A stretch of DNA of 64,000 nucleotides, from assembly GCA_965262715.1 (NCBI GenBank), contig OZ253553.1:2432001-2496000 (forward strand). The letters are read 5' to 3'. The translations under genes and the position numbers were made by a program. The stretch is from Bdellovibrionales bacterium. Lineage in GTDB: Bacteria > Bdellovibrionota > Bdellovibrionia > Bdellovibrionales > JAUICD01. Of this stretch, positions 1 to 64,000 are shown piece by piece. Within the stretch, counting starts at the first letter, position 1. Each line of letters opens with the position of its first letter. The notes below the pieces were generated by a model. It did not search any database. It saw only the letters and a program-made list of their open reading frames with translations, and was not told where the DNA came from.

Positions 1-265
1 TCTCAAAAATAAAAATTTGATGAACATTGCTAGTGGTTCATAACTTTATCTAACTACTGATGCACATCAGTGTTCATCTTTTTTCACTAAAATGCATCTA
101 ACCTCTATTTCACTAAAATGCATCTAGCCTCTGGCTACTTTCTGGCAGTTAGCCTGAAGGCTCTCGCCTTCAGCAAGTAGCTTGTTACCTCAAAAATTTG
201 TTCATTTTTAGTAGGGAGATATTCTTCGTATCTTTGTATAATGTTAAGGGAAATTTCCTCTTAAT
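1..265 (-). repeat. Mosaic repeat: truncated IS-like end (tctcaaaaataaa) plus structured cassette A
   Basis: Reverse complement aligns by eye with 6525-6690, 34880-35030 and 53055-53260; inner hairpin CTGAAGGC-GAGA-GCCTTCAG. Confidence 0.8.
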
Positions 266-392
266 ATGTACACTTTTTTCTTACAAAAGGTTTGCAACTT
301 CGATAAAAAAAGTTACTGATTAATTAAGGATACACAAAATAATTTATAAGCTCAATTATGAAAGTTTTTTCAGCTTTGAAAAGGTATAAAAT

Positions 393-1985
393 ATGAATGA
401 TAAAGAATACGAGTTTTATAAGCCTGTTAGAAACTTAATACGTCAATATATCAGACATGACTTGCTCAAGGCAATTGTGCTAGATAGCTATAATATATCT
501 AAAATATATGATAGTGGTAGAAGTCTTGAATATTTAAGCCAAAATGGCATTCCTCCTCATTATTTACTTCTTTTAGGTAAATGGATTATTTTAGATTGGG
601 ACAACATAAGAGGTAAAAAGCCTGTAAGTCAAAATGAACTTATCAAAATAAAAAATGGAGTTATATCTTTTGCTGATAAAGTAGTAAAAGATGCAACTCC
701 TCAAGATCTAATTTTAAAAAACAATAAAACTATGAGACAGATTGCATTTCAACAATTTTGGTACCAACAAAGACCAAATGACGAGGATGTAGGAAGAACT
801 ATTGAGTTATTAATAAAACCATCTATTTCTGACAAAGCTGAGCGTATTATGTATGATTATTGTGGTCTTAATCGTATAGAGTTCTTTGACTTACTTTTAA
901 CATTGAAAGAAGCTCTTGATAGAAATGCATTTATAATGAAAAGTTATTATGAAACTATGAAGATTGAAAAAAGAAAAATTGATTCTTTTTTCAAGCTACT
1001 TTCAATAAATGAAGATGACTTTACTGACTTTAGTGAAAAGTTTTCTACAAAAAAACATGGTGAGATTTATGAAACATCACCTTTTAAATTAAAACCCTTT
1101 TTAAATATAGGAGAAAAGTATTATCTTTGGAGTATTGCATTTCGTGATGAATTTATTAAGTTTGGAATTTATGATATCTTAAAATCTTCCGCCAAAAGTG
1201 AGTTTTCAAATTGTTGGGGTACTATCTTTGAAAATTATTTAAAGAAAAGATTAGATGAGTATAATATTTCTTATATTCCTGAAAAACAGCTAAGAAAAGA
1301 AGGTCACGCAAAACAAGTTGATTTTTTAATTAAACATAAAAGTTATTCCAAAAGTTTATTTCATAAAAGATCAACCCTCATTTCCTTTAAACAAATAATT
1401 TTTAGCTGTATGGTTACTCTAAAAAATATTTTTAGAGTAAAAGCTCCAATTTCTAAATATGATTTAATTTTGATTGAAGCGAAAGCAATTGAAGCTCCTC
1501 ATCATACAAAATCTTACCCTTCTGATAAAAGAATGATTAGGGCTTACAAAAAAGATATAATTAAAGCATTAGCACAGGCGCATGAGGTTATCAAAACATT
1601 TAAAGTAAATAAGCTTATTAATGATACTTTTTTACTTATTGTAACATATGAAGAGTTATATTTAGGTGATGGTGAAGATGTTTGGAATGAATTTGCTAAA
1701 ACCTCATTAAGTAATGATTATGGAATAAAGGATTTTAATATAAAACCAGAAAACTTATTCTTTATTTCAATTAATAGCTTTGATCGACTGCTTCGAATTA
1801 CAGATGGAAATATTGAACAAATGATTAAAATTTTTAAAGAAGTTATTAAACAAAAAAATGGTGAAACTAAAAAGTATATTTTTGAAGATTACTTAAAAGA
1901 GTTTGATGTGGAAAAAAGTAAAGATCAACATCTTTTTAAAGTTTTTGAAAATTATTTGAAAAATATGCAACAAAAATATTCCTAA
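393..1985 (+). CDS. Hypothetical protein with C-terminal PD-(D/E)XK-like nuclease motifs; candidate defence protein
   Basis: 530-aa ORF; FENYL...VDFLI...ILIEAK motif order; adjacent to R-M remnant. Confidence 0.55.
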   Translation: MNDKEYEFYKPVRNLIRQYIRHDLLKAIVLDSYNISKIYDSGRSLEYLSQNGIPPHYLLLLGKWIILDWDNIRGKKPVSQNELIKIKNGVISFADKVVKDATPQDLILKNNKTMRQIAFQQFWYQQRPNDEDVGRTIELLIKPSISDKAERIMYDYCGLNRIEFFDLLLTLKEALDRNAFIMKSYYETMKIEKRKIDSFFKLLSINEDDFTDFSEKFSTKKHGEIYETSPFKLKPFLNIGEKYYLWSIAFRDEFIKFGIYDILKSSAKSEFSNCWGTIFENYLKKRLDEYNISYIPEKQLRKEGHAKQVDFLIKHKSYSKSLFHKRSTLISFKQIIFSCMVTLKNIFRVKAPISKYDLILIEAKAIEAPHHTKSYPSDKRMIRAYKKDIIKALAQAHEVIKTFKVNKLINDTFLLIVTYEELYLGDGEDVWNEFAKTSLSNDYGIKDFNIKPENLFFISINSFDRLLRITDGNIEQMIKIFKEVIKQKNGETKKYIFEDYLKEFDVEKSKDQHLFKVFENYLKNMQQKYS

Positions 1986-2084
1986 AAAATGAATAATCTA
2001 CAATGATTGAAGTTGGCTAGAAGCCGTGGACACATCACCACAGTCATACCCAACAAATTAAATTCAGCTATATATTTTTTCAAA

Positions 2085-2801
2085 TTAATTGCTTGATTTC
2101 CAGTTTTCATGTCTTAAAGGCAAAGCATTGAGTTCATCTCTCAAATGTTTCCATGCTGGTATAACCCTATCCATAATAGATATAAATTGAGGCCCATGAT
2201 TGGGTATGAGCAAATGAGTCATTTCATGTGCTATCACGTATTCAACAAGTTCTATTGGCTTTTTAGCTAGTTCAGAATTGAGACGAATGCTCGATTGTTT
2301 AAAATGGCAACTCCCCCATCTTGTTTTCATCCTTTGTATATAAACCTTTTTAACTTTTACATGCATTATTTTTTCAAACTTTCTAATAACAGATGAGGCC
2401 AACGACCTCAATTCATTTCTATAAAATGTATTTAAAACCTGTTCTTTATCTTCTCTTGAAAAATGAGATTTTACACTCAATAAAAGTGTTTTATGTTGTA
2501 CATCTACAGATGGAGATTTTTGGGTTTCTAACACACTCAATAGATACCTTTTTCCCCATAGATAATGGCTTTCTCGATCTATAAACTCTCTAGGAGTTTC
2601 TCTCATTTGAGTTTTAAACTTATCTCTATTCTTTCGAATCCATAAAAGTTTTGAAATAGCAACCATTCTTATCTCATCGGATTTTATATGATAAGGTGCT
2701 GATATCCTAACTCTTCCATCTGGTGGTAAAATACTCAAATGAATGTTTTTAATATCTTTTTGTATGACATCAATATGGATATTACCTACTTCTATTTTCA
2801 T
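2085..2801 (-). CDS. M48/SprT-like (YgjP-type) zinc metallopeptidase, typically downstream of hsdR
   Basis: MKTRWGSC, YVIAHEMTHL (HExxH), NHGPQF motifs. Confidence 0.9.
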   Translation of the reverse strand: MKIEVGNIHIDVIQKDIKNIHLSILPPDGRVRISAPYHIKSDEIRMVAISKLLWIRKNRDKFKTQMRETPREFIDRESHYLWGKRYLLSVLETQKSPSVDVQHKTLLLSVKSHFSREDKEQVLNTFYRNELRSLASSVIRKFEKIMHVKVKKVYIQRMKTRWGSCHFKQSSIRLNSELAKKPIELVEYVIAHEMTHLLIPNHGPQFISIMDRVIPAWKHLRDELNALPLRHENWKSSN

Positions 2802-2827
2802 CTCAAAACCCCTTTCAAATATATCTT

Positions 2828-3493
2828 CTAATATTCCTTTTGTTCATAAATGATTTGAAATACTTTCTCAACTTCATCCCTATCAAGGACAATATCATAT
2901 ATGGCTTTCTTGACAACTTGTTCTTTTGCCTGATGCCCTTTCCATCCATCTGGAGCATTTGTTTTGACAGCTTCATGTATTTTGAGTGTCAGCTTTAAAT
3001 TCTTGTTGAGATTTTCATAGAGTACTTTTTTACCATAAGTGTCTAATTCTTTAGGCAAATCATCTTCATAACCTTTTTGAATCTTTTTTGCTAAGTTAGC
3101 AATCATTTTTAGAAAAGCTTCATATTCAAAGGCTTTGCTTTTACGATTTTTAATGATCTCATCTAAAATTTGAGACATGCGATCATAAAACTCAGGATTG
3201 TTTGCTCTTTCTGTAATGATCTTCTTACGAATATTGTTTGTAATAGTTTCAATGATGGCCTCTTGATTATTTTTTAGAGATGAAGGAAGAGTATTGATGG
3301 CCTCATCAACTCCAGAGGTCATAATCAAATCAAGAAGGGGTGTGTTATCAAGGTGAGAGACTGTTCTTGCTTGTGAAGACTCAATATAATTATCAATCAA
3401 ATGCCTCATATCAGCTTCGTATGCCTTAAGATCAATGGTTTCACCACTTGCATTTTTGATGGTTTCTCGTAATTGAATGTAATACTTGACTTG
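2828..3493 (-). pseudogene. hsdR: C-terminal fragment of type I restriction subunit R, fused in frame to a transposase N-terminus (ORF 2828..3835)
   Basis: IKNASGETIDLKAYEADMRHLIDNYI and NPEFYDRMSQILDEII resemble HsdR C-termini; nuclease and helicase motifs absent. Confidence 0.8.
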
Positions 3494-3883
3494 ATTTTTA
3501 ATAACCTGTGTATATACTTTGCCATTTCTTTTTTTTAATCCAAATACAATAGTTTTTCCGCTTGATCCTCTTCCACGAAGACCTCGAACTCTTTTAGCTC
3601 CAAAGTAACTTTCATCAATTTCAATTTCTCCTTTTGAAAAAATACTTTCTTTTTCACAAAACTGAGTGATCCTTATACGAAGCTTTTTTAAAATTCTGTT
3701 AATACAATTTCTACTTATACCGGAAAAATAAGCTATTTGCTGAGCTGTTAAATCTCCTGAAAAAAGCTTGATAACTTCTCTAAATTTCTTCTCAGAAATT
3801 CGGGAACGGATAAAATACCTGTTTTTCATAATCATAACAGTAAGTTAACTCTCCTCAAAGTCAACTTAAAGTGTCATGAACCT
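3494..3883 (-). mobile_element. Truncated IS1595-family element (left end plus transposase N-terminus)
   Basis: RSRISEKKFREVIKLF...GEIEIDESYFG...RGRGSSGKTIVFG...GKVYT; hsdM similarity stops at GGTTCATGACACTTTAAG (~3882-3865). Confidence 0.85.
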
Positions 3884-4276
3884 TAAATATTCATAAGCAT
3901 CTACAAGAAGGTCATCCCCATCTGCACGATTTTGACTAAAGTCACTGTTTTCAAATATAGCAATTAAGTTGGTCAGCTTATCGACCATTTCCTTCCCATT
4001 ACCAAGTTTATTTTCTCTAGCTAGAGGAGCAATGATCCTTTTATTGATTTGATCTCCAATATCTGATTTGCCCTTCAGTGCAATCATATCTTGAAAACTT
4101 GCTCCTGGTGGTATCTTAATCGGAGCATAAGGCTGATTTGCGTATTTATCACTAATGTACTTGATAAACAAAAGGACCAAAACATAGTCCTTATATTGAC
4201 TGGCATCCATTCCCCCACGAAGCTCATCACAACTAGACCATAAAGTCGAATAAAGTTCAGATTTTTTCAATGTCAT
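3866..4276 (-). pseudogene. hsdM: N-terminal fragment of type I R-M methyltransferase subunit M
   Basis: KKSELYSTLWSSCDELRGGMDASQYKDYVLVLLFIKYISDK; ends after DAYEYL; no SAM-binding or NPPF motif. Confidence 0.88.
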
Positions 4277-4278
4277 AG

Positions 4279-5760
4279 CTAAACTCCAACTGTCTGATTT
4301 GCTTCATTCATTAAATGAGATGTCTTATCTTTCTGTAATCCATTGGCTATCAATTGAACTTTTGTTTCTTTTTGTATTTGATGATTGACAGGTTTTAAAA
4401 TGGAATCAAATGACACAATTCCATTGCTTGATAAAATGGCTTCTCTACATTTTGTGGCAAAGATTTTATCTGATGGGTGCTCTTGCAAATGCTGTGAAAT
4501 ATAAAATAAATCTGATGTACAAACAAGAGCAATACTGTGTTGATTGGCTGTTTGAATGCACTTTTCAGTAAATTGATTTGACCTCTTGCTTGGCTGGTCA
4601 AGTCGATAGGCATTTCCAAAAAGCACACCTTTTGCAATATCTTCTGTATTATCCTTTCCATTATATTCTACTAAATTCGTTATCAATTGAGAAATTTTTT
4701 TTCTATTAACATCCTTGTTTTTACCTTCAACCTCTCCTAAACCAGTCCCTTCTTTTGATTTGAAAGTGACGTCAAATTCAGATTCTGCATCCCTATAGTT
4801 TTGAGCCTTAAATCCCATTAACTCTAAGCAATTTATCACGGCTTCTTCTAAAGGTTTTCCAGTTTCAAAAAGAAGTCTGTAAGGCATTTTTGCTTTTTCT
4901 AAATCTTTTTCCAGATCAGCTTTATCTTGACCCAGTTTTTCTATTTTGATGTCTATCTTTCCTATATTTTGTTTTATTTGAGAAACACCATCTATTTTAA
5001 ATTTGTCATGGCTAGACCAGTCAGGAGGAGGCGTTAAAGCACAGGAGCTTTTAAGTGTTTGATCTATTTGAATAATATGCTGGATCAAACGATTTGAGAG
5101 TTGATATGCTTTTTCATTGTAAGTATATTCGACAAGATCAGAATGTCTAAAATTGATTGCAGGTAGAATAACCAAGAAACCACCAGATGGAGTCTTAATG
5201 ATTCCTCCGAAGACCTCTGATCTTCTTTTTGGATCAAAGTTTTTTGGAACAAAATACACATCACCTCGGAAATGAGAAAAAGCTATTTCATAGTAAAAAT
5301 ATTTTTCGAAGTCATCCCATAGAGACTTTAAAGTAGCCTTTGTATTACTATATTTTTTGATTTCTTTTCCTGAAACAATACGAGGTTTTCCTAAAGGTAA
5401 AAAATTTAAAAAAGGATTAAAATATTCATACTGATTGCCATATCTACTAGATGCTGTTTTATAATAATAAAATTCTGGTGGTTTTTCGCAAAAAACAAAA
5501 ATAGTTTTCTGTTCTGACATGGCCTGCTGAAATTCAGATTCCCAATGTTTAATTTCATCTCGAAAAACTCTAGATTGATCTTCTGTCAATAGTGGCTTTC
5601 CTTCAAATGTTTGTTGAAAGGTATAATTAAAAAATTGTGGTGAAAATAAAATCACATCCCCATCCATCAGTGACTTTCTGTCACTTGATAAATAAGAACT
5701 TACTTGCCCATTTTTAAAAGGGAAATGCTCTATTCCCATACCTATTATCTGTTTATCCAA
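4279..5760 (-). CDS. Hypothetical protein with a central coiled coil and a C-terminal restriction-endonuclease-like domain
   Basis: LEEAVINCLELMGF...EFD...GEVEGK motif; stop codon 2 nt before the hsdM ATG. Confidence 0.55.
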   Translation of the reverse strand: MDKQIIGMGIEHFPFKNGQVSSYLSSDRKSLMDGDVILFSPQFFNYTFQQTFEGKPLLTEDQSRVFRDEIKHWESEFQQAMSEQKTIFVFCEKPPEFYYYKTASSRYGNQYEYFNPFLNFLPLGKPRIVSGKEIKKYSNTKATLKSLWDDFEKYFYYEIAFSHFRGDVYFVPKNFDPKRRSEVFGGIIKTPSGGFLVILPAINFRHSDLVEYTYNEKAYQLSNRLIQHIIQIDQTLKSSCALTPPPDWSSHDKFKIDGVSQIKQNIGKIDIKIEKLGQDKADLEKDLEKAKMPYRLLFETGKPLEEAVINCLELMGFKAQNYRDAESEFDVTFKSKEGTGLGEVEGKNKDVNRKKISQLITNLVEYNGKDNTEDIAKGVLFGNAYRLDQPSKRSNQFTEKCIQTANQHSIALVCTSDLFYISQHLQEHPSDKIFATKCREAILSSNGIVSFDSILKPVNHQIQKETKVQLIANGLQKDKTSHLMNEANQTVGV

Positions 5761-5952
5761 GATAATACCTCCTACACTTTCTTATCGAAATTACAAACTC
5801 CAAGAAAAGCCATATTGGCATAAAACTGACTCCTGTTCAACATATAAATCAAATGTACAAACTGCTCTATACTCCTAAATGATAACTGCTATGCAGCATA
5901 GAGGAACTATACCTATATGAGAGAGCCTTTTCACATAAGTTTGCCTTTCTGT

Positions 5953-6165
5953 CTCACTAAAAATGAACCAGCCTCTGTATCACTAAAATGCATCTCGTCT
6001 GTGTTTCCCTAAAAATAAACTGACCTCTGGTCATTTTTGGGCAGTTAGCCTGAAGACTTATGTCTTCAAGAAAATGCTAACTGCCTCAAAAATCCGTTTA
6101 TTTTTAGGAGGAAGATACTCTTCGTTTCTTTGCAAAATGTTAAGGAAAATTTTCTTTTATTATTT
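5953..6165 (-). repeat. Structured cassette A copy
   Basis: cctaaaaataaac...gtttatttttagg stem; inner TGAAGAC-ATAA-GTCTTCA on the minus strand. Confidence 0.85.
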
Positions 6166-6228
6166 CTTCTGCAAGGCAATCCGGAATCAGTTCTCGGAAA
6201 CAGAAACCAGTTTGCCAGAGTGCCAAAT

Positions 6229-6522
6229 TCATGTATTTTGACACAACTTATAGAGGAATGCCCCAAGTTTATCAGCTTCCTTTATTAATACTTGATGATT
6301 AATAAGAATGAGTATGGCTTGTGTTTCTCTTAAAGAACCTAAACTAATTTCGTAAAATTTCCTACGTTCCTTAGAACTAGATTTTGCAGATCCTTCAGCT
6401 AAATTGAGTACAATACTAAGCACAGCTCTTTGAAACTGATTTTTCATTGGCCCTTTTAGAGTTAATTTATTAGATTTATGATAGAACTGAATTGCTAATT
6501 GATAAGTCTTGAATTTTTGCAT
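6229..6522 (-). CDS. Four-helix-bundle protein (23S rRNA IVP / Avd-like family)
   Basis: QFQRAVLSIVLNLAEG...RKFYEISLGSLRE signature, 97 aa. Confidence 0.9.
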   Translation of the reverse strand: MQKFKTYQLAIQFYHKSNKLTLKGPMKNQFQRAVLSIVLNLAEGSAKSSSKERRKFYEISLGSLRETQAILILINHQVLIKEADKLGAFLYKLCQNT

Positions 6523-6717
6523 AAAAAAATAGAGGCATTTTCCCTAACATGTATGCAAAAAATGAGAAGTATCTCTTTACTAAAAATAAACAAATTTTTG
6601 AGGTAGTCAGCATTTTCTTGAAGATGTGAGTCTTCAGGCTGACTATCCAAAAATGGCCAGAGGCCAGTTTATTTTTAGTGATACAACTTGGGAGGTAAAA
6701 ATTATGCAAAAATTCAA
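6509..6717. repeat. Cassette A bounded by perfect 16-bp inverted repeats (6509-6524 / 6702-6717)
   Basis: ttgaatttttgcataa and ttatgcaaaaattcaa; GGAGGT at 6691-6696. Confidence 0.85.
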
Positions 6718-6792
6718 AATAAGCTTATTTATTACCAGTTTCCAGAAACCGGTTTCCCGGAAGCCATATCCCGGATGAATAAAACAGTGTTT

Positions 6793-7602
6793 TTAGTCTT
6801 TACCCGTCTTGATAGCTCGTCTTACAAGCTCTTTCACATAAGTCTGCCTTTCTGAACCGGAGAGGAGTTGTTCTATTCTATCGTATAGGCTTGAATCATT
6901 GATCAATGCTCCTAAAGTGCCCTGGCCTTTATCTATCTTTCTTAAAACAGAATTAAGGTAGTACAACGACTGTTTTAACTTTTTCTCCTCCTGTATATCT
7001 TTTGCCAGTACATTTAGAGAAGATATAAGTTCTGTAAGTCCCTTACTGCTTTCATTGAGGTTATGCATGATCTCAACGGCTTTATTGTTCGCATTTAAGC
7101 TTTTAACAAGAGTGGCTAATTCTTGCAAAACTACAAATAGGTTTTCTATCTTATCACCTTCTGAAGAAATAACAGAAAATATATCAACTTGTGGCTCATG
7201 AATTAAAAAATCACCATCCTGTAGAACCTTTCCACTACCTTCCGGGTTTATAGATACGAACTTATCACCTAAAACACCTTTTGTTTTGGTCTCAACCTTC
7301 GATCCTTCTTTTATTAGGTTTTGATAACGATTATCTATACCTAATTGAATGAGAACTTTATTTTCAGAAGGTAAAGGACTAACAGAACCTACATTTCCAA
7401 TAGTAACTCCTAATAACTGTACAAGACTGCCCGGTCCTAAGCCTTCAATAGAATCCATCTTGACCTGCAGTGTGTATCGGGTGCTAAAAAGAAAAGATCC
7501 TTCTCTTAATGAAAATAAACTGATGATAAATATAACAATTGCTACACTTACGAAAAGCCCTACCTTAATTTCTATATGTTTACCATAATCTTGATTAGAC
7601 AT
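6793..7602 (-). CDS. mlaD: MCE/MlaD family protein
   Basis: N-terminal TM helix, GL.PGS.V.L.GV.IG.V, GVLGDKFV. Confidence 0.9.
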   Translation of the reverse strand: MSNQDYGKHIEIKVGLFVSVAIVIFIISLFSLREGSFLFSTRYTLQVKMDSIEGLGPGSLVQLLGVTIGNVGSVSPLPSENKVLIQLGIDNRYQNLIKEGSKVETKTKGVLGDKFVSINPEGSGKVLQDGDFLIHEPQVDIFSVISSEGDKIENLFVVLQELATLVKSLNANNKAVEIMHNLNESSKGLTELISSLNVLAKDIQEEKKLKQSLYYLNSVLRKIDKGQGTLGALINDSSLYDRIEQLLSGSERQTYVKELVRRAIKTGKD

Positions 7603-8333
7603 TATACAACCTCTCCTTGAACAAACTTATGAATAATATGTTTTGAATTATTTTTTAAATCTTTCACTGTAATAATAGCCCCTATTTCACAATTAGAAAT
7701 CATAGCAACACGATCACAAATAGAAAAAACAGAAGACATGTCATGAGTCACTAAAATAGATGTAACACCAGTTTTTTTAAGATCCATTATTTCTCCTATT
7801 ATTGTTCTAGCATTAAATGGATCTAAACCTGCTGTGGGCTCATCATAAAGTATGATCTCAGGCTCCAAAATAAGAGCTCTGGCAAGCCCAACACGTTTTT
7901 GCATTCCTCCAGAAAGATGAGCCGGAAAAAGCTGTGCATTACCTTCTAAATGAAAATCTTTAAGTTTTTTATAGATAATCTCTGAGATTTCTTCTTCAGA
8001 GAGATGGGTATGTTCTCTTAAAGGATAAGCTAAATTTTCATAGACTGTCATAGAATCAAAAAGAGCTCCTCCTTGAAAAACATAAGCCACTTTTTTTCTT
8101 AACTCGATCATTTTATTTTCTTTAAGAGTTGTAACATCAAAGTTAATAACTTGGATTGTTCCTCTATCTGGAATTTCTAAACCTATGAGACTTCTTAAAA
8201 GAAAACTCTTACCTGTACCAGAGCCACCAATTAAACCAAGACATTCTCCTTCTCGCACTTCAAGGTTAACTCCTTCAAATACTGTTTTAGTGCCAAAGCT
8301 CTTATAAAGATCCTTTACTTTAATGATAGCCAT
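7602..8333 (-). CDS. mlaF: MlaF-type ABC ATPase
   Basis: GGSGTGKS, FQGGALFDSMTV, LSGGMQKRV, YDEPTAGLDP; ATG at 8333 preferred. Confidence 0.9.
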   Translation of the reverse strand: MAIIKVKDLYKSFGTKTVFEGVNLEVREGECLGLIGGSGTGKSFLLRSLIGLEIPDRGTIQVINFDVTTLKENKMIELRKKVAYVFQGGALFDSMTVYENLAYPLREHTHLSEEEISEIIYKKLKDFHLEGNAQLFPAHLSGGMQKRVGLARALILEPEIILYDEPTAGLDPFNARTIIGEIMDLKKTGVTSILVTHDMSSVFSICDRVAMISNCEIGAIITVKDLKNNSKHIIHKFVQGEVV

Positions 8334-9115
8334 AACTGGATCTCCCAAAAAAGTTTACTTAAAAAGAAATCCCCAACAAGAATCAACAGAGAGGATGTGA
8401 CCACACCCTTTGTTGTAGCAATACCAACTCCTTTTGTTCCTTTTCCCGTGTTTAATCCATAGTAACAAGATACAAATGCTACAATTAAAGCAAAAACAAA
8501 TGTTTTTAGAAAACCACTTAGAAAATCAAAAAAACTCACTGTCGCTGAAACATTTCTCATAAAAAATAAGGGATCTAATCCCAATTCAAATGCCCCTACT
8601 GTAATAGCCCCAATAAGACTAAAAACATTTGCGATAAGAGTCAGTAAAGGAAGTGCAATCGCACAAGCTATTACACGAGGAATCACAAGTCTTTTTATGG
8701 GTGAAGTTCCAAGTGCTTTGATGGCATCAACTTGTTGAGTGATCATCATAGAGCTTAATTCAGAGGAGATACCAGCACCTACACGAGCTGCAAACATTAA
8801 ACTTGTAAACACAGGCCCCATTTCCTTCACAATTGACATGGCCACCAAGTGAGGAACATAGAGCTTAGCCCCAAATTTCTCCAAGCCTAAGCCAAACTGC
8901 ATCGACATTACCATTCCTGTGGAAATAGTAGCAACTATAATCAATGCTAGAGATCTTGAACCAACATGATATATCTGATCTATTGTAAGTTTGAAATAAT
9001 AAGGAGGTCTAAAAAACTCCTTAATTGTAGTTATTATAAGCAGGCATGTGCCCCCTAAAAAATGAAATTTACTTAAAACAAAAGTGCCTAAAGAGGCTAC
9101 TAAAGAAGAAGTCAC
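8315..9115 (-). CDS. mlaE: MlaE-type ABC permease
   Basis: KEMGPV, ARVGAG, QQVDA, GVGIATTKGVV. Confidence 0.9.
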   Translation of the reverse strand: MTSSLVASLGTFVLSKFHFLGGTCLLIITTIKEFFRPPYYFKLTIDQIYHVGSRSLALIIVATISTGMVMSMQFGLGLEKFGAKLYVPHLVAMSIVKEMGPVFTSLMFAARVGAGISSELSSMMITQQVDAIKALGTSPIKRLVIPRVIACAIALPLLTLIANVFSLIGAITVGAFELGLDPLFFMRNVSATVSFFDFLSGFLKTFVFALIVAFVSCYYGLNTGKGTKGVGIATTKGVVTSSLLILVGDFFLSKLFWEIQLWLSLK

Positions 9116-9636
9116 TGAACCTTAAATCCATCAATAAAGCTACTAAAAGCATCTTTACTCTTATCAAAATGTTCTGTAAGACCAATAAAGCTTAGTGTAT
9201 AGCTACATGAGTTTTTCTTAAAAATGACAAATTCTAAATTCACCTTCACACCATCTAATTGACCTGATACAAAAATTCTTTCAGCTTGTCTGCTGTTGTA
9301 TTCCATACGTGTTCTTTTTAAAATCTTTCGATCTAAAAGCTCTGATGTTGATTTTTGTAGTATAGTCTCTAAATCAGGGTCTATTGATTCATTACAAATC
9401 GATTGATAAGATATAATATTTCCCGTCTCTTCATCAATCCATGCCTTATCTGCGCCAGCTTGTTGCGTCTCAAAAAAAGGAGATGAAGGCTCTTGATAAG
9501 AAACTGATTGTGACTTTTTAGTGTCTGGAGAAATTTTAAACGAAATACAAGCAGAACAAATCATCAATAAAAAAACACAAAGCCATAATGATCCAAAATA
9601 CCTATACCTATACATAGACCTCAAAAAAATATTCAT
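9112..9636 (-). CDS. Putative lipoprotein
   Basis: Hydrophobic N-terminus with CSAC lipobox-like motif; overlaps the mlaE start. Confidence 0.65.
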   Translation of the reverse strand: MNIFLRSMYRYRYFGSLWLCVFLLMICSACISFKISPDTKKSQSVSYQEPSSPFFETQQAGADKAWIDEETGNIISYQSICNESIDPDLETILQKSTSELLDRKILKRTRMEYNSRQAERIFVSGQLDGVKVNLEFVIFKKNSCSYTLSFIGLTEHFDKSKDAFSSFIDGFKVQ

Positions 9637-10215
9637 AACTTTTTAAATTCCTTTGTCCTTCTATCAATCGGATATATAAAAAAAGCATCAAATAGACGAA
9701 CGTTATAAAAAGTCAATAAAATATACCTACTAGAGTCCTGGTTTTATAACTCATATAGAAGTTGACTGGACGCACTATCCTCTCATCTCAGTTTAAGAAA
9801 TATGAAAATGCTTAAATACTTAGAGATACTAGGTCAATCATATAAATATAATTATGATACGAAATCACAGGCACAAAAGTTATAGCCGTTAAGTCAAAGA
9901 CATCTAAAATATATGCATGATACATGCATTCTACTGATTTTAATAAAGAAAACCCTAAATATGTAAAAAAATCAACACTTATTTTTTATTTGATCGAAAA
10001 GAACTCTAGGTGGTCAAACCAAAAAATGTTAAATAAGAAAATAAAGTTCTTCAGTTATAACAGTAACTTAAACTAAAAACCCTACCTATAAATGTCAGGA
10101 ATATAAAGATTTATTTGAAAGTCCATCATTCTAACCATATTGTCACTTTGCTTCAAAAATATTTTTTTTATAAATTAAGATTGCTCCTTTCAAAAAGAAT
10201 GCGTAAATCATTTGT

Positions 10216-10785
10216 ATGCAGACTCAAAATTTTCCTCCACAAGCCTATAGTAAAGAAACCATATCAGAAGCCTTCATGTGGCTACAATCTCAGCCTGATG
10301 AAATCAAGAAAAGAGCTACTCACACAGAAGCATTGCTTTCTCTTTATTTGAAAAACAAAAGCCAAAAGTATTGGGCTGCCAAAACAAATACCTCTATTAA
10401 CAATAGTGTGAATGATTTTAACGACCAACTCCAAGAAATAGCCTTAGAGGTATCTCCTAACCAAACTCAACCACACGCTAATGGAAATACCTTGATAACA
10501 GAGCCTGATTTTAATAACCCTCTATCTCATAGATTAAATGACCCTAGCCACTCTACAACCGTCAACTTCATCAACAAAAAAGAAGAAGGCCATACTTTAG
10601 ATACAAAACAAGATATAGAAGATATGCTAGATGAAAAAAGCTTAACTTCACTTCATAGAACAAAAGCAAAGTTCAATTTAAGCTCTAATAAAGAAGCTGC
10701 TCGCCTCTTAATCTCTTTAGGATTCGAACAGGTCAAATCACTTATGCCTGACAAGCCTGCTCAATCTGATTCAGAAAATCACTAA
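10216..10785 (+). CDS. Hypothetical protein
   Basis: 189-aa ORF co-oriented with prmC. Confidence 0.65.
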   Translation: MQTQNFPPQAYSKETISEAFMWLQSQPDEIKKRATHTEALLSLYLKNKSQKYWAAKTNTSINNSVNDFNDQLQEIALEVSPNQTQPHANGNTLITEPDFNNPLSHRLNDPSHSTTVNFINKKEEGHTLDTKQDIEDMLDEKSLTSLHRTKAKFNLSSNKEAARLLISLGFEQVKSLMPDKPAQSDSENH

Positions 10786-10892
10786 CTGTGAGAATATCAT
10801 CTTTTTTTCTAACATTTGTCCTTCTTATTTATCTTATAATGAAACATAAAATTTTTACTACAACCCTAAATTTCATCTAAAAAAGGTGAAAA

Positions 10893-11726
10893 ATGATAGA
10901 ACTACTGCGATCTCTCACCAAACAGCTTTTTATGTCTCCATCACCTCGAATAGATGCAGAGATTCTTTTAGCCTATGTTTTAAATGTACGAAGAGAAGAA
11001 CTTCTATGTTTAAATCACAAACTCACATCTAAAGAAAAAACTTTATTAGATAAGTGTCTTTCTAAAAGAAAAAAAGGACAACCCATCCAATATATCACTC
11101 AACATGTAGAGTTTTATGGAACTTCCTTTTATGTCAAAGAAGGAGTCTTTATTCCAAGACCTGAAACAGAAATATTAGTTACTTGGGTCCTAAATCATAT
11201 AAAGCCCCATAACAGATTGTTAGATATGGGAGCAGGTACAGGTTGTATTGGATTGACCTTAGCTCTGATAAGATCTGACATCTATATATATGCTTGGGAA
11301 AAATCATCTGTTGCACTTGATGCCCTGCGTCGAAATTATCAAAAGAAAAAATCTCCTCCAAACTATAGTTTTGAATCTTTTGATATCACCTGTAATGCAA
11401 TAAAAGCAAATCACCAAAAAAAATATAACATAGTAGTATCTAATCCTCCTTATATTGGACGTTCTGATCAACATATTGATCCTCTTGTCAAAAAACATGA
11501 ACCCCACTTGGCATTATTTTCCGGGCCAACTGGATGTGAATGTTTGGATAGCTGGTCTCGTATTGCTTATGCTGTTCTTGTAAAAAATGGAAGGATTTGT
11601 TTTGAGATAGGATTTCAACAAGCTCTTCACGCTATAGAAATTTTTCAAAAAAATGGTTTTGTAGATATTAAAATCATCAAAGATAGTGCTGGATTGAATC
11701 GAATCATTGTAGCAAAAAAGACATAA
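10893..11726 (+). CDS. prmC: Release factor glutamine methyltransferase
   Basis: IPRPETE, DMGAGTGCI, SNPPY, EP.LAL. Confidence 0.95.
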   Translation: MIELLRSLTKQLFMSPSPRIDAEILLAYVLNVRREELLCLNHKLTSKEKTLLDKCLSKRKKGQPIQYITQHVEFYGTSFYVKEGVFIPRPETEILVTWVLNHIKPHNRLLDMGAGTGCIGLTLALIRSDIYIYAWEKSSVALDALRRNYQKKKSPPNYSFESFDITCNAIKANHQKKYNIVVSNPPYIGRSDQHIDPLVKKHEPHLALFSGPTGCECLDSWSRIAYAVLVKNGRICFEIGFQQALHAIEIFQKNGFVDIKIIKDSAGLNRIIVAKKT

Positions 11727-11779
11727 GTGAATTCATGTTTAAAAAGATTATCAAATACAAAATATAGGAGTTACAACTA

Positions 11780-13039
11780 ATGGACAAAATGGTTATTCAT
11801 GGTGGACAAAGATTATCAGGGCAAGTCTCTACAAGTGGTTGTAAAAATGCTGTTTTACCTATTTTATTTTCTACTCTACTTACAGAAGGAAGATGCTGTT
11901 TCGAAAATGTACCCTACCTTAGAGATATAGACTCTTCTTTTTCACTTCTAAAAGAGTTAGGAGCCACCATAGAAAGAAAAGACCATCACTTCAGTACCCA
12001 AATTTCCAAAATAAAAAGTGTCAAAGCTCCTTATGATTTTGTCAGTAAAATGCGAGCAGGCATTTTGTGTTTAGGACCTCTTTTAGCAAGGTGTCAAAGA
12101 GCTATTGTCAGCCTCCCAGGAGGGTGTGCAATAGGAACAAGACCTGTAGACCAACATTTAGAAGCACTCAAATTAATGGGAGCAGATTTCCAAATTAAAG
12201 ATGGCTATATTCATGGTAAGTGTCGAGACCTTAGAGGTGCTCATATTATTTTTGATCAGGTCACTGTAGGAGGAACAGAAAATATTTTAATGGCAGCTGT
12301 ACTGGCTAAGGGAGAAACCATCATTGAGAATGCTGCTAAAGAACCAGAAGTGACTGCTTTAATTCATTATTTAAATCATCTAGGAGCTAAAATTTCAGGA
12401 ACTGGTAGCAGCTTCTTAAAAATAGAAGGTGTCCAAGCTCTCAAATCAACATCAGAAAGTTATATGATTATTCCTGATCGTATAGAAGCAGGCACACTCT
12501 TAATAGCAGGTGCTATAACAGGTGGAGATGTAAAAGTAACTAACTGTATCCCATCACATTTAAAAACATTAACCGATAAGTTAAAAGAAGCTGGCTTTTG
12601 TCTAGAGGAAGGTAAAGATTGGATTAGAGTTCTACCATGCGCTTCATTTCAAGCTGTAGATATATCAACAACACCTTACCCTGGCTTTCCCACAGACTTA
12701 CAAGCCCAATTTATGGCACTTATGACACAGGCTAAGGGTGTAAGCGTGATTACAGAAAACATTTTTGAAAATCGTTTTATGCATGTGCAAGAACTTAAAA
12801 GATTAGGAGCTAATATCACTCCTAAAACAAAGGTGGCTATTGTGAGGGGACCAACAAAATTAAGAGGCGCAAGCCTGATTGCTACAGACTTAAGGGCAAG
12901 TGCAAGCCTCATTTTAGCAGCTCTTGTTGCAGAAAATACCACAACAGTCCACCGTGTATACCACTTAGATAGAGGATATGAAAAATTAGAACAAAAACTA
13001 TCCTCATTAGGTGGTAATATAGTAAGAAGGAGTGTTTAA
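11780..13039 (+). CDS. murA: UDP-N-acetylglucosamine 1-carboxyvinyltransferase
   Basis: KNAVLP, LPGGCAIGTRPVDQH, PGFPTDLQAQ, TDLRASA. Confidence 0.98.
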   Translation: MDKMVIHGGQRLSGQVSTSGCKNAVLPILFSTLLTEGRCCFENVPYLRDIDSSFSLLKELGATIERKDHHFSTQISKIKSVKAPYDFVSKMRAGILCLGPLLARCQRAIVSLPGGCAIGTRPVDQHLEALKLMGADFQIKDGYIHGKCRDLRGAHIIFDQVTVGGTENILMAAVLAKGETIIENAAKEPEVTALIHYLNHLGAKISGTGSSFLKIEGVQALKSTSESYMIIPDRIEAGTLLIAGAITGGDVKVTNCIPSHLKTLTDKLKEAGFCLEEGKDWIRVLPCASFQAVDISTTPYPGFPTDLQAQFMALMTQAKGVSVITENIFENRFMHVQELKRLGANITPKTKVAIVRGPTKLRGASLIATDLRASASLILAALVAENTTTVHRVYHLDRGYEKLEQKLSSLGGNIVRRSV

Positions 13040-13044
13040 AAATA

Positions 13045-16000
13045 ATGTCTCAAAATGTACCACAACCACAATGGATGATTAAGGATACAGAAGGAAACCT
13101 TTCTGGCCCTCACAGTCTACAAGCGATAATTGATCTTATCTATGAAGGAACACTTATAGGCACAGAGAAAATATCAGAATATCCAGGTGGTTTATGGAAA
13201 ACTCTTTCTCAGTGCCATCAATTTTATGATCCTTTATTTTCTGCTCTCGCAAACAAAAATTTACCTCAAAAAATTGAAGATTCTTCTCCTCTTCCTTCAA
13301 GTGATGATGTAAATAATCAAGAAGAACTTAACGAGAATGAAGATCATCAAAACCTCTACACAGAAAATATAAGCGAAGAAAGTATAAATAAGGAATCAAA
13401 CTGTCCAATAGTAGAAGATGCTAATATAGGTTCTTTTTCTCAAGCTAAAAAGATATCAAACGAGAAACAAGAACGAACTATGTTAGTTGAAAGCATTTCT
13501 AGCAAAGATAAGTTGTTTGACACTTATGAAAAGCATCCATCTAAAAAGAATATACTACATTCCAAGAGTGCTTCAAATTATACTAACCAAAATAGTTCTC
13601 CACTTCCAGACTTTTCAAATAATGAATTACTGCCACAACACAGCAAAGCAAAACTACCAGCTTTAGCTACACCTATCACTAAGAAGCCCAAAAAAGCACC
13701 TAAAAGAAAACCTAGAATATTTTTTATCTTTTTCTTTATCATTATTAGTTATTTTCTACTTATAGATGATAACGATAACAACAAGCAAGATGAAAAATTT
13801 GCAAGATTGATAGCTCCTCAAAAGTTTAATATAGGACAGCTTCCACAACCTGAAATAAGAAAGCGTTTTCAAAAAGCTATTAAATTATTTTATAGAAGTA
13901 CCTATCTTGATTATATCAAAGCACAAACTGAGTTAGTAGACCTTGCAGAGCAGGCTTCAGATATTCCTGATATCTTAGGATTGCTCTGCTTAACACATAG
14001 AGAACTTTGGCCTTACTCTAAAAAAACAAACCAAGACCTTGAAGCAGTTTCTTCCCTTTCACAAAGAATATCAAAAGTACAAGCTATAGGCATTCATCAA
14101 GACCAATGTAATATTGTAAAATATCTTTTTTCAAACCAGATAAAAATAGCTAAAGATGTAATAAATAAAGTTTTAGAAGATTACCCAAATGCTCCTGTAC
14201 TTTATGATTTGAAAGCAGAAATATTAGCTAAAGAGAAAAAATACAGTGAAGCTATTGCCTTTATTCAAAGAGCTAGAAATATTTCCAGCGAGTGGAATTC
14301 ATGGCTCAAGCTTTATATTCAAGAGGCAGAGTATCAAATAGCAGATCAAAAATATATACATGCAGCTGATATTCTAAGACCACTGCACTCTAAATTCCCA
14401 TCTCATGTCTTAATATCCGTACTCCTAGGATATTTAGATTTAAGGTTTCTTGATAACCAGAAACAAGGAGTTGAGCTTATCCAAAAAGGACTGCAATCTG
14501 AAGAAGTGTTATTGTCTAAGACCTATAGTAAAGTCACACTAGCTTTAGCCCAATATCATGAAAAGCAGAAAAACCCAAAAATGGCTTTAGATTTTGCTAA
14601 AAAAAGCTACCAAAAAAGTTTTTACAATACCAATGCAGAAAACATAATATTGCGATTAGGAGGAATCAAAGCTATACAATCTATGCAAACAACAGAAGAT
14701 CAACTCATTGCTACAGGAGACGCTTTTTATAACAGAAAAATGTTTATAGAAGCACAAGCCAAGTACCAAATAGCTTACGAAGAAAATCCAAAAAGTGCTA
14801 AAGCAGCCTTAAGAGCAGCTAAATGTCTATGGGAATTAAATTTAACAGAAGAGAGTATAAAATGGGCTAAAAAGGCCCTTGTGGCTGATCCTAAATTGGT
14901 AGAGGCATACACCACACTGTCAGATTACCTCACTCAAAGATATCATTTTGATGCCGCCATTGCCCTACTTTTACGTGCTGCAAAAAGAATACCTCGAAAT
15001 TACAAAATCTTACAAAGTATTGCATCAGTGGAATTTAAAAGACCAAATTATAAAAGCGCCGAATCTTTTGCAAGAAAAGCTCTTAAACTAAATGATGCTG
15101 ATATAACTACAAACACTTTATTAGCTGAAATTCTTTATGAAACAAAAAAATATAATGAAGCCTTTCATATTATTGCTAAATCTATGGAAATAGGAGGAAA
15201 CCAGATACAAATCCACAGGCTTTATGGAAAAACAATAGCTGCTATAAAAGGAGAAGCTTCTGGAGTGAAACATTTGACAGGCCTCATTAACACCTATCCC
15301 AACATTGTAGATTATCAAATAGCTTTATCTGAGGTTCATTTGGCTTATCATAATTATGCAAAAGCAAAGGATGTTTTAGAAAAAGCAATAGTCATTAATC
15401 CTGAAGAAAAAAAAGCTTATATGTTATTAGGTGAAACTTATTCAAAGATGGTAGATGATAAGAATGCGCTAAATAAAGCATTAAAATCTTACCTGCAGGT
15501 TGCTATTAAAGACCCTTTTGATGTAAGGCCTTTATTTGAAATTGGACTTATTTACATGAGAACTAAAAAGTATGCAGACGCTATTAAACAGTTTGGAAGG
15601 GTTTTAAGAATTAATGAAAGTTATCCTAAAGCCCATTTCTATCAAGGGACCTCTTATTTCTTTTTAGGACTAAGTAATCAAGCACTTGCTGCAACAAAAA
15701 AAGAAAAACAAATCAACCCAAGTCTTGCTGAACCTTACCTACTTGCTGGAGATATTTATATGAATGTTGGACTTTACAAGAAAGCTATTTTAGAATTTCA
15801 AAGAGCTATTAAATTACGTCCACAGGGGGCGCAGATTTATGTCTCCTTGGCTAAAGCTTATAGATTTTCTAATGAGTTTGATGTTGCTGAACAAATGATT
15901 AAACAAGCTGAACGACTAGAAAATGGTAATCCAAAGGTTTACAAAGAACAAGGAGCAATTTATGAAAGTAGAGGAGAAGTACAAAGAGCTATTGCAGTTT

Positions 16001-16083
16001 ATGAACAATACCTTCAAATATCTCCAAACGCCAATGATAGACAAGTTATTAGATCAAAAATTTCACAACTTGCTCAGCAATAA
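13045..16083 (+). CDS. Large membrane-anchored TPR protein with an N-terminal GYF-like domain
   Basis: W....G..SGP N-terminus, one TM segment, many TPR repeats. Confidence 0.85.
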   Translation: MSQNVPQPQWMIKDTEGNLSGPHSLQAIIDLIYEGTLIGTEKISEYPGGLWKTLSQCHQFYDPLFSALANKNLPQKIEDSSPLPSSDDVNNQEELNENEDHQNLYTENISEESINKESNCPIVEDANIGSFSQAKKISNEKQERTMLVESISSKDKLFDTYEKHPSKKNILHSKSASNYTNQNSSPLPDFSNNELLPQHSKAKLPALATPITKKPKKAPKRKPRIFFIFFFIIISYFLLIDDNDNNKQDEKFARLIAPQKFNIGQLPQPEIRKRFQKAIKLFYRSTYLDYIKAQTELVDLAEQASDIPDILGLLCLTHRELWPYSKKTNQDLEAVSSLSQRISKVQAIGIHQDQCNIVKYLFSNQIKIAKDVINKVLEDYPNAPVLYDLKAEILAKEKKYSEAIAFIQRARNISSEWNSWLKLYIQEAEYQIADQKYIHAADILRPLHSKFPSHVLISVLLGYLDLRFLDNQKQGVELIQKGLQSEEVLLSKTYSKVTLALAQYHEKQKNPKMALDFAKKSYQKSFYNTNAENIILRLGGIKAIQSMQTTEDQLIATGDAFYNRKMFIEAQAKYQIAYEENPKSAKAALRAAKCLWELNLTEESIKWAKKALVADPKLVEAYTTLSDYLTQRYHFDAAIALLLRAAKRIPRNYKILQSIASVEFKRPNYKSAESFARKALKLNDADITTNTLLAEILYETKKYNEAFHIIAKSMEIGGNQIQIHRLYGKTIAAIKGEASGVKHLTGLINTYPNIVDYQIALSEVHLAYHNYAKAKDVLEKAIVINPEEKKAYMLLGETYSKMVDDKNALNKALKSYLQVAIKDPFDVRPLFEIGLIYMRTKKYADAIKQFGRVLRINESYPKAHFYQGTSYFFLGLSNQALAATKKEKQINPSLAEPYLLAGDIYMNVGLYKKAILEFQRAIKLRPQGAQIYVSLAKAYRFSNEFDVAEQMIKQAERLENGNPKVYKEQGAIYESRGEVQRAIAVYEQYLQISPNANDRQVIRSKISQLAQQ

Positions 16084-16086
16084 TAT

Positions 16087-16347
16087 GTGTGTATGAAACT
16101 TGTAACTTTTATTTCCAGAATCATGACAGGGTTTGTTTTTGGTTGGGTTTTTGCTATTATCGGCAGAGAAATCATTGGAACATTTATAGGATATCCTCTC
16201 TTTGTCTTTTGGTTTATTCTTTCTTTCTTATTATTATCTTTTTTAAGATTAACACGTTCCTGGACCTTAACAGATATAGGGATTTTTAATGTTATCTTCT
16301 TCACTGTTGGTTATCTAATAAAAACTTATATTACCATAGCACCTTAA
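16087..16347 (+). CDS. Small membrane protein
   Basis: Three hydrophobic segments; starts 3 nt after the TPR gene stop. Confidence 0.6.
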   Translation: MCMKLVTFISRIMTGFVFGWVFAIIGREIIGTFIGYPLFVFWFILSFLLLSFLRLTRSWTLTDIGIFNVIFFTVGYLIKTYITIAP

Positions 16348-16459
16348 TTTATAGCCCTCAAATCTTGATCCAACCTACTTGACACATCCATTCCATGTGA
16401 ACAATCATTTTAGAAGAATTAAAGCAACGTAACACTACATATTCAAAAGGAGAATAACA

Positions 16460-17260
16460 ATGCTATTTTCACATTTTAAAAGAATGTTTATATTTTTTAC
16501 CTTTATCACAACAGTAATAAACCATTTTTCTATAGCACAGGAAGACATTGATGATGGTCTAAGTCTAATAAGAAATAGCTTTGACGGAAATATTGAAACA
16601 GTCATGTTCTTGATAGATCAGGGAGTTGACCCGAATACAAAAAGTGCCAACGCCACCCCATTGACAGCCGCAGCTATTGGATACAACTTTGGTATAATGA
16701 AACTATTATTACAAAAAGGAGCAGATCCCAATCCTTATAGATTCCTGAATGAGAGATGCACACTGATTATTTCTTTAATGGAATACCACACATCAGACGA
16801 CTCTCTCCTTTTTGAAGCAATAAGAATTTTACTAGAAGGGGGAGCAAATCCTAACTCACATAGTGGACATTTGTCTAATATAACAGCTTTAATGCCAGCT
16901 AGTGAGAAAGCAGGAAGTGACGGAGATTATGGAGAGAAGTCATTAGAATTGACCAGGCTTTTATTAGAATACCATGCAGATCCTAATGAGCGGGATGAAC
17001 ATGGGCACACAGCACTTATGGGTGCCGAATTCAAAGCAGGAGCTGAGCTTTTATTGGCATTTGGAGCAGATCCTAATATGCAAGCGAATGATGGAGGCAC
17101 AGCACTAATGCATGCTAGTAGAATAGGTAATTTAGATTTAATTAATACCCTATTAGAGTGGGGGGCAGATCCTGGTATACCAGATAATGAAGGTAACACA
17201 GCTACAATCTTAGCTAAAAACCAGGAAGTATCCCAATATCTGGAGAATTGGAGAAAGTGA
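16460..17260 (+). CDS. Secreted ankyrin-repeat protein
   Basis: Signal peptide, repeated LL..GADPN...G.TALM, RBS AGGAG. Confidence 0.92.
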   Translation: MLFSHFKRMFIFFTFITTVINHFSIAQEDIDDGLSLIRNSFDGNIETVMFLIDQGVDPNTKSANATPLTAAAIGYNFGIMKLLLQKGADPNPYRFLNERCTLIISLMEYHTSDDSLLFEAIRILLEGGANPNSHSGHLSNITALMPASEKAGSDGDYGEKSLELTRLLLEYHADPNERDEHGHTALMGAEFKAGAELLLAFGADPNMQANDGGTALMHASRIGNLDLINTLLEWGADPGIPDNEGNTATILAKNQEVSQYLENWRK

Positions 17261-17332
17261 AAGAGGATTCTTTTTAGCATAAGCATTACTCATTTGCTGT
17301 AAATATCTGGGTAATTTGTTAAGAAGAGAAAA

Positions 17333-17360
17333 CAGTGCAAGGAATTTTTCCTTGTACTTA
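17333..17360. terminator. Probable bidirectional terminator between convergent ankyrin genes
   Basis: agtgcaaggaa / ttccttgtact hairpin. Confidence 0.5.
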
Positions 17361-17397
17361 ATTTAAATTGCAGAACCAATATTTACCTGACAAGTTT

Positions 17398-18389
17398 TTA
17401 GAGTGTATCTAAATCTATTGCATCTAGATAGAGTTTTGTTTTTACAGGACAAGTCTCTGCAGCATCTCTTAAGCCGATGGGATACTGTTGTCCTTCTCTA
17501 TATTGATTTCCAAAGTCTCCTCGGATTGAAAATAACTCTTCTAAAGTTCTTGTCTAAGGGTTGAGTCTTCGTTTATATCGATCCCTTGTAGAAACGATTC
17601 TTGCAAATAAAAAACACTCATAATTGATTTTGCTTCTTTTGGTTCATGGTTTCGATCCAAATCAAAATGCCCTAATTCATGAAAAATGAGCATCTCCTTT
17701 ACATTCTCAGGGCGAGTGAACCACGCATCGTAGTTTATAAGGATATGCTTGCTACTAGGGATGTAGTAGGTTGTGCCTTGAAGAGTGAATTTTTCTGCTA
17801 ACCGGCTGAACTGTCTCCAGACTTCGCTATCTGATCTATAAAAAAGGATTTTGACAGGGTAATCAAACCCTTCTTGACCTGTTATTTCTTTTTTGGTGAA
17901 TAGGTATCTTTCGATATAAGGCAAAAACTCAGAGTGTGTTTCCGCATCTATCCATGTCTGAGGGGAATCAGAGATACACTCTACTGGCACAATGTCACCA
18001 AGATTAATGGAAGAGAAGACTTGAGAAGCATCTGAGTTAGGTTCCAGGTCTGCTTCCCTTTCTATTAAAATTTTTGCAACTTTTTGATTTCTTTTTATAA
18101 TGGCCCAATAAAGGGCAGTTCGTCCTAGAATATCTCGCTTGTTTATATCTGCTCCTGCTTCTAAGAGTGTCATTGTGATTTCTGTACGTTCAAAAAAAAT
18201 CGAATGAAAAAGAAGAGTTTCTCCCACAAGATTTATTGTATCAACATCTGCCCCTGTGTCTAAAAACTCTTTAACCTGGTCAAGATCACCTATGAGAATG
18301 GCAGTAAACACATCAATATATTGGCCTTGAGCATAAGCAAGGCTATGCAAACATAATAAGAGTGATGAAATAGACAGTAATTTTTTAAT
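17398..18389 (-). pseudogene. Ankyrin-repeat plus HExxH metalloprotease fusion, frameshifted near the 3' end (ORF track 17541..18350)
   Basis: Ankyrin repeats then FHELGH..L...H; coding continues in another frame (LEELFSIRGD...DTL* to 17398); signal peptide extends to ATT at 18389. Confidence 0.65.
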
Positions 18390-18601
18390 AAAGTGTCCTT
18401 TAACTTCAAAAATTATATATCTATTGATTTTTTAAGTTCCTAATTTCAAGTTGAAAGTAGTTTGTTCTACTTATATTTTCTGTTATAAACTTAAATCCTA
18501 TATACATTATATCTATTGCTCTCCCGACTTGTCATCCATGAAATCTAATTTATCATTATAATAAACATTAATTTTATATAAAAGAGATTGATCCTTTTTA
18601 G

Positions 18602-18768
18602 CTAAAATAACATAGCCGTATCATAATAACCTAAAAGACTAGCAAGCCTCCAAGCTGCATGACCAACTTCACTCTCATAATTAGGATCAACTCCGAATTC
18701 CAACAATAACTCCATTATTGGTATAACCTCGAACATAAAGATGGAGGATCCCAAGCTAAAAGTTTTAA
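18602..18768 (-). pseudogene. Ankyrin-repeat gene remnant
   Basis: Manual translation IMELLLEFGVDPNYESEVGHAAWRLASLLG; frame open up to the terminal CRISPR repeat. Confidence 0.6.
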
Positions 18769-19347
18769 CAGTTCATCCCCGCAGGTGCGGGGAACATTGT
18801 TTTCTTTAAGGAGGGGTTTAACAACATTACCGGTTCATCCCCGCAGGTGCGGGGAACATATACAGACATTAAAGATATGCTTTACTCATATCGGTTCATC
18901 CCCGCAGGTGCGGGGAACATCTCATGCAGTTTGAAAACCAAATCAGTCATTTCGGTTCATCCCCGCAGGTGCGGGGAACATACCCAGATTTTTAAGCCAA
19001 CAAAAACCTCTGTCGGTTCATCCCCGCAGGTGCGGGGAACATCTCTATAATCAGAGTTTAACAGTTCTGGTATCCGGTTCATCCCCGCAGGTGCGGGGAA
19101 CATTACTTGAGCCATTTTGTAAGCCGGCTCTTTGGCGGTTCATCCCCGCAGGTGCGGGGAACATTTTTACCTTAAAGGCATAGTTTGAATCTAAACCGGT
19201 TCATCCCCGCAGGTGCGGGGAACATGCAAAACATAGAAACCTTAAATAATAAAGGGACGGTTCATCCCCGCAGGTGCGGGGAACATTGGATCAAGTGCAT
19301 AATACTTAGCAAACCTTCCGGTTCATCCCCGCAGGTGCGGGGAACAT
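18769..19347 (-). CRISPR. Type I-E CRISPR array, 10 repeats and 9 spacers
   Basis: 29-bp repeat ATGTTCCCCGCACCTGCGGGGATGAACCG (minus strand) at 18769, 18831, 18892, 18953, 19014, 19075, 19136, 19197, 19258, 19319; spacers 32 bp (one 33); distal repeat has one mismatch. Confidence 0.99.
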
Positions 19348-19411
19348 ACTTCTTATAACTTATTAAAATATCAAAGAAATTTTAATATGAAACCTTTTAC
19401 CATTTAATATC
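19348..19411 (-). promoter_or_regulatory. CRISPR leader
   Basis: AT-rich stretch between the cas2 stop and the first repeat, opposite the degenerate repeat. Confidence 0.7.
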
Positions 19412-20676
<1,265 letters not shown>

Positions 20677-20731
20677 ACTTGCCTTTAAATTATAAATTTT
20701 ATATTCCTTTTACTTGCCATAAAAACTTAAT

Positions 20732-21400
20732 CTAAGATTTTGCTATGGACAACATTCCACAGCCAAAAGCCTTTCCTGGTCCTATCCCACGAAGTATTAT
20801 ATTTTCAACAAAAGCTTTAGGTTCATACAATTTCAAATACCCTCTGAAAGAGACTGTGTAAATAGTTCCAAAATGGTACTGGCTTTTTTGTTTTTTCTTA
20901 AATCTTAAAGGGAAGCTCTCAACAATTTCACAGTCTTTTATAAACACATAATTCTCTTTTTCCATCATCTTTTTCAACCACTGCAGCATCACTTGATCTT
21001 TTGTTAAGTTATTCCTTAAGTCCCCTCTCAAAGACACTCTGACATCCCCTCGATTTGCGCTTTTTCCTTCTTTTTTTAGTTTTTTACTTGGATAAGCTCT
21101 TATAAAAAATTTAAGTTCCTGATTGATTTTTAAATCTTCAAGAGGTCTACTGAAGTTTTTTGTTTGTTTTAAATAAAGGTTCCTTTTTTGCATCTCTGAA
21201 TTATTACAAACAGGTTCCATAATAGACTGTACAAGAATTTTTTTACTGCCTTTCTCATGAGGATTTTCCACTCTATAGAAAAAAGGAGATCTCTGATAAG
21301 AGGATGAATCAACATTTGGAAAAAACTTCCATAAGTCTTTATGCAACTGATAATAATCCAGAGGTTTCAAGCTTTTCAAAATACACAGACTAAGAAACAT
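20732..21400 (-). CDS. cas6e: Type I-E Cas6/CasE
   Basis: YQLH..LW..F and C-terminal GIGPGKAFGCGML. Confidence 0.95.
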   Translation of the reverse strand: MFLSLCILKSLKPLDYYQLHKDLWKFFPNVDSSSYQRSPFFYRVENPHEKGSKKILVQSIMEPVCNNSEMQKRNLYLKQTKNFSRPLEDLKINQELKFFIRAYPSKKLKKEGKSANRGDVRVSLRGDLRNNLTKDQVMLQWLKKMMEKENYVFIKDCEIVESFPLRFKKKQKSQYHFGTIYTVSFRGYLKLYEPKAFVENIILRGIGPGKAFGCGMLSIAKS

Positions 21401-22076
21401 TGCTTTCCCCCTGAATATAAACTACACGATTAGCAAATCGTCTAACAGAGTCTTTTATAGGAACATCTCTGACCTGTATAGGAACACCACCAATATCTTG
21501 GCTTTCACTATAAACAACTCCTTGTGTATCTGATAATTCTTTTAAAACTTCTTTTATATTCTCTGCCTTAAAAACTTTTTCAAATAAAGGACGATGTAAA
21601 GGACAAGACCTGCGACCTAAAAATGGTGTGAAAATAGGTTTTTCAATGGCTTCTTTGATTTGGTTTAAGTTATAAATAGCATCTTTTTTGAAATCCAAAA
21701 TAAGTGTAAATTCTGCATCGTTTAAATACTCCCTGTAAGAAATGATTGCTTCTTTCCTGGGTTTCCCATTGGCCCTCCGTCCATCAAGCACTGTGTGATA
21801 ATCTGTCATCTTATTTATAGATAAATCTCGAACTTGTGTGCCTTTGTAAACCTGTTTTTCAAGCCTTCTCTTTTCTGCCTTGATCGTGAGTTCAAAGCTT
21901 TGGTTAAGATCTTCTCGCTTTTGAATGTTATCCCTTTCAATCCCTAAACAAGCTCCTAAAAGTCCCAAAATTCCACTTCTGGTCGGAAAAATATAAGATG
22001 GACGGAAAGTTTCATAAGTATGTCCACCCCATGCCTGCATAGCTCCTTGAAGTTTTAAAATTAAAAACTCTTTCAT
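21390..22076 (-). CDS. cas5e: Type I-E Cas5/CasD
   Basis: L.L.GAMQAWG, PTRSGILGL, DYHTV, FLGRRSC. Confidence 0.96.
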   Translation of the reverse strand: MKEFLILKLQGAMQAWGGHTYETFRPSYIFPTRSGILGLLGACLGIERDNIQKREDLNQSFELTIKAEKRRLEKQVYKGTQVRDLSINKMTDYHTVLDGRRANGKPRKEAIISYREYLNDAEFTLILDFKKDAIYNLNQIKEAIEKPIFTPFLGRRSCPLHRPLFEKVFKAENIKEVLKELSDTQGVVYSESQDIGGVPIQVRDVPIKDSVRRFANRVVYIQGESNVS

Positions 22077-22090
22077 GGTTGTTTATCCTT

Positions 22091-23371
22091 TTATTTTTGA
22101 TCTTCTTCTGTGTCATTAAGTATCCATTCTTTTAGTTTCTCAAGATTTTTATGATCTGTTAAATCTTGAATAAAGTCCTTCAACTCATTATCATTTCTTT
22201 CTTCAATGACAGGTTGGACAGAATAAAAAGCCTTTGGATCATCTGTAAGACTGTAAGTGTCTGCAACTTTTTTTTGATATTCTAAGAGAGCTTCAACAGA
22301 AGGTTTGAATAGTCCAAACTTGCTTTTTATTGGTTTTACTGGAACTTCAAAGGCATTGGCAAAAGATAAAGGTTGATGAGAAAAACTTACCAAAGCAAAA
22401 TCAGCTAGATTATGAGCTGCAAATGCGTTTTGTTTGGCAGAAGGTGTCACAGTGGCCAAAAGATGTAAAACATGGCTTGCAACTTCTAAAGCCCTTGATC
22501 TGTTACTTTCATCTCCTAGATTTTTCTGTAATTGGCGTAAATCTAAACTAGCATAACGATAAAATACACCGGAGGAAAATTCTGTGGTATCTAGATGAGC
22601 TGACCCCTTATCTTCACTGCCTTCTTCTTGCTTTAAATCATCCACTGCTGTAAACCAGTCAATTTCACTGTCCATACCGTGAGTAGTAATAGCATGGGCC
22701 ACAGCTAAAGCACCATCCACAGACATCATAATTCCTGATGTAGTCATACGTCCTGATAAAGCTATATCCTTTGCATTTGAAATATTTTGTTTTAATTGCT
22801 CCTTGTCATCCTTCAATTTGTTTTTTAATTTACTCTGATAAACTAATACTTTTAATGCTTCATCTGATTTTTTATTATTACCTTTTTTCTTTTTCTCTTT
22901 TGATATTTCTTCTGAATTGACTTCTGTATTTCGAATTTGCTCACAAATAAATTCAACTTCTGATTTGACCCAGGCAATTGTAGATTCTGATTTTTCAGAA
23001 TCATCCTTTTCTTTACTTGTTATATTCTTTTTTTGTTCCTTACCATCTTTATCTTTTTTATCTTTAGAACAAAGACAATAAATTGCAAGTTCAATCACTT
23101 CATTACTATATCTTTCCTTTAAGGATTCTTTCATCTTTTCTATGAATTGGGCTAGTTCTTTTGTACGGATTGAAGGTTGGCCAAGATGTTGACAATAATA
23201 TTCAGATTTTCTAATGGCTCGTTTAAGGCTTTGGCTCGATATCCTTGTTCTTTTCACTCCGCCAAAAGTAGCTGTTTTTTGCATTCCCATATCATCCCTG
23301 TTCAGATTAGATGGACTATGTGAAATCAAAACATGAAAATTTACAAAATTTTTATTATTGTTATCACTCAT
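22091..23371 (-). CDS. cas7e: Type I-E Cas7/CasC
   Basis: SNLNRDDMGMQK, RISSQSLKRAIR, DWFTAVDD; lysine-rich insertions. Confidence 0.97.
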   Translation of the reverse strand: MSDNNNKNFVNFHVLISHSPSNLNRDDMGMQKTATFGGVKRTRISSQSLKRAIRKSEYYCQHLGQPSIRTKELAQFIEKMKESLKERYSNEVIELAIYCLCSKDKKDKDGKEQKKNITSKEKDDSEKSESTIAWVKSEVEFICEQIRNTEVNSEEISKEKKKKGNNKKSDEALKVLVYQSKLKNKLKDDKEQLKQNISNAKDIALSGRMTTSGIMMSVDGALAVAHAITTHGMDSEIDWFTAVDDLKQEEGSEDKGSAHLDTTEFSSGVFYRYASLDLRQLQKNLGDESNRSRALEVASHVLHLLATVTPSAKQNAFAAHNLADFALVSFSHQPLSFANAFEVPVKPIKSKFGLFKPSVEALLEYQKKVADTYSLTDDPKAFYSVQPVIEERNDNELKDFIQDLTDHKNLEKLKEWILNDTEEDQK

Positions 23372-23837
23372 TTTCTTTCTCCTTTTTATTATCTTCTTTA
23401 TTATTAAAATCCTTATAAAAATCCTTTAAAATTTGCTTCTTACTGTGTTTTCCCCAATACCACAGTGTATTGGCCATTTTTTGGAAATCCACTGTGGGTT
23501 TTGTATGAACAACCAACCTTCTTAGTTGAATCAAATCATTAGGGCTTTCTGATCGGATCACCTGAAACATTCTTTTTTCACTCACTTCAGCTTGTTGAAA
23601 AGCTTGCCCTAAAGATAAACCGTTCTCTTTATGTTTTAAGTCCTTAACTCCTAGAAAAAACACCACTCTTTTCCATTGTTTTTCATTTTGCTCATTTAAT
23701 CTATTTCCCAAAAGTTTGTAAAAAGCAGGAAGGGTTTCAAGATCATCAGGCTTTGCTATCTTTCTGATTTCAGCACGGTCTCCATTACTCAACTTATTAT
23801 GAAACTTGTTATAAATTTCCATAAAATCCATATTCAT
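23364..23837 (-). CDS. cse2: Type I-E Cse2/CasB (Cas11)
   Basis: GDRAEIR, SEKRMFQVIR...DLIQLRR; operon position. Confidence 0.92.
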   Translation of the reverse strand: MNMDFMEIYNKFHNKLSNGDRAEIRKIAKPDDLETLPAFYKLLGNRLNEQNEKQWKRVVFFLGVKDLKHKENGLSLGQAFQQAEVSEKRMFQVIRSESPNDLIQLRRLVVHTKPTVDFQKMANTLWYWGKHSKKQILKDFYKDFNNKEDNKKEKENE

Positions 23838-25381
23838 ACCTCTTGAACTCTATACTGTTGTTGCAATTTCCTAAAGAGATGAGAGCGACCTTTTTCAATA
23901 GCCTTTATAAATTTAGGATCATGCTCATAGGGCTGTGTAACTTCTTCAAAAGTTGTTTTTGCAAGCTGGCAAAATTTATCTTTGTATTTTTGTATTTGTT
24001 GAAAATCCAAAGTTCTCAAGGTTTCATGCATTAAAAGTTCTGAATTGTTAAAATAGATCTTTTGAGCTTTTGGTTGAAGTGATTTTTTGATAAAATTAGA
24101 TTTTTCTTGCCCTTTATCGTTTTTTTTCTCTCCCCATTTCAAATTCTGCCCTAAAAAATATATAGATGTATTTAAAGTACTTTGTGCCTTTAAAGCACAA
24201 TCAACCAACTCCTTCATTTCAGCATACCTATCATTGAATTCTGGTTTGAGGCTATACATTTCATGTTTTCGAGCAAAAAGACTTTCAGTGGATTTACCTT
24301 TGATATAACCACCAACAGCTAAATTTAAAGGTTTTCCACGACCAATACCATCTAAATAAGCATCAACCACTAAAGCTCTTGTATGTCCTTCTTCTTCAGA
24401 GCTATTCGTATATAAAAAACTAAGCATTTTGGTCCATAAAGCCATATCTTTAGAGGATGAGGATAAAGACATATAAGGTTTTTTCTTTTCATCATTGTCT
24501 TGAATTTTTTTCATATCTATTGGTGTATGAGGATGTAACCAATAATTTTTAGTACAAGAAAGGCCATTTTCTGTAAAAAATCCTGTTGCTTTTTGATCTG
24601 CATTGACTACTAATTTGACTTTAGCTGGTTGCCAAAATAAACCCCTCATTAAACCAATTTGATGAGCAAACTCTGGCTTTTCTTTATCAAAAGAAATAGA
24701 TTTGACCCAAGCAGGATCTTCCATTTTTTCATTGCCATCAACATCCATGATGTTTTTATCTCTTAAAAACTCTTTGTGCAAAATATTGCACCAGATTGTT
24801 TTTCGCAAATCTTTTGATTCGTCATAAACAAGCGTTGTCAATGGCCTAGAGCCTTTAAGTCCAACCTTAAAAAAACTCCCACCTAAACCAAACCCATTAG
24901 TGGCTTGTTGAAATAAGGCTATGGCTGCTTCTCCTAAGTCCATTTCTTTAACTTCATCTGTTCTATGAAAATGAGCTTCTGACGATTGAGAACTACTGCT
25001 TTTTTCAGGTAGACCTATCAGTAATTTTTGTAAGCTTTTTTCTTTATCATTATCTAATTCAAAGTCTGTTTGCATAAAGGGGTATTGGGGATGAAGCAGA
25101 TCAAACCAATCTTTAAACTTAGAAGTAGCTTTGTCATAATCTTCTTTTTTCATAGAGTTATTATAGGAATCTTCTAGATCATTAAGATCATTTGGAGTAA
25201 AGATCACTTGGACTATGCAAACAAGCATTTGCAAACAAGCTAACTCCATGTCATCTCTATCTAAAGCTAATGAGTGTTGCTGATCTTTACAGAGAAGCTC
25301 TTTTAGACTGATCTTTTGATTTTTCTGTACAGGTATCCAATTTTCAATTAAAAGATTGTATTCAGACATTAGTGTTTCCAA
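23834..25381 (-). CDS. cse1: Type I-E Cse1/CasA (Cas8e); ATG at 25369 likely
   Basis: NLL.E.WIPV, FDL.HP..PFMQ, GLFWQP, HPHTP. Confidence 0.93.
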   Translation of the reverse strand: METLMSEYNLLIENWIPVQKNQKISLKELLCKDQQHSLALDRDDMELACLQMLVCIVQVIFTPNDLNDLEDSYNNSMKKEDYDKATSKFKDWFDLLHPQYPFMQTDFELDNDKEKSLQKLLIGLPEKSSSSQSSEAHFHRTDEVKEMDLGEAAIALFQQATNGFGLGGSFFKVGLKGSRPLTTLVYDESKDLRKTIWCNILHKEFLRDKNIMDVDGNEKMEDPAWVKSISFDKEKPEFAHQIGLMRGLFWQPAKVKLVVNADQKATGFFTENGLSCTKNYWLHPHTPIDMKKIQDNDEKKKPYMSLSSSSKDMALWTKMLSFLYTNSSEEEGHTRALVVDAYLDGIGRGKPLNLAVGGYIKGKSTESLFARKHEMYSLKPEFNDRYAEMKELVDCALKAQSTLNTSIYFLGQNLKWGEKKNDKGQEKSNFIKKSLQPKAQKIYFNNSELLMHETLRTLDFQQIQKYKDKFCQLAKTTFEEVTQPYEHDPKFIKAIEKGRSHLFRKLQQQYRVQEV

Positions 25382-25400
25382 CTTGAGTAGGTATGTATTC

Positions 25401-28013
25401 TTAACACTTCACTTTTTTCAAACCATACTCACTAGTATAACACAATTTATAACCATGATGTTCTTCTGATAAATATTTTTGAGTTTGTGTCTTATTTTGA
25501 ATGGCTTGCATTGGTAAATAATAAATACCTTTTTCTGGTTGTACTGAAATATAAGGCTTCCAAGAATTTGGAACGGGAATCATATTTTGATATAAATCTT
25601 CAGATGAACTCTTATCTATACATATTTTGCTGTCTAAAAAACATCGACCTGTATCTTTTTCGATCATGGGGATAACACTTAAATTTCTCTTTCCTTCTCT
25701 AGTGAGCATTGCAGCATTTTCATCTGTATCAGAAAAATAAGTTTCTGAACTTGCAAGTTGAAAAGCTTTCGATGCACTTTGACTGCATTCATTTTGATAT
25801 TTTACAAAAGCCTCTGTGATTTCTTCTGGTTCATTATTCCATGCATCTTCTTGATACACTTGTTCTATCCATTGCCTATAAGCTTGAGGAAAAATAATGG
25901 AGCTTGTGTTTTGCCTATATAACATCTGTTGAGTTCTCCAAAGGACTCTTTTGTTTTTATAAATGTACTCATGAAATTTATAGTTTATTATTTCTTTTTC
26001 TGGAAGAATTATGGAACAAAAAGGATTTTTAAAATCTTTTGGACGTATTTTAAAATGTCTATGCAGTCTGCCCATACGCTGAAATAAAAGGTCCACAGGA
26101 CATAAAAAAGTGATCAGCCAATCAAAATCAATATCTAAGGATTGTTCTAAGACTTGTGTACCTATTAAAACATGTCCTTTTTCAATGCTACCTTTACCAT
26201 ATTTTTGTATAAGACATTCTTCTTTTTTCATTCTGTCTTTATAACGGTAACGAGAATGCAAAATGTCCACAGACAATTCATGGCATTGCAATTGTTCTGC
26301 TATTTTTTGAGCATCATCTACTAAATTACAAATAATACCTACTTTAGCTTTCTGATCTTTTATGACTTCTGCTATTTTTTCTAACTTGTTCTGGGTAAAA
26401 GTCATGTCATTATTTGACCAGAGTTCAAAAAAGACTTTTCGATGATCTTCTTCTTTTTCCAAAAAATGTGGTTTTGGCTCCTGATGATTTTCAATAGCTT
26501 GTAGAATAAGAGGGTACTTGTTTTTATAATCACTATCACTATTCTGAGAAAGTTCTACATTCCATACCTCTAAAAGCTGTTTTTTCTGATAAAAAGGTAA
26601 AGTAGCTGATAATAAAACCACACTTCCACCAGCTTTTTTCTGAGATTTTACAACTTCTTTTAAAAGACCGTACATGTAAGCATCATAAGCATGAATTTCA
26701 TCAATAATAAGAACACTTTTTCCAATTCCAAAAGAGCGAATAAAAAAATGTTTTAAAGATGGTATTACTGATAACAAGACTTGATCCACAGTAGTCACAG
26801 CTATTTGCCCTAAAAAAGCTCTTTTTCTAGATAAAGATAGCCATTCATGGCATTGAACTCCGGCTTCATTACCTTTAGCCCTTGTTTGTTTAAAGCTACT
26901 TTTAATTAATTCTTTAAAGTCAGGATTATATGGGCTTTTTCCATGAGCTAAAATCACATTTGGACCAGATGAAAATATTTTTTCTGAAACCACTTGTAAA
27001 CGATTTAAAATAGCATTAGCTGTGGCTTGAGTTGGCAGGGCAAAGGTTATACTGTCAGCTAAACTCTTTACTAAAAGACGAGAGGCAAAAGCTACAGCAG
27101 CTTCTGTCTTTCCACTCCCTGTACTGGCTTCTATAATAGTTAAACTAGGGCTATTATCTTTTAACTTAGGGATAATTGCTTGGATATTTCTTGGTTCTAA
27201 ATCTGGATAGACCTGATCCATTCCACCTTGAGAAATAACAACATCCCTTAATAAACCAAATTTTTTTAGTATTTCTCTGGCCTTTTCTTTTTTTGATTCA
27301 AAATAAGTTAAAAGACATTTATTCTCTGATGATTTTTCGTATGGAAAATAATCTGTGTTGGAACCTAGCCAGTCACAAATAGAACAAAAGCCAGCTAGCA
27401 GGACAGGTGGGTCTCTTGACAGATTTGTGCTTGCAAAACTTATATTTTGAGGTTTTAAAAATAACTTGGCTATATCTTGAACAAAGGTTTCTCTTGCTGA
27501 TCGATCTTGCTCTTTATCTTTTTCTGGCACATAAGAAGGTAACGGATTTTTTTGTGCATCATTGGGTATTTTTCCATGATGACCAGCAGTGTGAGCTAAC
27601 CAGTTTTGCAGGTATCTCTTTTGAGTTGAACTGCAATCTTGAAAAAGTCTATTACATTCCTGAACAAACCACACATAACCATTTTCACCATGATAATAAC
27701 CATTGGAAGCCACTTTGTTCTTTGTGTCATCACTATAAGGGGCAATTTTAGGAACTTTATTTTGAAAACGCATATCCAGCTTACCTAGATCATGCAAAGC
27801 AATAAAAAACTGTACCCATGCTTGCACTTGTTTTTCTGGAAGTTGAGCTTCTTTTACAAAACTTCTTTGGATGGCCAAGCTATTTTTCCACCATTCATGA
27901 GCTACAGCCGTAACATCTAGACAATGCATCCACAAAAGATGAGATGTCAGTTTTCCGTCTTCTAATTTTTTGGCCTTACCCCAATACCTAAAATGAACCT
28001 TCAAGTCTTTCAT
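25401..28013 (-). CDS. cas3: Cas3 HD nuclease-helicase
   Basis: H.LD, HDLGK, TGSGKTE, DEIH, SAT, QRMGRLHRH. Confidence 0.98.
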   Translation of the reverse strand: MKDLKVHFRYWGKAKKLEDGKLTSHLLWMHCLDVTAVAHEWWKNSLAIQRSFVKEAQLPEKQVQAWVQFFIALHDLGKLDMRFQNKVPKIAPYSDDTKNKVASNGYYHGENGYVWFVQECNRLFQDCSSTQKRYLQNWLAHTAGHHGKIPNDAQKNPLPSYVPEKDKEQDRSARETFVQDIAKLFLKPQNISFASTNLSRDPPVLLAGFCSICDWLGSNTDYFPYEKSSENKCLLTYFESKKEKAREILKKFGLLRDVVISQGGMDQVYPDLEPRNIQAIIPKLKDNSPSLTIIEASTGSGKTEAAVAFASRLLVKSLADSITFALPTQATANAILNRLQVVSEKIFSSGPNVILAHGKSPYNPDFKELIKSSFKQTRAKGNEAGVQCHEWLSLSRKRAFLGQIAVTTVDQVLLSVIPSLKHFFIRSFGIGKSVLIIDEIHAYDAYMYGLLKEVVKSQKKAGGSVVLLSATLPFYQKKQLLEVWNVELSQNSDSDYKNKYPLILQAIENHQEPKPHFLEKEEDHRKVFFELWSNNDMTFTQNKLEKIAEVIKDQKAKVGIICNLVDDAQKIAEQLQCHELSVDILHSRYRYKDRMKKEECLIQKYGKGSIEKGHVLIGTQVLEQSLDIDFDWLITFLCPVDLLFQRMGRLHRHFKIRPKDFKNPFCSIILPEKEIINYKFHEYIYKNKRVLWRTQQMLYRQNTSSIIFPQAYRQWIEQVYQEDAWNNEPEEITEAFVKYQNECSQSASKAFQLASSETYFSDTDENAAMLTREGKRNLSVIPMIEKDTGRCFLDSKICIDKSSSEDLYQNMIPVPNSWKPYISVQPEKGIYYLPMQAIQNKTQTQKYLSEEHHGYKLCYTSEYGLKKVKC

Positions 28014-28158
28014 TTTTCCGCTCTTAAGTTTATAAAACCTATCTTAAGAATATTTTCCACATCTTTACTTTTCAAAAGATTTATGACATCTTTTGCATAT
28101 AATCTCCTTCTGTGTTATCTCACGACAAATTGTTAAAGGTTTTCTTAAAAGATTTACT

Positions 28159-29007
28159 TTATTTTAAGCAATACAATGTAAGAGGTTCTCCAATAGGTTT
28201 TTCCAAAACTTCACTGCCTGAAAGAAAAAAAGGTCCTTCTTTTTTTTCTAAGCGGCTTTGTAATAACTTTAAACTTTTTTCATCACTTGGATTTAATATA
28301 AGCTCTGTCTTTCGATAATGTAAGTTAAAGAGCTCATTACTTTTTTTCTTATCAAAGAAGTTTTCCCATAACATAGTATCCACCCGGCATTTATAAGTTA
28401 AAGAGTGGGCAAAATTGTGTAAAGGATTATAAGCAGAAACCAGCTCAAAATCTCCAAAGTTAGCATGTAACTTAAGAGCAGGAGAATCCCACTGTGTCAC
28501 TCCATAAAGCCAATCAATACCAGCATACCATAAACCAAATGCCTTACTTAAAAAGCCAAGACCTTTTAACTTTTTTTCCTTAGCCAATAACCTATTTAAA
28601 GAACAAAGATTATGAGCAACCCACTGACCTGAACCCACACAAGGAATCACAATAAAGAGTGAAAGTGGAACCCATTCTTGTTGAGGTTCATCTTCATAAA
28701 TATGTTGAATTTCTTTTGGAATTTTATCTCTTTTCATCACAAATCCTGTGATAAAACCTGGCATGAGACCACACCCATAAAAAGCCCATTTTGGTGTGAA
28801 CAGTTTTCCAAACATAACAGAGTCTACTTTCATTTGTAGTTTAACAAAACTTAAATTCTCTGGAGATAGAGGATCTACAATATAAGGTTTACGATCGAAC
28901 CAACTAAAATGTTGCCTCATTCCTGTGATATGATTTTCTTCGCGAATACACACATAAGGTAAAATATCAGGGCTTTCTAACCAATCAGGTTTGAAAGTAT
29001 CCATCAC
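28159..29007 (-). CDS. Hypothetical protein
   Basis: 282-aa ORF overlapping the fumC stop (ATGA-type coupling). Confidence 0.7.
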
Positions 29008-30422
29008 ATCTCCTTTTTTGACAGGTTATTTAATGGTTGAGTCATTTCTTTTGGCTGTACATATTTATCAAACTCATCAGCTGTAAGAAGCTTTAAACTA
29101 ATTGCCTCTTCTTTAAGACTGCGGCCACTGGCATAAGCAGCTTTGGCAATTTTGGCAGCATTGTCATAGCCAATATAAGGGTTCAAAGCTGTAACCAACA
29201 TCAAAGAATTCTCTAAATGCTGATTTAATTGCTTCTCATTTGCTTTAAGCCCTATTAAAGCTCGACGAGTAAAACTTTCACAAGCATCTGCTAGTAATCG
29301 CAGACTATTTAGAACATTAAAAACTATCATAGGCTTAAAGGCATTGAGTTCAAGATGACCGTTACAACCACCTATATTCACTGCTACATCATTCCCTAAG
29401 ACTTGAGCACAAACCATAGTCAGTGCTTCACATTGAGTAGGATTGACCTTTCCTGGCATAATAGAACTACCTGGCTCATTTGCTGGTAAAATAAGCTCCC
29501 CAATTCCACTACGAGGACCACTACCTAATATACGAATATCATTTCCAATCTTCATGAAAGAGCATGCAATTGTTTTCAAAACACCACTAAATCCTACTAA
29601 AGCATCATGAGCCGCTATAGCTTCAAATTTATTCATAGCTGAAGTAAAAGGAAAATGCGTCTGTTCAGAAATAGAATCAATAGCAAGAAGAGCAAAGTCT
29701 TTATGAGTGTTTAAGCCTGTTCCAACAGCTGTTCCACCTAAAGCTAAAGGGTAGAGAGAAGATAAGTTGTTTTTAACTCGATTTATACCTTTTTCAATTT
29801 GTGTGCGATATCCAGAAAACTCTTGAGCTAAAGTCAATGGAGTAGCATCCATAAAGTGAGTGCGGCCTATTTTTACAAAGTCTTTAAACTCATCTTCTTT
29901 ATTCAAAAGGGCCTTTAATATTTCTTCTAGTGCAGGAAGTAGACGAGTATGAATTTGTTCTACCGCTGCAATGTGCATTGCAGAAGGAAAAACATCATTA
30001 GAACTTTGCCCCCTGTTGACATCATCATTAGGATGGACTTTGTGATCTAACTTGCCACCTAATATCTCAGTAGCTCGATTGGCAATCACCTCATTGGTAT
30101 TCATATTTGTTTGTGTGCCACTGCCCGTCTGCCAAATCACGAGAGGGAAATGTTCATCTAGCTGTCCAGATATCACTTCATCAGCAGCCTGACAAATAGC
30201 ATTTGCTTTTTTCCTATCTAAAATAGATAACTTTTGATGGGCTATAGCTGCAGCCTTTTTTATAACACCCAAAGCCCGAATAAAAGCCCTTGGAAAACGA
30301 TCCTCACCAATCTTAAAGTTTTCAAGTGACCTCTGAGTTTGTGCCCCCCAATACTTACTTTTAGGGACTTTTACTTCACCCATAGTGTCTTTTTCTATAC
30401 GATAGCTTTCCTCATGAACCAT
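29004..30422 (-). CDS. fumC: Class II fumarate hydratase
   Basis: [27 protein letters not shown]; start set at the ATG with AAGGAG RBS. Confidence 0.97.
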
Positions 30423-30529
30423 CTCCAAACTCCTTACAATCTCATTATATGAAGAGTTTTCCAAAAAACAAGCATTGACAAAATAAATCTATATAATAAT
30501 AATTCACTAAGTTTTTAAAAGGTATACTT

Positions 30530-31033
30530 ATGACTGAAAAATCAAAACTTAAAAACCCTCTTAATTGTCGCTGCTGGCTTATGAAGTCAGAGCCTACTAA
30601 CTATTCTATTGATGATCTTAAAACAGAAAAAACTTGCTTATGGGATGGTGTTCGCAATTATCAAGCACGCAATTTTATGATGAAAGATATGCAAAAAGGA
30701 GATGATGTTTTATTTTATCATTCCAACACAAAACCACCGGCAATTGTAGGGCTTGCTAAGGTTGTTTCATTTGTTGCAATTCCTGATATCACACAATTTG
30801 ATCCTAAAAGCCAATACTTTGATAAAAAAGCCACTTTTGAAAAGCCTATCTGGTACTGTGTTAAAGTCAAATTTCAAAAAAAACTTAAAACCCCTATTTC
30901 TCTGACTGAGCTTAAATCTCATAAAGACCTAAAATCTTTATGGGTGATCAAAAAAGGTATGAGACTTTCTATCCAACCTGTCGCAAAAAAAGATTTTCAA
31001 GCTTTGCTCACAATGATATCTGATCAGAAATAA
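30530..31033 (+). CDS. EVE domain protein
   Basis: WLMKSEP, WDGVRNYQARN, FYHS, RLSIQPV. Confidence 0.95.
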   Translation: MTEKSKLKNPLNCRCWLMKSEPTNYSIDDLKTEKTCLWDGVRNYQARNFMMKDMQKGDDVLFYHSNTKPPAIVGLAKVVSFVAIPDITQFDPKSQYFDKKATFEKPIWYCVKVKFQKKLKTPISLTELKSHKDLKSLWVIKKGMRLSIQPVAKKDFQALLTMISDQK

Positions 31034-31290
31034 AATCCTAAAAAGAGTAAAAAGTAAAGTGAAAAAATACAGTATGTAAAAAGTAACACTGCTTGTTATT
31101 GACACTTATACTATAAGTATGATTGAGTTTTTGAAGTGTTTTTTCTTTATGCATTTTAGAGTTTCCACGAATTGATCGAAATAACAGAGGCAATTGTTGA
31201 TATTATTTAACAGTTTTTAGATAAAATAAAACACCACTTAAGACCTTAAAACTCACTAAGGGCTTTAGACAAGGGAAGTAAAAGTAAGAC

Positions 31291-31746
31291 ATGAAAAACC
31301 AAATAAAAAATGAAGTCTTTAAAAAAAGTCCCATAATAACTACGATGCCAACATCGAGTTTGCCCTGCAAAATCACTCAAGGTATCAAGGTTGAAGTCCA
31401 TAATCATTACATCCTTGAAGAATCTCAACCTGATCATGATATTTACTTTTTTCTCTATTATGTTCGCATTACTAATGAAAGCACTCAAGCGGCACAACTT
31501 TTAAGACGTAAATGGCTTATAACAGATGGACATGGATATCAAAAAACAGTTAAAGGTTTAGGAGTCGTTGGCCTGCAACCTTATATCAAGCCTGGAGAAT
31601 TTTTTGAATATAACAGTTTTTGCCCTCTCTCAACACCTACAGGTCAAATGGAAGGGTTTTATGAAATGGAAACTTCAAAAAACACAATCTTCAAAGCAAC
31701 CATCCCAGAGCTTTATTTTATAACAAATCCTTCTGTCTGCCACTAA
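31291..31746 (+). CDS. apaG: ApaG domain protein
   Basis: QLLRRKWLITD, V.G.GVVG.QP, TPTG.MEG. Confidence 0.93.
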   Translation: MKNQIKNEVFKKSPIITTMPTSSLPCKITQGIKVEVHNHYILEESQPDHDIYFFLYYVRITNESTQAAQLLRRKWLITDGHGYQKTVKGLGVVGLQPYIKPGEFFEYNSFCPLSTPTGQMEGFYEMETSKNTIFKATIPELYFITNPSVCH

Positions 31747-31831
31747 AAGCACTTACTATCCAATATAGAGAGCCCTCAAAAACCCTAATATTCAACTTGC
31801 AAAAAAGAAGAAAATAAGTTACAAATAAAGT

Positions 31832-32452
31832 ATGGCTATATTAGATATCATCACTTATCCTGACCCTCTTTTAAAAAAAGTCTCAAAGCCTCTTAAGGAA
31901 TTGACAACTGGCCAAGTCCCTTCTATTGAAGTTTCACCAGAATATAAAAAGCTTGTATCAGATATGCTAGAAACCATGTACAAGGCTCCTGGTATAGGCC
32001 TCTCTGCCATACAAGTCGGTGTAGAGATCAGATTGATTGTGATTGATATCCGCTTCTTGACAGATAATGATGATCAATCAAGACATAGTGTAGATAACCA
32101 GCATATGACAGAGCTTGAGAAACAAGTCTCTTACCCTCTTATTATGTTTAACCCTCGAATAATGAACCGAAAAGATAAGACCTCATACCAAGAAGGTTGT
32201 TTAAGTGTTCCTGGTATTTTTGAGACAGTAGAAAGATCTACTTATGTGGAAGTGCAAGGTTTTAATCAAGAAGGACAATTTTTTGAAGTTAAAACAGATG
32301 GGATATTATCGATTTGTGTTCAGCATGAAATTGACCATCTTGATGGAAAGCTTTTTATTGACCGTTTAAGTTTTCTTAAAGCCGATGTTATTCGAAGTCA
32401 AATAATGAAGCTTAAAAGAAATCAGGATCAAGATCAAGCCCAAATTTTATAG
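31832..32452 (+). CDS. def: Peptide deformylase
   Basis: GIGLSA.QVG, EGCLSVP, QHEIDHLDG. Confidence 0.97.
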   Translation: MAILDIITYPDPLLKKVSKPLKELTTGQVPSIEVSPEYKKLVSDMLETMYKAPGIGLSAIQVGVEIRLIVIDIRFLTDNDDQSRHSVDNQHMTELEKQVSYPLIMFNPRIMNRKDKTSYQEGCLSVPGIFETVERSTYVEVQGFNQEGQFFEVKTDGILSICVQHEIDHLDGKLFIDRLSFLKADVIRSQIMKLKRNQDQDQAQIL

Positions 32453-32525
32453 ATTTATTCTGAATATATCTAAGCTCATCTTAAAGAGAGCATAAATTTA
32501 GGTTCATAACTACTTAAGCATCTTT

Positions 32526-32945
32526 TTCCGGGATATGGCATACTGTACCCGGAATCAAAGTATCCGGCATCTGTAACTTGAACTTTTGCATAAAGAGAAA
32601 TAAAAATATTTTCTCTAACATGATGTAAAGAACAACCAGTATCTCCATCCTAAAAATAAACAGATTTTTGAGATAGTCAGCTTTTTACTGAAGGGGATAC
32701 ATCCCGTAGCATGAGCCTTCATGCTGAATACTCAAAAACTGCTAGAGGTTCGCCTCGAGAGGTTTGCCTCAAGAGGTTTGCCTCAAGAGGTTTGCCTCAA
32801 GAGGTTTGCCTCTTCTCATTCTTATCATTAGCTTTTACAATTCTTATATTATTTGGCATTCAGTATAAAGTGCTTTCAAATACAAAGATTGAACGCGAAT
32901 GATAATACCTGATACTGATGCCCGATTGCCAGACCCCAGAATAGA
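32526..32945 (+). repeat. CCGG-rich tracts plus cassette A with five tandem 14-bp units (32744-32813)
   Basis: Homology to 53055-53260; AGAGGTT(C/T)GCCTC(G/A) x5. Confidence 0.85.
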
Positions 32946-33048
32946 GATAGTTGTAAAATACAAATATTTATCATATCCATTAAGACTATTTTATGTCATA
33001 ATTTTTTAAGTTTAATTCAATAAATGATATAGAGGATGGTATTTAAAC

Positions 33049-33987
33049 ATGTCTAGAGTTTTATTTATTGGCACACCAGATTTTGCTCTGCCGTCTCTCA
33101 AAGTTATTTATCAACAAACACAATTACTTGCTGTAATCACTCAACCAGATCGTCCTTCTGGTCGCAAGATGAAACTCAAACCTTCTGCTACTTCATTACT
33201 AGCTGAGTCTTTAGATATCCCTGTATTTAAACAAGAATCTCCTCAAAGTATTTTAGATGACATTAAAAAGCTCAAGCCCAATTGCGCCCTTGTTGTAGCT
33301 TATGGACAAATCTTAAAACAGGAATTTTTAGACACTTTTCCAAAAGGAGTGATTAATTTACATGCTAGTCTGCTGCCAAGATGGAGAGGAGCAGCACCTA
33401 TCCAAAGAGCTTTGATGGCTGGAGATAACGTAACAGGAGTATGCTTGCAAAAGGTGGTTAAAAAAATGGATGCAGGACCTCTTTTAGGACAGAAAGACTA
33501 TAATATTCCAAACAATATGACAGCAGATAGGCTTTCCTCGACTTTAAGTCAAATGGGAGCTGATCTTGTATCTGAAGTTTTTTTTAAATACTTAGAAGGA
33601 GAAGATGCCATAGAACTTAAAAAGCAAGATGAGTCTCTTGTAACTTATGCGCCTAAAGTCACAAAAGAAGAAGGACAAATTGATTTTGATAACCCTAAAG
33701 AGCATATTTTCAACCAATATAGAGGACTGTTTACATGGCCTGGAGTTTGGGTAAAACGATCTGGTCGAATATTAAAAATCAAAAAAATGAGAACTTCCTC
33801 TCAGAAGCCAACAGAAAAAACCTCAGGATCAATTATAAATATATCTCAAGAAGCTATCACCATCTCTTGTGAATATGGCAGAGGTGCTATTGATATTTTA
33901 GAGCTACAACCAGAGTCAAAATGTCAAATGACAGCTGCTCAGTATATTAATGGCTATCCTGTTCAAAAAGGAGAGGTATGGCAATAA
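33049..33987 (+). CDS. fmt: Methionyl-tRNA formyltransferase
   Basis: GTPDFA, TQPDRP, NLHASLLPRWRGAAPIQ. Confidence 0.97.
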   Translation: MSRVLFIGTPDFALPSLKVIYQQTQLLAVITQPDRPSGRKMKLKPSATSLLAESLDIPVFKQESPQSILDDIKKLKPNCALVVAYGQILKQEFLDTFPKGVINLHASLLPRWRGAAPIQRALMAGDNVTGVCLQKVVKKMDAGPLLGQKDYNIPNNMTADRLSSTLSQMGADLVSEVFFKYLEGEDAIELKKQDESLVTYAPKVTKEEGQIDFDNPKEHIFNQYRGLFTWPGVWVKRSGRILKIKKMRTSSQKPTEKTSGSIINISQEAITISCEYGRGAIDILELQPESKCQMTAAQYINGYPVQKGEVWQ

Positions 33988-34634
33988 ATAAAAAACCGCC
34001 TATTATATCACCTAGTTTGCTATCTGCAGATCTCGCTAATTTATCTTCTGAAATTAAAGCTGTAGAGAAGGCAGGCGCAGATTGGTTGCATATTGATGTC
34101 ATGGATGGGCACTTTGTTCCTAACTTGACAATGGGCCCCGCTATTGTTGCTTCTATTAAGAAGGTTACTAGTTTACCTTTAGATATCCATCTGATGATTG
34201 AAAACCCTCAAAATTATATCTCATCCTTTGCGCAAGCTGGTGCTGATATTTTAACAGTTCATATAGAAACATTAACAGACACAAAAGCAGTTTTAGACCA
34301 AATACATCATTTAGAAGTCAAAGCAGGATTAAGTTTGCGACCTTTAACTCCTGTAGAACATATTATACCTTTTTTAAAAGATATCGATTTGGCTTTAGTC
34401 ATGACAGTTAATCCAGGTTTTTCTGGCCAAAAATTTATACCAGAATCCATCGAAAAAATTAAGATGATCCGTAAAACAATACCAGAATTATTGATTTCTG
34501 TTGATGGAGGTATCAATGCTCATACCAAAAAAGAGTGTATTGATGCTGGGGCAAATGTACTAGTGGCAGGTAATTATATTTTCAAAAATAACTATAAAGA
34601 GAGTATTGCAGCTTTAAAAAGCAATGATCTTTAA
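33978..34634 (+). CDS. rpe: Ribulose-phosphate 3-epimerase
   Basis: SPSLLSAD, HIDVMDGHFVPNLT, MTVNPGF.GQ, VDGG. Confidence 0.97.
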   Translation: MAINKKPPIISPSLLSADLANLSSEIKAVEKAGADWLHIDVMDGHFVPNLTMGPAIVASIKKVTSLPLDIHLMIENPQNYISSFAQAGADILTVHIETLTDTKAVLDQIHHLEVKAGLSLRPLTPVEHIIPFLKDIDLALVMTVNPGFSGQKFIPESIEKIKMIRKTIPELLISVDGGINAHTKKECIDAGANVLVAGNYIFKNNYKESIAALKSNDL

Positions 34635-34636
34635 AA

Positions 34637-35060
34637 GCTTTGTTGCGCAAACATCACTTTAGTTTATATGTGCTTTGTTGCGCAAACATCACTTTAGTTT
34701 ATATGTGCTTTGTTGCATAAAAATTTCATAGAGCCTCTAGTAGGCTTTTTCACTAGCAGCAGGCAACCCCCGTGCCATGTATTTCTGTTATTTTAAGATT
34801 TTATTATAGTATCAATACTTTATATATACTTTATCTCTTGAGGCACTGGCCGCTAGTGGTGTAGGAAGAAAAAAGAAATAAAAATATTTTCCCTAACATT
34901 ATGTTAAGAACAAGAAGTATCTCCCTCCTAAAAATAAACGGATTTTCGAGGCAATGAATATTTTACGAGGGCGTTAGCCGTCGTGTTCGTTGCCCAAAAA
35001 CAACTAGAGGTTGGTTTATTTTTAGGGAAATGAAATAAATGCAAATATTTATGCAACATA
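34637..35060. mobile_element. Composite MITE: IS903-like ends, cassette B (reverse) and cassette A; left end triplicated
   Basis: gctttgttgc at 34637, 34672, 34707; tttatgcaaca at 35048-35058. Confidence 0.75.
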
Positions 35061-35095
35061 TCCACTCCCAGTTATAAACCAAAAAAAATTCATAT

Positions 35096-36346
35096 TTATT
35101 GTTTATACTGATGAAATTTAGCTTTAAGAAGGACTGCTTCCTGAGAGATGGCCAGTTTCATAAGCCAAGAGATAGTTCCATAAATATTTTCTAGTGGCAA
35201 ACCATATCTATTTGTTTTCAAGTCTGTCATACAAAGTCGCTTGAAAATAGCACCTGGAGAGTTAAGATTTTCTTTATCAGACTTCAAGCTGTGAGTTCTT
35301 AAAAAACCCCCCATAAGCTTATCTCCAATCATGTAAATCACAGGCTCTGCAACTAACCCCTCTTCTCTAATATGAGAGGGAATACCTTCTTGTATGATGA
35401 GTTGAATAATTTCAACTCCACCTTTTCCTTTCCGCATTTTTTGTCGGATTTTATTATTCCATGAAAGCACATCTTCTCCAGATGTAACTTGAGTGACTCC
35501 CATGCCATAAGTTCCAGAGTTATTTTTGATAAAAGCGAAAGCCTTAGATTTAATGCGCCTATCATCATAATCTTTTTGAATATTATCAATTAAGTCTTGT
35601 ACCTCACTTGCTAGGTTTTCTAAACTTTGTTTATCTTTCCAATAAAAAGACTCTATAAGTTTTGTATCTATTTTAAATAGCCATGGATCAATATCCATAA
35701 GAGAACAAAATTCTGCAGAAAGCTTATTATAAATAGAAAAATGATTGTGTTTTTTTCTATTATACCAACCCATCTCTTGAGGAGGATTGATAGGATAATC
35801 TTTATTTTGCAAAAGAGGGTATATTTTTGTAAAGTCATTATTACTAATGATCAAATCTGGTATCATATCATCGGCCATTAAATGACCTTCTTCATTACAG
35901 GATATTTTAGAAAGAATAACTTCTTTACCACTAGCAGATAATATTTTAGAAATTGTGGCATCTTCCACAGGAAACCCCACTTTACATTTAAACCCGGCCT
36001 CTTCTATCATTGTCATAATAGTCCACACATTGTCCCAGTAAAATAAATTAGCTGTATTTTCTTCTGTAATTAATAAAATTTTGTGAAAAGAAGAACCATA
36101 ATGTTTTAAAATATAATCTTTTAAAAGATCTGGAGCATGCTCCTTATCCATATCACAAATATTGTTAAACCCAGCAGGGTAAAGGTTTGCATCTACAGGT
36201 GTCACTTTAAATCCTGCATCCCGAATATCCACACTGGTATAAACAGGAAAAAGACAAGACTTACTTTTTTGTTTAAAGAAGTCCATTGCTGTATCATGCT
36301 TTTCTATCAGTCTTAAATGCAGCTCTTTTCTATCCAATATAAACAC
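35096..36346 (-). CDS. gshA: Glutamate--cysteine ligase (Acidithiobacillus/betaproteobacterial type)
   Basis: YTSVDIRDAGFK..PVD.NLYPAGFNN, GTYGMG, QEG, AEPV.Y, GGF.R, NLNSPG. Confidence 0.9.
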   Translation of the reverse strand: MFILDRKELHLRLIEKHDTAMDFFKQKSKSCLFPVYTSVDIRDAGFKVTPVDANLYPAGFNNICDMDKEHAPDLLKDYILKHYGSSFHKILLITEENTANLFYWDNVWTIMTMIEEAGFKCKVGFPVEDATISKILSASGKEVILSKISCNEEGHLMADDMIPDLIISNNDFTKIYPLLQNKDYPINPPQEMGWYNRKKHNHFSIYNKLSAEFCSLMDIDPWLFKIDTKLIESFYWKDKQSLENLASEVQDLIDNIQKDYDDRRIKSKAFAFIKNNSGTYGMGVTQVTSGEDVLSWNNKIRQKMRKGKGGVEIIQLIIQEGIPSHIREEGLVAEPVIYMIGDKLMGGFLRTHSLKSDKENLNSPGAIFKRLCMTDLKTNRYGLPLENIYGTISWLMKLAISQEAVLLKAKFHQYKQ

Positions 36347-36426
36347 TCCCTTATATGTAATAAATATATTTATATGCCCCTAAAGTTTTAATAGTAAAAA
36401 AACAAAAAGCTACTATCTCACATGGT

Positions 36427-37759
36427 GGATTCAAGTTGCAAGTGCAACTCCTTGCATAGTTATTTAAAGTGGGTTAGAGGAATACTCTAATCAATAACTT
36501 TACATAACGAAAGGAGTATTCCATGAGTAAGTACACTCATCTAACCCAAAGTGATAGATACCAGATTTTAGCTTTTTTGCAAAGTGGAAAATCAATAAGT
36601 TCAATTGCTACGCAACTAGGTCGAGATAAAAGCACCATATATAGGGAATTGAATCGTAACAAAGGCTTGCGAGGTTATCGTCCTCAACAAGCCCATGAAA
36701 AAGCAGTCGATCGTCTTCAAAACTCTCATAGACATATAAAGATAACACAAAAAGTCATTAATAAGCTTGAGAGGTTTCTTTGTGATCGTTTGAGTCCGGA
36801 ACAGATATCCGGTTTTCTTAAACGAAAAGGTTTGTCTATAAGTCATGAGAGTATTTATCAGCATATTCTTGGAGATAAGCAATCAGGAGGAGATCTCTAC
36901 AAATTTTTAAGATGTCAGAAGCAACGCAAGAAGCGATATGGTACAAGTAGATTTGATAAAAGGGGTCAGATAAAGAATAGAGTGAGCATTGATAAAAGGC
37001 CTAAGATAGTAGATAAGAAGAGTCGGATAGGAGACTGGGAAGGTGATCTAATGATAGGTAGACATCATAAAGGAGCTTTAGTCACGCTGGTAGATAGATG
37101 TTCTAAGAAGACGAGGATTGTCAAAATAGAATCTAAGAGTTCTGAGGCAGTTTTTCATGCTATTTCTAAAGCTCTTAAAGGAGAGGTTGTTCATACAATG
37201 ACTTTGGATAATGGTAAAGAGTTTTCGTGTCATGAGAAGATCAGTGAATATACTGGATGTAAAGTTTATTTTGCACATCCTTACAGTTCCTATGAGAGAG
37301 GTTTAAATGAGAACACGAATGGTTTAATCCGTCAGTATTTTCCAAAGAAGACAGATTTTAAAGAAGTCACCTCTAAGGATGTAAAAAAGGTTGAGTCTCT
37401 TTTAAACCATCGCCCTCGAAAGAGTTTAGGTTTTCTAACCCCTAATGAGTTTCATAGACAAAAGATGGTTTGCTGAAGTTATTCATAGTTTATCCATTTA
37501 ATTTTACTTATATATAATAACTTCTGAAAATGCTTATTTGACAGCTTGATGTTTATGGCAGAGGATCGTTCTTCCGCAGAGCTTTAGCTTGAGGACTACT
37601 TTGGCTTTGCCATAAACATCAAAATACATTCATTCAAATTAAATAATTTACTATAATCTTTCATGATAATTAAAACTTTGTTGAAATATTAATCTTAAAA
37701 TGATACAACTTTTAAAAATATCTATAAACACAAAAGAGTTGCACTTGTGATTTGAAGTT
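36427..37759 (+). mobile_element. IS30-family insertion sequence
   Basis: Imperfect IRs ttcaagttgcaagtgcaactc / gagttgcacttgtgatttgaa enclose the transposase. Confidence 0.85.
36523..37476 (+). CDS. IS30-family transposase
   Basis: HTH, SPEQI, GDWEGD, TLDNGKEF, ERGLNENTNGLIRQYFPK, LNHRPRK. Confidence 0.97.
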   Translation: MSKYTHLTQSDRYQILAFLQSGKSISSIATQLGRDKSTIYRELNRNKGLRGYRPQQAHEKAVDRLQNSHRHIKITQKVINKLERFLCDRLSPEQISGFLKRKGLSISHESIYQHILGDKQSGGDLYKFLRCQKQRKKRYGTSRFDKRGQIKNRVSIDKRPKIVDKKSRIGDWEGDLMIGRHHKGALVTLVDRCSKKTRIVKIESKSSEAVFHAISKALKGEVVHTMTLDNGKEFSCHEKISEYTGCKVYFAHPYSSYERGLNENTNGLIRQYFPKKTDFKEVTSKDVKKVESLLNHRPRKSLGFLTPNEFHRQKMVC

Positions 37760-37917
37760 ACGCATTCATTTAAACAACTCAAGTTAAGAAATAATGTTTG
37801 AGAAAAGCAAAAGCTCCTTTGATTTAAAAGGAGCTCATTATCTTTTAACTGATAACTACACACATTATTATAAAGATAAGTTCAGAAAAAGCCTTTTCAC
37901 TCTATTAGATAAACTCT

Positions 37918-38832
37918 CTACTTACTTAAATTGAGACATGTACCAGGATCAATTCTTATACTGTAATGAACCACTTCCTCTTCAGATAAAGGACTAACTC
38001 TTACAGTAATGAATTCAGTGTCTAATTTTAGATATTGCATCTCTTCAAGATCTCCTTGAATTGAAGGAGTTCTGAAATGATTATCTATACGTACCCAACC
38101 ATTTCCAGCATTATTATGTTCGAGGATAATATCTCCTATCTCAGTAGAAGCAGTAAGTCGTAAGAACTTACATCTCATTTTCCACCAATCCCAAGGATCT
38201 TCTGCACCACCAACAACAGCTCTTTCTTCAGTGTCTTCTAATAAAAGTGAAGCATTTATAGGGCTGCGATCTCCATCCTTATCTTCAAAAGTGCCAAATG
38301 AAGCAAAAGAAGAAGTAGGCAGAAAAGAAGACACCACGCGTATTGTTCTTGTTACTTCAACATCTGAAGGAACATTCTCCGGCTCTAGCCCAAAAAGTGA
38401 GTCCACATCAGGCAACTCAGTGGTAACATCTGGTGGCATTGGATTTACCATTAAAAATTGTTGTATAGTAATCATATATTCCCCTGCGCTACGAACAATA
38501 AAAATACCTTGTGGTGCCCTACGTGAACCTCTACCCATAATTGCTATTTTTTGATCATACAAGTCCCTGAATTGAATAGCCATTTCTAAAGCTTCGCCCT
38601 CCCTTAAACCATCAACATCCAAAGCAATAACTAATACTCCTTGTTCTTCTGCTTGAAAATGAAAAACCAAGTTTTCTCCATTATACTCATATTCTTCTTC
38701 AGAACCTAAAGGAAAAGGTGGAACTTCAGTTTGTTGTGCTTGTTCTTCCTGTTCTACTTGTGGCGGTTGTGCAAATAAAGATGTGCTAAAAGAAAAAGCT
38801 ACAAATAAAAATAAATAATTGACATATTTCAT
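37918..38832 (-). CDS. Secreted hypothetical protein
   Basis: Signal peptide, AGGAG RBS, acidic beta-rich body. Confidence 0.75.
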   Translation of the reverse strand: MKYVNYLFLFVAFSFSTSLFAQPPQVEQEEQAQQTEVPPFPLGSEEEYEYNGENLVFHFQAEEQGVLVIALDVDGLREGEALEMAIQFRDLYDQKIAIMGRGSRRAPQGIFIVRSAGEYMITIQQFLMVNPMPPDVTTELPDVDSLFGLEPENVPSDVEVTRTIRVVSSFLPTSSFASFGTFEDKDGDRSPINASLLLEDTEERAVVGGAEDPWDWWKMRCKFLRLTASTEIGDIILEHNNAGNGWVRIDNHFRTPSIQGDLEEMQYLKLDTEFITVRVSPLSEEEVVHYSIRIDPGTCLNLSK

Positions 38833-39012
38833 AATTCAAAACTCCTTATATCATTAAAATTTAACCGTTCAGCAAATGTTCAAAAAATAACTTTAAGGTC
38901 TACCAAATAACATATATTTTTCAATAAATCTATACCCTTTGTAAAACTTTTATAGTATTTTGTAAAATTTCCATATTTTATTATCTTTTTTGTAAAAAAT
39001 ACACATTGATAT

Positions 39013-39200
39013 GGCTTCGTTGCATAAACATGTATAGAAGAATTATGGCAGGCTTCTGGAATAGGCTCAGGCCAGTGCCTTAGGGAAAAGTCCTCATCAT
39101 TAAAATATTTTACTCTATAATAAAGTCATAAAGTGGCAACAATACAAGGCACGGGGGCTGCCTGCTGCCTATGGAAGAAGTCTGCCATAACTCTAGATCA
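39013..39200 (+). repeat. IS903-like end plus structured cassette B
   Basis: ggcttcgttgcataaa; ttatggcaggcttc / gaagtctgccataa stem. Confidence 0.75.
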
Positions 39201-39251
39201 TTAAATTAAGGTAAGTTCAAATAATAGACCTATCATTTTGTAAGACCACTT

Positions 39252-40352
39252 CTAGTAATAAATATCCTCTCTATGAGTTACTCTCTGGTTTTTCTGCCTT
39301 TGAGATGAAGACTTGTTAAGACCATATGAAACTATTAGACCTACCGTAATACTAGAGAAGATGATAATAAACCATTTGTGTTTTTTAAAAAAACTAGGTG
39401 ATGAAGGTTGTTTTTTTAAATTTTCTCTCGCCATATCACTGACTGGCTGTTGCATCATATCTACAGATGATACACCCTGCAGGCTCTCATTACCAAAATG
39501 AGTGCCTTCAAACTTAAGTTGCCTTTCAAATGAATTTTTGTTTTGAAATAAGTCTTGAGGTTTATACTTATCAGATAGAATTTGCTTCTGAGCATTTTCT
39601 AATTTATCAGAAATAAGATCTGATTCTACATCCTGCGATAAAGAATTAGAAAAAACTTTTTCTACTTTCAATTGAGGGTCTAATATCTCAAATGAATAGT
39701 TCATTAAATCCCTGCCATTTAAAATTAAAACAAAATGAGATCCTTCATTTGAGATAAAATCACCTTTTTTATTCTTGTCATATAAGGACCTCACAAGAGT
39801 TACACGGTATTTTAAATCAGGATCAATTCTTCTTGAAAAACCTAATCTATTAAAAACCTCCCCATTAATTATAATACTTTTTACGTCTTGTGGTATGTTT
39901 TGCCCATACCATAAATGACCACTCCTCTGATATTGCTGATATCTATCTTCTACCCATCCTATAAATGATGGAGGAAAAATATCTCTATCAATAAAAATTT
40001 TCTCATTAAAGGCTAAAAATTTATCAATCCACTGATGTCTGTAAAGCTCATCCATTTGAGCTAGTCTCAAGTAAGATGTAGAAAAAATCTTTCTTTCCAC
40101 ATCGTTCCAATCTTTTAATAACTTTAATTGCACAATTTCTTCTAAAGAAGACCTGGCTTTTTTAAACTCAAAATTAAGGTATTGTTTTTGAAATTGCACA
40201 AACAAAGACATCAACCTTTGAGAATGTATCTCACTCTCTCTTAAACCTTGTTCCACGTTTTGAATTTTTAAATTATCATAACTCTCAACAGACCAAACTC
40301 TGTATGGAGAAATTATCATAACTAAAACCAATAAAAAAATCATTCTTTTCAC
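39252..40352 (-). CDS. Exported protein with C-terminal membrane anchor (Tad locus)
   Basis: Signal peptide and C-terminal TM helix. Confidence 0.7.
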   Translation of the reverse strand: MKRMIFLLVLVMIISPYRVWSVESYDNLKIQNVEQGLRESEIHSQRLMSLFVQFQKQYLNFEFKKARSSLEEIVQLKLLKDWNDVERKIFSTSYLRLAQMDELYRHQWIDKFLAFNEKIFIDRDIFPPSFIGWVEDRYQQYQRSGHLWYGQNIPQDVKSIIINGEVFNRLGFSRRIDPDLKYRVTLVRSLYDKNKKGDFISNEGSHFVLILNGRDLMNYSFEILDPQLKVEKVFSNSLSQDVESDLISDKLENAQKQILSDKYKPQDLFQNKNSFERQLKFEGTHFGNESLQGVSSVDMMQQPVSDMARENLKKQPSSPSFFKKHKWFIIIFSSITVGLIVSYGLNKSSSQRQKNQRVTHREDIYY

Positions 40353-40378
40353 TCCTACATAAACAAATCCTAACTAAA

Positions 40379-40939
40379 CTATTCAGAGAGTAATTTTTTC
40401 TCTATGGGTTCCTCTTCTAAATAATCAATAAGACTTCTTTTTTCTTTAACTTCTTTCTTTACAGATACCTGCTCTGTAATAGTAGGGTTTTGTATAGTGA
40501 CAAAAAAATCTCCATTATAAGTAATGAGAGCTTCTGCCTGAGACTCTGGAGACAAAACAGCAAATCTTTCTGGATTTAAAGGAGAACGAATAAGCTTGAT
40601 CCTCTCTGCCACTGTTTTAACCTGTTTTTTGAACTGAGACAAATTGCTTTGCAAATGAAAGTTATTAGAATTATTAACCGCATATAAGTTCACAATAGCA
40701 TATTGACTAACCAGCGCATTTAAAGATTCAAAATTGGAAACCATAATAGGAACTAAAACATAACCGTCTGGAATAAAAGTATCAGGAGATTCCTGTATCC
40801 TACTTTTTATATCTTTATCATTATCATTTTTATCATAACTTAGAAAAAAAGTAAAAGCCGTCATAAAAATAGCTAAAACTAAAAAATAACCTACTTTATG
40901 AGATATTAATAACTTAAACTGTTCTCTAAATTGCTTCAT
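40379..40939 (-). CDS. CpaB/RcpC-like Flp pilus assembly protein (tentative)
   Basis: N-terminal TM, IPDGYVLVPI motif, locus context. Confidence 0.5.
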   Translation of the reverse strand: MKQFREQFKLLISHKVGYFLVLAIFMTAFTFFLSYDKNDNDKDIKSRIQESPDTFIPDGYVLVPIMVSNFESLNALVSQYAIVNLYAVNNSNNFHLQSNLSQFKKQVKTVAERIKLIRSPLNPERFAVLSPESQAEALITYNGDFFVTIQNPTITEQVSVKKEVKEKRSLIDYLEEEPIEKKLLSE

Positions 40940-40948
40940 CTTTTTGTA

Positions 40949-41095
40949 TCACCTTGTATGATTCCATCTCCATTGAGAAATAACCTTCGATCCACTATTG
41001 TAAACGTCTACTGTTATAAAAAATAAGGCGCATAAAATAAATAGCGCTATCAATAATTCTAAAAGAGTTTGTCCTAAAGAAGAATGGGTTGCCAT
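40949..41095 (-). CDS. Small pseudopilin-like protein
   Basis: GQTLLE prepilin motif plus hydrophobic helix; ATG at 41095 chosen. Confidence 0.6.
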   Translation of the reverse strand: MATHSSLGQTLLELLIALFILCALFFITVDVYNSGSKVISQWRWNHTR

Positions 41096-41835
41096 CTTAG
41101 ACCTCCTTGACCTGCATTTATAAATCCTCTTAAATCTAATGAAGATAAAGCTGTTGTTGACCTTCTTAAAGTAGATTGACATTTTCCACTAACAGAAGGC
41201 ATCTTTCCAGTAAAAGACCTTAGAAATGAAGGAACAATTTGAGCAGGCTTTTCAACCCAACTGACATTGATTGATTGCTTTTGAGTAAAATTCCAAACTG
41301 TCTTGTAAGAAGGACTAAGAGACATAGAAGGCACTGCTACAACAGCTAACTTTGCAGCTATAGGTACTTTTGATGAAGAAATAAGTGTTGTTTTAGATCC
41401 ATAAACTTTTGTTTTTAATAATCTAAGATGCCTCATGGCATAAACCTCTACCTTCTTAATAATAAGTTTTTGCTGAGCAAAAAGCTTAATTTGCTGTGCT
41501 GTAACACGAGCTAATTTAGCTAATATCAAAGGCTTACTGGCAAGATCGGTAATTGATAAAAGATATTCTAAGTTTCTCCTTTGAATGCGTAAGCTTTTAG
41601 CTAAAGGATTGAGATTTTCTAACTTTTCTAGAGCTATCGACATTTGACCTTGTATCTCAAGTAGATACTGGCGACAAATCGACAATGCTTTCGTCTTTTC
41701 CTTTAAATAAAAACTCGACGTAGATAAAATAGCTAAACTCGACAGTAAAATAGGTAAAAAAATTAAAAACCCAATGAGAGTATTTCCAATGCTATCTCTT
41801 TTTAAATATAATAAGCTTCGCCTAGTACTTTGCAT
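41074..41835 (-). CDS. Tad-like pseudopilin / hypothetical protein
   Basis: GNTLIG plus TM helix; operonic overlaps. Confidence 0.55.
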   Translation of the reverse strand: MQSTRRSLLYLKRDSIGNTLIGFLIFLPILLSSLAILSTSSFYLKEKTKALSICRQYLLEIQGQMSIALEKLENLNPLAKSLRIQRRNLEYLLSITDLASKPLILAKLARVTAQQIKLFAQQKLIIKKVEVYAMRHLRLLKTKVYGSKTTLISSSKVPIAAKLAVVAVPSMSLSPSYKTVWNFTQKQSINVSWVEKPAQIVPSFLRSFTGKMPSVSGKCQSTLRRSTTALSSLDLRGFINAGQGGLRWQPILL

Positions 41836-42262
41836 AAAAAGACTGCCTTGCTATAATTTGAGTATAAAAAGGAAAATCAACTTGAATAATGGACTCCTTA
41901 TAATTTAAACCTGATTGAAAATTGATCTTAATATTTTTTAAATATGGAAAAGCATGAGCAATAAACTTTTTTGCTTGCATTAAACACTTATAACTTTGTT
42001 TGCTCTCATAATATGAACACACAGCACTTTCATAAGAAGTATGATGTAACCAAAGCTTAGTGTGATACAAAAGTGAAAAGTAGAAGATGCCAAACACAAA
42101 AATAAAGAAAACACTAAAAGAAATAAGACTTTCTAAAAGAGCTTGCCCTTTTTGTCCCTTTATCAAATAAAGAGATCGATAAATATTCCAGCTCTTTCTT
42201 AATTGACTGACTTTAATATCTAAATTTAGATATCTTTTATGTTTCTGATCTATTTCCATCAT
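41822..42262 (-). CDS. TadE-like pseudopilin
   Basis: KGQALLES motif followed by TM helix. Confidence 0.75.
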   Translation of the reverse strand: MMEIDQKHKRYLNLDIKVSQLRKSWNIYRSLYLIKGQKGQALLESLISFSVFFIFVFGIFYFSLLYHTKLWLHHTSYESAVCSYYESKQSYKCLMQAKKFIAHAFPYLKNIKINFQSGLNYKESIIQVDFPFYTQIIARQSFYAKY

Positions 42263-42289
42263 TAATCACTCTTAATTTACAGGCATCCA

Positions 42290-42592
42290 CTACTTATCAT
42301 TATTAGCAGCACCATCAAAAAAATCTCCAAGATCTTTTTGTTTATAATAACTCTTATTGACACTTCTTAACCGTGGTTTTGTGCTCTCCCCTTTAAGCGC
42401 ATGAGTCACTCTTGCAAATTGACCTTGCAGGTTTTGGCCTAAGACTTTGACAATCCCAATAGACGCTATCGCCATCAATGCTACTAAAATCAAATATTCT
42501 ATAAGACTTTGACCCTTTTGAGATTTTACAGATTGATTTTTTAATTTACCCCTAATGAGTTTATCCTTATTTGATGTATCTTTATTGAGCAT
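42290..42592 (-). CDS. flp: Flp family type IVb pilin
   Basis: KGQSLIEYLILVAL Flp motif. Confidence 0.88.
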   Translation of the reverse strand: MLNKDTSNKDKLIRGKLKNQSVKSQKGQSLIEYLILVALMAIASIGIVKVLGQNLQGQFARVTHALKGESTKPRLRSVNKSYYKQKDLGDFFDGAANNDK

Positions 42593-42724
42593 ATTAATCC
42601 CTCCCTAATATTGACACAAAATGTTAAAATGATGATTGCTTACATATTTTCCTTACTCTCCATAAAACAACTTAAACTCAAATCCTTTTATTAAGCTTTT
42701 TATTTAGAAAGTGAGAATATATAC

Positions 42725-42741
42725 AGCAAGATTAATGCCAA
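42725..42741 (-). promoter_or_regulatory. Sigma-54 (-24/-12) promoter upstream of flp
   Basis: TTGGCATTAATCTTGCT: GG-N10-GC with TGGCA and TTGC. Confidence 0.7.
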
Positions 42742-42792
42742 TATTTCCTGCAATCTATGGCACTTTAAGAGTTTGGAGGCACATAAAATGAT

Positions 42793-42820
42793 TGAAATCC
42801 GGATTCGAATCCGGATTTCA
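42793..42820. repeat. Perfect 28-bp palindrome
   Basis: tgaaatccggattcgaatccggatttca. Confidence 0.9.
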
Positions 42821-42895
42821 GTCAAATATTTTTGATAAAGACCTCATATAAAAATTTAGATGATTTGTAGGAGATGGAATATATAAGAGACTATT

Positions 42896-44077
42896 TTACT
42901 TCGAGCGGGAACAAAGGGTTTGAACAATGTCTTTTAACTGCTCTACTTTATTTTCTTTCTCCCAAGTGAAGGTATCTTCATCACGGCCAAAATGACCATA
43001 AGCAGATGTTTTTAAATATTTAGGAGATAACAAATCAAATTCTCTTATGATATTAGAAGGTGTTAAATCCCAAAGCTCTGAAATTGCCTTTATAAAAATT
43101 CCCTCACTGATTTTAGATGTACCAAAGGTATTTACCATCAACGCAATAGGCTGAGGCTGCCCAATAATATAAGAAAGCTGTAATAAACACTTATTTGCTA
43201 AGTTAGCTTTGACAATATTTTTTGCAATATGTCTTGCAGCATAAGCCGCAGACCTGTCAACTTTAGAAGGATCTTTTCCGCTAAAAGCACCCCCTCCATG
43301 GGCACCATGTCCTCCATAAGTGTCCACTATAATTTTTCTGCCTGTAAGTCCACAATCACCCATAGGCCCTCCAATCACAAATCGGCCATTAGGGTTTATA
43401 TTATATTTTGTTTTGTCATCTAAGAGCTTAGATGGCAAAGCTTTGAAAATCACTTCCTCCATAATAGCTGATTGAAACTTTTTATGGCTAGGATCTACAT
43501 CAGGGTGGTGCTGTGTGCTCACAACAACACGATCTATCCTCTTTGGAATGCCATTTCTATATTCCACAGTCACCTGACTCTTACTATCAGGCCAAATAAA
43601 ATCAATACGCTTTTCCCTTCTAACCTCATCTAATTTTTGAACTAAATAATGAGCATATTGTATAGAAGCAGGCATCAAACTAGCTGTCTCATTAACTGCA
43701 TAACCAAAAACAAACCCTTGATCGCCAGCACCTAACTCCTTAGTTTCTGTTGCTTGAATTCCATTAGCAATATCCTTGCTTTGCTCATCAATAGATGAAA
43801 TAACAGCACATGTCTTATAATCAAATCCCATTTCCGCATCTACATACCCAATATTTTTGATCGTATTTCTTACAATATGAGGAATGTCCAAATGCGCTCG
43901 AGTTGAAATCTCACCAGCAACCACAACCATTCCTGTAGTGATAAGAGACTCACAAGCTACACGACCAGTTATATCTTGAGTTAAAACCTCATCTAAAACA
44001 GCATCACTTAACTGATCAGCAATTTTATCAGGATGTCCTCTAGATACTGACTCACTTGTAAACAAACCATCCTGCAT
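42896..44077 (-). CDS. metK: S-adenosylmethionine synthetase
   Basis: [40 protein letters not shown]; start set at ATG 44077. Confidence 0.98.
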
Positions 44078-44174
44078 GAGACGCTCCAAAATGTGTCTAT
44101 AAGTTTTTAAGATACTTAAGATTGAGACTATAAAGAAATACAAAGATACGTCAATTATTTTTATACAAAATAAT

Positions 44175-44413
44175 GGTTTTGTTGCACAAATATTGACTCT
44201 ATTACATTGGGTTGTACCATTAGCGTCTTTGAGCAGGCTTGTGAGCTAGCTCAGGCCAGAGCATTATGAGAGGTAAAGATTTTAAAAGAATTTTTATTCT
44301 ATAATTAATTATAAAAATAATGGAAACTCATTGCTCGGGGGCTGCCTGCTGCTAGTGAAGAAGCTTGCCTAAAGACGCTACTTAATACATGCAAATATTT
44401 GTGCAACAAGGCC
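44175..44413. mobile_element. Complete 239-bp MITE with IS903-like TIRs and a 9-bp TSD, carrying cassette B
   Basis: ggttttgttgcacaaatatt...aatatttgtgcaacaaggcc; caaaataat duplicated at 44166-44174 and 44414-44422. Confidence 0.9.
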
Positions 44414-44462
44414 CAAAATAATAATAAGCTCTCACTAAGAATTTATAAAAAATCAAAAGCTA

Positions 44463-44807
44463 TTACAAATCACTAGATGCTTGCTGCTTTATTTTGTAAG
44501 GTCTACGAGCTTGAGATTGACGAGATTGAACAACAATGCCTCGTTTTTTAACAATTTGCCTACATATTTTACTGACGACTGATTTTATGGCCTGCTTAAC
44601 TTGCTTATGATGAGATTGCGCTAAATAGCTGACTCTGGCACCCTTCAAATGCCATTGCACATGATAGGAGTTGTTTTCAAAACGAATACCAATAACAGCT
44701 TGGCACCTTCTCCTTTCTAGGGTTTTGATTTTTACAAAATGAGATTCAATATATTGTAAAGTCTTTAGATTTTGCTTCTTACCTCGGACAGAACAAACAT
44801 AATTCAT
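44463..44807 (-). CDS. Divergent HPF/RaiA-like ribosome-associated protein
   Basis: Size and pattern (L..YIE..F.K; AI..VV.KI.RQI.K). Confidence 0.6.
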   Translation of the reverse strand: MNYVCSVRGKKQNLKTLQYIESHFVKIKTLERRRCQAVIGIRFENNSYHVQWHLKGARVSYLAQSHHKQVKQAIKSVVSKICRQIVKKRGIVVQSRQSQARRPYKIKQQASSDL

Positions 44808-44979
44808 ATAAGTTCCTCACTTTTAATAAAATTTCAATATAACCTTTATCGGACAGAACACGATCATAATCCAGTGATATTTTGTTAAGTTAAGTATAAA
44901 AAATATTTATATTTTATGATTTTGGAAGTATAAACAATAATTTAAAACACCTAACTCATTAAAATTTATTTTACATATT

Positions 44980-45618
44980 TTATGCATGCCCTAAAACATA
45001 TCCAATTAAAACAACCAATATCCAGCCAAAGACTGATACACCAACATAAGTGTTCCAACGTTTTTTCGATATAAAACCTGCTTCATCTATAACAATCCAT
45101 ATAACCAATGCACATCCTGCACAGATGCCAAAGGGAAACGCTAAACCCATCGTTACAGGAAAGGCAAATATACCTACAAAAAGCCCTGCAAGGATAGGTT
45201 CTAAAACTCCTGTAAAAAAAGTACACGGTGGATTCCAACATGTAGATGATCCATCCATTAGATACAATGACAAAGCAATACTAAATAATAAGCCAAAACT
45301 TAATATAAAAGAAAGTGTAAAAGCGCTTAATGCTGCTGCCTCAGGTATAGTATATAAATTTCTACGTATATTCTGTTGAATCAAAGCGATACTGCCAGGG
45401 ACTGCTGTGATCAAAAATACTACGGTTAAAACTGAAACTATGAGCCAGGCCTCTTTGAGTACTGGTAAACTCATCCACATACCAAGCACGGCAATAAATT
45501 CAAAAACAAAAAATAAAATCCAACTAATGATGACAACTCGACCTATTTTCTTCCAACATAATTTATCTAGAAGGTCGATATTCCTAAAAGACTCTAAGAA
45601 ACCAATAAAATAGCTCAT
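44980..45618 (-). CDS. Multi-pass membrane protein
   Basis: Five to six hydrophobic segments. Confidence 0.75.
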   Translation of the reverse strand: MSYFIGFLESFRNIDLLDKLCWKKIGRVVIISWILFFVFEFIAVLGMWMSLPVLKEAWLIVSVLTVVFLITAVPGSIALIQQNIRRNLYTIPEAAALSAFTLSFILSFGLLFSIALSLYLMDGSSTCWNPPCTFFTGVLEPILAGLFVGIFAFPVTMGLAFPFGICAGCALVIWIVIDEAGFISKKRWNTYVGVSVFGWILVVLIGYVLGHA

Positions 45619-45702
45619 TACCTTATCCTTTTACTAAAAGTAAAACCTATTTATATCTTTATTTATCGGTTTATAATTTGGTTTAAAGCATCAAATCATT
45701 GC

Positions 45703-46941
45703 TCAAAAGATTTTTTCCCTGTGTTGAGTTTGCTTATAAGTTGAAGCAGGTTTAAAATTTATTTCCTTTTCTGTTTCTTTAGGGACTCTTATAAGGTTAG
45801 ATCTAATACTAGTGAGCAGCTCATAACAAGTCATGTCTAACTTGCCTGCTTGTTCTTCAATAGGTAAATAAACTTTCTGACTCAGGCCAAAGATAACCAC
45901 TTTTGTTCCTATTTGCACGTTGACCTTTATATCTGTAAGATCTACTAGACAGCAATTCATGCGGATCACTCCAATTTGTGGCACTTTTTGACCTTCAATT
46001 AAAAAATACATCTGCTGATGGTTCAAATGCCTTTTTAAACCATCAGAATAGCCTACAGGAATTAGCCCAATAATAGATAGTCTTTTTGCTGTCCACTCAT
46101 GTCCATAAGAAACAGACATACCCTTCTCTATTTTTCTAATAGTGATGAGCTTTGTCTCAAAACTCATCACAGGCTTCAAGTCTATAGATACATCTTTGTG
46201 AGTTGAGGGCTTAACTCCATAAAGAGCAATGCCTGGCCTTGCTCCTATGCCAATATCACCTTCCAATAAAAGACATGCGCTATTTTGATAATGATAGTTT
46301 TGGTGACCAAATACCTTTTGTACTTTTGAAAATTCTTTTTGTTGCAAAAAAGTACATCCACCTTCTAATCCTGCATCATAAGATTTTGCAAGATGAGTGG
46401 ATATACCTTTAAGATGTAAATAAGGGTTTTGACTTAACTGATTTTTAATAAATGCAGCCTCGCAAGTCAAAAAACCATAACAATGCAGCCCTGTATTGAA
46501 CTTTAGATGTATATCTAAATGTTTATGAACGTTTTTAAACTTAAAAAAATCCGACATTTGACCAATAACAGGAGTTAACCGGCTATCAAAACATGCCTGA
46601 ATTTCATCATAACTATAATCAGCAGTGAATATCAAAATGGGTATGTCTCTTTTTAACAAAGATCTAACATAAACACCTTCTTCGACAGAAGACACTACAA
46701 AACCATCTACGTCCTCTCTTTCTAATACGGGAACAACAACAGACAAATCATGTCCATAAGCATCAGTCTTAACAACAGGATAAAAAAAATGAGGTCCCAG
46801 ATGTTTTTTTAAAACTCTTACATTATGTCCTAAATGAGATAAGTTGATATGAACTTGTGTCTTTTCAGAATCAAAATATCTCATATTTCCTCTCTCTAAC
46901 AGACCCTCTAAATTTTTATAACAAATAAAATTTGATGCCAT
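45703..46941 (-). CDS. alr: Alanine racemase family protein (ATG at 46884 likely)
   Basis: VVKTDAYGH, RPGIALYG, VSYG, GYSDG. Confidence 0.85.
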   Translation of the reverse strand: MASNFICYKNLEGLLERGNMRYFDSEKTQVHINLSHLGHNVRVLKKHLGPHFFYPVVKTDAYGHDLSVVVPVLEREDVDGFVVSSVEEGVYVRSLLKRDIPILIFTADYSYDEIQACFDSRLTPVIGQMSDFFKFKNVHKHLDIHLKFNTGLHCYGFLTCEAAFIKNQLSQNPYLHLKGISTHLAKSYDAGLEGGCTFLQQKEFSKVQKVFGHQNYHYQNSACLLLEGDIGIGARPGIALYGVKPSTHKDVSIDLKPVMSFETKLITIRKIEKGMSVSYGHEWTAKRLSIIGLIPVGYSDGLKRHLNHQQMYFLIEGQKVPQIGVIRMNCCLVDLTDIKVNVQIGTKVVIFGLSQKVYLPIEEQAGKLDMTCYELLTSIRSNLIRVPKETEKEINFKPASTYKQTQHREKIF

Positions 46942-46944
46942 TTT

Positions 46945-47030
46945 ATCCGGGATCCGGTAATCAAGTATTCTGGCAAGCAGTTGCCGGCAACTGCTTGCCG
47001 GATTGCCAGTCTGCCTACTTCCCGGAAAAG
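46945..47030. repeat. CCGG/CCAG-rich degenerate tract containing a palindrome
   Basis: ggcaagcagttgccggcaactgcttgcc. Confidence 0.75.
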
Positions 47031-47108
47031 CAGCTCACTTCTTTACACCAAAAAAACCTTCTTTGAGCATTATACTTAACTGTTAAGGATTGTCTATCTT
47101 TTATCAAA

Positions 47109-49235
47109 TTAGAAAGGGCGGCGGGGGTTCATGGTCTCGCCAGAACTACCATCATTACCTAAACGCAGATCATCTGACATTAGGTATCTTCTAGAGACTA
47201 ATTTCACAGAATAACCCATACGTCCGCCGATCCCACAAGATCCAGGGAGAGATTCTGCTGTTAACGATGATGATGTGAGATCTCCTTCGGTACTACATTT
47301 ACCAAACTGCTCATCAATATTAGGGACCCAGCCCGTCAATAGATGCTTCCAGTCCTTAACAAACCATTTTGCTGCTTCCACTCGCCCTACAGGAGTGTAA
47401 GAAGAAGAAATAATGCCTGGCAACGGCATAGCCTCAGTTGCTCCAGGGTTATTTGCCCAAGCCCATTGGTCAAAGACACCAAAAAGATTAGAGTCATATC
47501 CAATATTGGAATTACCTCCAATATCAAGTGTTGTCCTTCTAAATTCAAGGTCTTCAGTAGAAATATCAGCATGATTCCTATAAAACCGAGGATCAATTGA
47601 ATAATAAGTGATATCAAAAAGATCAGGTGATACTGCCATAATCTCCATAAGACGGGCCTCTGTAAAGGGGTCAGCGCCATTCCGCAACACAAGAGGATCA
47701 TACTTAGGTGAGAGAAAACCCTCCCCATCATGAAAATCCAAATAAGAAAGTTTGTTTGGTGTCAAAGAATCTTTATAAACACGCAAGGCAGCAAAAGATT
47801 TAAGACCATGGGGATCCCCTGGATACCTGGCATAATTTGGGGATGCTGTACCAACATCAAGAGGGTCAGGCAGGCTAAAAGGACTACCTGGATCACTCAC
47901 CGGGGGTAGAGTGTCATCAATCCTTATATCAGCTTTAGATTTACCTGCACCACTTGGCCAAGATTCATACATCCATGGACCTATTTTGCCTCCAAAAGGC
48001 TTAGCAAAAGCTTTTGCTGTCATAGTTAAAACATTGCTGCCTACAAAAGGAGAGAAAGGTTCTTTGGGAGAGGTTTTAACATAAACTCCAGAGTAAACCA
48101 TATACCAAGGATTCTTTTCATAACCAATGATAGTATTTAAATTAAGATCAGGAGGCTCACTATCAGCCGCGGGAGCTCCTGTTGCTTGCTGAGTAGTATA
48201 GTACCTCAAAGGATCTATAATAATTCCCTGTATATGACTATACTCACCTATATTCACAGGCAAAGTAAAATGTGGCCTTGGTATGTAATTACATGAAGTA
48301 CTGCTTCCGACTTTCCAATCAGAATCCGTGTAATAAACGACTGTATAAAGAGGCCTTTCAACAAGCCACTGGTCCCACTCGACACCCTCCATAGAGTTAA
48401 ATAGCTTAAAATCATCATCATCACCATTATCCAACGCCTCTCGATTAGAACGTGTTAAGTTATTTCTAAATGTTTCACGAGCACCAGCTTTAATAGAATT
48501 ATTATGTAAATCAAGGCCATCTCTTAACTTTTCAGCAAGTTCCTTAATGGCTTTTTTTCTATGATAAAGGGCTTTTATATAAGCCCTCAACCATGTGGTA
48601 GCTACAATCCAATTTGTTGTTCCATGTAATATACATATATCTCTCTGCTGTATTAAGCTTGCTACAGCTTCGTCTTTTATAAACTGATTAAAAGCTTGAT
48701 TAAATCCAAAGACTGAAGGTGGCTGAATACCAGAAATGGTGCGAATTGATGTGCTGCATGCATTGCTAGGTCTGTCACCAGGAGAAGGAAGAGGGTAAAG
48801 ATCTCCTAAAAACTCTTTCTCAAGCCAGAAAGAAGCAACTTGGGTACAAACTGAAGGTGCATCCCAGTCCTCGTCACCTTCAACAGCACGATTTGGTGAT
48901 TTGAAAGGATGAGGTAATTGAAAAGGAGCCCCTGACCGATCATTACCAAGGCCAACAGTTCCAAACCCTCTTATACGAAAACTTAGCAGTTTCCAATGCT
49001 GCCTAATTTGATAATTCAAATGCGCAATAGCATTAAGAACCTCAGCCTGTTTTTGAGCGGCATAATAAGCTGCTAGATCTGCTGAAGTTTGCAGATTGAT
49101 CTTATCATGTACCACAAGCCCTATATTAATGGTCATAGCAAAAAAAACAAATAATACAGGAAAAATCAATACCAATAATATAGAAATTTGACCACTTTTT
49201 TGTGAATGAGAAACCTTCCACTGTTTTTTCATCAA
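47109..49235 (-). CDS. TadG-like pilus-associated protein with a large C-terminal domain
   Basis: SGQISILL plus TM, INIG.VV..KI.LQ..AD.AA..AA. Confidence 0.8.
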   Translation of the reverse strand: MMKKQWKVSHSQKSGQISILLVLIFPVLFVFFAMTINIGLVVHDKINLQTSADLAAYYAAQKQAEVLNAIAHLNYQIRQHWKLLSFRIRGFGTVGLGNDRSGAPFQLPHPFKSPNRAVEGDEDWDAPSVCTQVASFWLEKEFLGDLYPLPSPGDRPSNACSTSIRTISGIQPPSVFGFNQAFNQFIKDEAVASLIQQRDICILHGTTNWIVATTWLRAYIKALYHRKKAIKELAEKLRDGLDLHNNSIKAGARETFRNNLTRSNREALDNGDDDDFKLFNSMEGVEWDQWLVERPLYTVVYYTDSDWKVGSSTSCNYIPRPHFTLPVNIGEYSHIQGIIIDPLRYYTTQQATGAPAADSEPPDLNLNTIIGYEKNPWYMVYSGVYVKTSPKEPFSPFVGSNVLTMTAKAFAKPFGGKIGPWMYESWPSGAGKSKADIRIDDTLPPVSDPGSPFSLPDPLDVGTASPNYARYPGDPHGLKSFAALRVYKDSLTPNKLSYLDFHDGEGFLSPKYDPLVLRNGADPFTEARLMEIMAVSPDLFDITYYSIDPRFYRNHADISTEDLEFRRTTLDIGGNSNIGYDSNLFGVFDQWAWANNPGATEAMPLPGIISSSYTPVGRVEAAKWFVKDWKHLLTGWVPNIDEQFGKCSTEGDLTSSSLTAESLPGSCGIGGRMGYSVKLVSRRYLMSDDLRLGNDGSSGETMNPRRPF

Positions 49236-49319
49236 TATTCCTAGATACTTTAAGTCAATTCAAACGTCCTAATCCCCTATATATGTAACTATTTCGGTAA
49301 AATAATTCCACAACCTAAG

Positions 49320-49580
49320 CTCCCTCAAAATAAACTAGCCTCTCGAGGCAAGCCTCTCTCGAGACTTGTTTTTGGCTATTTTTGGGCAGTCAGCTGAAGA
49401 CTCACGTTACGGGATGTGTTCCCTTCTAAGCTTGAGTAAGAAAGTCAACTTCATATCAATAGACCTATTTTTTATCTGTAACTCACTGTATCCAGAATGT
49501 CTCTTCAGTTTCCAAGGTCTGGCTTCTGGATCCCGTTTGCCGGGAATCTTCTGCCGGAATGCCAGATCCCGGATAAATGA
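49320..49580 (-). repeat. Partial cassette A plus CCGG-rich tract
   Basis: tttttgggcagtcagctgaagactcacgttacgggatgtg matches the reverse complement of the 53140-53190 region. Confidence 0.75.
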
Positions 49581-49620
49581 AGACGCTTAGATAAGAAAGA
49601 GTATCTTAGTGTATAAAATA

Positions 49621-49786
49621 AAAAGTGTAACCTATGTGTCCAGAACGGACCTTCTGCAACCGGTTCCCAGTGACTGCTTGCCAGATTCCCAGAAAATTAT
49701 TTTAAATACATTCTGGATATATAACACTTTCATTTTCTTATAATAACTCCATTAAGGTCCATTCTGAGATCATAGGTTACACTTTT
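49621..49786. repeat. 33-bp imperfect inverted repeats resembling IS481-family ends
   Basis: aaaagtgtaacctatgtgtccagaacggacctt / aaggtccattctgagatcataggttacactttt. Confidence 0.75.
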
Positions 49787-49850
49787 CTTTGAATTTTCAT
49801 GGACATATTGCTCCTTATCTATAAAAATTGACCTTGAAGGACAAAGGCAA

Positions 49851-50771
49851 GTGACTTATTTTTTTCTACAGCGTATTTTCACAACAATACCTATTGTTTT
49901 TGGAGTTGTAACATTTACATTCCTACTCATTCACTTTATCCCAGGAGATCCTGTTGACATAATGCTGGGAGATCAAGCCTCATTAATAGATAGACAAGCA
50001 CTTCAAAAAGAACTAGGTCTTGATAAGCCTATTTTAGAGCAATATATTTCTTTTTTAAGTGGCCTTATCCGTCTCGATTTGGGACGATCTCTCTTAAACC
50101 AAAGACCTGTTATAAATGAGATTTTAAGCACACTGCCTGCAACTATTGAACTGACACTTGCAACTATGTTTTGGACTATTCTTATTGGCATCCCACTAGG
50201 TATGATAGCTGCTGTCAAACAATACTCTTTTATTGATAATATGGTTTTAGTCATAGGACTTCTGGGTATGTCCATACCTCATTTTTGGTTAGGGCCTATG
50301 TTGATTTTATTATTTTCTATCCAATTAGACTTGCTGCCCGTCAGTGAACGAGGCGGATTAGAACACTTGATACTTCCATCGTTAAGTCTTGGACTTGCTC
50401 TTTCAGCTATCCTTATGAGGATGACAAGAGCATCAGTACTGGAAGTGATCAAAAGTGATTATATTCGCACTGCAAAAGCAAAAGGATTATCTCCTTTCTT
50501 TATATATTTTAAACATGCGCTCAGGAATGCTCTTATTCCAATTATCACAATCATTGGATTACAATTTGGCGCTCTCATCACAGGCGCTGTGATCACAGAG
50601 ACAATTTTTGATTGGCCAGGAATTGGCACACTCTTTTATAATAGCATCCAACAACGCAATTACCCATTAGTGCAAGGATGTATTTTATTTATTTCATTAA
50701 GTTATGTGATTGTGAATTTTGCGACAGATATAGTGTATACAATGGTGAATCCTAAAATAAGATTAACATAA
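49851..50771 (+). CDS. Peptide ABC transporter permease (DppB/OppB-like)
   Basis: IPGDP, LGLDKP..QY, DYIRTAKAKGL, KHALRNA, ETIFDWPG. Confidence 0.93.
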   Translation: MTYFFLQRIFTTIPIVFGVVTFTFLLIHFIPGDPVDIMLGDQASLIDRQALQKELGLDKPILEQYISFLSGLIRLDLGRSLLNQRPVINEILSTLPATIELTLATMFWTILIGIPLGMIAAVKQYSFIDNMVLVIGLLGMSIPHFWLGPMLILLFSIQLDLLPVSERGGLEHLILPSLSLGLALSAILMRMTRASVLEVIKSDYIRTAKAKGLSPFFIYFKHALRNALIPIITIIGLQFGALITGAVITETIFDWPGIGTLFYNSIQQRNYPLVQGCILFISLSYVIVNFATDIVYTMVNPKIRLT

Positions 50772-50999
50772 TTTTTAATTATAAAGGAATTATTGTATAA
50801 ATATGAGAAGCTATCTTAAAACCTTGAATTTATTATAATAACTACCTCTTCCGGCCTTCTGAAAGTCAGGCAATCCGGCAACAGGCCCAGAAAACTGCCA
50901 TCTAAACTATTGGATTGCCGAATTTCTGGAAATTAAGGAAGCAAGCAGCTTATTTATAGAAATATTTCTACAAAAAACTACTTATAAGTATGGAAACCA

Positions 51000-51842
51000 T
51001 TGATAGTGATAAATAATATTTTTGCAAGAACTCTAAACTATAAATTCACACTTATTTACATAGGGGGAGGAATCATTCTCTTTATGATCATCATTGCTAT
51101 CTTAGCACCTATTATTGCGCCCTATGATCCAAATAATATGTCTTTACAAAATCAATTTGAACCACCATCTATCGCACATCCTTTTGGTTTAGACCAAAAT
51201 GGATCTGATGTCTTTTCTCAGGTTATTTATGGCGCAAGGGTAAGCCTTTTAGTAGCTCTCGTAGTCGTTTCTATTTGTTTAATAATAGGTTTACTAGTTG
51301 GTTGTTTAGCTGGTTTTTTTGGTGGTATTACAGATCAAATTTTTATGCGCATTATTGATATGTTTTGCGCCTTCCCTGGGTTTTTATTAGCTATTTCTCT
51401 TGTAGCTATTTTAGGTCCATCAATTTCAAATCTTATATTGGCAATGAGTTTAACAGGTTGGGCCAGTTATGCTCGATTGATCCGTGGTGAGTTTTTACAT
51501 CTCAAGTCACAGGATTATGTCATTGCATGTGAGGCACTAGGAGGAAGCCCTCTAAGGCAAATTATTTTCCATATCTTACCAAATTTAACAGGGGCTTTAG
51601 TTGTACAATCTAGTTTTTTTATGGCAGGAACAATTATTTCTGAATCTTCTCTGAGCTTTTTGGGCTTAGGAGCGCCTCCCACTACCCCTACATGGGGTAG
51701 TTTGTTAAACGCAGGACGAGTGGTCCTTATAGAAGCTCCACATGTAAGTATTTTTCCTGGTATGGCAATTATCCTGTTGGTTTTAGCGTTCAATCTTTTT
51801 GGAGATGGATTGCGTGATCTTTTAGACCCTCAAAAAAGTTGA
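51000..51842 (+). CDS. Peptide ABC transporter permease (DppC/OppC-like)
   Basis: HPFGLD..G.DV, YGARVSL, LSFLGLG, GDGLRD. Confidence 0.93.
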   Translation: MIVINNIFARTLNYKFTLIYIGGGIILFMIIIAILAPIIAPYDPNNMSLQNQFEPPSIAHPFGLDQNGSDVFSQVIYGARVSLLVALVVVSICLIIGLLVGCLAGFFGGITDQIFMRIIDMFCAFPGFLLAISLVAILGPSISNLILAMSLTGWASYARLIRGEFLHLKSQDYVIACEALGGSPLRQIIFHILPNLTGALVVQSSFFMAGTIISESSLSFLGLGAPPTTPTWGSLLNAGRVVLIEAPHVSIFPGMAIILLVLAFNLFGDGLRDLLDPQKS

Positions 51843-51904
51843 ACTTTGAAATAATAAAGTGATTTTGAATTGACTTTTATTCTATTAATTTTATTGTCAT
51901 AATT

Positions 51905-53005
51905 ATGAAAGACCTCAGGCACCTTATCAACCAAACCCTTATTATAGGCATTAAAGGAACATCTTTAACTTCAGAAGAGGCTCAGCTACTTGCAAAAGAA
52001 AATATAGGTGGTGTTATTCTCTTTGATCGCAATATGGAATCACTCAAACAGTTACACAATTTGATCAATCATATCCAAACATTAGCTGTAAAATCTCCTG
52101 GCCAAAAACACGCATTCATAGCCGTTGATATGGAGGGAGGCCGAGTACAAAGACTTAAATCCCCCTTCACCCTATGGCCAACAATGCACCAGCTAGGCCT
52201 GCATAACTCACCCTCTCTTGCTTTTGATTTTGCTTCAACACTAGGTAAAGAAATTAGGTCTGTTGGAATTAATATCAATTTTGCTCCTTGTTTAGATGTA
52301 CTAACTTGCCAGGAAAACCATACAATAGGAGATCGCGCCTTAAGTAACGATACAGAAATTGTAGAACGACTAGGCTCAGCTATCGTTAGAGGTTTTATGA
52401 AAGAAGACATTGTACCTTGTGCGAAGCACTTTCCAGGACACGGGTCTACAAAGATAGACAGCCACTTAGAACTACCTATAGAAGATATTTCTTTAAAAGC
52501 CCTTAAACAAAAACATTTACCGCCTTTCTATAGAGCTTTTAGAACTAAATTGCACCTTTTAATGACAGCTCATATTAAATACCCAAGTATTGATCCTGAC
52601 TGGCCTGCAACTTTATCAGAGAAGATACTTAAAGGAATTGCTCGAGATAAAATGGATTATAGAAATCTTATCATATCCGATGATTTAGATATGAAAGCCT
52701 TAAGAAACCATTGGTCTGTAAAAGATATCGCCGTGCAAGCTACTAAAGCAGGTTGCAATTTACTTCTTTATTGCAATGATTTTGAATCTCCACATATCGC
52801 AGCAGATGCTATTGAAGAGGCTGTTAACAATGACACCATAAATAAAACACGGATTATTCGAAATCATCAAAAAATAACTAAGCTTAAAAGCACCATCCCT
52901 TTTAAAAGATTTAGCTATCAAGAAGTCTTACAAATTGTTGGACAGACAAATTATCAAGTTTTATCTCAATTGATTGCCTCTAATGAAAAAATTAAAAGCC
53001 CTTAG
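51905..53005 (+). CDS. nagZ: Beta-N-acetylhexosaminidase (GH3)
   Basis: DMEGGRVQR, KHFPGHG....DSH, SDDLDM. Confidence 0.93.
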   Translation: MKDLRHLINQTLIIGIKGTSLTSEEAQLLAKENIGGVILFDRNMESLKQLHNLINHIQTLAVKSPGQKHAFIAVDMEGGRVQRLKSPFTLWPTMHQLGLHNSPSLAFDFASTLGKEIRSVGININFAPCLDVLTCQENHTIGDRALSNDTEIVERLGSAIVRGFMKEDIVPCAKHFPGHGSTKIDSHLELPIEDISLKALKQKHLPPFYRAFRTKLHLLMTAHIKYPSIDPDWPATLSEKILKGIARDKMDYRNLIISDDLDMKALRNHWSVKDIAVQATKAGCNLLLYCNDFESPHIAADAIEEAVNNDTINKTRIIRNHQKITKLKSTIPFKRFSYQEVLQIVGQTNYQVLSQLIASNEKIKSP

Positions 53006-53024
53006 AATGTGCATAACTCACAGT

Positions 53025-53300
53025 GGCTTTGTTGCACAAACATATATAGAAAGAAAAATATTTTCCCTAACATTATGTTAAGAATAAGTAGTATCTCCCT
53101 CCTAAAAATAAACAGGTTTTTGAGGTAGTCAGCTTTTTACTGAAGGGGATACATCCCGTAGCGTGAGCCTTCATGCTGACTACCCAAAAACTGCTAGAAG
53201 CTCGCCTCGAGAGGTTCGCCTCGAAGATTCGCCTCGAGAGGTAGGTTTATTTTTAGGGAAATGAAATAAATGCAATTATTTATTTTTGAGATGGCTTCTA
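53025..53300 (+). mobile_element. Chimeric MITE: IS903-like left end, cassette A, different right end (ttttgagatggcttcta)
   Basis: ggctttgttgcacaaa at 53025; stem 53101-53113 / 53245-53257. Confidence 0.8.
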
Positions 53301-53322
53301 ATCTTTTTACACTGCAATAATA

Positions 53323-54507
53323 TTAAGGTTTATCTACTGCAGGTTGATTGAGATGAACAGTTCTTGTAGGAAAAGCAAAGTTAATATTTAATTTCTCTGC
53401 AAGCTCAAGAATTTTTAAGTGAACATCTTGTTGAGAAGCCAGCTCCACGCCCCAATCAGGTACTTGAAAAAAGCAGTAAAGCATTATATCTAAACTAGAA
53501 TCTTTGTAATCTTTAAAGACCACATGAAAATTATCTTTGACGGTATGAGGGTGAGACTTAACAATTTGTTTTATGCCTTCTATAAAGCCTTTAATTTTTT
53601 GAGAAGGCGTATCATAAGTGAGCGAATAAAAAGCTTTCATTCTACGCAACTTACGCCTGCCCATATTATCTATATTTATAGCTGAAAGCTTTCCATTAGG
53701 AATGGTCACGACAGAATCATAAAAAGTTCTAATACGAGTAGAACGAAATCCAATATCTTCTATATTACCTTCTACATCACCGACGACCACCCAATCTCCT
53801 ACTCGGAATGGCTGATCTAGAAAAATCATAATAGAACCAAAAAAGTGAGCACACATGTCTTTTGCTGCCAAAGCAAATGCTAGTCCCCCAATCCCCAATC
53901 CTGCCATAACACTGACAACATTCACACCTAAATTCTGCAATGTCACAAGCACACCAAAAACAATTACCAATATTTTTAATAATCTTTTAAGGGTGGTTTC
54001 CATTTGCTGACTAAGAAGAAAATTTCTATCAGCCACCCATTCAGCAAGAAACTTTATAGCAACATCTATAAGTCTATAAAAACTAATAAAAACAGCAAAG
54101 CTCAAGAATATTTGAATGATGAATAAAAAGAATGTAAGAGCACTACTTTGAATATTAAAAAGATGAATCCAAACAAGCCAAAAAAGACATCCTAAAAGTA
54201 AGCGACTTGAGGGTTCTAATCTTTCAAAAATAAGATCATCCCATTTTGTTTTTGTTTTTTCAGTGAGTTTTTTAATATATTTTATAAGTACTTTGAGTAG
54301 GTATTTTATGAAAAAACGGTTAATGATTAAACCAAATAGCAACCCCAGCCATTTCCATATTTGTATTTGAAATAACTGAAAATCTAAAAACATCTGCATT
54401 TGACCTGCAAATAGCATATCTTCTAGAAATGTAAATCCTGTGGCTTGTGCATGAAGTGTGCAAAGGGTTAAAGTGAAAAAAAATATAATGTTCTGCTTAT
54501 TTTTCAT
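53323..54507 (-). CDS. MscS family mechanosensitive channel
   Basis: GLGIGGLAFALAAKD, PFRVGDW, GFRSTRIR, FAFPT. Confidence 0.93.
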   Translation of the reverse strand: MKNKQNIIFFFTLTLCTLHAQATGFTFLEDMLFAGQMQMFLDFQLFQIQIWKWLGLLFGLIINRFFIKYLLKVLIKYIKKLTEKTKTKWDDLIFERLEPSSRLLLGCLFWLVWIHLFNIQSSALTFFLFIIQIFLSFAVFISFYRLIDVAIKFLAEWVADRNFLLSQQMETTLKRLLKILVIVFGVLVTLQNLGVNVVSVMAGLGIGGLAFALAAKDMCAHFFGSIMIFLDQPFRVGDWVVVGDVEGNIEDIGFRSTRIRTFYDSVVTIPNGKLSAINIDNMGRRKLRRMKAFYSLTYDTPSQKIKGFIEGIKQIVKSHPHTVKDNFHVVFKDYKDSSLDIMLYCFFQVPDWGVELASQQDVHLKILELAEKLNINFAFPTRTVHLNQPAVDKP

Positions 54508-54681
54508 ATTTATATATATTAACAGATAATTTTTATTTATGTTGTGTAAATTTTGCCATTTAGCATGTAAAGTTTACATACTTTCTTTATATTAAACCTA
54601 ATAACATATAATTTCCTTGTTTTACAAGTCCCAGTTGGCCCTAATCATCTACCAAAATGAATTTCTTTTTATACATGGAAA

Positions 54682-54748
54682 GACCTTGTTGCACAAATAT
54701 TGATTCTATTACATTGGGTTACCATTAGCATTTTTGAGATGGCTTCTA
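54682..54748 (+). mobile_element. Minimal chimeric MITE remnant
   Basis: First ~45 bp match the 44175 element, joined directly to tttttgagatggcttcta. Confidence 0.75.
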
Positions 54749-54957
54749 AACATAATTGTTTCAAAAAGTGACAAAAATAGCAAATTTTTAACTAAAAACA
54801 ATAACCCTTGCGCAATTTACTAAAATCTGGTATTAAATCTAAGGAGAATGCGAAAAAATAAATGACAAAACGACTTTTATTAGAGATGATAGTTATATAA
54901 GCACATTTTCTTTGGCAAAAAGTTTCTTATAAATTTAATAAGTTCAAGGAGGGGTTT

Positions 54958-55443
54958 GTGAACCTTTTTTTAAAATCTCACTTAAATGACAATTATTTTA
55001 TGAAATCAGTAAAAACTTTTTACAAAACCTGTCGAAATCGTATAAAGCTCAATCAAAAAGGTATGACTCTTATAGAAATTATGATTGTACTTATAATTAT
55101 TGGAGGTTTGGCATCAGTTCTAGCTCCAAATGTTATGAGACAATTGAGAAGAGGAAATATTGATACTGCTAAAATTCAAATTAGAGAAATTGGCAAAGAG
55201 CTTGATCTATTCTATGCAGATTGTGGCTTTTATCCTGATAGTCTCGAAGCACTTATGGAAGCACCTGATAATTGCCCTTCATGGGGACCAGACCCTTACA
55301 TGAAAAAACTTCCAAAAGATCCTTGGAATTCCAATTATGTCTATGAATTAGAGGGTAGTGATTATGTTTTAACATCTGAAGGTGCTGATAAACGTCCGGG
55401 CGGAACAGGTTCCGATAAGGATATCTCTTCAGCAGACCTGTAA
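54958..55443 (+). CDS. gspG: T2SS major pseudopilin
   Basis: KGMTLIE, W.PDPY, PKDPW...Y, GAD...GG...D.DI. Confidence 0.93.
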   Translation: MNLFLKSHLNDNYFMKSVKTFYKTCRNRIKLNQKGMTLIEIMIVLIIIGGLASVLAPNVMRQLRRGNIDTAKIQIREIGKELDLFYADCGFYPDSLEALMEAPDNCPSWGPDPYMKKLPKDPWNSNYVYELEGSDYVLTSEGADKRPGGTGSDKDISSADL

Positions 55444-55508
55444 AAGCTAAGGGGAAACAAAAAACCAGCTTTTTAATCAAACAACCTTTTTTATAAAAGA
55501 GGTGCAAA

Positions 55509-56195
55509 ATGCTATATAAGCTCTTTTCTCCTCTAAGAAATTGTGTCTTTTTTAACCTGCTACCAACTTATAAAAGAAAGCCAAAAAGCGCATTTTGTAA
55601 AAAGAAGCAATTTGGATTCACTCTTATAGAAATTATGATTGCTTTAATACTTCTAGCAGGACTGACTGTCATTGCTCTACCTCGTATTGGCTCTCATACA
55701 AATGAATTGAAAGCTACAGTCAGAAAACTCACTGTCTTAGGTAAACAACTTCAAATCCACTCGAGGTTAGAACACAAAACCTTTAGGTTAGCATTTCATT
55801 TACATGAAAAGGAAGATCACAGCTTTTGGGTGGAAAGCGCATCAGGGTATGTCTCTGAAAGTGCAGAAGAAGAGGAAGACAACAACGAGGACGATGAAGA
55901 AAAAGAAGTTCAAACACTTAATACCTTTCAGATTGATGCAAGCATTTTAAGAGAACCTATTTCACTTCCTAAGCCTCTTTTATTTAGAGATATAGAAGTA
56001 GAAGATGCCATAAGCAAGGATGGTAAGGCCTACATACATTTTTTCCCACAGGGAATTATAGAAGAGGCGGCTATACATATTTCTAATGGAAAGAAAGGTG
56101 AGGCAGGCTGGACAATCACTTACAATAGCTTAACAGGCAAAGGGCATATTATTGACAAATACATACCATTAAAGAATTTAAGAGATAGACGATGA
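55509..56195 (+). CDS. gspH: T2SS minor pseudopilin H-like
   Basis: GFTLIE, I.FFPQG; gene order. Confidence 0.75.
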   Translation: MLYKLFSPLRNCVFFNLLPTYKRKPKSAFCKKKQFGFTLIEIMIALILLAGLTVIALPRIGSHTNELKATVRKLTVLGKQLQIHSRLEHKTFRLAFHLHEKEDHSFWVESASGYVSESAEEEEDNNEDDEEKEVQTLNTFQIDASILREPISLPKPLLFRDIEVEDAISKDGKAYIHFFPQGIIEEAAIHISNGKKGEAGWTITYNSLTGKGHIIDKYIPLKNLRDRR

Positions 56196-56722
56196 AGCAA
56201 AACTTATTTTCCAAATACTGCACTGGCTTCACCTTAATTGAAGTCTTAATTGCTATGATGATTTTAGCAGGAGCCATGGTTGCGCTGGCTGCTTCATGGA
56301 ATGGAAGTGTTATGGCCTACCGTAAAGGCAGACAAATCAATGTCATCACTCGCCTACTACAAAAACAAGCTACTGAAATGGAGCTTAGATTTAAAGGTGA
56401 AAGTCTAATCACTGATCAGGAACTTGACGGTGACTTTGGCAAAGATTACCCAAATTTATCATGGAAAACAGAAATTAAATCGCTAGAATTTCCAGATCTA
56501 ACACCTATTCTTGTTAATCAAGAAGGAGGAGTAGATCAAATCACATTAACTGTTATCCGGCAAATGTCCACTCAATTAAGCCAAGCTATAAAAGAGATGA
56601 AGGTTTCAGTGCTCTGGAAGTCTCAGGATAGAATAGCCACTTACAGCATCACAACCTACCTCATCTCATACAACCAACTAGGTCCGCCGGGAGCATCAGG
56701 GTCAGTTGGGGGTGGCCCATGA
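56192..56722 (+). CDS. gspI: T2SS minor pseudopilin I-like
   Basis: GFTLIEVLIA; gene order. Confidence 0.75.
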   Translation: MKQNLFSKYCTGFTLIEVLIAMMILAGAMVALAASWNGSVMAYRKGRQINVITRLLQKQATEMELRFKGESLITDQELDGDFGKDYPNLSWKTEIKSLEFPDLTPILVNQEGGVDQITLTVIRQMSTQLSQAIKEMKVSVLWKSQDRIATYSITTYLISYNQLGPPGASGSVGGGP

Positions 56723-57501
56723 GTTTACGTAACAAACGCTTTTCTATATTGTCAATGCTCACTGGCTTTACCTTAGTTGAAGTTTTAATTGCCATGATGA
56801 TTTTAGCTACATTATCTATATTAACAGCTCAGTCCATTTCAAGATCTATTAGAGATAAGGCAAGAATACAAACCAATATTGATACTGCATCTTCTTTAGA
56901 AACCACCTTTAAGATTATAGAAAGAGATATACAAATGACTTTTAATTTCAGAGATGTTCAATACGAAGTTGAAAATAGGACAAGACAAGGCAGACCAAAT
57001 ACACAAGCCTCATCCAATGCTCCAAACACTCCACCTCTTCGACCAAATCTTCCTAATCGGCCTATTCAAACAACACAATTTATTGGTAGTGAGGAAAAAA
57101 TAGACTTTGTCACCTTACTTCAAGGAAGAGGTTATGATACAGGCCTAGAAGGAGATCTTAAAGAGATAGGTTATTATTTAGAGCAATGCAGAACATTTGT
57201 AAACCCTAAAGAAAGTTCAAATTGTCTTTGGAGAAGAATATCTTCTTTTGTAGATGAGGATGTTGAAAGAGGAGGTAGCGCAAGAATCCTTTTAGAAAAT
57301 ATCAAGTCATTGGAATTTAAGTTTTACAATGCAAAACTCAAGTCTTGGACCCAAGAATGGAATTCAAAAACACAAAATGCCTTTCCTGAAGCTGTAGAAA
57401 TCACGTTAGAGGCAGACCCTAAAAAAAGGCCTCTGAAACTCCAATCGGTAATCCCTATAAGACATCCTAATAACTTTAATAAATCACCTGCTTCAAGATA
57501 G
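56719..57501 (+). CDS. gspJ: T2SS minor pseudopilin J-like
   Basis: GFTLVE, IERDI, W...W....P.AVEI. Confidence 0.8.
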   Translation: MSLRNKRFSILSMLTGFTLVEVLIAMMILATLSILTAQSISRSIRDKARIQTNIDTASSLETTFKIIERDIQMTFNFRDVQYEVENRTRQGRPNTQASSNAPNTPPLRPNLPNRPIQTTQFIGSEEKIDFVTLLQGRGYDTGLEGDLKEIGYYLEQCRTFVNPKESSNCLWRRISSFVDEDVERGGSARILLENIKSLEFKFYNAKLKSWTQEWNSKTQNAFPEAVEITLEADPKKRPLKLQSVIPIRHPNNFNKSPASR

Positions 57502-57515
57502 GAATTTATAAAACT

Positions 57516-58793
57516 ATGCAAAAACAACCTAGATTTAGAAATCACAGAAGAACAAGCTTAAAAAAACAACGTGGCGTTGCTTTATTGATTGCTCTTTTTG
57601 CGATCACTATGACCAGCTTTATTGCTGTTGAATTAAGTTATGATGTCAGTATTGAATATATTATTTCTAATAAAGAGTACCACAGGTTAAGAGCCTATTA
57701 TGCAGCCAAATCTGGTATAGAGATTTCTAGGTTTAGGCTCTATATTTATAAGCAAATTGTAAAACAATTCCAGAGTCAAATTGCAGGTAAACAGCAACTT
57801 GTCGACCTACTTTGGAATTTTCCCTTAATATGGCCTATTACTAGTGTTTTACCTGAGGATGTAGGACGTGTTGAAAGAGAATCAATGCAAAAAACTGTGG
57901 ATGCATCTTTGATGGGTTCTGCTCAGTATAACACACAAATATTAAGTGAAGGCTCAAAGATTGATATGAATGACTTAGGGTCTCCTGCGAAAGCATTAAA
58001 AGAGGTCACTCAAATGCGATTGATAAGTCTTTTTGCAACTAGCATACTTGAGAATGAAGATATTAAAAGAAGATTTGAAGACCTAGATTATCAAAGAATC
58101 ATTGCCAATATTACTGATTGGGTTGATGAAGACACAATATCTGAAGGAGGTAGTGGAGATGAAAGCTACCTTTATTCTGATGTGATAGCTCAAAATGATA
58201 TTCAAGGCCGTCTGCCTCCTAACCGCCCTTTTCGAACACTTCAAGAGTTAAATATGGTAAGCGGAATTTCTAATACAGTTTACAATTTTCTAGCGCCTCA
58301 TGTGACTATTTACGGGCAGAAAGGCATTAACCCTAATTACGCTGGGCCCCATTTGTTAAAGTCTTTATCTCCTAATATCACTGATGAAGTTATAGCTCAA
58401 ATAGAAGAGGCAAAGACTGATCCTTCTCAAGGTCTTTTTCAAAATGAGCAAGATTTTTATAACTTTCTAGAAAACTTCACAGATGTACAAGAAATCAAGC
58501 AACAAAACATACCTTTCTATTTTGGATCAGAACACAACTTTATGATCAAAAGTACAGGTATTTCAGGTAATGCCCAAAAAGATATCATAGTTATTGTATA
58601 TGATATAGATGCTGTGGTATCCAATCTGTCCAAATCACTAGCTGCAAATCAAAACACTAATCCTAACTCAAACCAAAATAATCCTACAACACCTCCAACG
58701 CCAACGCCAAATACTCCACCACCTAATAATACAACAAACAATACACAACCATCCTCAGGTCTTCCAACTATTGTTTACTGGTATGAACCCTGA
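57516..58793 (+). CDS. gspK: T2SS minor pseudopilin K
   Basis: RGVALL, KID.N.L, DWVDED, N.PF....EL, INPN.A. Confidence 0.88.
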   Translation: MQKQPRFRNHRRTSLKKQRGVALLIALFAITMTSFIAVELSYDVSIEYIISNKEYHRLRAYYAAKSGIEISRFRLYIYKQIVKQFQSQIAGKQQLVDLLWNFPLIWPITSVLPEDVGRVERESMQKTVDASLMGSAQYNTQILSEGSKIDMNDLGSPAKALKEVTQMRLISLFATSILENEDIKRRFEDLDYQRIIANITDWVDEDTISEGGSGDESYLYSDVIAQNDIQGRLPPNRPFRTLQELNMVSGISNTVYNFLAPHVTIYGQKGINPNYAGPHLLKSLSPNITDEVIAQIEEAKTDPSQGLFQNEQDFYNFLENFTDVQEIKQQNIPFYFGSEHNFMIKSTGISGNAQKDIIVIVYDIDAVVSNLSKSLAANQNTNPNSNQNNPTTPPTPTPNTPPPNNTTNNTQPSSGLPTIVYWYEP

Positions 58794-59005
58794 TATAATT
58801 TGGCTTTAGAGTCTTTTCACTATTCATCAATTGATATTATAAGCCATCTAGATAAAATAGGTATAAAATTTGACAGAAGCCAAATGTATAGAGATTCTTT
58901 AGCAGGGGCTGGCACTTATCAGAATCAAGTTTTAATACAAAAAACCATAGACCATCAACTGCGGAAAGTACAAAACAGATAAACTCTAAAATGACTTAAA
59001 TTATA

Positions 59006-59788
59006 TCAATCCTCATCCTCATGAGCTTGTCCAAAAAACAAACCGACGCCAAGTGTTGCATAAAAACCACTTAACTTAAGTGTTTTACTTTCATTACCAC
59101 TTTCTTCATCAGTACTTCTGTTTTCTAACACATCACTACCACATTCTTGACTATTCATTTTACATTTCAAATCACTGAATCCAGATAAATCATAACCAGC
59201 TTCTAATTTAACTATGAGATTATGAGTTATCTTATAACCAAGCTCTAATCCTAATTGACCACTGATTTGATTCCATAAAACTTGATTGCTAGTTAATTCA
59301 TAAGTTGTTCCACCATTATCTTCATTAGTATCAGTGTATCTCAAATATTTCCAAATATCTAGACCTAGTATAGGTCCTACAAAAAAATGATCAAAATGGA
59401 ATCTATAATTTACTAACAAGGCCATTCTATGATGGGTGAAGCTATACTTATCATCTTCGTCATCTTCACCTCTTTCACCACTACTATTTCCCTCAAAGTC
59501 TCTTTGACCTGTAAAGGCAAACCTATACCTAACACCTATACCAAGGCTGACATTGTTCATCATGAGTCTATACAATAAGTCTTCTCCGAGGTGAAAGGTC
59601 CTATTTTTTTGATCCACATCCCAACTTTGCCCTTCTGTTACCACTTCATCAAGGTTAATTGTACTGCCAAATTTCATCCCAAAATGACCTGAAATCTCCA
59701 TATTACCCCAGGCAAGACTGGTAAAATTTAAACTCACCAAAAAAACTGCTAAATAAACAATTTGTTTTATTTGATTGAAATGCAACAT
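59006..59788 (-). CDS. Outer-membrane beta-barrel-like protein, paralog 1
   Basis: Signal peptide, amphipathic strands, FYATLGVGLFFG; start set at the ATG with GGGAG RBS. Confidence 0.75.
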   Translation of the reverse strand: MLHFNQIKQIVYLAVFLVSLNFTSLAWGNMEISGHFGMKFGSTINLDEVVTEGQSWDVDQKNRTFHLGEDLLYRLMMNNVSLGIGVRYRFAFTGQRDFEGNSSGERGEDDEDDKYSFTHHRMALLVNYRFHFDHFFVGPILGLDIWKYLRYTDTNEDNGGTTYELTSNQVLWNQISGQLGLELGYKITHNLIVKLEAGYDLSGFSDLKCKMNSQECGSDVLENRSTDEESGNESKTLKLSGFYATLGVGLFFGQAHEDED

Positions 59789-59984
59789 AATAGACTCCCT
59801 CAATGATTTTTGGTTATTTGTGTGTTTTAATAGCCTTTTATTTATTTTAGTAATACAAAATTGCATTATCAACCTTTAATTTTATTACCTCACTAGACTT
59901 TGTCAAATAAAGCTTTTTATAAACAAAATATGCAAGTTGTCCCCTCTAATAGACCCAAAATAAAAAAAACTCTTTTTTACAAAG

Positions 59985-60303
59985 AGCCTTTTTATCTAAA
60001 GAATTTAGAACTCATCTCAAAATTGCTTCCTGTGCTCACGTTTTCAAAACAACCTCTTAATTTAGTACCACATAAAAGGACTGTCTCACTCAAAATGGAC
60101 CCTTCCGGCTTTCCGTAGAACCACTATCGTGGCTCTCGTCAAGTCCGTCCATTTTGAGTAAGAAGCCATCTTCAGTTATATTATGTTTTATATTTTGCAA
60201 TTTCGTATTATTTACTGCTATCATGCATTTTTGAGATAGCTTCTAATTAGATAACATGAATTATGGCTTATCCAAAGAACCAACCAATACCAAGTGTTAC
60301 ATA
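59985..60303. repeat. 319-bp direct repeat, copy 1 (MITE 60006-60245 plus the 3' end of the barrel gene)
   Basis: Matches 61008-61326 at offset 1023; two mismatches seen. Confidence 0.95.
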
Positions 60304-60312
60304 AAAGGATCA

Positions 60313-60738
60313 CTAAGCGACTTGTTTGATAGAAACTTCAAAATCTAGAAGCTCTGAAAGTTTTGTAAGAGTTTTAAATGTTGGATTGGATATTCCAGGT
60401 CTTTCAAGCTTTTGAAGTTGCTGTGTGGTCATTTTGAGTTTCTGAGCAACTTGACGCTGTGTAAAGCCTTTTTGTAATCTTGCCTGTTTAATAAGAATTG
60501 CAATAGCTATATGAGGATAAGGCTCTACTATAATAAAGTTTTTACCACGTCTTTTTTTAGGTACAGGTAGTTGCCATTTTGGAGATTGAGCTTCTTCAAG
60601 ATACAAACTTAAAGCTTCTTTTGCATTCTGTAAGAATGCTTTTCTTGTTTCACCTTGTGTAAAACACCCAGGAATATCTGGAAATTCTCCCCAAAACAAG
60701 CCTTTTTCCTTATGAAACTTAATTTGATAACCAATCAC
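60313..60738 (-). CDS. hicB: HicB antitoxin with C-terminal HTH
   Basis: FPDIPGCFTQGET...NAKEAL plus XRE-type HTH. Confidence 0.93.
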   Translation of the reverse strand: MIGYQIKFHKEKGLFWGEFPDIPGCFTQGETRKAFLQNAKEALSLYLEEAQSPKWQLPVPKKRRGKNFIIVEPYPHIAIAILIKQARLQKGFTQRQVAQKLKMTTQQLQKLERPGISNPTFKTLTKLSELLDFEVSIKQVA

Positions 60739-60929
60739 ATTAATTTTTCTCCAGTTTGTTTTTCTATAGATTTTATTAGACCTTTTCCTAAATCCTTATT
60801 CCCATGTATAGGGATTACAATAGGTGCCTGTTTGTCTTTCTTAAGTTTAATGTGAGAACCTTTTTGAGAAACCTCTATCCAGCCATATTTTTTCAACATC
60901 TTCACTACTTTCTTACCAGAAACAGGCAT
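60735..60929 (-). CDS. hicA: HicA mRNA interferase toxin
   Basis: L...GW....QKGSH, IPIHGNKDL.KG...SI.KQ. Confidence 0.93.
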   Translation of the reverse strand: MPVSGKKVVKMLKKYGWIEVSQKGSHIKLKKDKQAPIVIPIHGNKDLGKGLIKSIEKQTGEKLM

Positions 60930-61007
60930 ATTTTAATCATGCAACATTTATGCTAAAAAATCAAGAACAAAGCCAAAACATAAACCTCAAATAAAAAATT
61001 GATAAAA

Positions 61008-61326
61008 AGCCTTTTTATCTAAAGAATTTAGAACTCATCTCAAAATTGCTTCCTGTGCTCACGTTTTCAAAACAACCTCTTAATTTAGTACCACATAAAA
61101 GGACTGTCTCACTCAAAATGGACCCTTCCGGCTTTCCGTAGAACCACTATCGTGGCTCTCGTCAAGTCCGTCCATTTTGAGTAAGAACCCATCTTCAGTT
61201 ATATTATGTTTTATATTTCGCAATTTCGTATTATTTACTGCTATCATGCATTTTTGAGATAGCTTCTAATTAGATAACATGAATTATGGCTTATCCAAAG
61301 AACCAACCAATACCAAGTGTTACATA
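61008..61326. repeat. 319-bp direct repeat, copy 2 (MITE 61029-61268)
   Basis: TA|gaactcatctcaaaa...ttttgagatagcttc|TA ends; internal stem actcaaaatggac / gtccattttgagt. Confidence 0.95.
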
Positions 61327-62074
61327 TAAAGCATCAAACCTAAATGTATTTGCACTCTTAGCATCTTCCATCTCTAATGGATTACTAGGCCCAATACAAT
61401 TTGTCAGAGTACTATTGCCTCCAATCGACATCTTACATTTTAAATTACTAAATCGAGATAAATCATAGCCAATTTCTAACTTAGCGAAAAGCTTCTCATT
61501 TATTTTATAACCACCTTCTACACCTAGCTGACCAGTAATTTGATTCCATAAAAATTGATTGCTAGTGAGTTCATAAGAGCTACTACCATATAGATTTATT
61601 GCAGAAAACTTTAAACGTTTCCAAATATCTAAACCTAATACAGGCCCTACAAAAAATTGATCTATATGAAATCTGTAATTAGCTAATAGGGCAACACGGT
61701 TATGAGTGAATTTATATTTGTCACTCTGATTGTTTCCTATATTAGCCGCACCTGTTCCATCAAAGTCCCTCTCTCCTGTAAAAGTAAGCCGATATCTTAA
61801 ACCTAAAGCAAGACTTGTATTATTCACGATTATATCTTTGATTACATTCTTATAAATAACATCTAGTCCCAAATGAAATGATCGATTTGTTTGATTTCTA
61901 CCTAAGGACTCATTTTGATAACTTCTTGTTATCTCTCGAAGGTTTAACCTGCTGCCAAATTTCATCCCAAGATGAGTAGAAACCTCAGTATTATCCAAAG
62001 CAAAGCTAGGAGAACTTAACCAAAAAAAAAACTGTTAAGTAAATAAGCTTTTTTATTTGACTTAAACCTAACAT
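61291..62074 (-). pseudogene. Outer-membrane barrel paralog 2, frameshifted in a T10 tract within the signal peptide (ORF track 61291..61998)
   Basis: ATG 62074 MLGLSQIKK matches the paralog 3 start MLGLNQMKK; A10 at 62022-62031 breaks the frame. Confidence 0.8.
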
Positions 62075-62286
62075 ATAAATACCCCTATAAATTAAAACAA
62101 CTCTTTACCACTATATGCGCATTAAAGACTTTTACGAATAAACTCATCTCAATACTTTGTTATTTTAAGAAGATTGTACTACTAAATACTTACTTTATCC
62201 CTTCATTAAGTTTTGTCAAATAAAGGCACTCGAGAAAAAGAAAGTCATAATAAAAAATTACCATATTATACAAGCAACCTAAAAAT

Positions 62287-62316
62287 AAAAAGGCTCTAAT
62301 TAAAGAGCCTTTTTTT
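62287..62316 (-). terminator. Intrinsic terminator after paralog 3
   Basis: aaaaaggctct-aattaa-agagccttttt. Confidence 0.7.
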
Positions 62317-62345
62317 ATTATAAAATTAATTACACAAGTTATGAC

Positions 62346-63137
62346 TTATCCAAAAAACCAACCTATACCAAGTGTTGCATAAAAACCACTTAACTTAAAT
62401 GCATTCCTGCTTTCATCACCTTCCATTTCTAAAGGATGACTAGTGCCGCCAGGACATTCTGTCAGAGCACCATTGCCTGTCGCTGCCTTACATTTTAAAT
62501 CACTAAATGAAGATAAATCATAGCCAATTTCTAACTTAGCAAGAAGATTGTCAGTGACTTTATAACCAAGCTCTAAACCTGCTTGACCAGTGATTTGATT
62601 CCATAAAAATTGACTGCTAGTGAGTTCATAAGAGTTCCCATTACCAACAACACCTAGATTTGTTACAGAAAACTTTAAATGTTTCCAAATATCTAGACCT
62701 AAAACAGGTCCTACAAAAAATTGACCCATATGAAATCTGTAATTAACTAATAGGGCAACACGGTTATGAGTGAATTTATATTTGTCATTCTCATCCTCTC
62801 TTATACCACCAGTATCTTCTGAGCTTGTCGCATCAAAATCTCTCTCTCCTGTAAGCGCAAAGCGGTACCGTAAACCTACACCAAAGCTACCCGTATCATT
62901 CATCATGTGCCTATAAATGGCATCTAATCCAAAATGAAATGGCATATTTTTTTGATCTATGCCTAGGGTATTATCTTGAATCTCTGTTGTTATTTCCTGA
63001 AGATTCAGTTTACTGCCAAATTTCATCCCAAAATGAGCTGAAATCTCGGCATTGCCCTGAGCAAAGTTAGTAAAACTTAAACTTACAAGAAAAACGGCTA
63101 AATACATAAATTTTTTCATTTGATTTAAACCTAACAT
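62346..63137 (-). CDS. Outer-membrane beta-barrel-like protein, paralog 3
   Basis: GGAGG RBS, signal peptide, terminal FYATLGIGWFFG. Confidence 0.8.
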   Translation of the reverse strand: MLGLNQMKKFMYLAVFLVSLSFTNFAQGNAEISAHFGMKFGSKLNLQEITTEIQDNTLGIDQKNMPFHFGLDAIYRHMMNDTGSFGVGLRYRFALTGERDFDATSSEDTGGIREDENDKYKFTHNRVALLVNYRFHMGQFFVGPVLGLDIWKHLKFSVTNLGVVGNGNSYELTSSQFLWNQITGQAGLELGYKVTDNLLAKLEIGYDLSSFSDLKCKAATGNGALTECPGGTSHPLEMEGDESRNAFKLSGFYATLGIGWFFG

Positions 63138-63341
63138 AATAAATACCTCCTAAAATTAAAGTAATTTTTTATTACTCTGTGTACATGCATCACTTTTGTC
63201 AACATATATCATATATAATGATGCCTTTATTTATCTTATCTTAATTATATTATCTTAAGTCAATAGAATATCTGTTATCAATTTATTTCGAGTTTTCTGT
63301 TTTTTTTAGTTAGAAAGTTGTTTTTTTGAATCTTTGCTGTG

Positions 63342-63950
63342 TTATTTTATAATTTCAATAGGTTTAAAGTCTTCTTTATTATTTAAAATAGCACTATTAC
63401 CTGTAGCCTGAAATACAAATAAACCTCTCTCCTCTGCATACTTATCTACTCTTTCTTCACATTCAAGATAAGCAACTCCTCCATAAAGAATCTTACTTGC
63501 ACTATCTTTATGTTGTGTTTTAAACTTGTGTAAGATATTTACAAATTGATCTATATCTTCCTTTCTAAGATATCTCTTGACTTCTATAGCAACACATTCT
63601 TTGCCATTGACTGCTAGCACATCTATTTCCCAACGACGATTTGGGCTTACATCTTTTACACGAGTGGATACTGTTTCAATCTTAATACCTCTGTTATTAA
63701 GAAGTCTTATTGCGCTAGAGCTTGCTAAAACTTCTATAAATTTACCCCATTGATGACTTGATTCACCTGCAAACTTATTTACAGTTTTTGTAAGTTGATC
63801 AAGTGACTTATCTAGCTCTCTCTGGCGCATCCGCTGAGCTTCTCTATCTCTCTGTTGGGCTTCTGTAATTCTATCCAAACTCTGAGCCACTCTATCGAGA
63901 GTTTGATTGATTTGATCTATTGAAACTTTAGACATTATGAGCACCTTCAA
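63342..63950 (-). CDS. Coiled-coil plus PD-(D/E)XK nuclease-like protein (DUF3782-like)
   Basis: N-terminal heptads, WGKFIE, EIDVLAVNG...IEVK, YGGVA. Confidence 0.7.
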   Translation of the reverse strand: MKVLIMSKVSIDQINQTLDRVAQSLDRITEAQQRDREAQRMRQRELDKSLDQLTKTVNKFAGESSHQWGKFIEVLASSSAIRLLNNRGIKIETVSTRVKDVSPNRRWEIDVLAVNGKECVAIEVKRYLRKEDIDQFVNILHKFKTQHKDSASKILYGGVAYLECEERVDKYAEERGLFVFQATGNSAILNNKEDFKPIEIIK

Positions 63951-64000
63951 ATTTGATTTTTAAAATATCGTTATAATATGAATAATATCACTTTAAAGCC

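Follow-up and report, generated by a model that had tools for sequence, protein, structure and literature searches.

The four-helix-bundle gene at positions 6229 to 6522 of the window, as we call the whole 64,000-nucleotide stretch of Bdellovibrionales DNA analysed here, is read as a likely decayed and likely untranslated copy of a multicopy element, whose leader palindrome has taken up an inserted repeat and lost its ribosome site, and whose middle would flip only occasionally, likely by template switching. We give this reading a probability of about 0.7. A sequence-only reading had proposed that inversion of the segment between two perfect repeats turns the gene ON and OFF; a programmed switch is not supported at this locus.

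A repeat scan of positions 3000-11000 found the perfect 16-bp inverted repeat at 6509-6524 and 6702-6717, with 177 nt between its arms, and both arms carry the ATG and first codons of the gene, as had been described before. The locus is composed of the following features.

5950..6148, plus strand: second copy of cassette A (core 6002-6148) with extra partial end units, in the orientation opposite to the first copy
6166..6228, minus strand: downstream flank made of short CCGG-rich units
6229..6522, minus strand: four-helix-bundle gene, 97 aa, PF05635 / TIGR02436, with an intact frame and no Shine-Dalgarno (SD) sequence
6509..6524, minus strand: 3' arm of the leader palindrome (start and first codons; SD part gone)
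6525..6538, minus strand: junction remnant, where alignments show about 22 nt including the SD to be absent that are kept at 2507775 of the same genome (G000)
6539..6686, minus strand: cassette A, a structured interspersed repeat of about 150 bp, in the palindrome head
6690..6719, minus strand: 5' arm of the leader palindrome (anti-start and anti-SD), whose plus-strand reading is the 'opposite RBS + MQKFK'
6704..6778, plus strand: 24-aa ORF that resembles the four-helix gene over five codons only
6718..6790, minus strand: upstream flank, again of short CCGG-rich units, whose sequence is complementary to that of the downstream flank
6793..7602, minus strand: mlaD, the host gene upstream, in the same direction as the four-helix gene

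The ATG of the gene lies inside the left arm and is preceded by CCTCTATTTTTTT, the stretch before it being AT-rich. As assembled, its best anti-SD pairing reaches -3.3 kcal/mol, against -7.3 to -10.7 kcal/mol in eight of nine paralogs and -4.7 kcal/mol in one, in agreement with the earlier view that the gene has no RBS; likewise, the opposite copy of the start leads to the 24-aa peptide only, with an ORF from 6704. The equation of the whole 177-bp interval with cassette A holds for the core (about 6539-6686), while 6690-6701 are the inner 5' arm and 6525-6538 the junction remnant. Reversal of the segment in silico places an SD of -11.5 kcal/mol with 6-nt spacing before the gene, as foreseen, and removes the anti-SD arm; the start region is predicted to be paired to the same extent both ways (0.31 unpaired in the assembled and 0.32 in the reversed leader).

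The two flanks form a predicted duplex of -42.4 kcal/mol, against -25.5 ± 4.3 for shuffled sequences, none of 500 being as good. The cassette copy at 6002-6150 matches the one between the arms at 81% in inverted orientation. mlaD is the likely source of read-through transcription into the four-helix gene, and in genome G001 mlaD is not followed by a four-helix gene. The number of sigma-70-like sites around the locus is that expected by chance (4 against 4.5), and no rRNA match was found in window 5500-7200. The 3' end of mlaD has a 28-nt duplicate (window 5924-5951 and 6827-6854) that occurs nowhere else in the genome; the duplicate starts immediately where the left cassette copy ends and resembles local duplications in cassette arrays. 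Farther to the left, window 2085-5760 is a decayed type I restriction-modification region with a YgjP-like gene, an hsdM fragment, an ORF to which part of an IS1595 transposase is fused, and a further ORF of 493 aa that matches nothing in Pfam or NCBIfam.

The protein scores 60.5 bits against PF05635 (cut-off 33.8) and 59.6 against TIGR02436 (cut-off 24). Its predicted model has a pLDDT of 96.6 and four helices, with 2GSC as the best fold match (TM 0.88) and 2RLD next to it, and Avd (4DWL) is distant (TM 0.56, E 0.6). Standalone PF05635 genes occur in 60 of 151 genomes of the order, and we know of no role for them. G000 itself holds about 30 copies and fragments of the four-helix gene, 32 gene loci having entered the cassette survey. 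The window ORF is intact, with a dN/dS to its paralogs of 0.06-0.13, and its own branch carries 17 synonymous and 8 nonsynonymous changes, so that the gene has been under selection for most of its history. Either the SD was therefore lost recently or the gene is still weakly made; as judged from these substitution patterns, purifying selection counts against a long-standing silence.

Some paralogs are passengers in non-autonomous terminal-repeat elements of two types (G000 922773-923754, 2560605-2561250 and 320592-321134; 401172-401700, 1503952-1504484 and 2507423-2508121). One type shares its ends and 8-bp target duplications with an element at 2850675-2851573, which we take to be of the IS1595 family, and the other has different 16-bp ends; profile searches also gave matches to PF12762 and PF01797. 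Neither type of terminal repeat is present at the window copy. At C13, C15, C6 and C12 of G004, the gene is split near codon 47-51 by short inserts with the reading frame still open.

Cassette A is not special to this locus, and its distribution does not support the suggestion that it is an RNA partner of the gene. With a profile made of 15 different full-length copies, nhmmer gave 447 hits in 219 clusters of the genome, seven of the hits in the window. The cassette folds strongly (z -5.4 and -6.0), measures about 150 bp, and occurs as intergenic copies and in tandem arrays, lying within 60 bp downstream of 6 of 38 tRNA/tmRNA calls. Rfam returned two weak matches far below the gathering score and none for cassette A. 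Inverted repeats of at least 16 bp flank only 1 of 319 full cassette copies, and the genome has only three exact copies of the 16-mer, each at the start of a member of the four-helix gene family. The repeat thus belongs to the gene and not to the cassette, which disposes of the 16-mer as a MITE terminus.

The cassette is also present in G001, is sparse in G004, and gave no match in G025, G142 and G031, which hold 10-12 four-helix gene matches each. Within G000, 199 of the 219 clusters have no four-helix gene within 300 bp; conversely, 19 of the 32 gene loci have a cassette within that distance, compared with 9.7% of random sites (a figure uncorrected for intergenic bias), and all 15 four-helix loci fetched from G001 carry cassette copies. 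None was found at the gene loci of G004 or of genomes other than G000 and G001. Insertions recur at two places of the four-helix gene in G000 and G001, the leader and the vicinity of codon 65, and they disrupt the gene. The interruptions near codon 65-72 were seen at G000 923191-923634, 818150-818609 and 320592-321134 and at L033, L035, L039 and L041 of G001.

The arms of the palindrome are explained by the leaders of intact paralogs. In these, an upstream arm is complementary to the SD and first codons and forms a predicted leader hairpin, so that its other-strand reading must resemble SD + ATG + MQKFK. Among 47 gene starts of G000, G001 and G004, 28 have an arm that can pair with the opening 16 nt of the CDS at 13 or more positions, and this arm mirrors changes at +4 (codon 2) in 21 of the 28 and at +12 (codon 4) in 25. 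Arm sequences vary freely among loci, each following the first codons of its own gene. Of 150 control ORF starts, 1 is flanked by an inverted repeat of at least 16 bp. The initiation region is mostly paired in nine paralogs, with 0.07-0.26 predicted unpaired. All G001 leaders with an intact head have one orientation only.

The sister locus at G000 2507775 has the cassette at the same junction and in the same orientation, with the RBS intact. The window cassette is 94% identical to 2507583-2507739, its best match in the genome (next best 86-90%), and in alignment the window copy is without the approximately 22 nt, SD included, that are present at 2507775. It is because of this loss that the two sides of the window palindrome differ in their SD. 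A cassette lies between the arms and the SD is lost also at G000 1273357 and 2870518 and at L037 and L039 of G001; comparable copies with a cassette in the leader are truncated. The SD-less state is common to at least one other strain (P0002). The cassettes are 94% alike where the genes are about 80% alike, and since genes and leaders have no common tree, parts were probably exchanged between copies.

The probable origin of the arm is indicated by genes of other Bdellovibrionota. Among 175 non-redundant four-helix genes with 220 nt upstream, picked by their likeness to the query and including non-independent kin, 85 are head-to-head twins about 100 bp apart, under 25 genome labels. A perfect inverted repeat of at least 16 bp is present in 78 of these 85 twins (median 31), compared with 7 of 90 solo genes and 1 of 150 control starts. 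The twin partners are usually distinct paralogs. The 56 neighbouring ORFs at 29 twin loci included no recombinase or transposase and are unrelated host genes. In a tree of 147 rows and 98 columns, the G000/G001/G004 clade has a support of 96 and falls within twin genes (93, 95), and most solos devoid of an inverted repeat form a separate clade. The spacer of the twin L068, which has an eroding 77-aa partner, aligns with an empty G000 leader.

At the window locus, the partner is reduced to an SD and five codons, so that it holds no two-gene twin; as the twin layout is found at 85 genes elsewhere and is absent here, this locus is a derived solo form. Given twins that share a palindromic spacer, the 'opposite RBS + MQKFK' is likely a vestige, and the 5' arm of the window leader as a whole may, by the same sequence comparisons, likewise be taken as the likely remains of a lost divergent twin gene. 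At this very locus, a vestige and an arm extended by template switching cannot be told apart.

Two further observations concern the arrangement of twins: L065 has two twin cassettes in tandem, giving four genes at one locus, and at L092 both twins are the same paralog; the centre of the palindrome of L108 is deleted relative to L109. The upstream regions of solos devoid of an inverted repeat show TTGC(A/T) in 26 of 43 cases, compared with 7 and 10 in controls, and in about ten of them the distance from the motif to an SD-less ATG is exactly 13-14 nt, G's being frequent ten bases upstream; the genes examined include L150, L154-L159, L167, L181, L223, L190, L219 and L241. When compared with the sigma-54 consensus, these solos possibly have, from their sequences, sigma-54-type promoters with leaderless messages. 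The twin head was also tried as a promoter of this type with a matrix derived from the same class of solos; the best matches were scattered along the twin spacers and the idea was unsupported.

The middle of the palindrome has indeed been inverted in the history of the family, as the sequence-only reading supposed it could be. Of seven such leaders in G000 in which both arms can be read, two have a reversed middle, at 2497759 with an empty head and at 1985913 with a cassette (alignment score 108 reversed and -4 forward). Their perfect arms, of 29 and 25 bp, are the longest, compared with 9-18 at the other starts of G000 and its relatives, and the two loci are not sisters. In both, bases of the 5' arm appear in the coding start, and both arms are homogenised, which is not the outcome of a reciprocal exchange. 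Twin heads, oriented by gene type, are also reversed within G031 (L097/L099, with identical heads and one protein identical) and within G025 (L203 as opposed to L187/L183, with an identical head), G033 being a weaker case; the head is the same way round in L085/L088, G097, G115 and L117/L125 of G031. Over 39 gene pairs, which are non-independent, 16 are the same, 14 flipped and 9 undecided. Among candidates set aside, L091/L092 was dropped since L092 has two like genes, L080/L082 of G035 is ambiguous and L107/L110 of G034 falls below the identity cut.

The G000 flips lie on a single contig, and flips in short-read bins could partly be assembly errors across the long arms. Homogenised arms with an inverted spacer are the published signature of template switching (PMC8604942, PMC8794818). 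The flipped copies, with perfected arms and no recombinase beside them, are as template switching predicts, and on this comparative ground they are likely to have arisen by replication errors of this recombinase-free kind. The flipped paralogs keep an SD and ATG before the gene in either orientation, so that the flip is not an ON/OFF device in them.

We propose the following course of events, in which the present states can be read from the copies themselves. The ancestor, as the tree and the architecture suggest, would have been a head-to-head twin with a palindromic spacer bearing SD + ATG on each strand. The three genomes G000, G001 and G004 no longer have the partner, whose SD and first codons would persist as the 5' arm of the hairpin, predicted to cover the initiation region of the remaining gene. 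Cassette A would then have entered the hairpin head, where it sits at the same junction in the window, at 2507775 and at 1985913. The window copy, as aligned, lost the 22 nt or so with the SD, presumably later, and in some paralogs the head was reversed and the arms made identical, probably by template switching. A flip at the window locus would accidentally bring the vestigial SD in front of the gene, and none was seen. Since the trees are short (fewer than 100 columns, many open forks) and parts were exchanged, the order of these events is insecure.

A rival reading holds that template switching, with no recombinase, flips the window locus often enough for selection to keep an OFF allele that the vestigial SD can turn ON. 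The SD gained on reversal, the paralog at 1985913 with its cassette in exactly that orientation, the recent flips at L097/L099 and at L203 versus L187/L183, and the purifying selection on the ORF all speak for it. Against it stand the short arms (16 bp, 177 nt apart), the equal pairing of the initiation region both ways, the single orientation of G001 intact-head leaders, and the orientation of the locus itself. Logan contig pieces 6082-6623 and 6640-7700 from runs X1 and X2 (one sample, possibly the one from which the assembly was made) cover both arms in the assembled orientation; X5, from another study, covers the right arm and extends 16 nt past the left, and X6 covers the left arm. No strand-changing joint was present among the contig joints listed for these four runs (three samples, depth 2-8x). 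Contigs drop minority alleles, and at this depth a minority flip could have been missed. P0002, a strain with one amino-acid difference, has the cassette in the assembled orientation and no SD. A pattern scan of metagenome contigs, in a collection that probably lacks the organism, gave no match for the reversed-junction probe and one unrelated match for the gene start. With one orientation in the contigs and P0002, an asymmetry due to a 22-nt loss and paralogs that are equipped both ways, we regard such a phase switch as unlikely. The wider proposal, that twin cassettes are recombinase-free invertible elements whose heads flip frequently and whose polarity sets the expressed paralog, the flip of solos being an OFF-to-ON ribosome-site switch, is held to be similarly doubtful.

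In X6, one short contig (depth 3.1, with a 40-nt side) joins 6224 to 6791, skipping the gene and the cassette, which is possibly an empty site or a deletion between the flanks. A loose end of X5 at 6715 maps off the stretch.

The idea that the four-helix protein binds cassette A and promotes its spread, the two making up a selfish RNA-plus-protein element, is consistent with the enrichment of cassettes at gene loci of G000 and G001, with the recurrent insertions in the leader and near codon 65, and with the placement of Avd in the same broad family (PMC10053308). It is nevertheless improbable, as most cassette clusters stand alone, the G004 loci and those of other genomes have no cassette, G031, G025 and G142 have the gene and not the repeat, the insertions disrupt the gene, and no reverse transcriptase (RT) is linked. 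Indeed, the three RT matches in the genome all lie outside the window, and the stretches fetched hold no second ORF of at least 90 aa. The RT loci of G000 (L250, L252, L251) comprise two related RT genes, one internally deleted and both presumably group II intron-like, as well as an RT of 590 aa whose N-terminal region is long.

It is very unlikely that the gene is expressed as assembled, with no SD, from mlaD read-through, the repeat acting as an attenuating hairpin: the intact ORF, its low dN/dS, the AT-rich stretch before the ATG and a T-run length in P0002 that puts upstream cassette sequence in frame would suit this, but the 5' arm is predicted to pair with the start codon, and truncation is seen in comparable copies that have a cassette in the leader.

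Searches for resolvase, tyrosine recombinase and RT families gave no match in the window, which bears out the earlier statement that it holds no recombinase, and IS110 was not found in the genome. Elsewhere in G000, a 185-aa tyrosine recombinase and a 3' fragment of a four-helix gene are about 660 nt apart. That the locus is a classical inverton, on which a site-specific recombinase acts in trans, is very unlikely: the genome has two serine and two tyrosine recombinase matches, and 16-bp perfect arms around a 177-bp spacer are within inverton size (10.1101/2023.03.11.532203), but the arms follow each gene's first codons and offer no fixed binding site, flipped copies are homogenised in both arms, and no recombinase lies in the window or beside the 29 twin loci, though one might act from elsewhere.

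The reading as a decayed copy places the locus among several known systems. The ORFs of 23S rRNA intervening sequences and standalone four-helix proteins (Coxiella S23p, Xcc0516 2GSC, BT_0352 2RLD) have the same family and fold as the window protein. The flanks of the window gene are complementary, intervening sequences having complementary termini that RNase III cuts. A poor or labile initiation region, as at the window gene, is reported for Coxiella S23p (PMC4990558). Unlike these intervening sequences, the window gene lies outside rRNA, behind mlaD, has about 30 dispersed intergenic copies and possesses a palindromic leader that probably derives from a divergent twin. Avd of diversity-generating retroelements has a distant likeness in fold only, and here no RT is beside the gene. 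We liken cassette A to REP/REPIN-like and MITE-like repeats, as it is a folded unit of about 150 bp with hundreds of intergenic copies. Unlike REP/RAYT systems, no RAYT (NF047646) was found with it in the one genome searched, which is 92.7% complete, and the single IS200-like Y1 transposase locus (L001) has no cassette beside it.

Invertase-driven invertons of the PhaseFinder/PhaVa type share with the window locus short inverted repeats around a few hundred bases and an orientation that could alter expression; they differ in that here the arm sequence is not fixed, no recombinase is linked and one orientation was seen (contigs, 2-8x). Template-switch (quasi-palindrome) inversion shares with the flipped paralogs homogenised arms, a reversed spacer and no recombinase. 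Loop inversions are reported to be rare in rRNA and yeast genes (PMC8604942, PMC8794818); unlike published template switching, the inversions recur here in a multicopy element and reach 330 nt (1985913). In open-licence PMC and bioRxiv, no published description was found of twin genes of this family or of their flipping, and the flipping of the palindrome head and the likely solo vestige of a twin are new here.

The window locus itself is probably debris, and it illustrates how, in screens for invertons, a leader hairpin that has been interrupted can be taken for a switch. The multicopy twin-gene cassette, devoid of a recombinase and with heads reversed between near-identical paralogs, would be a system in which to measure template-switch inversion in bacteria, and one in which it may be asked how four-helix genes spread and are silenced.
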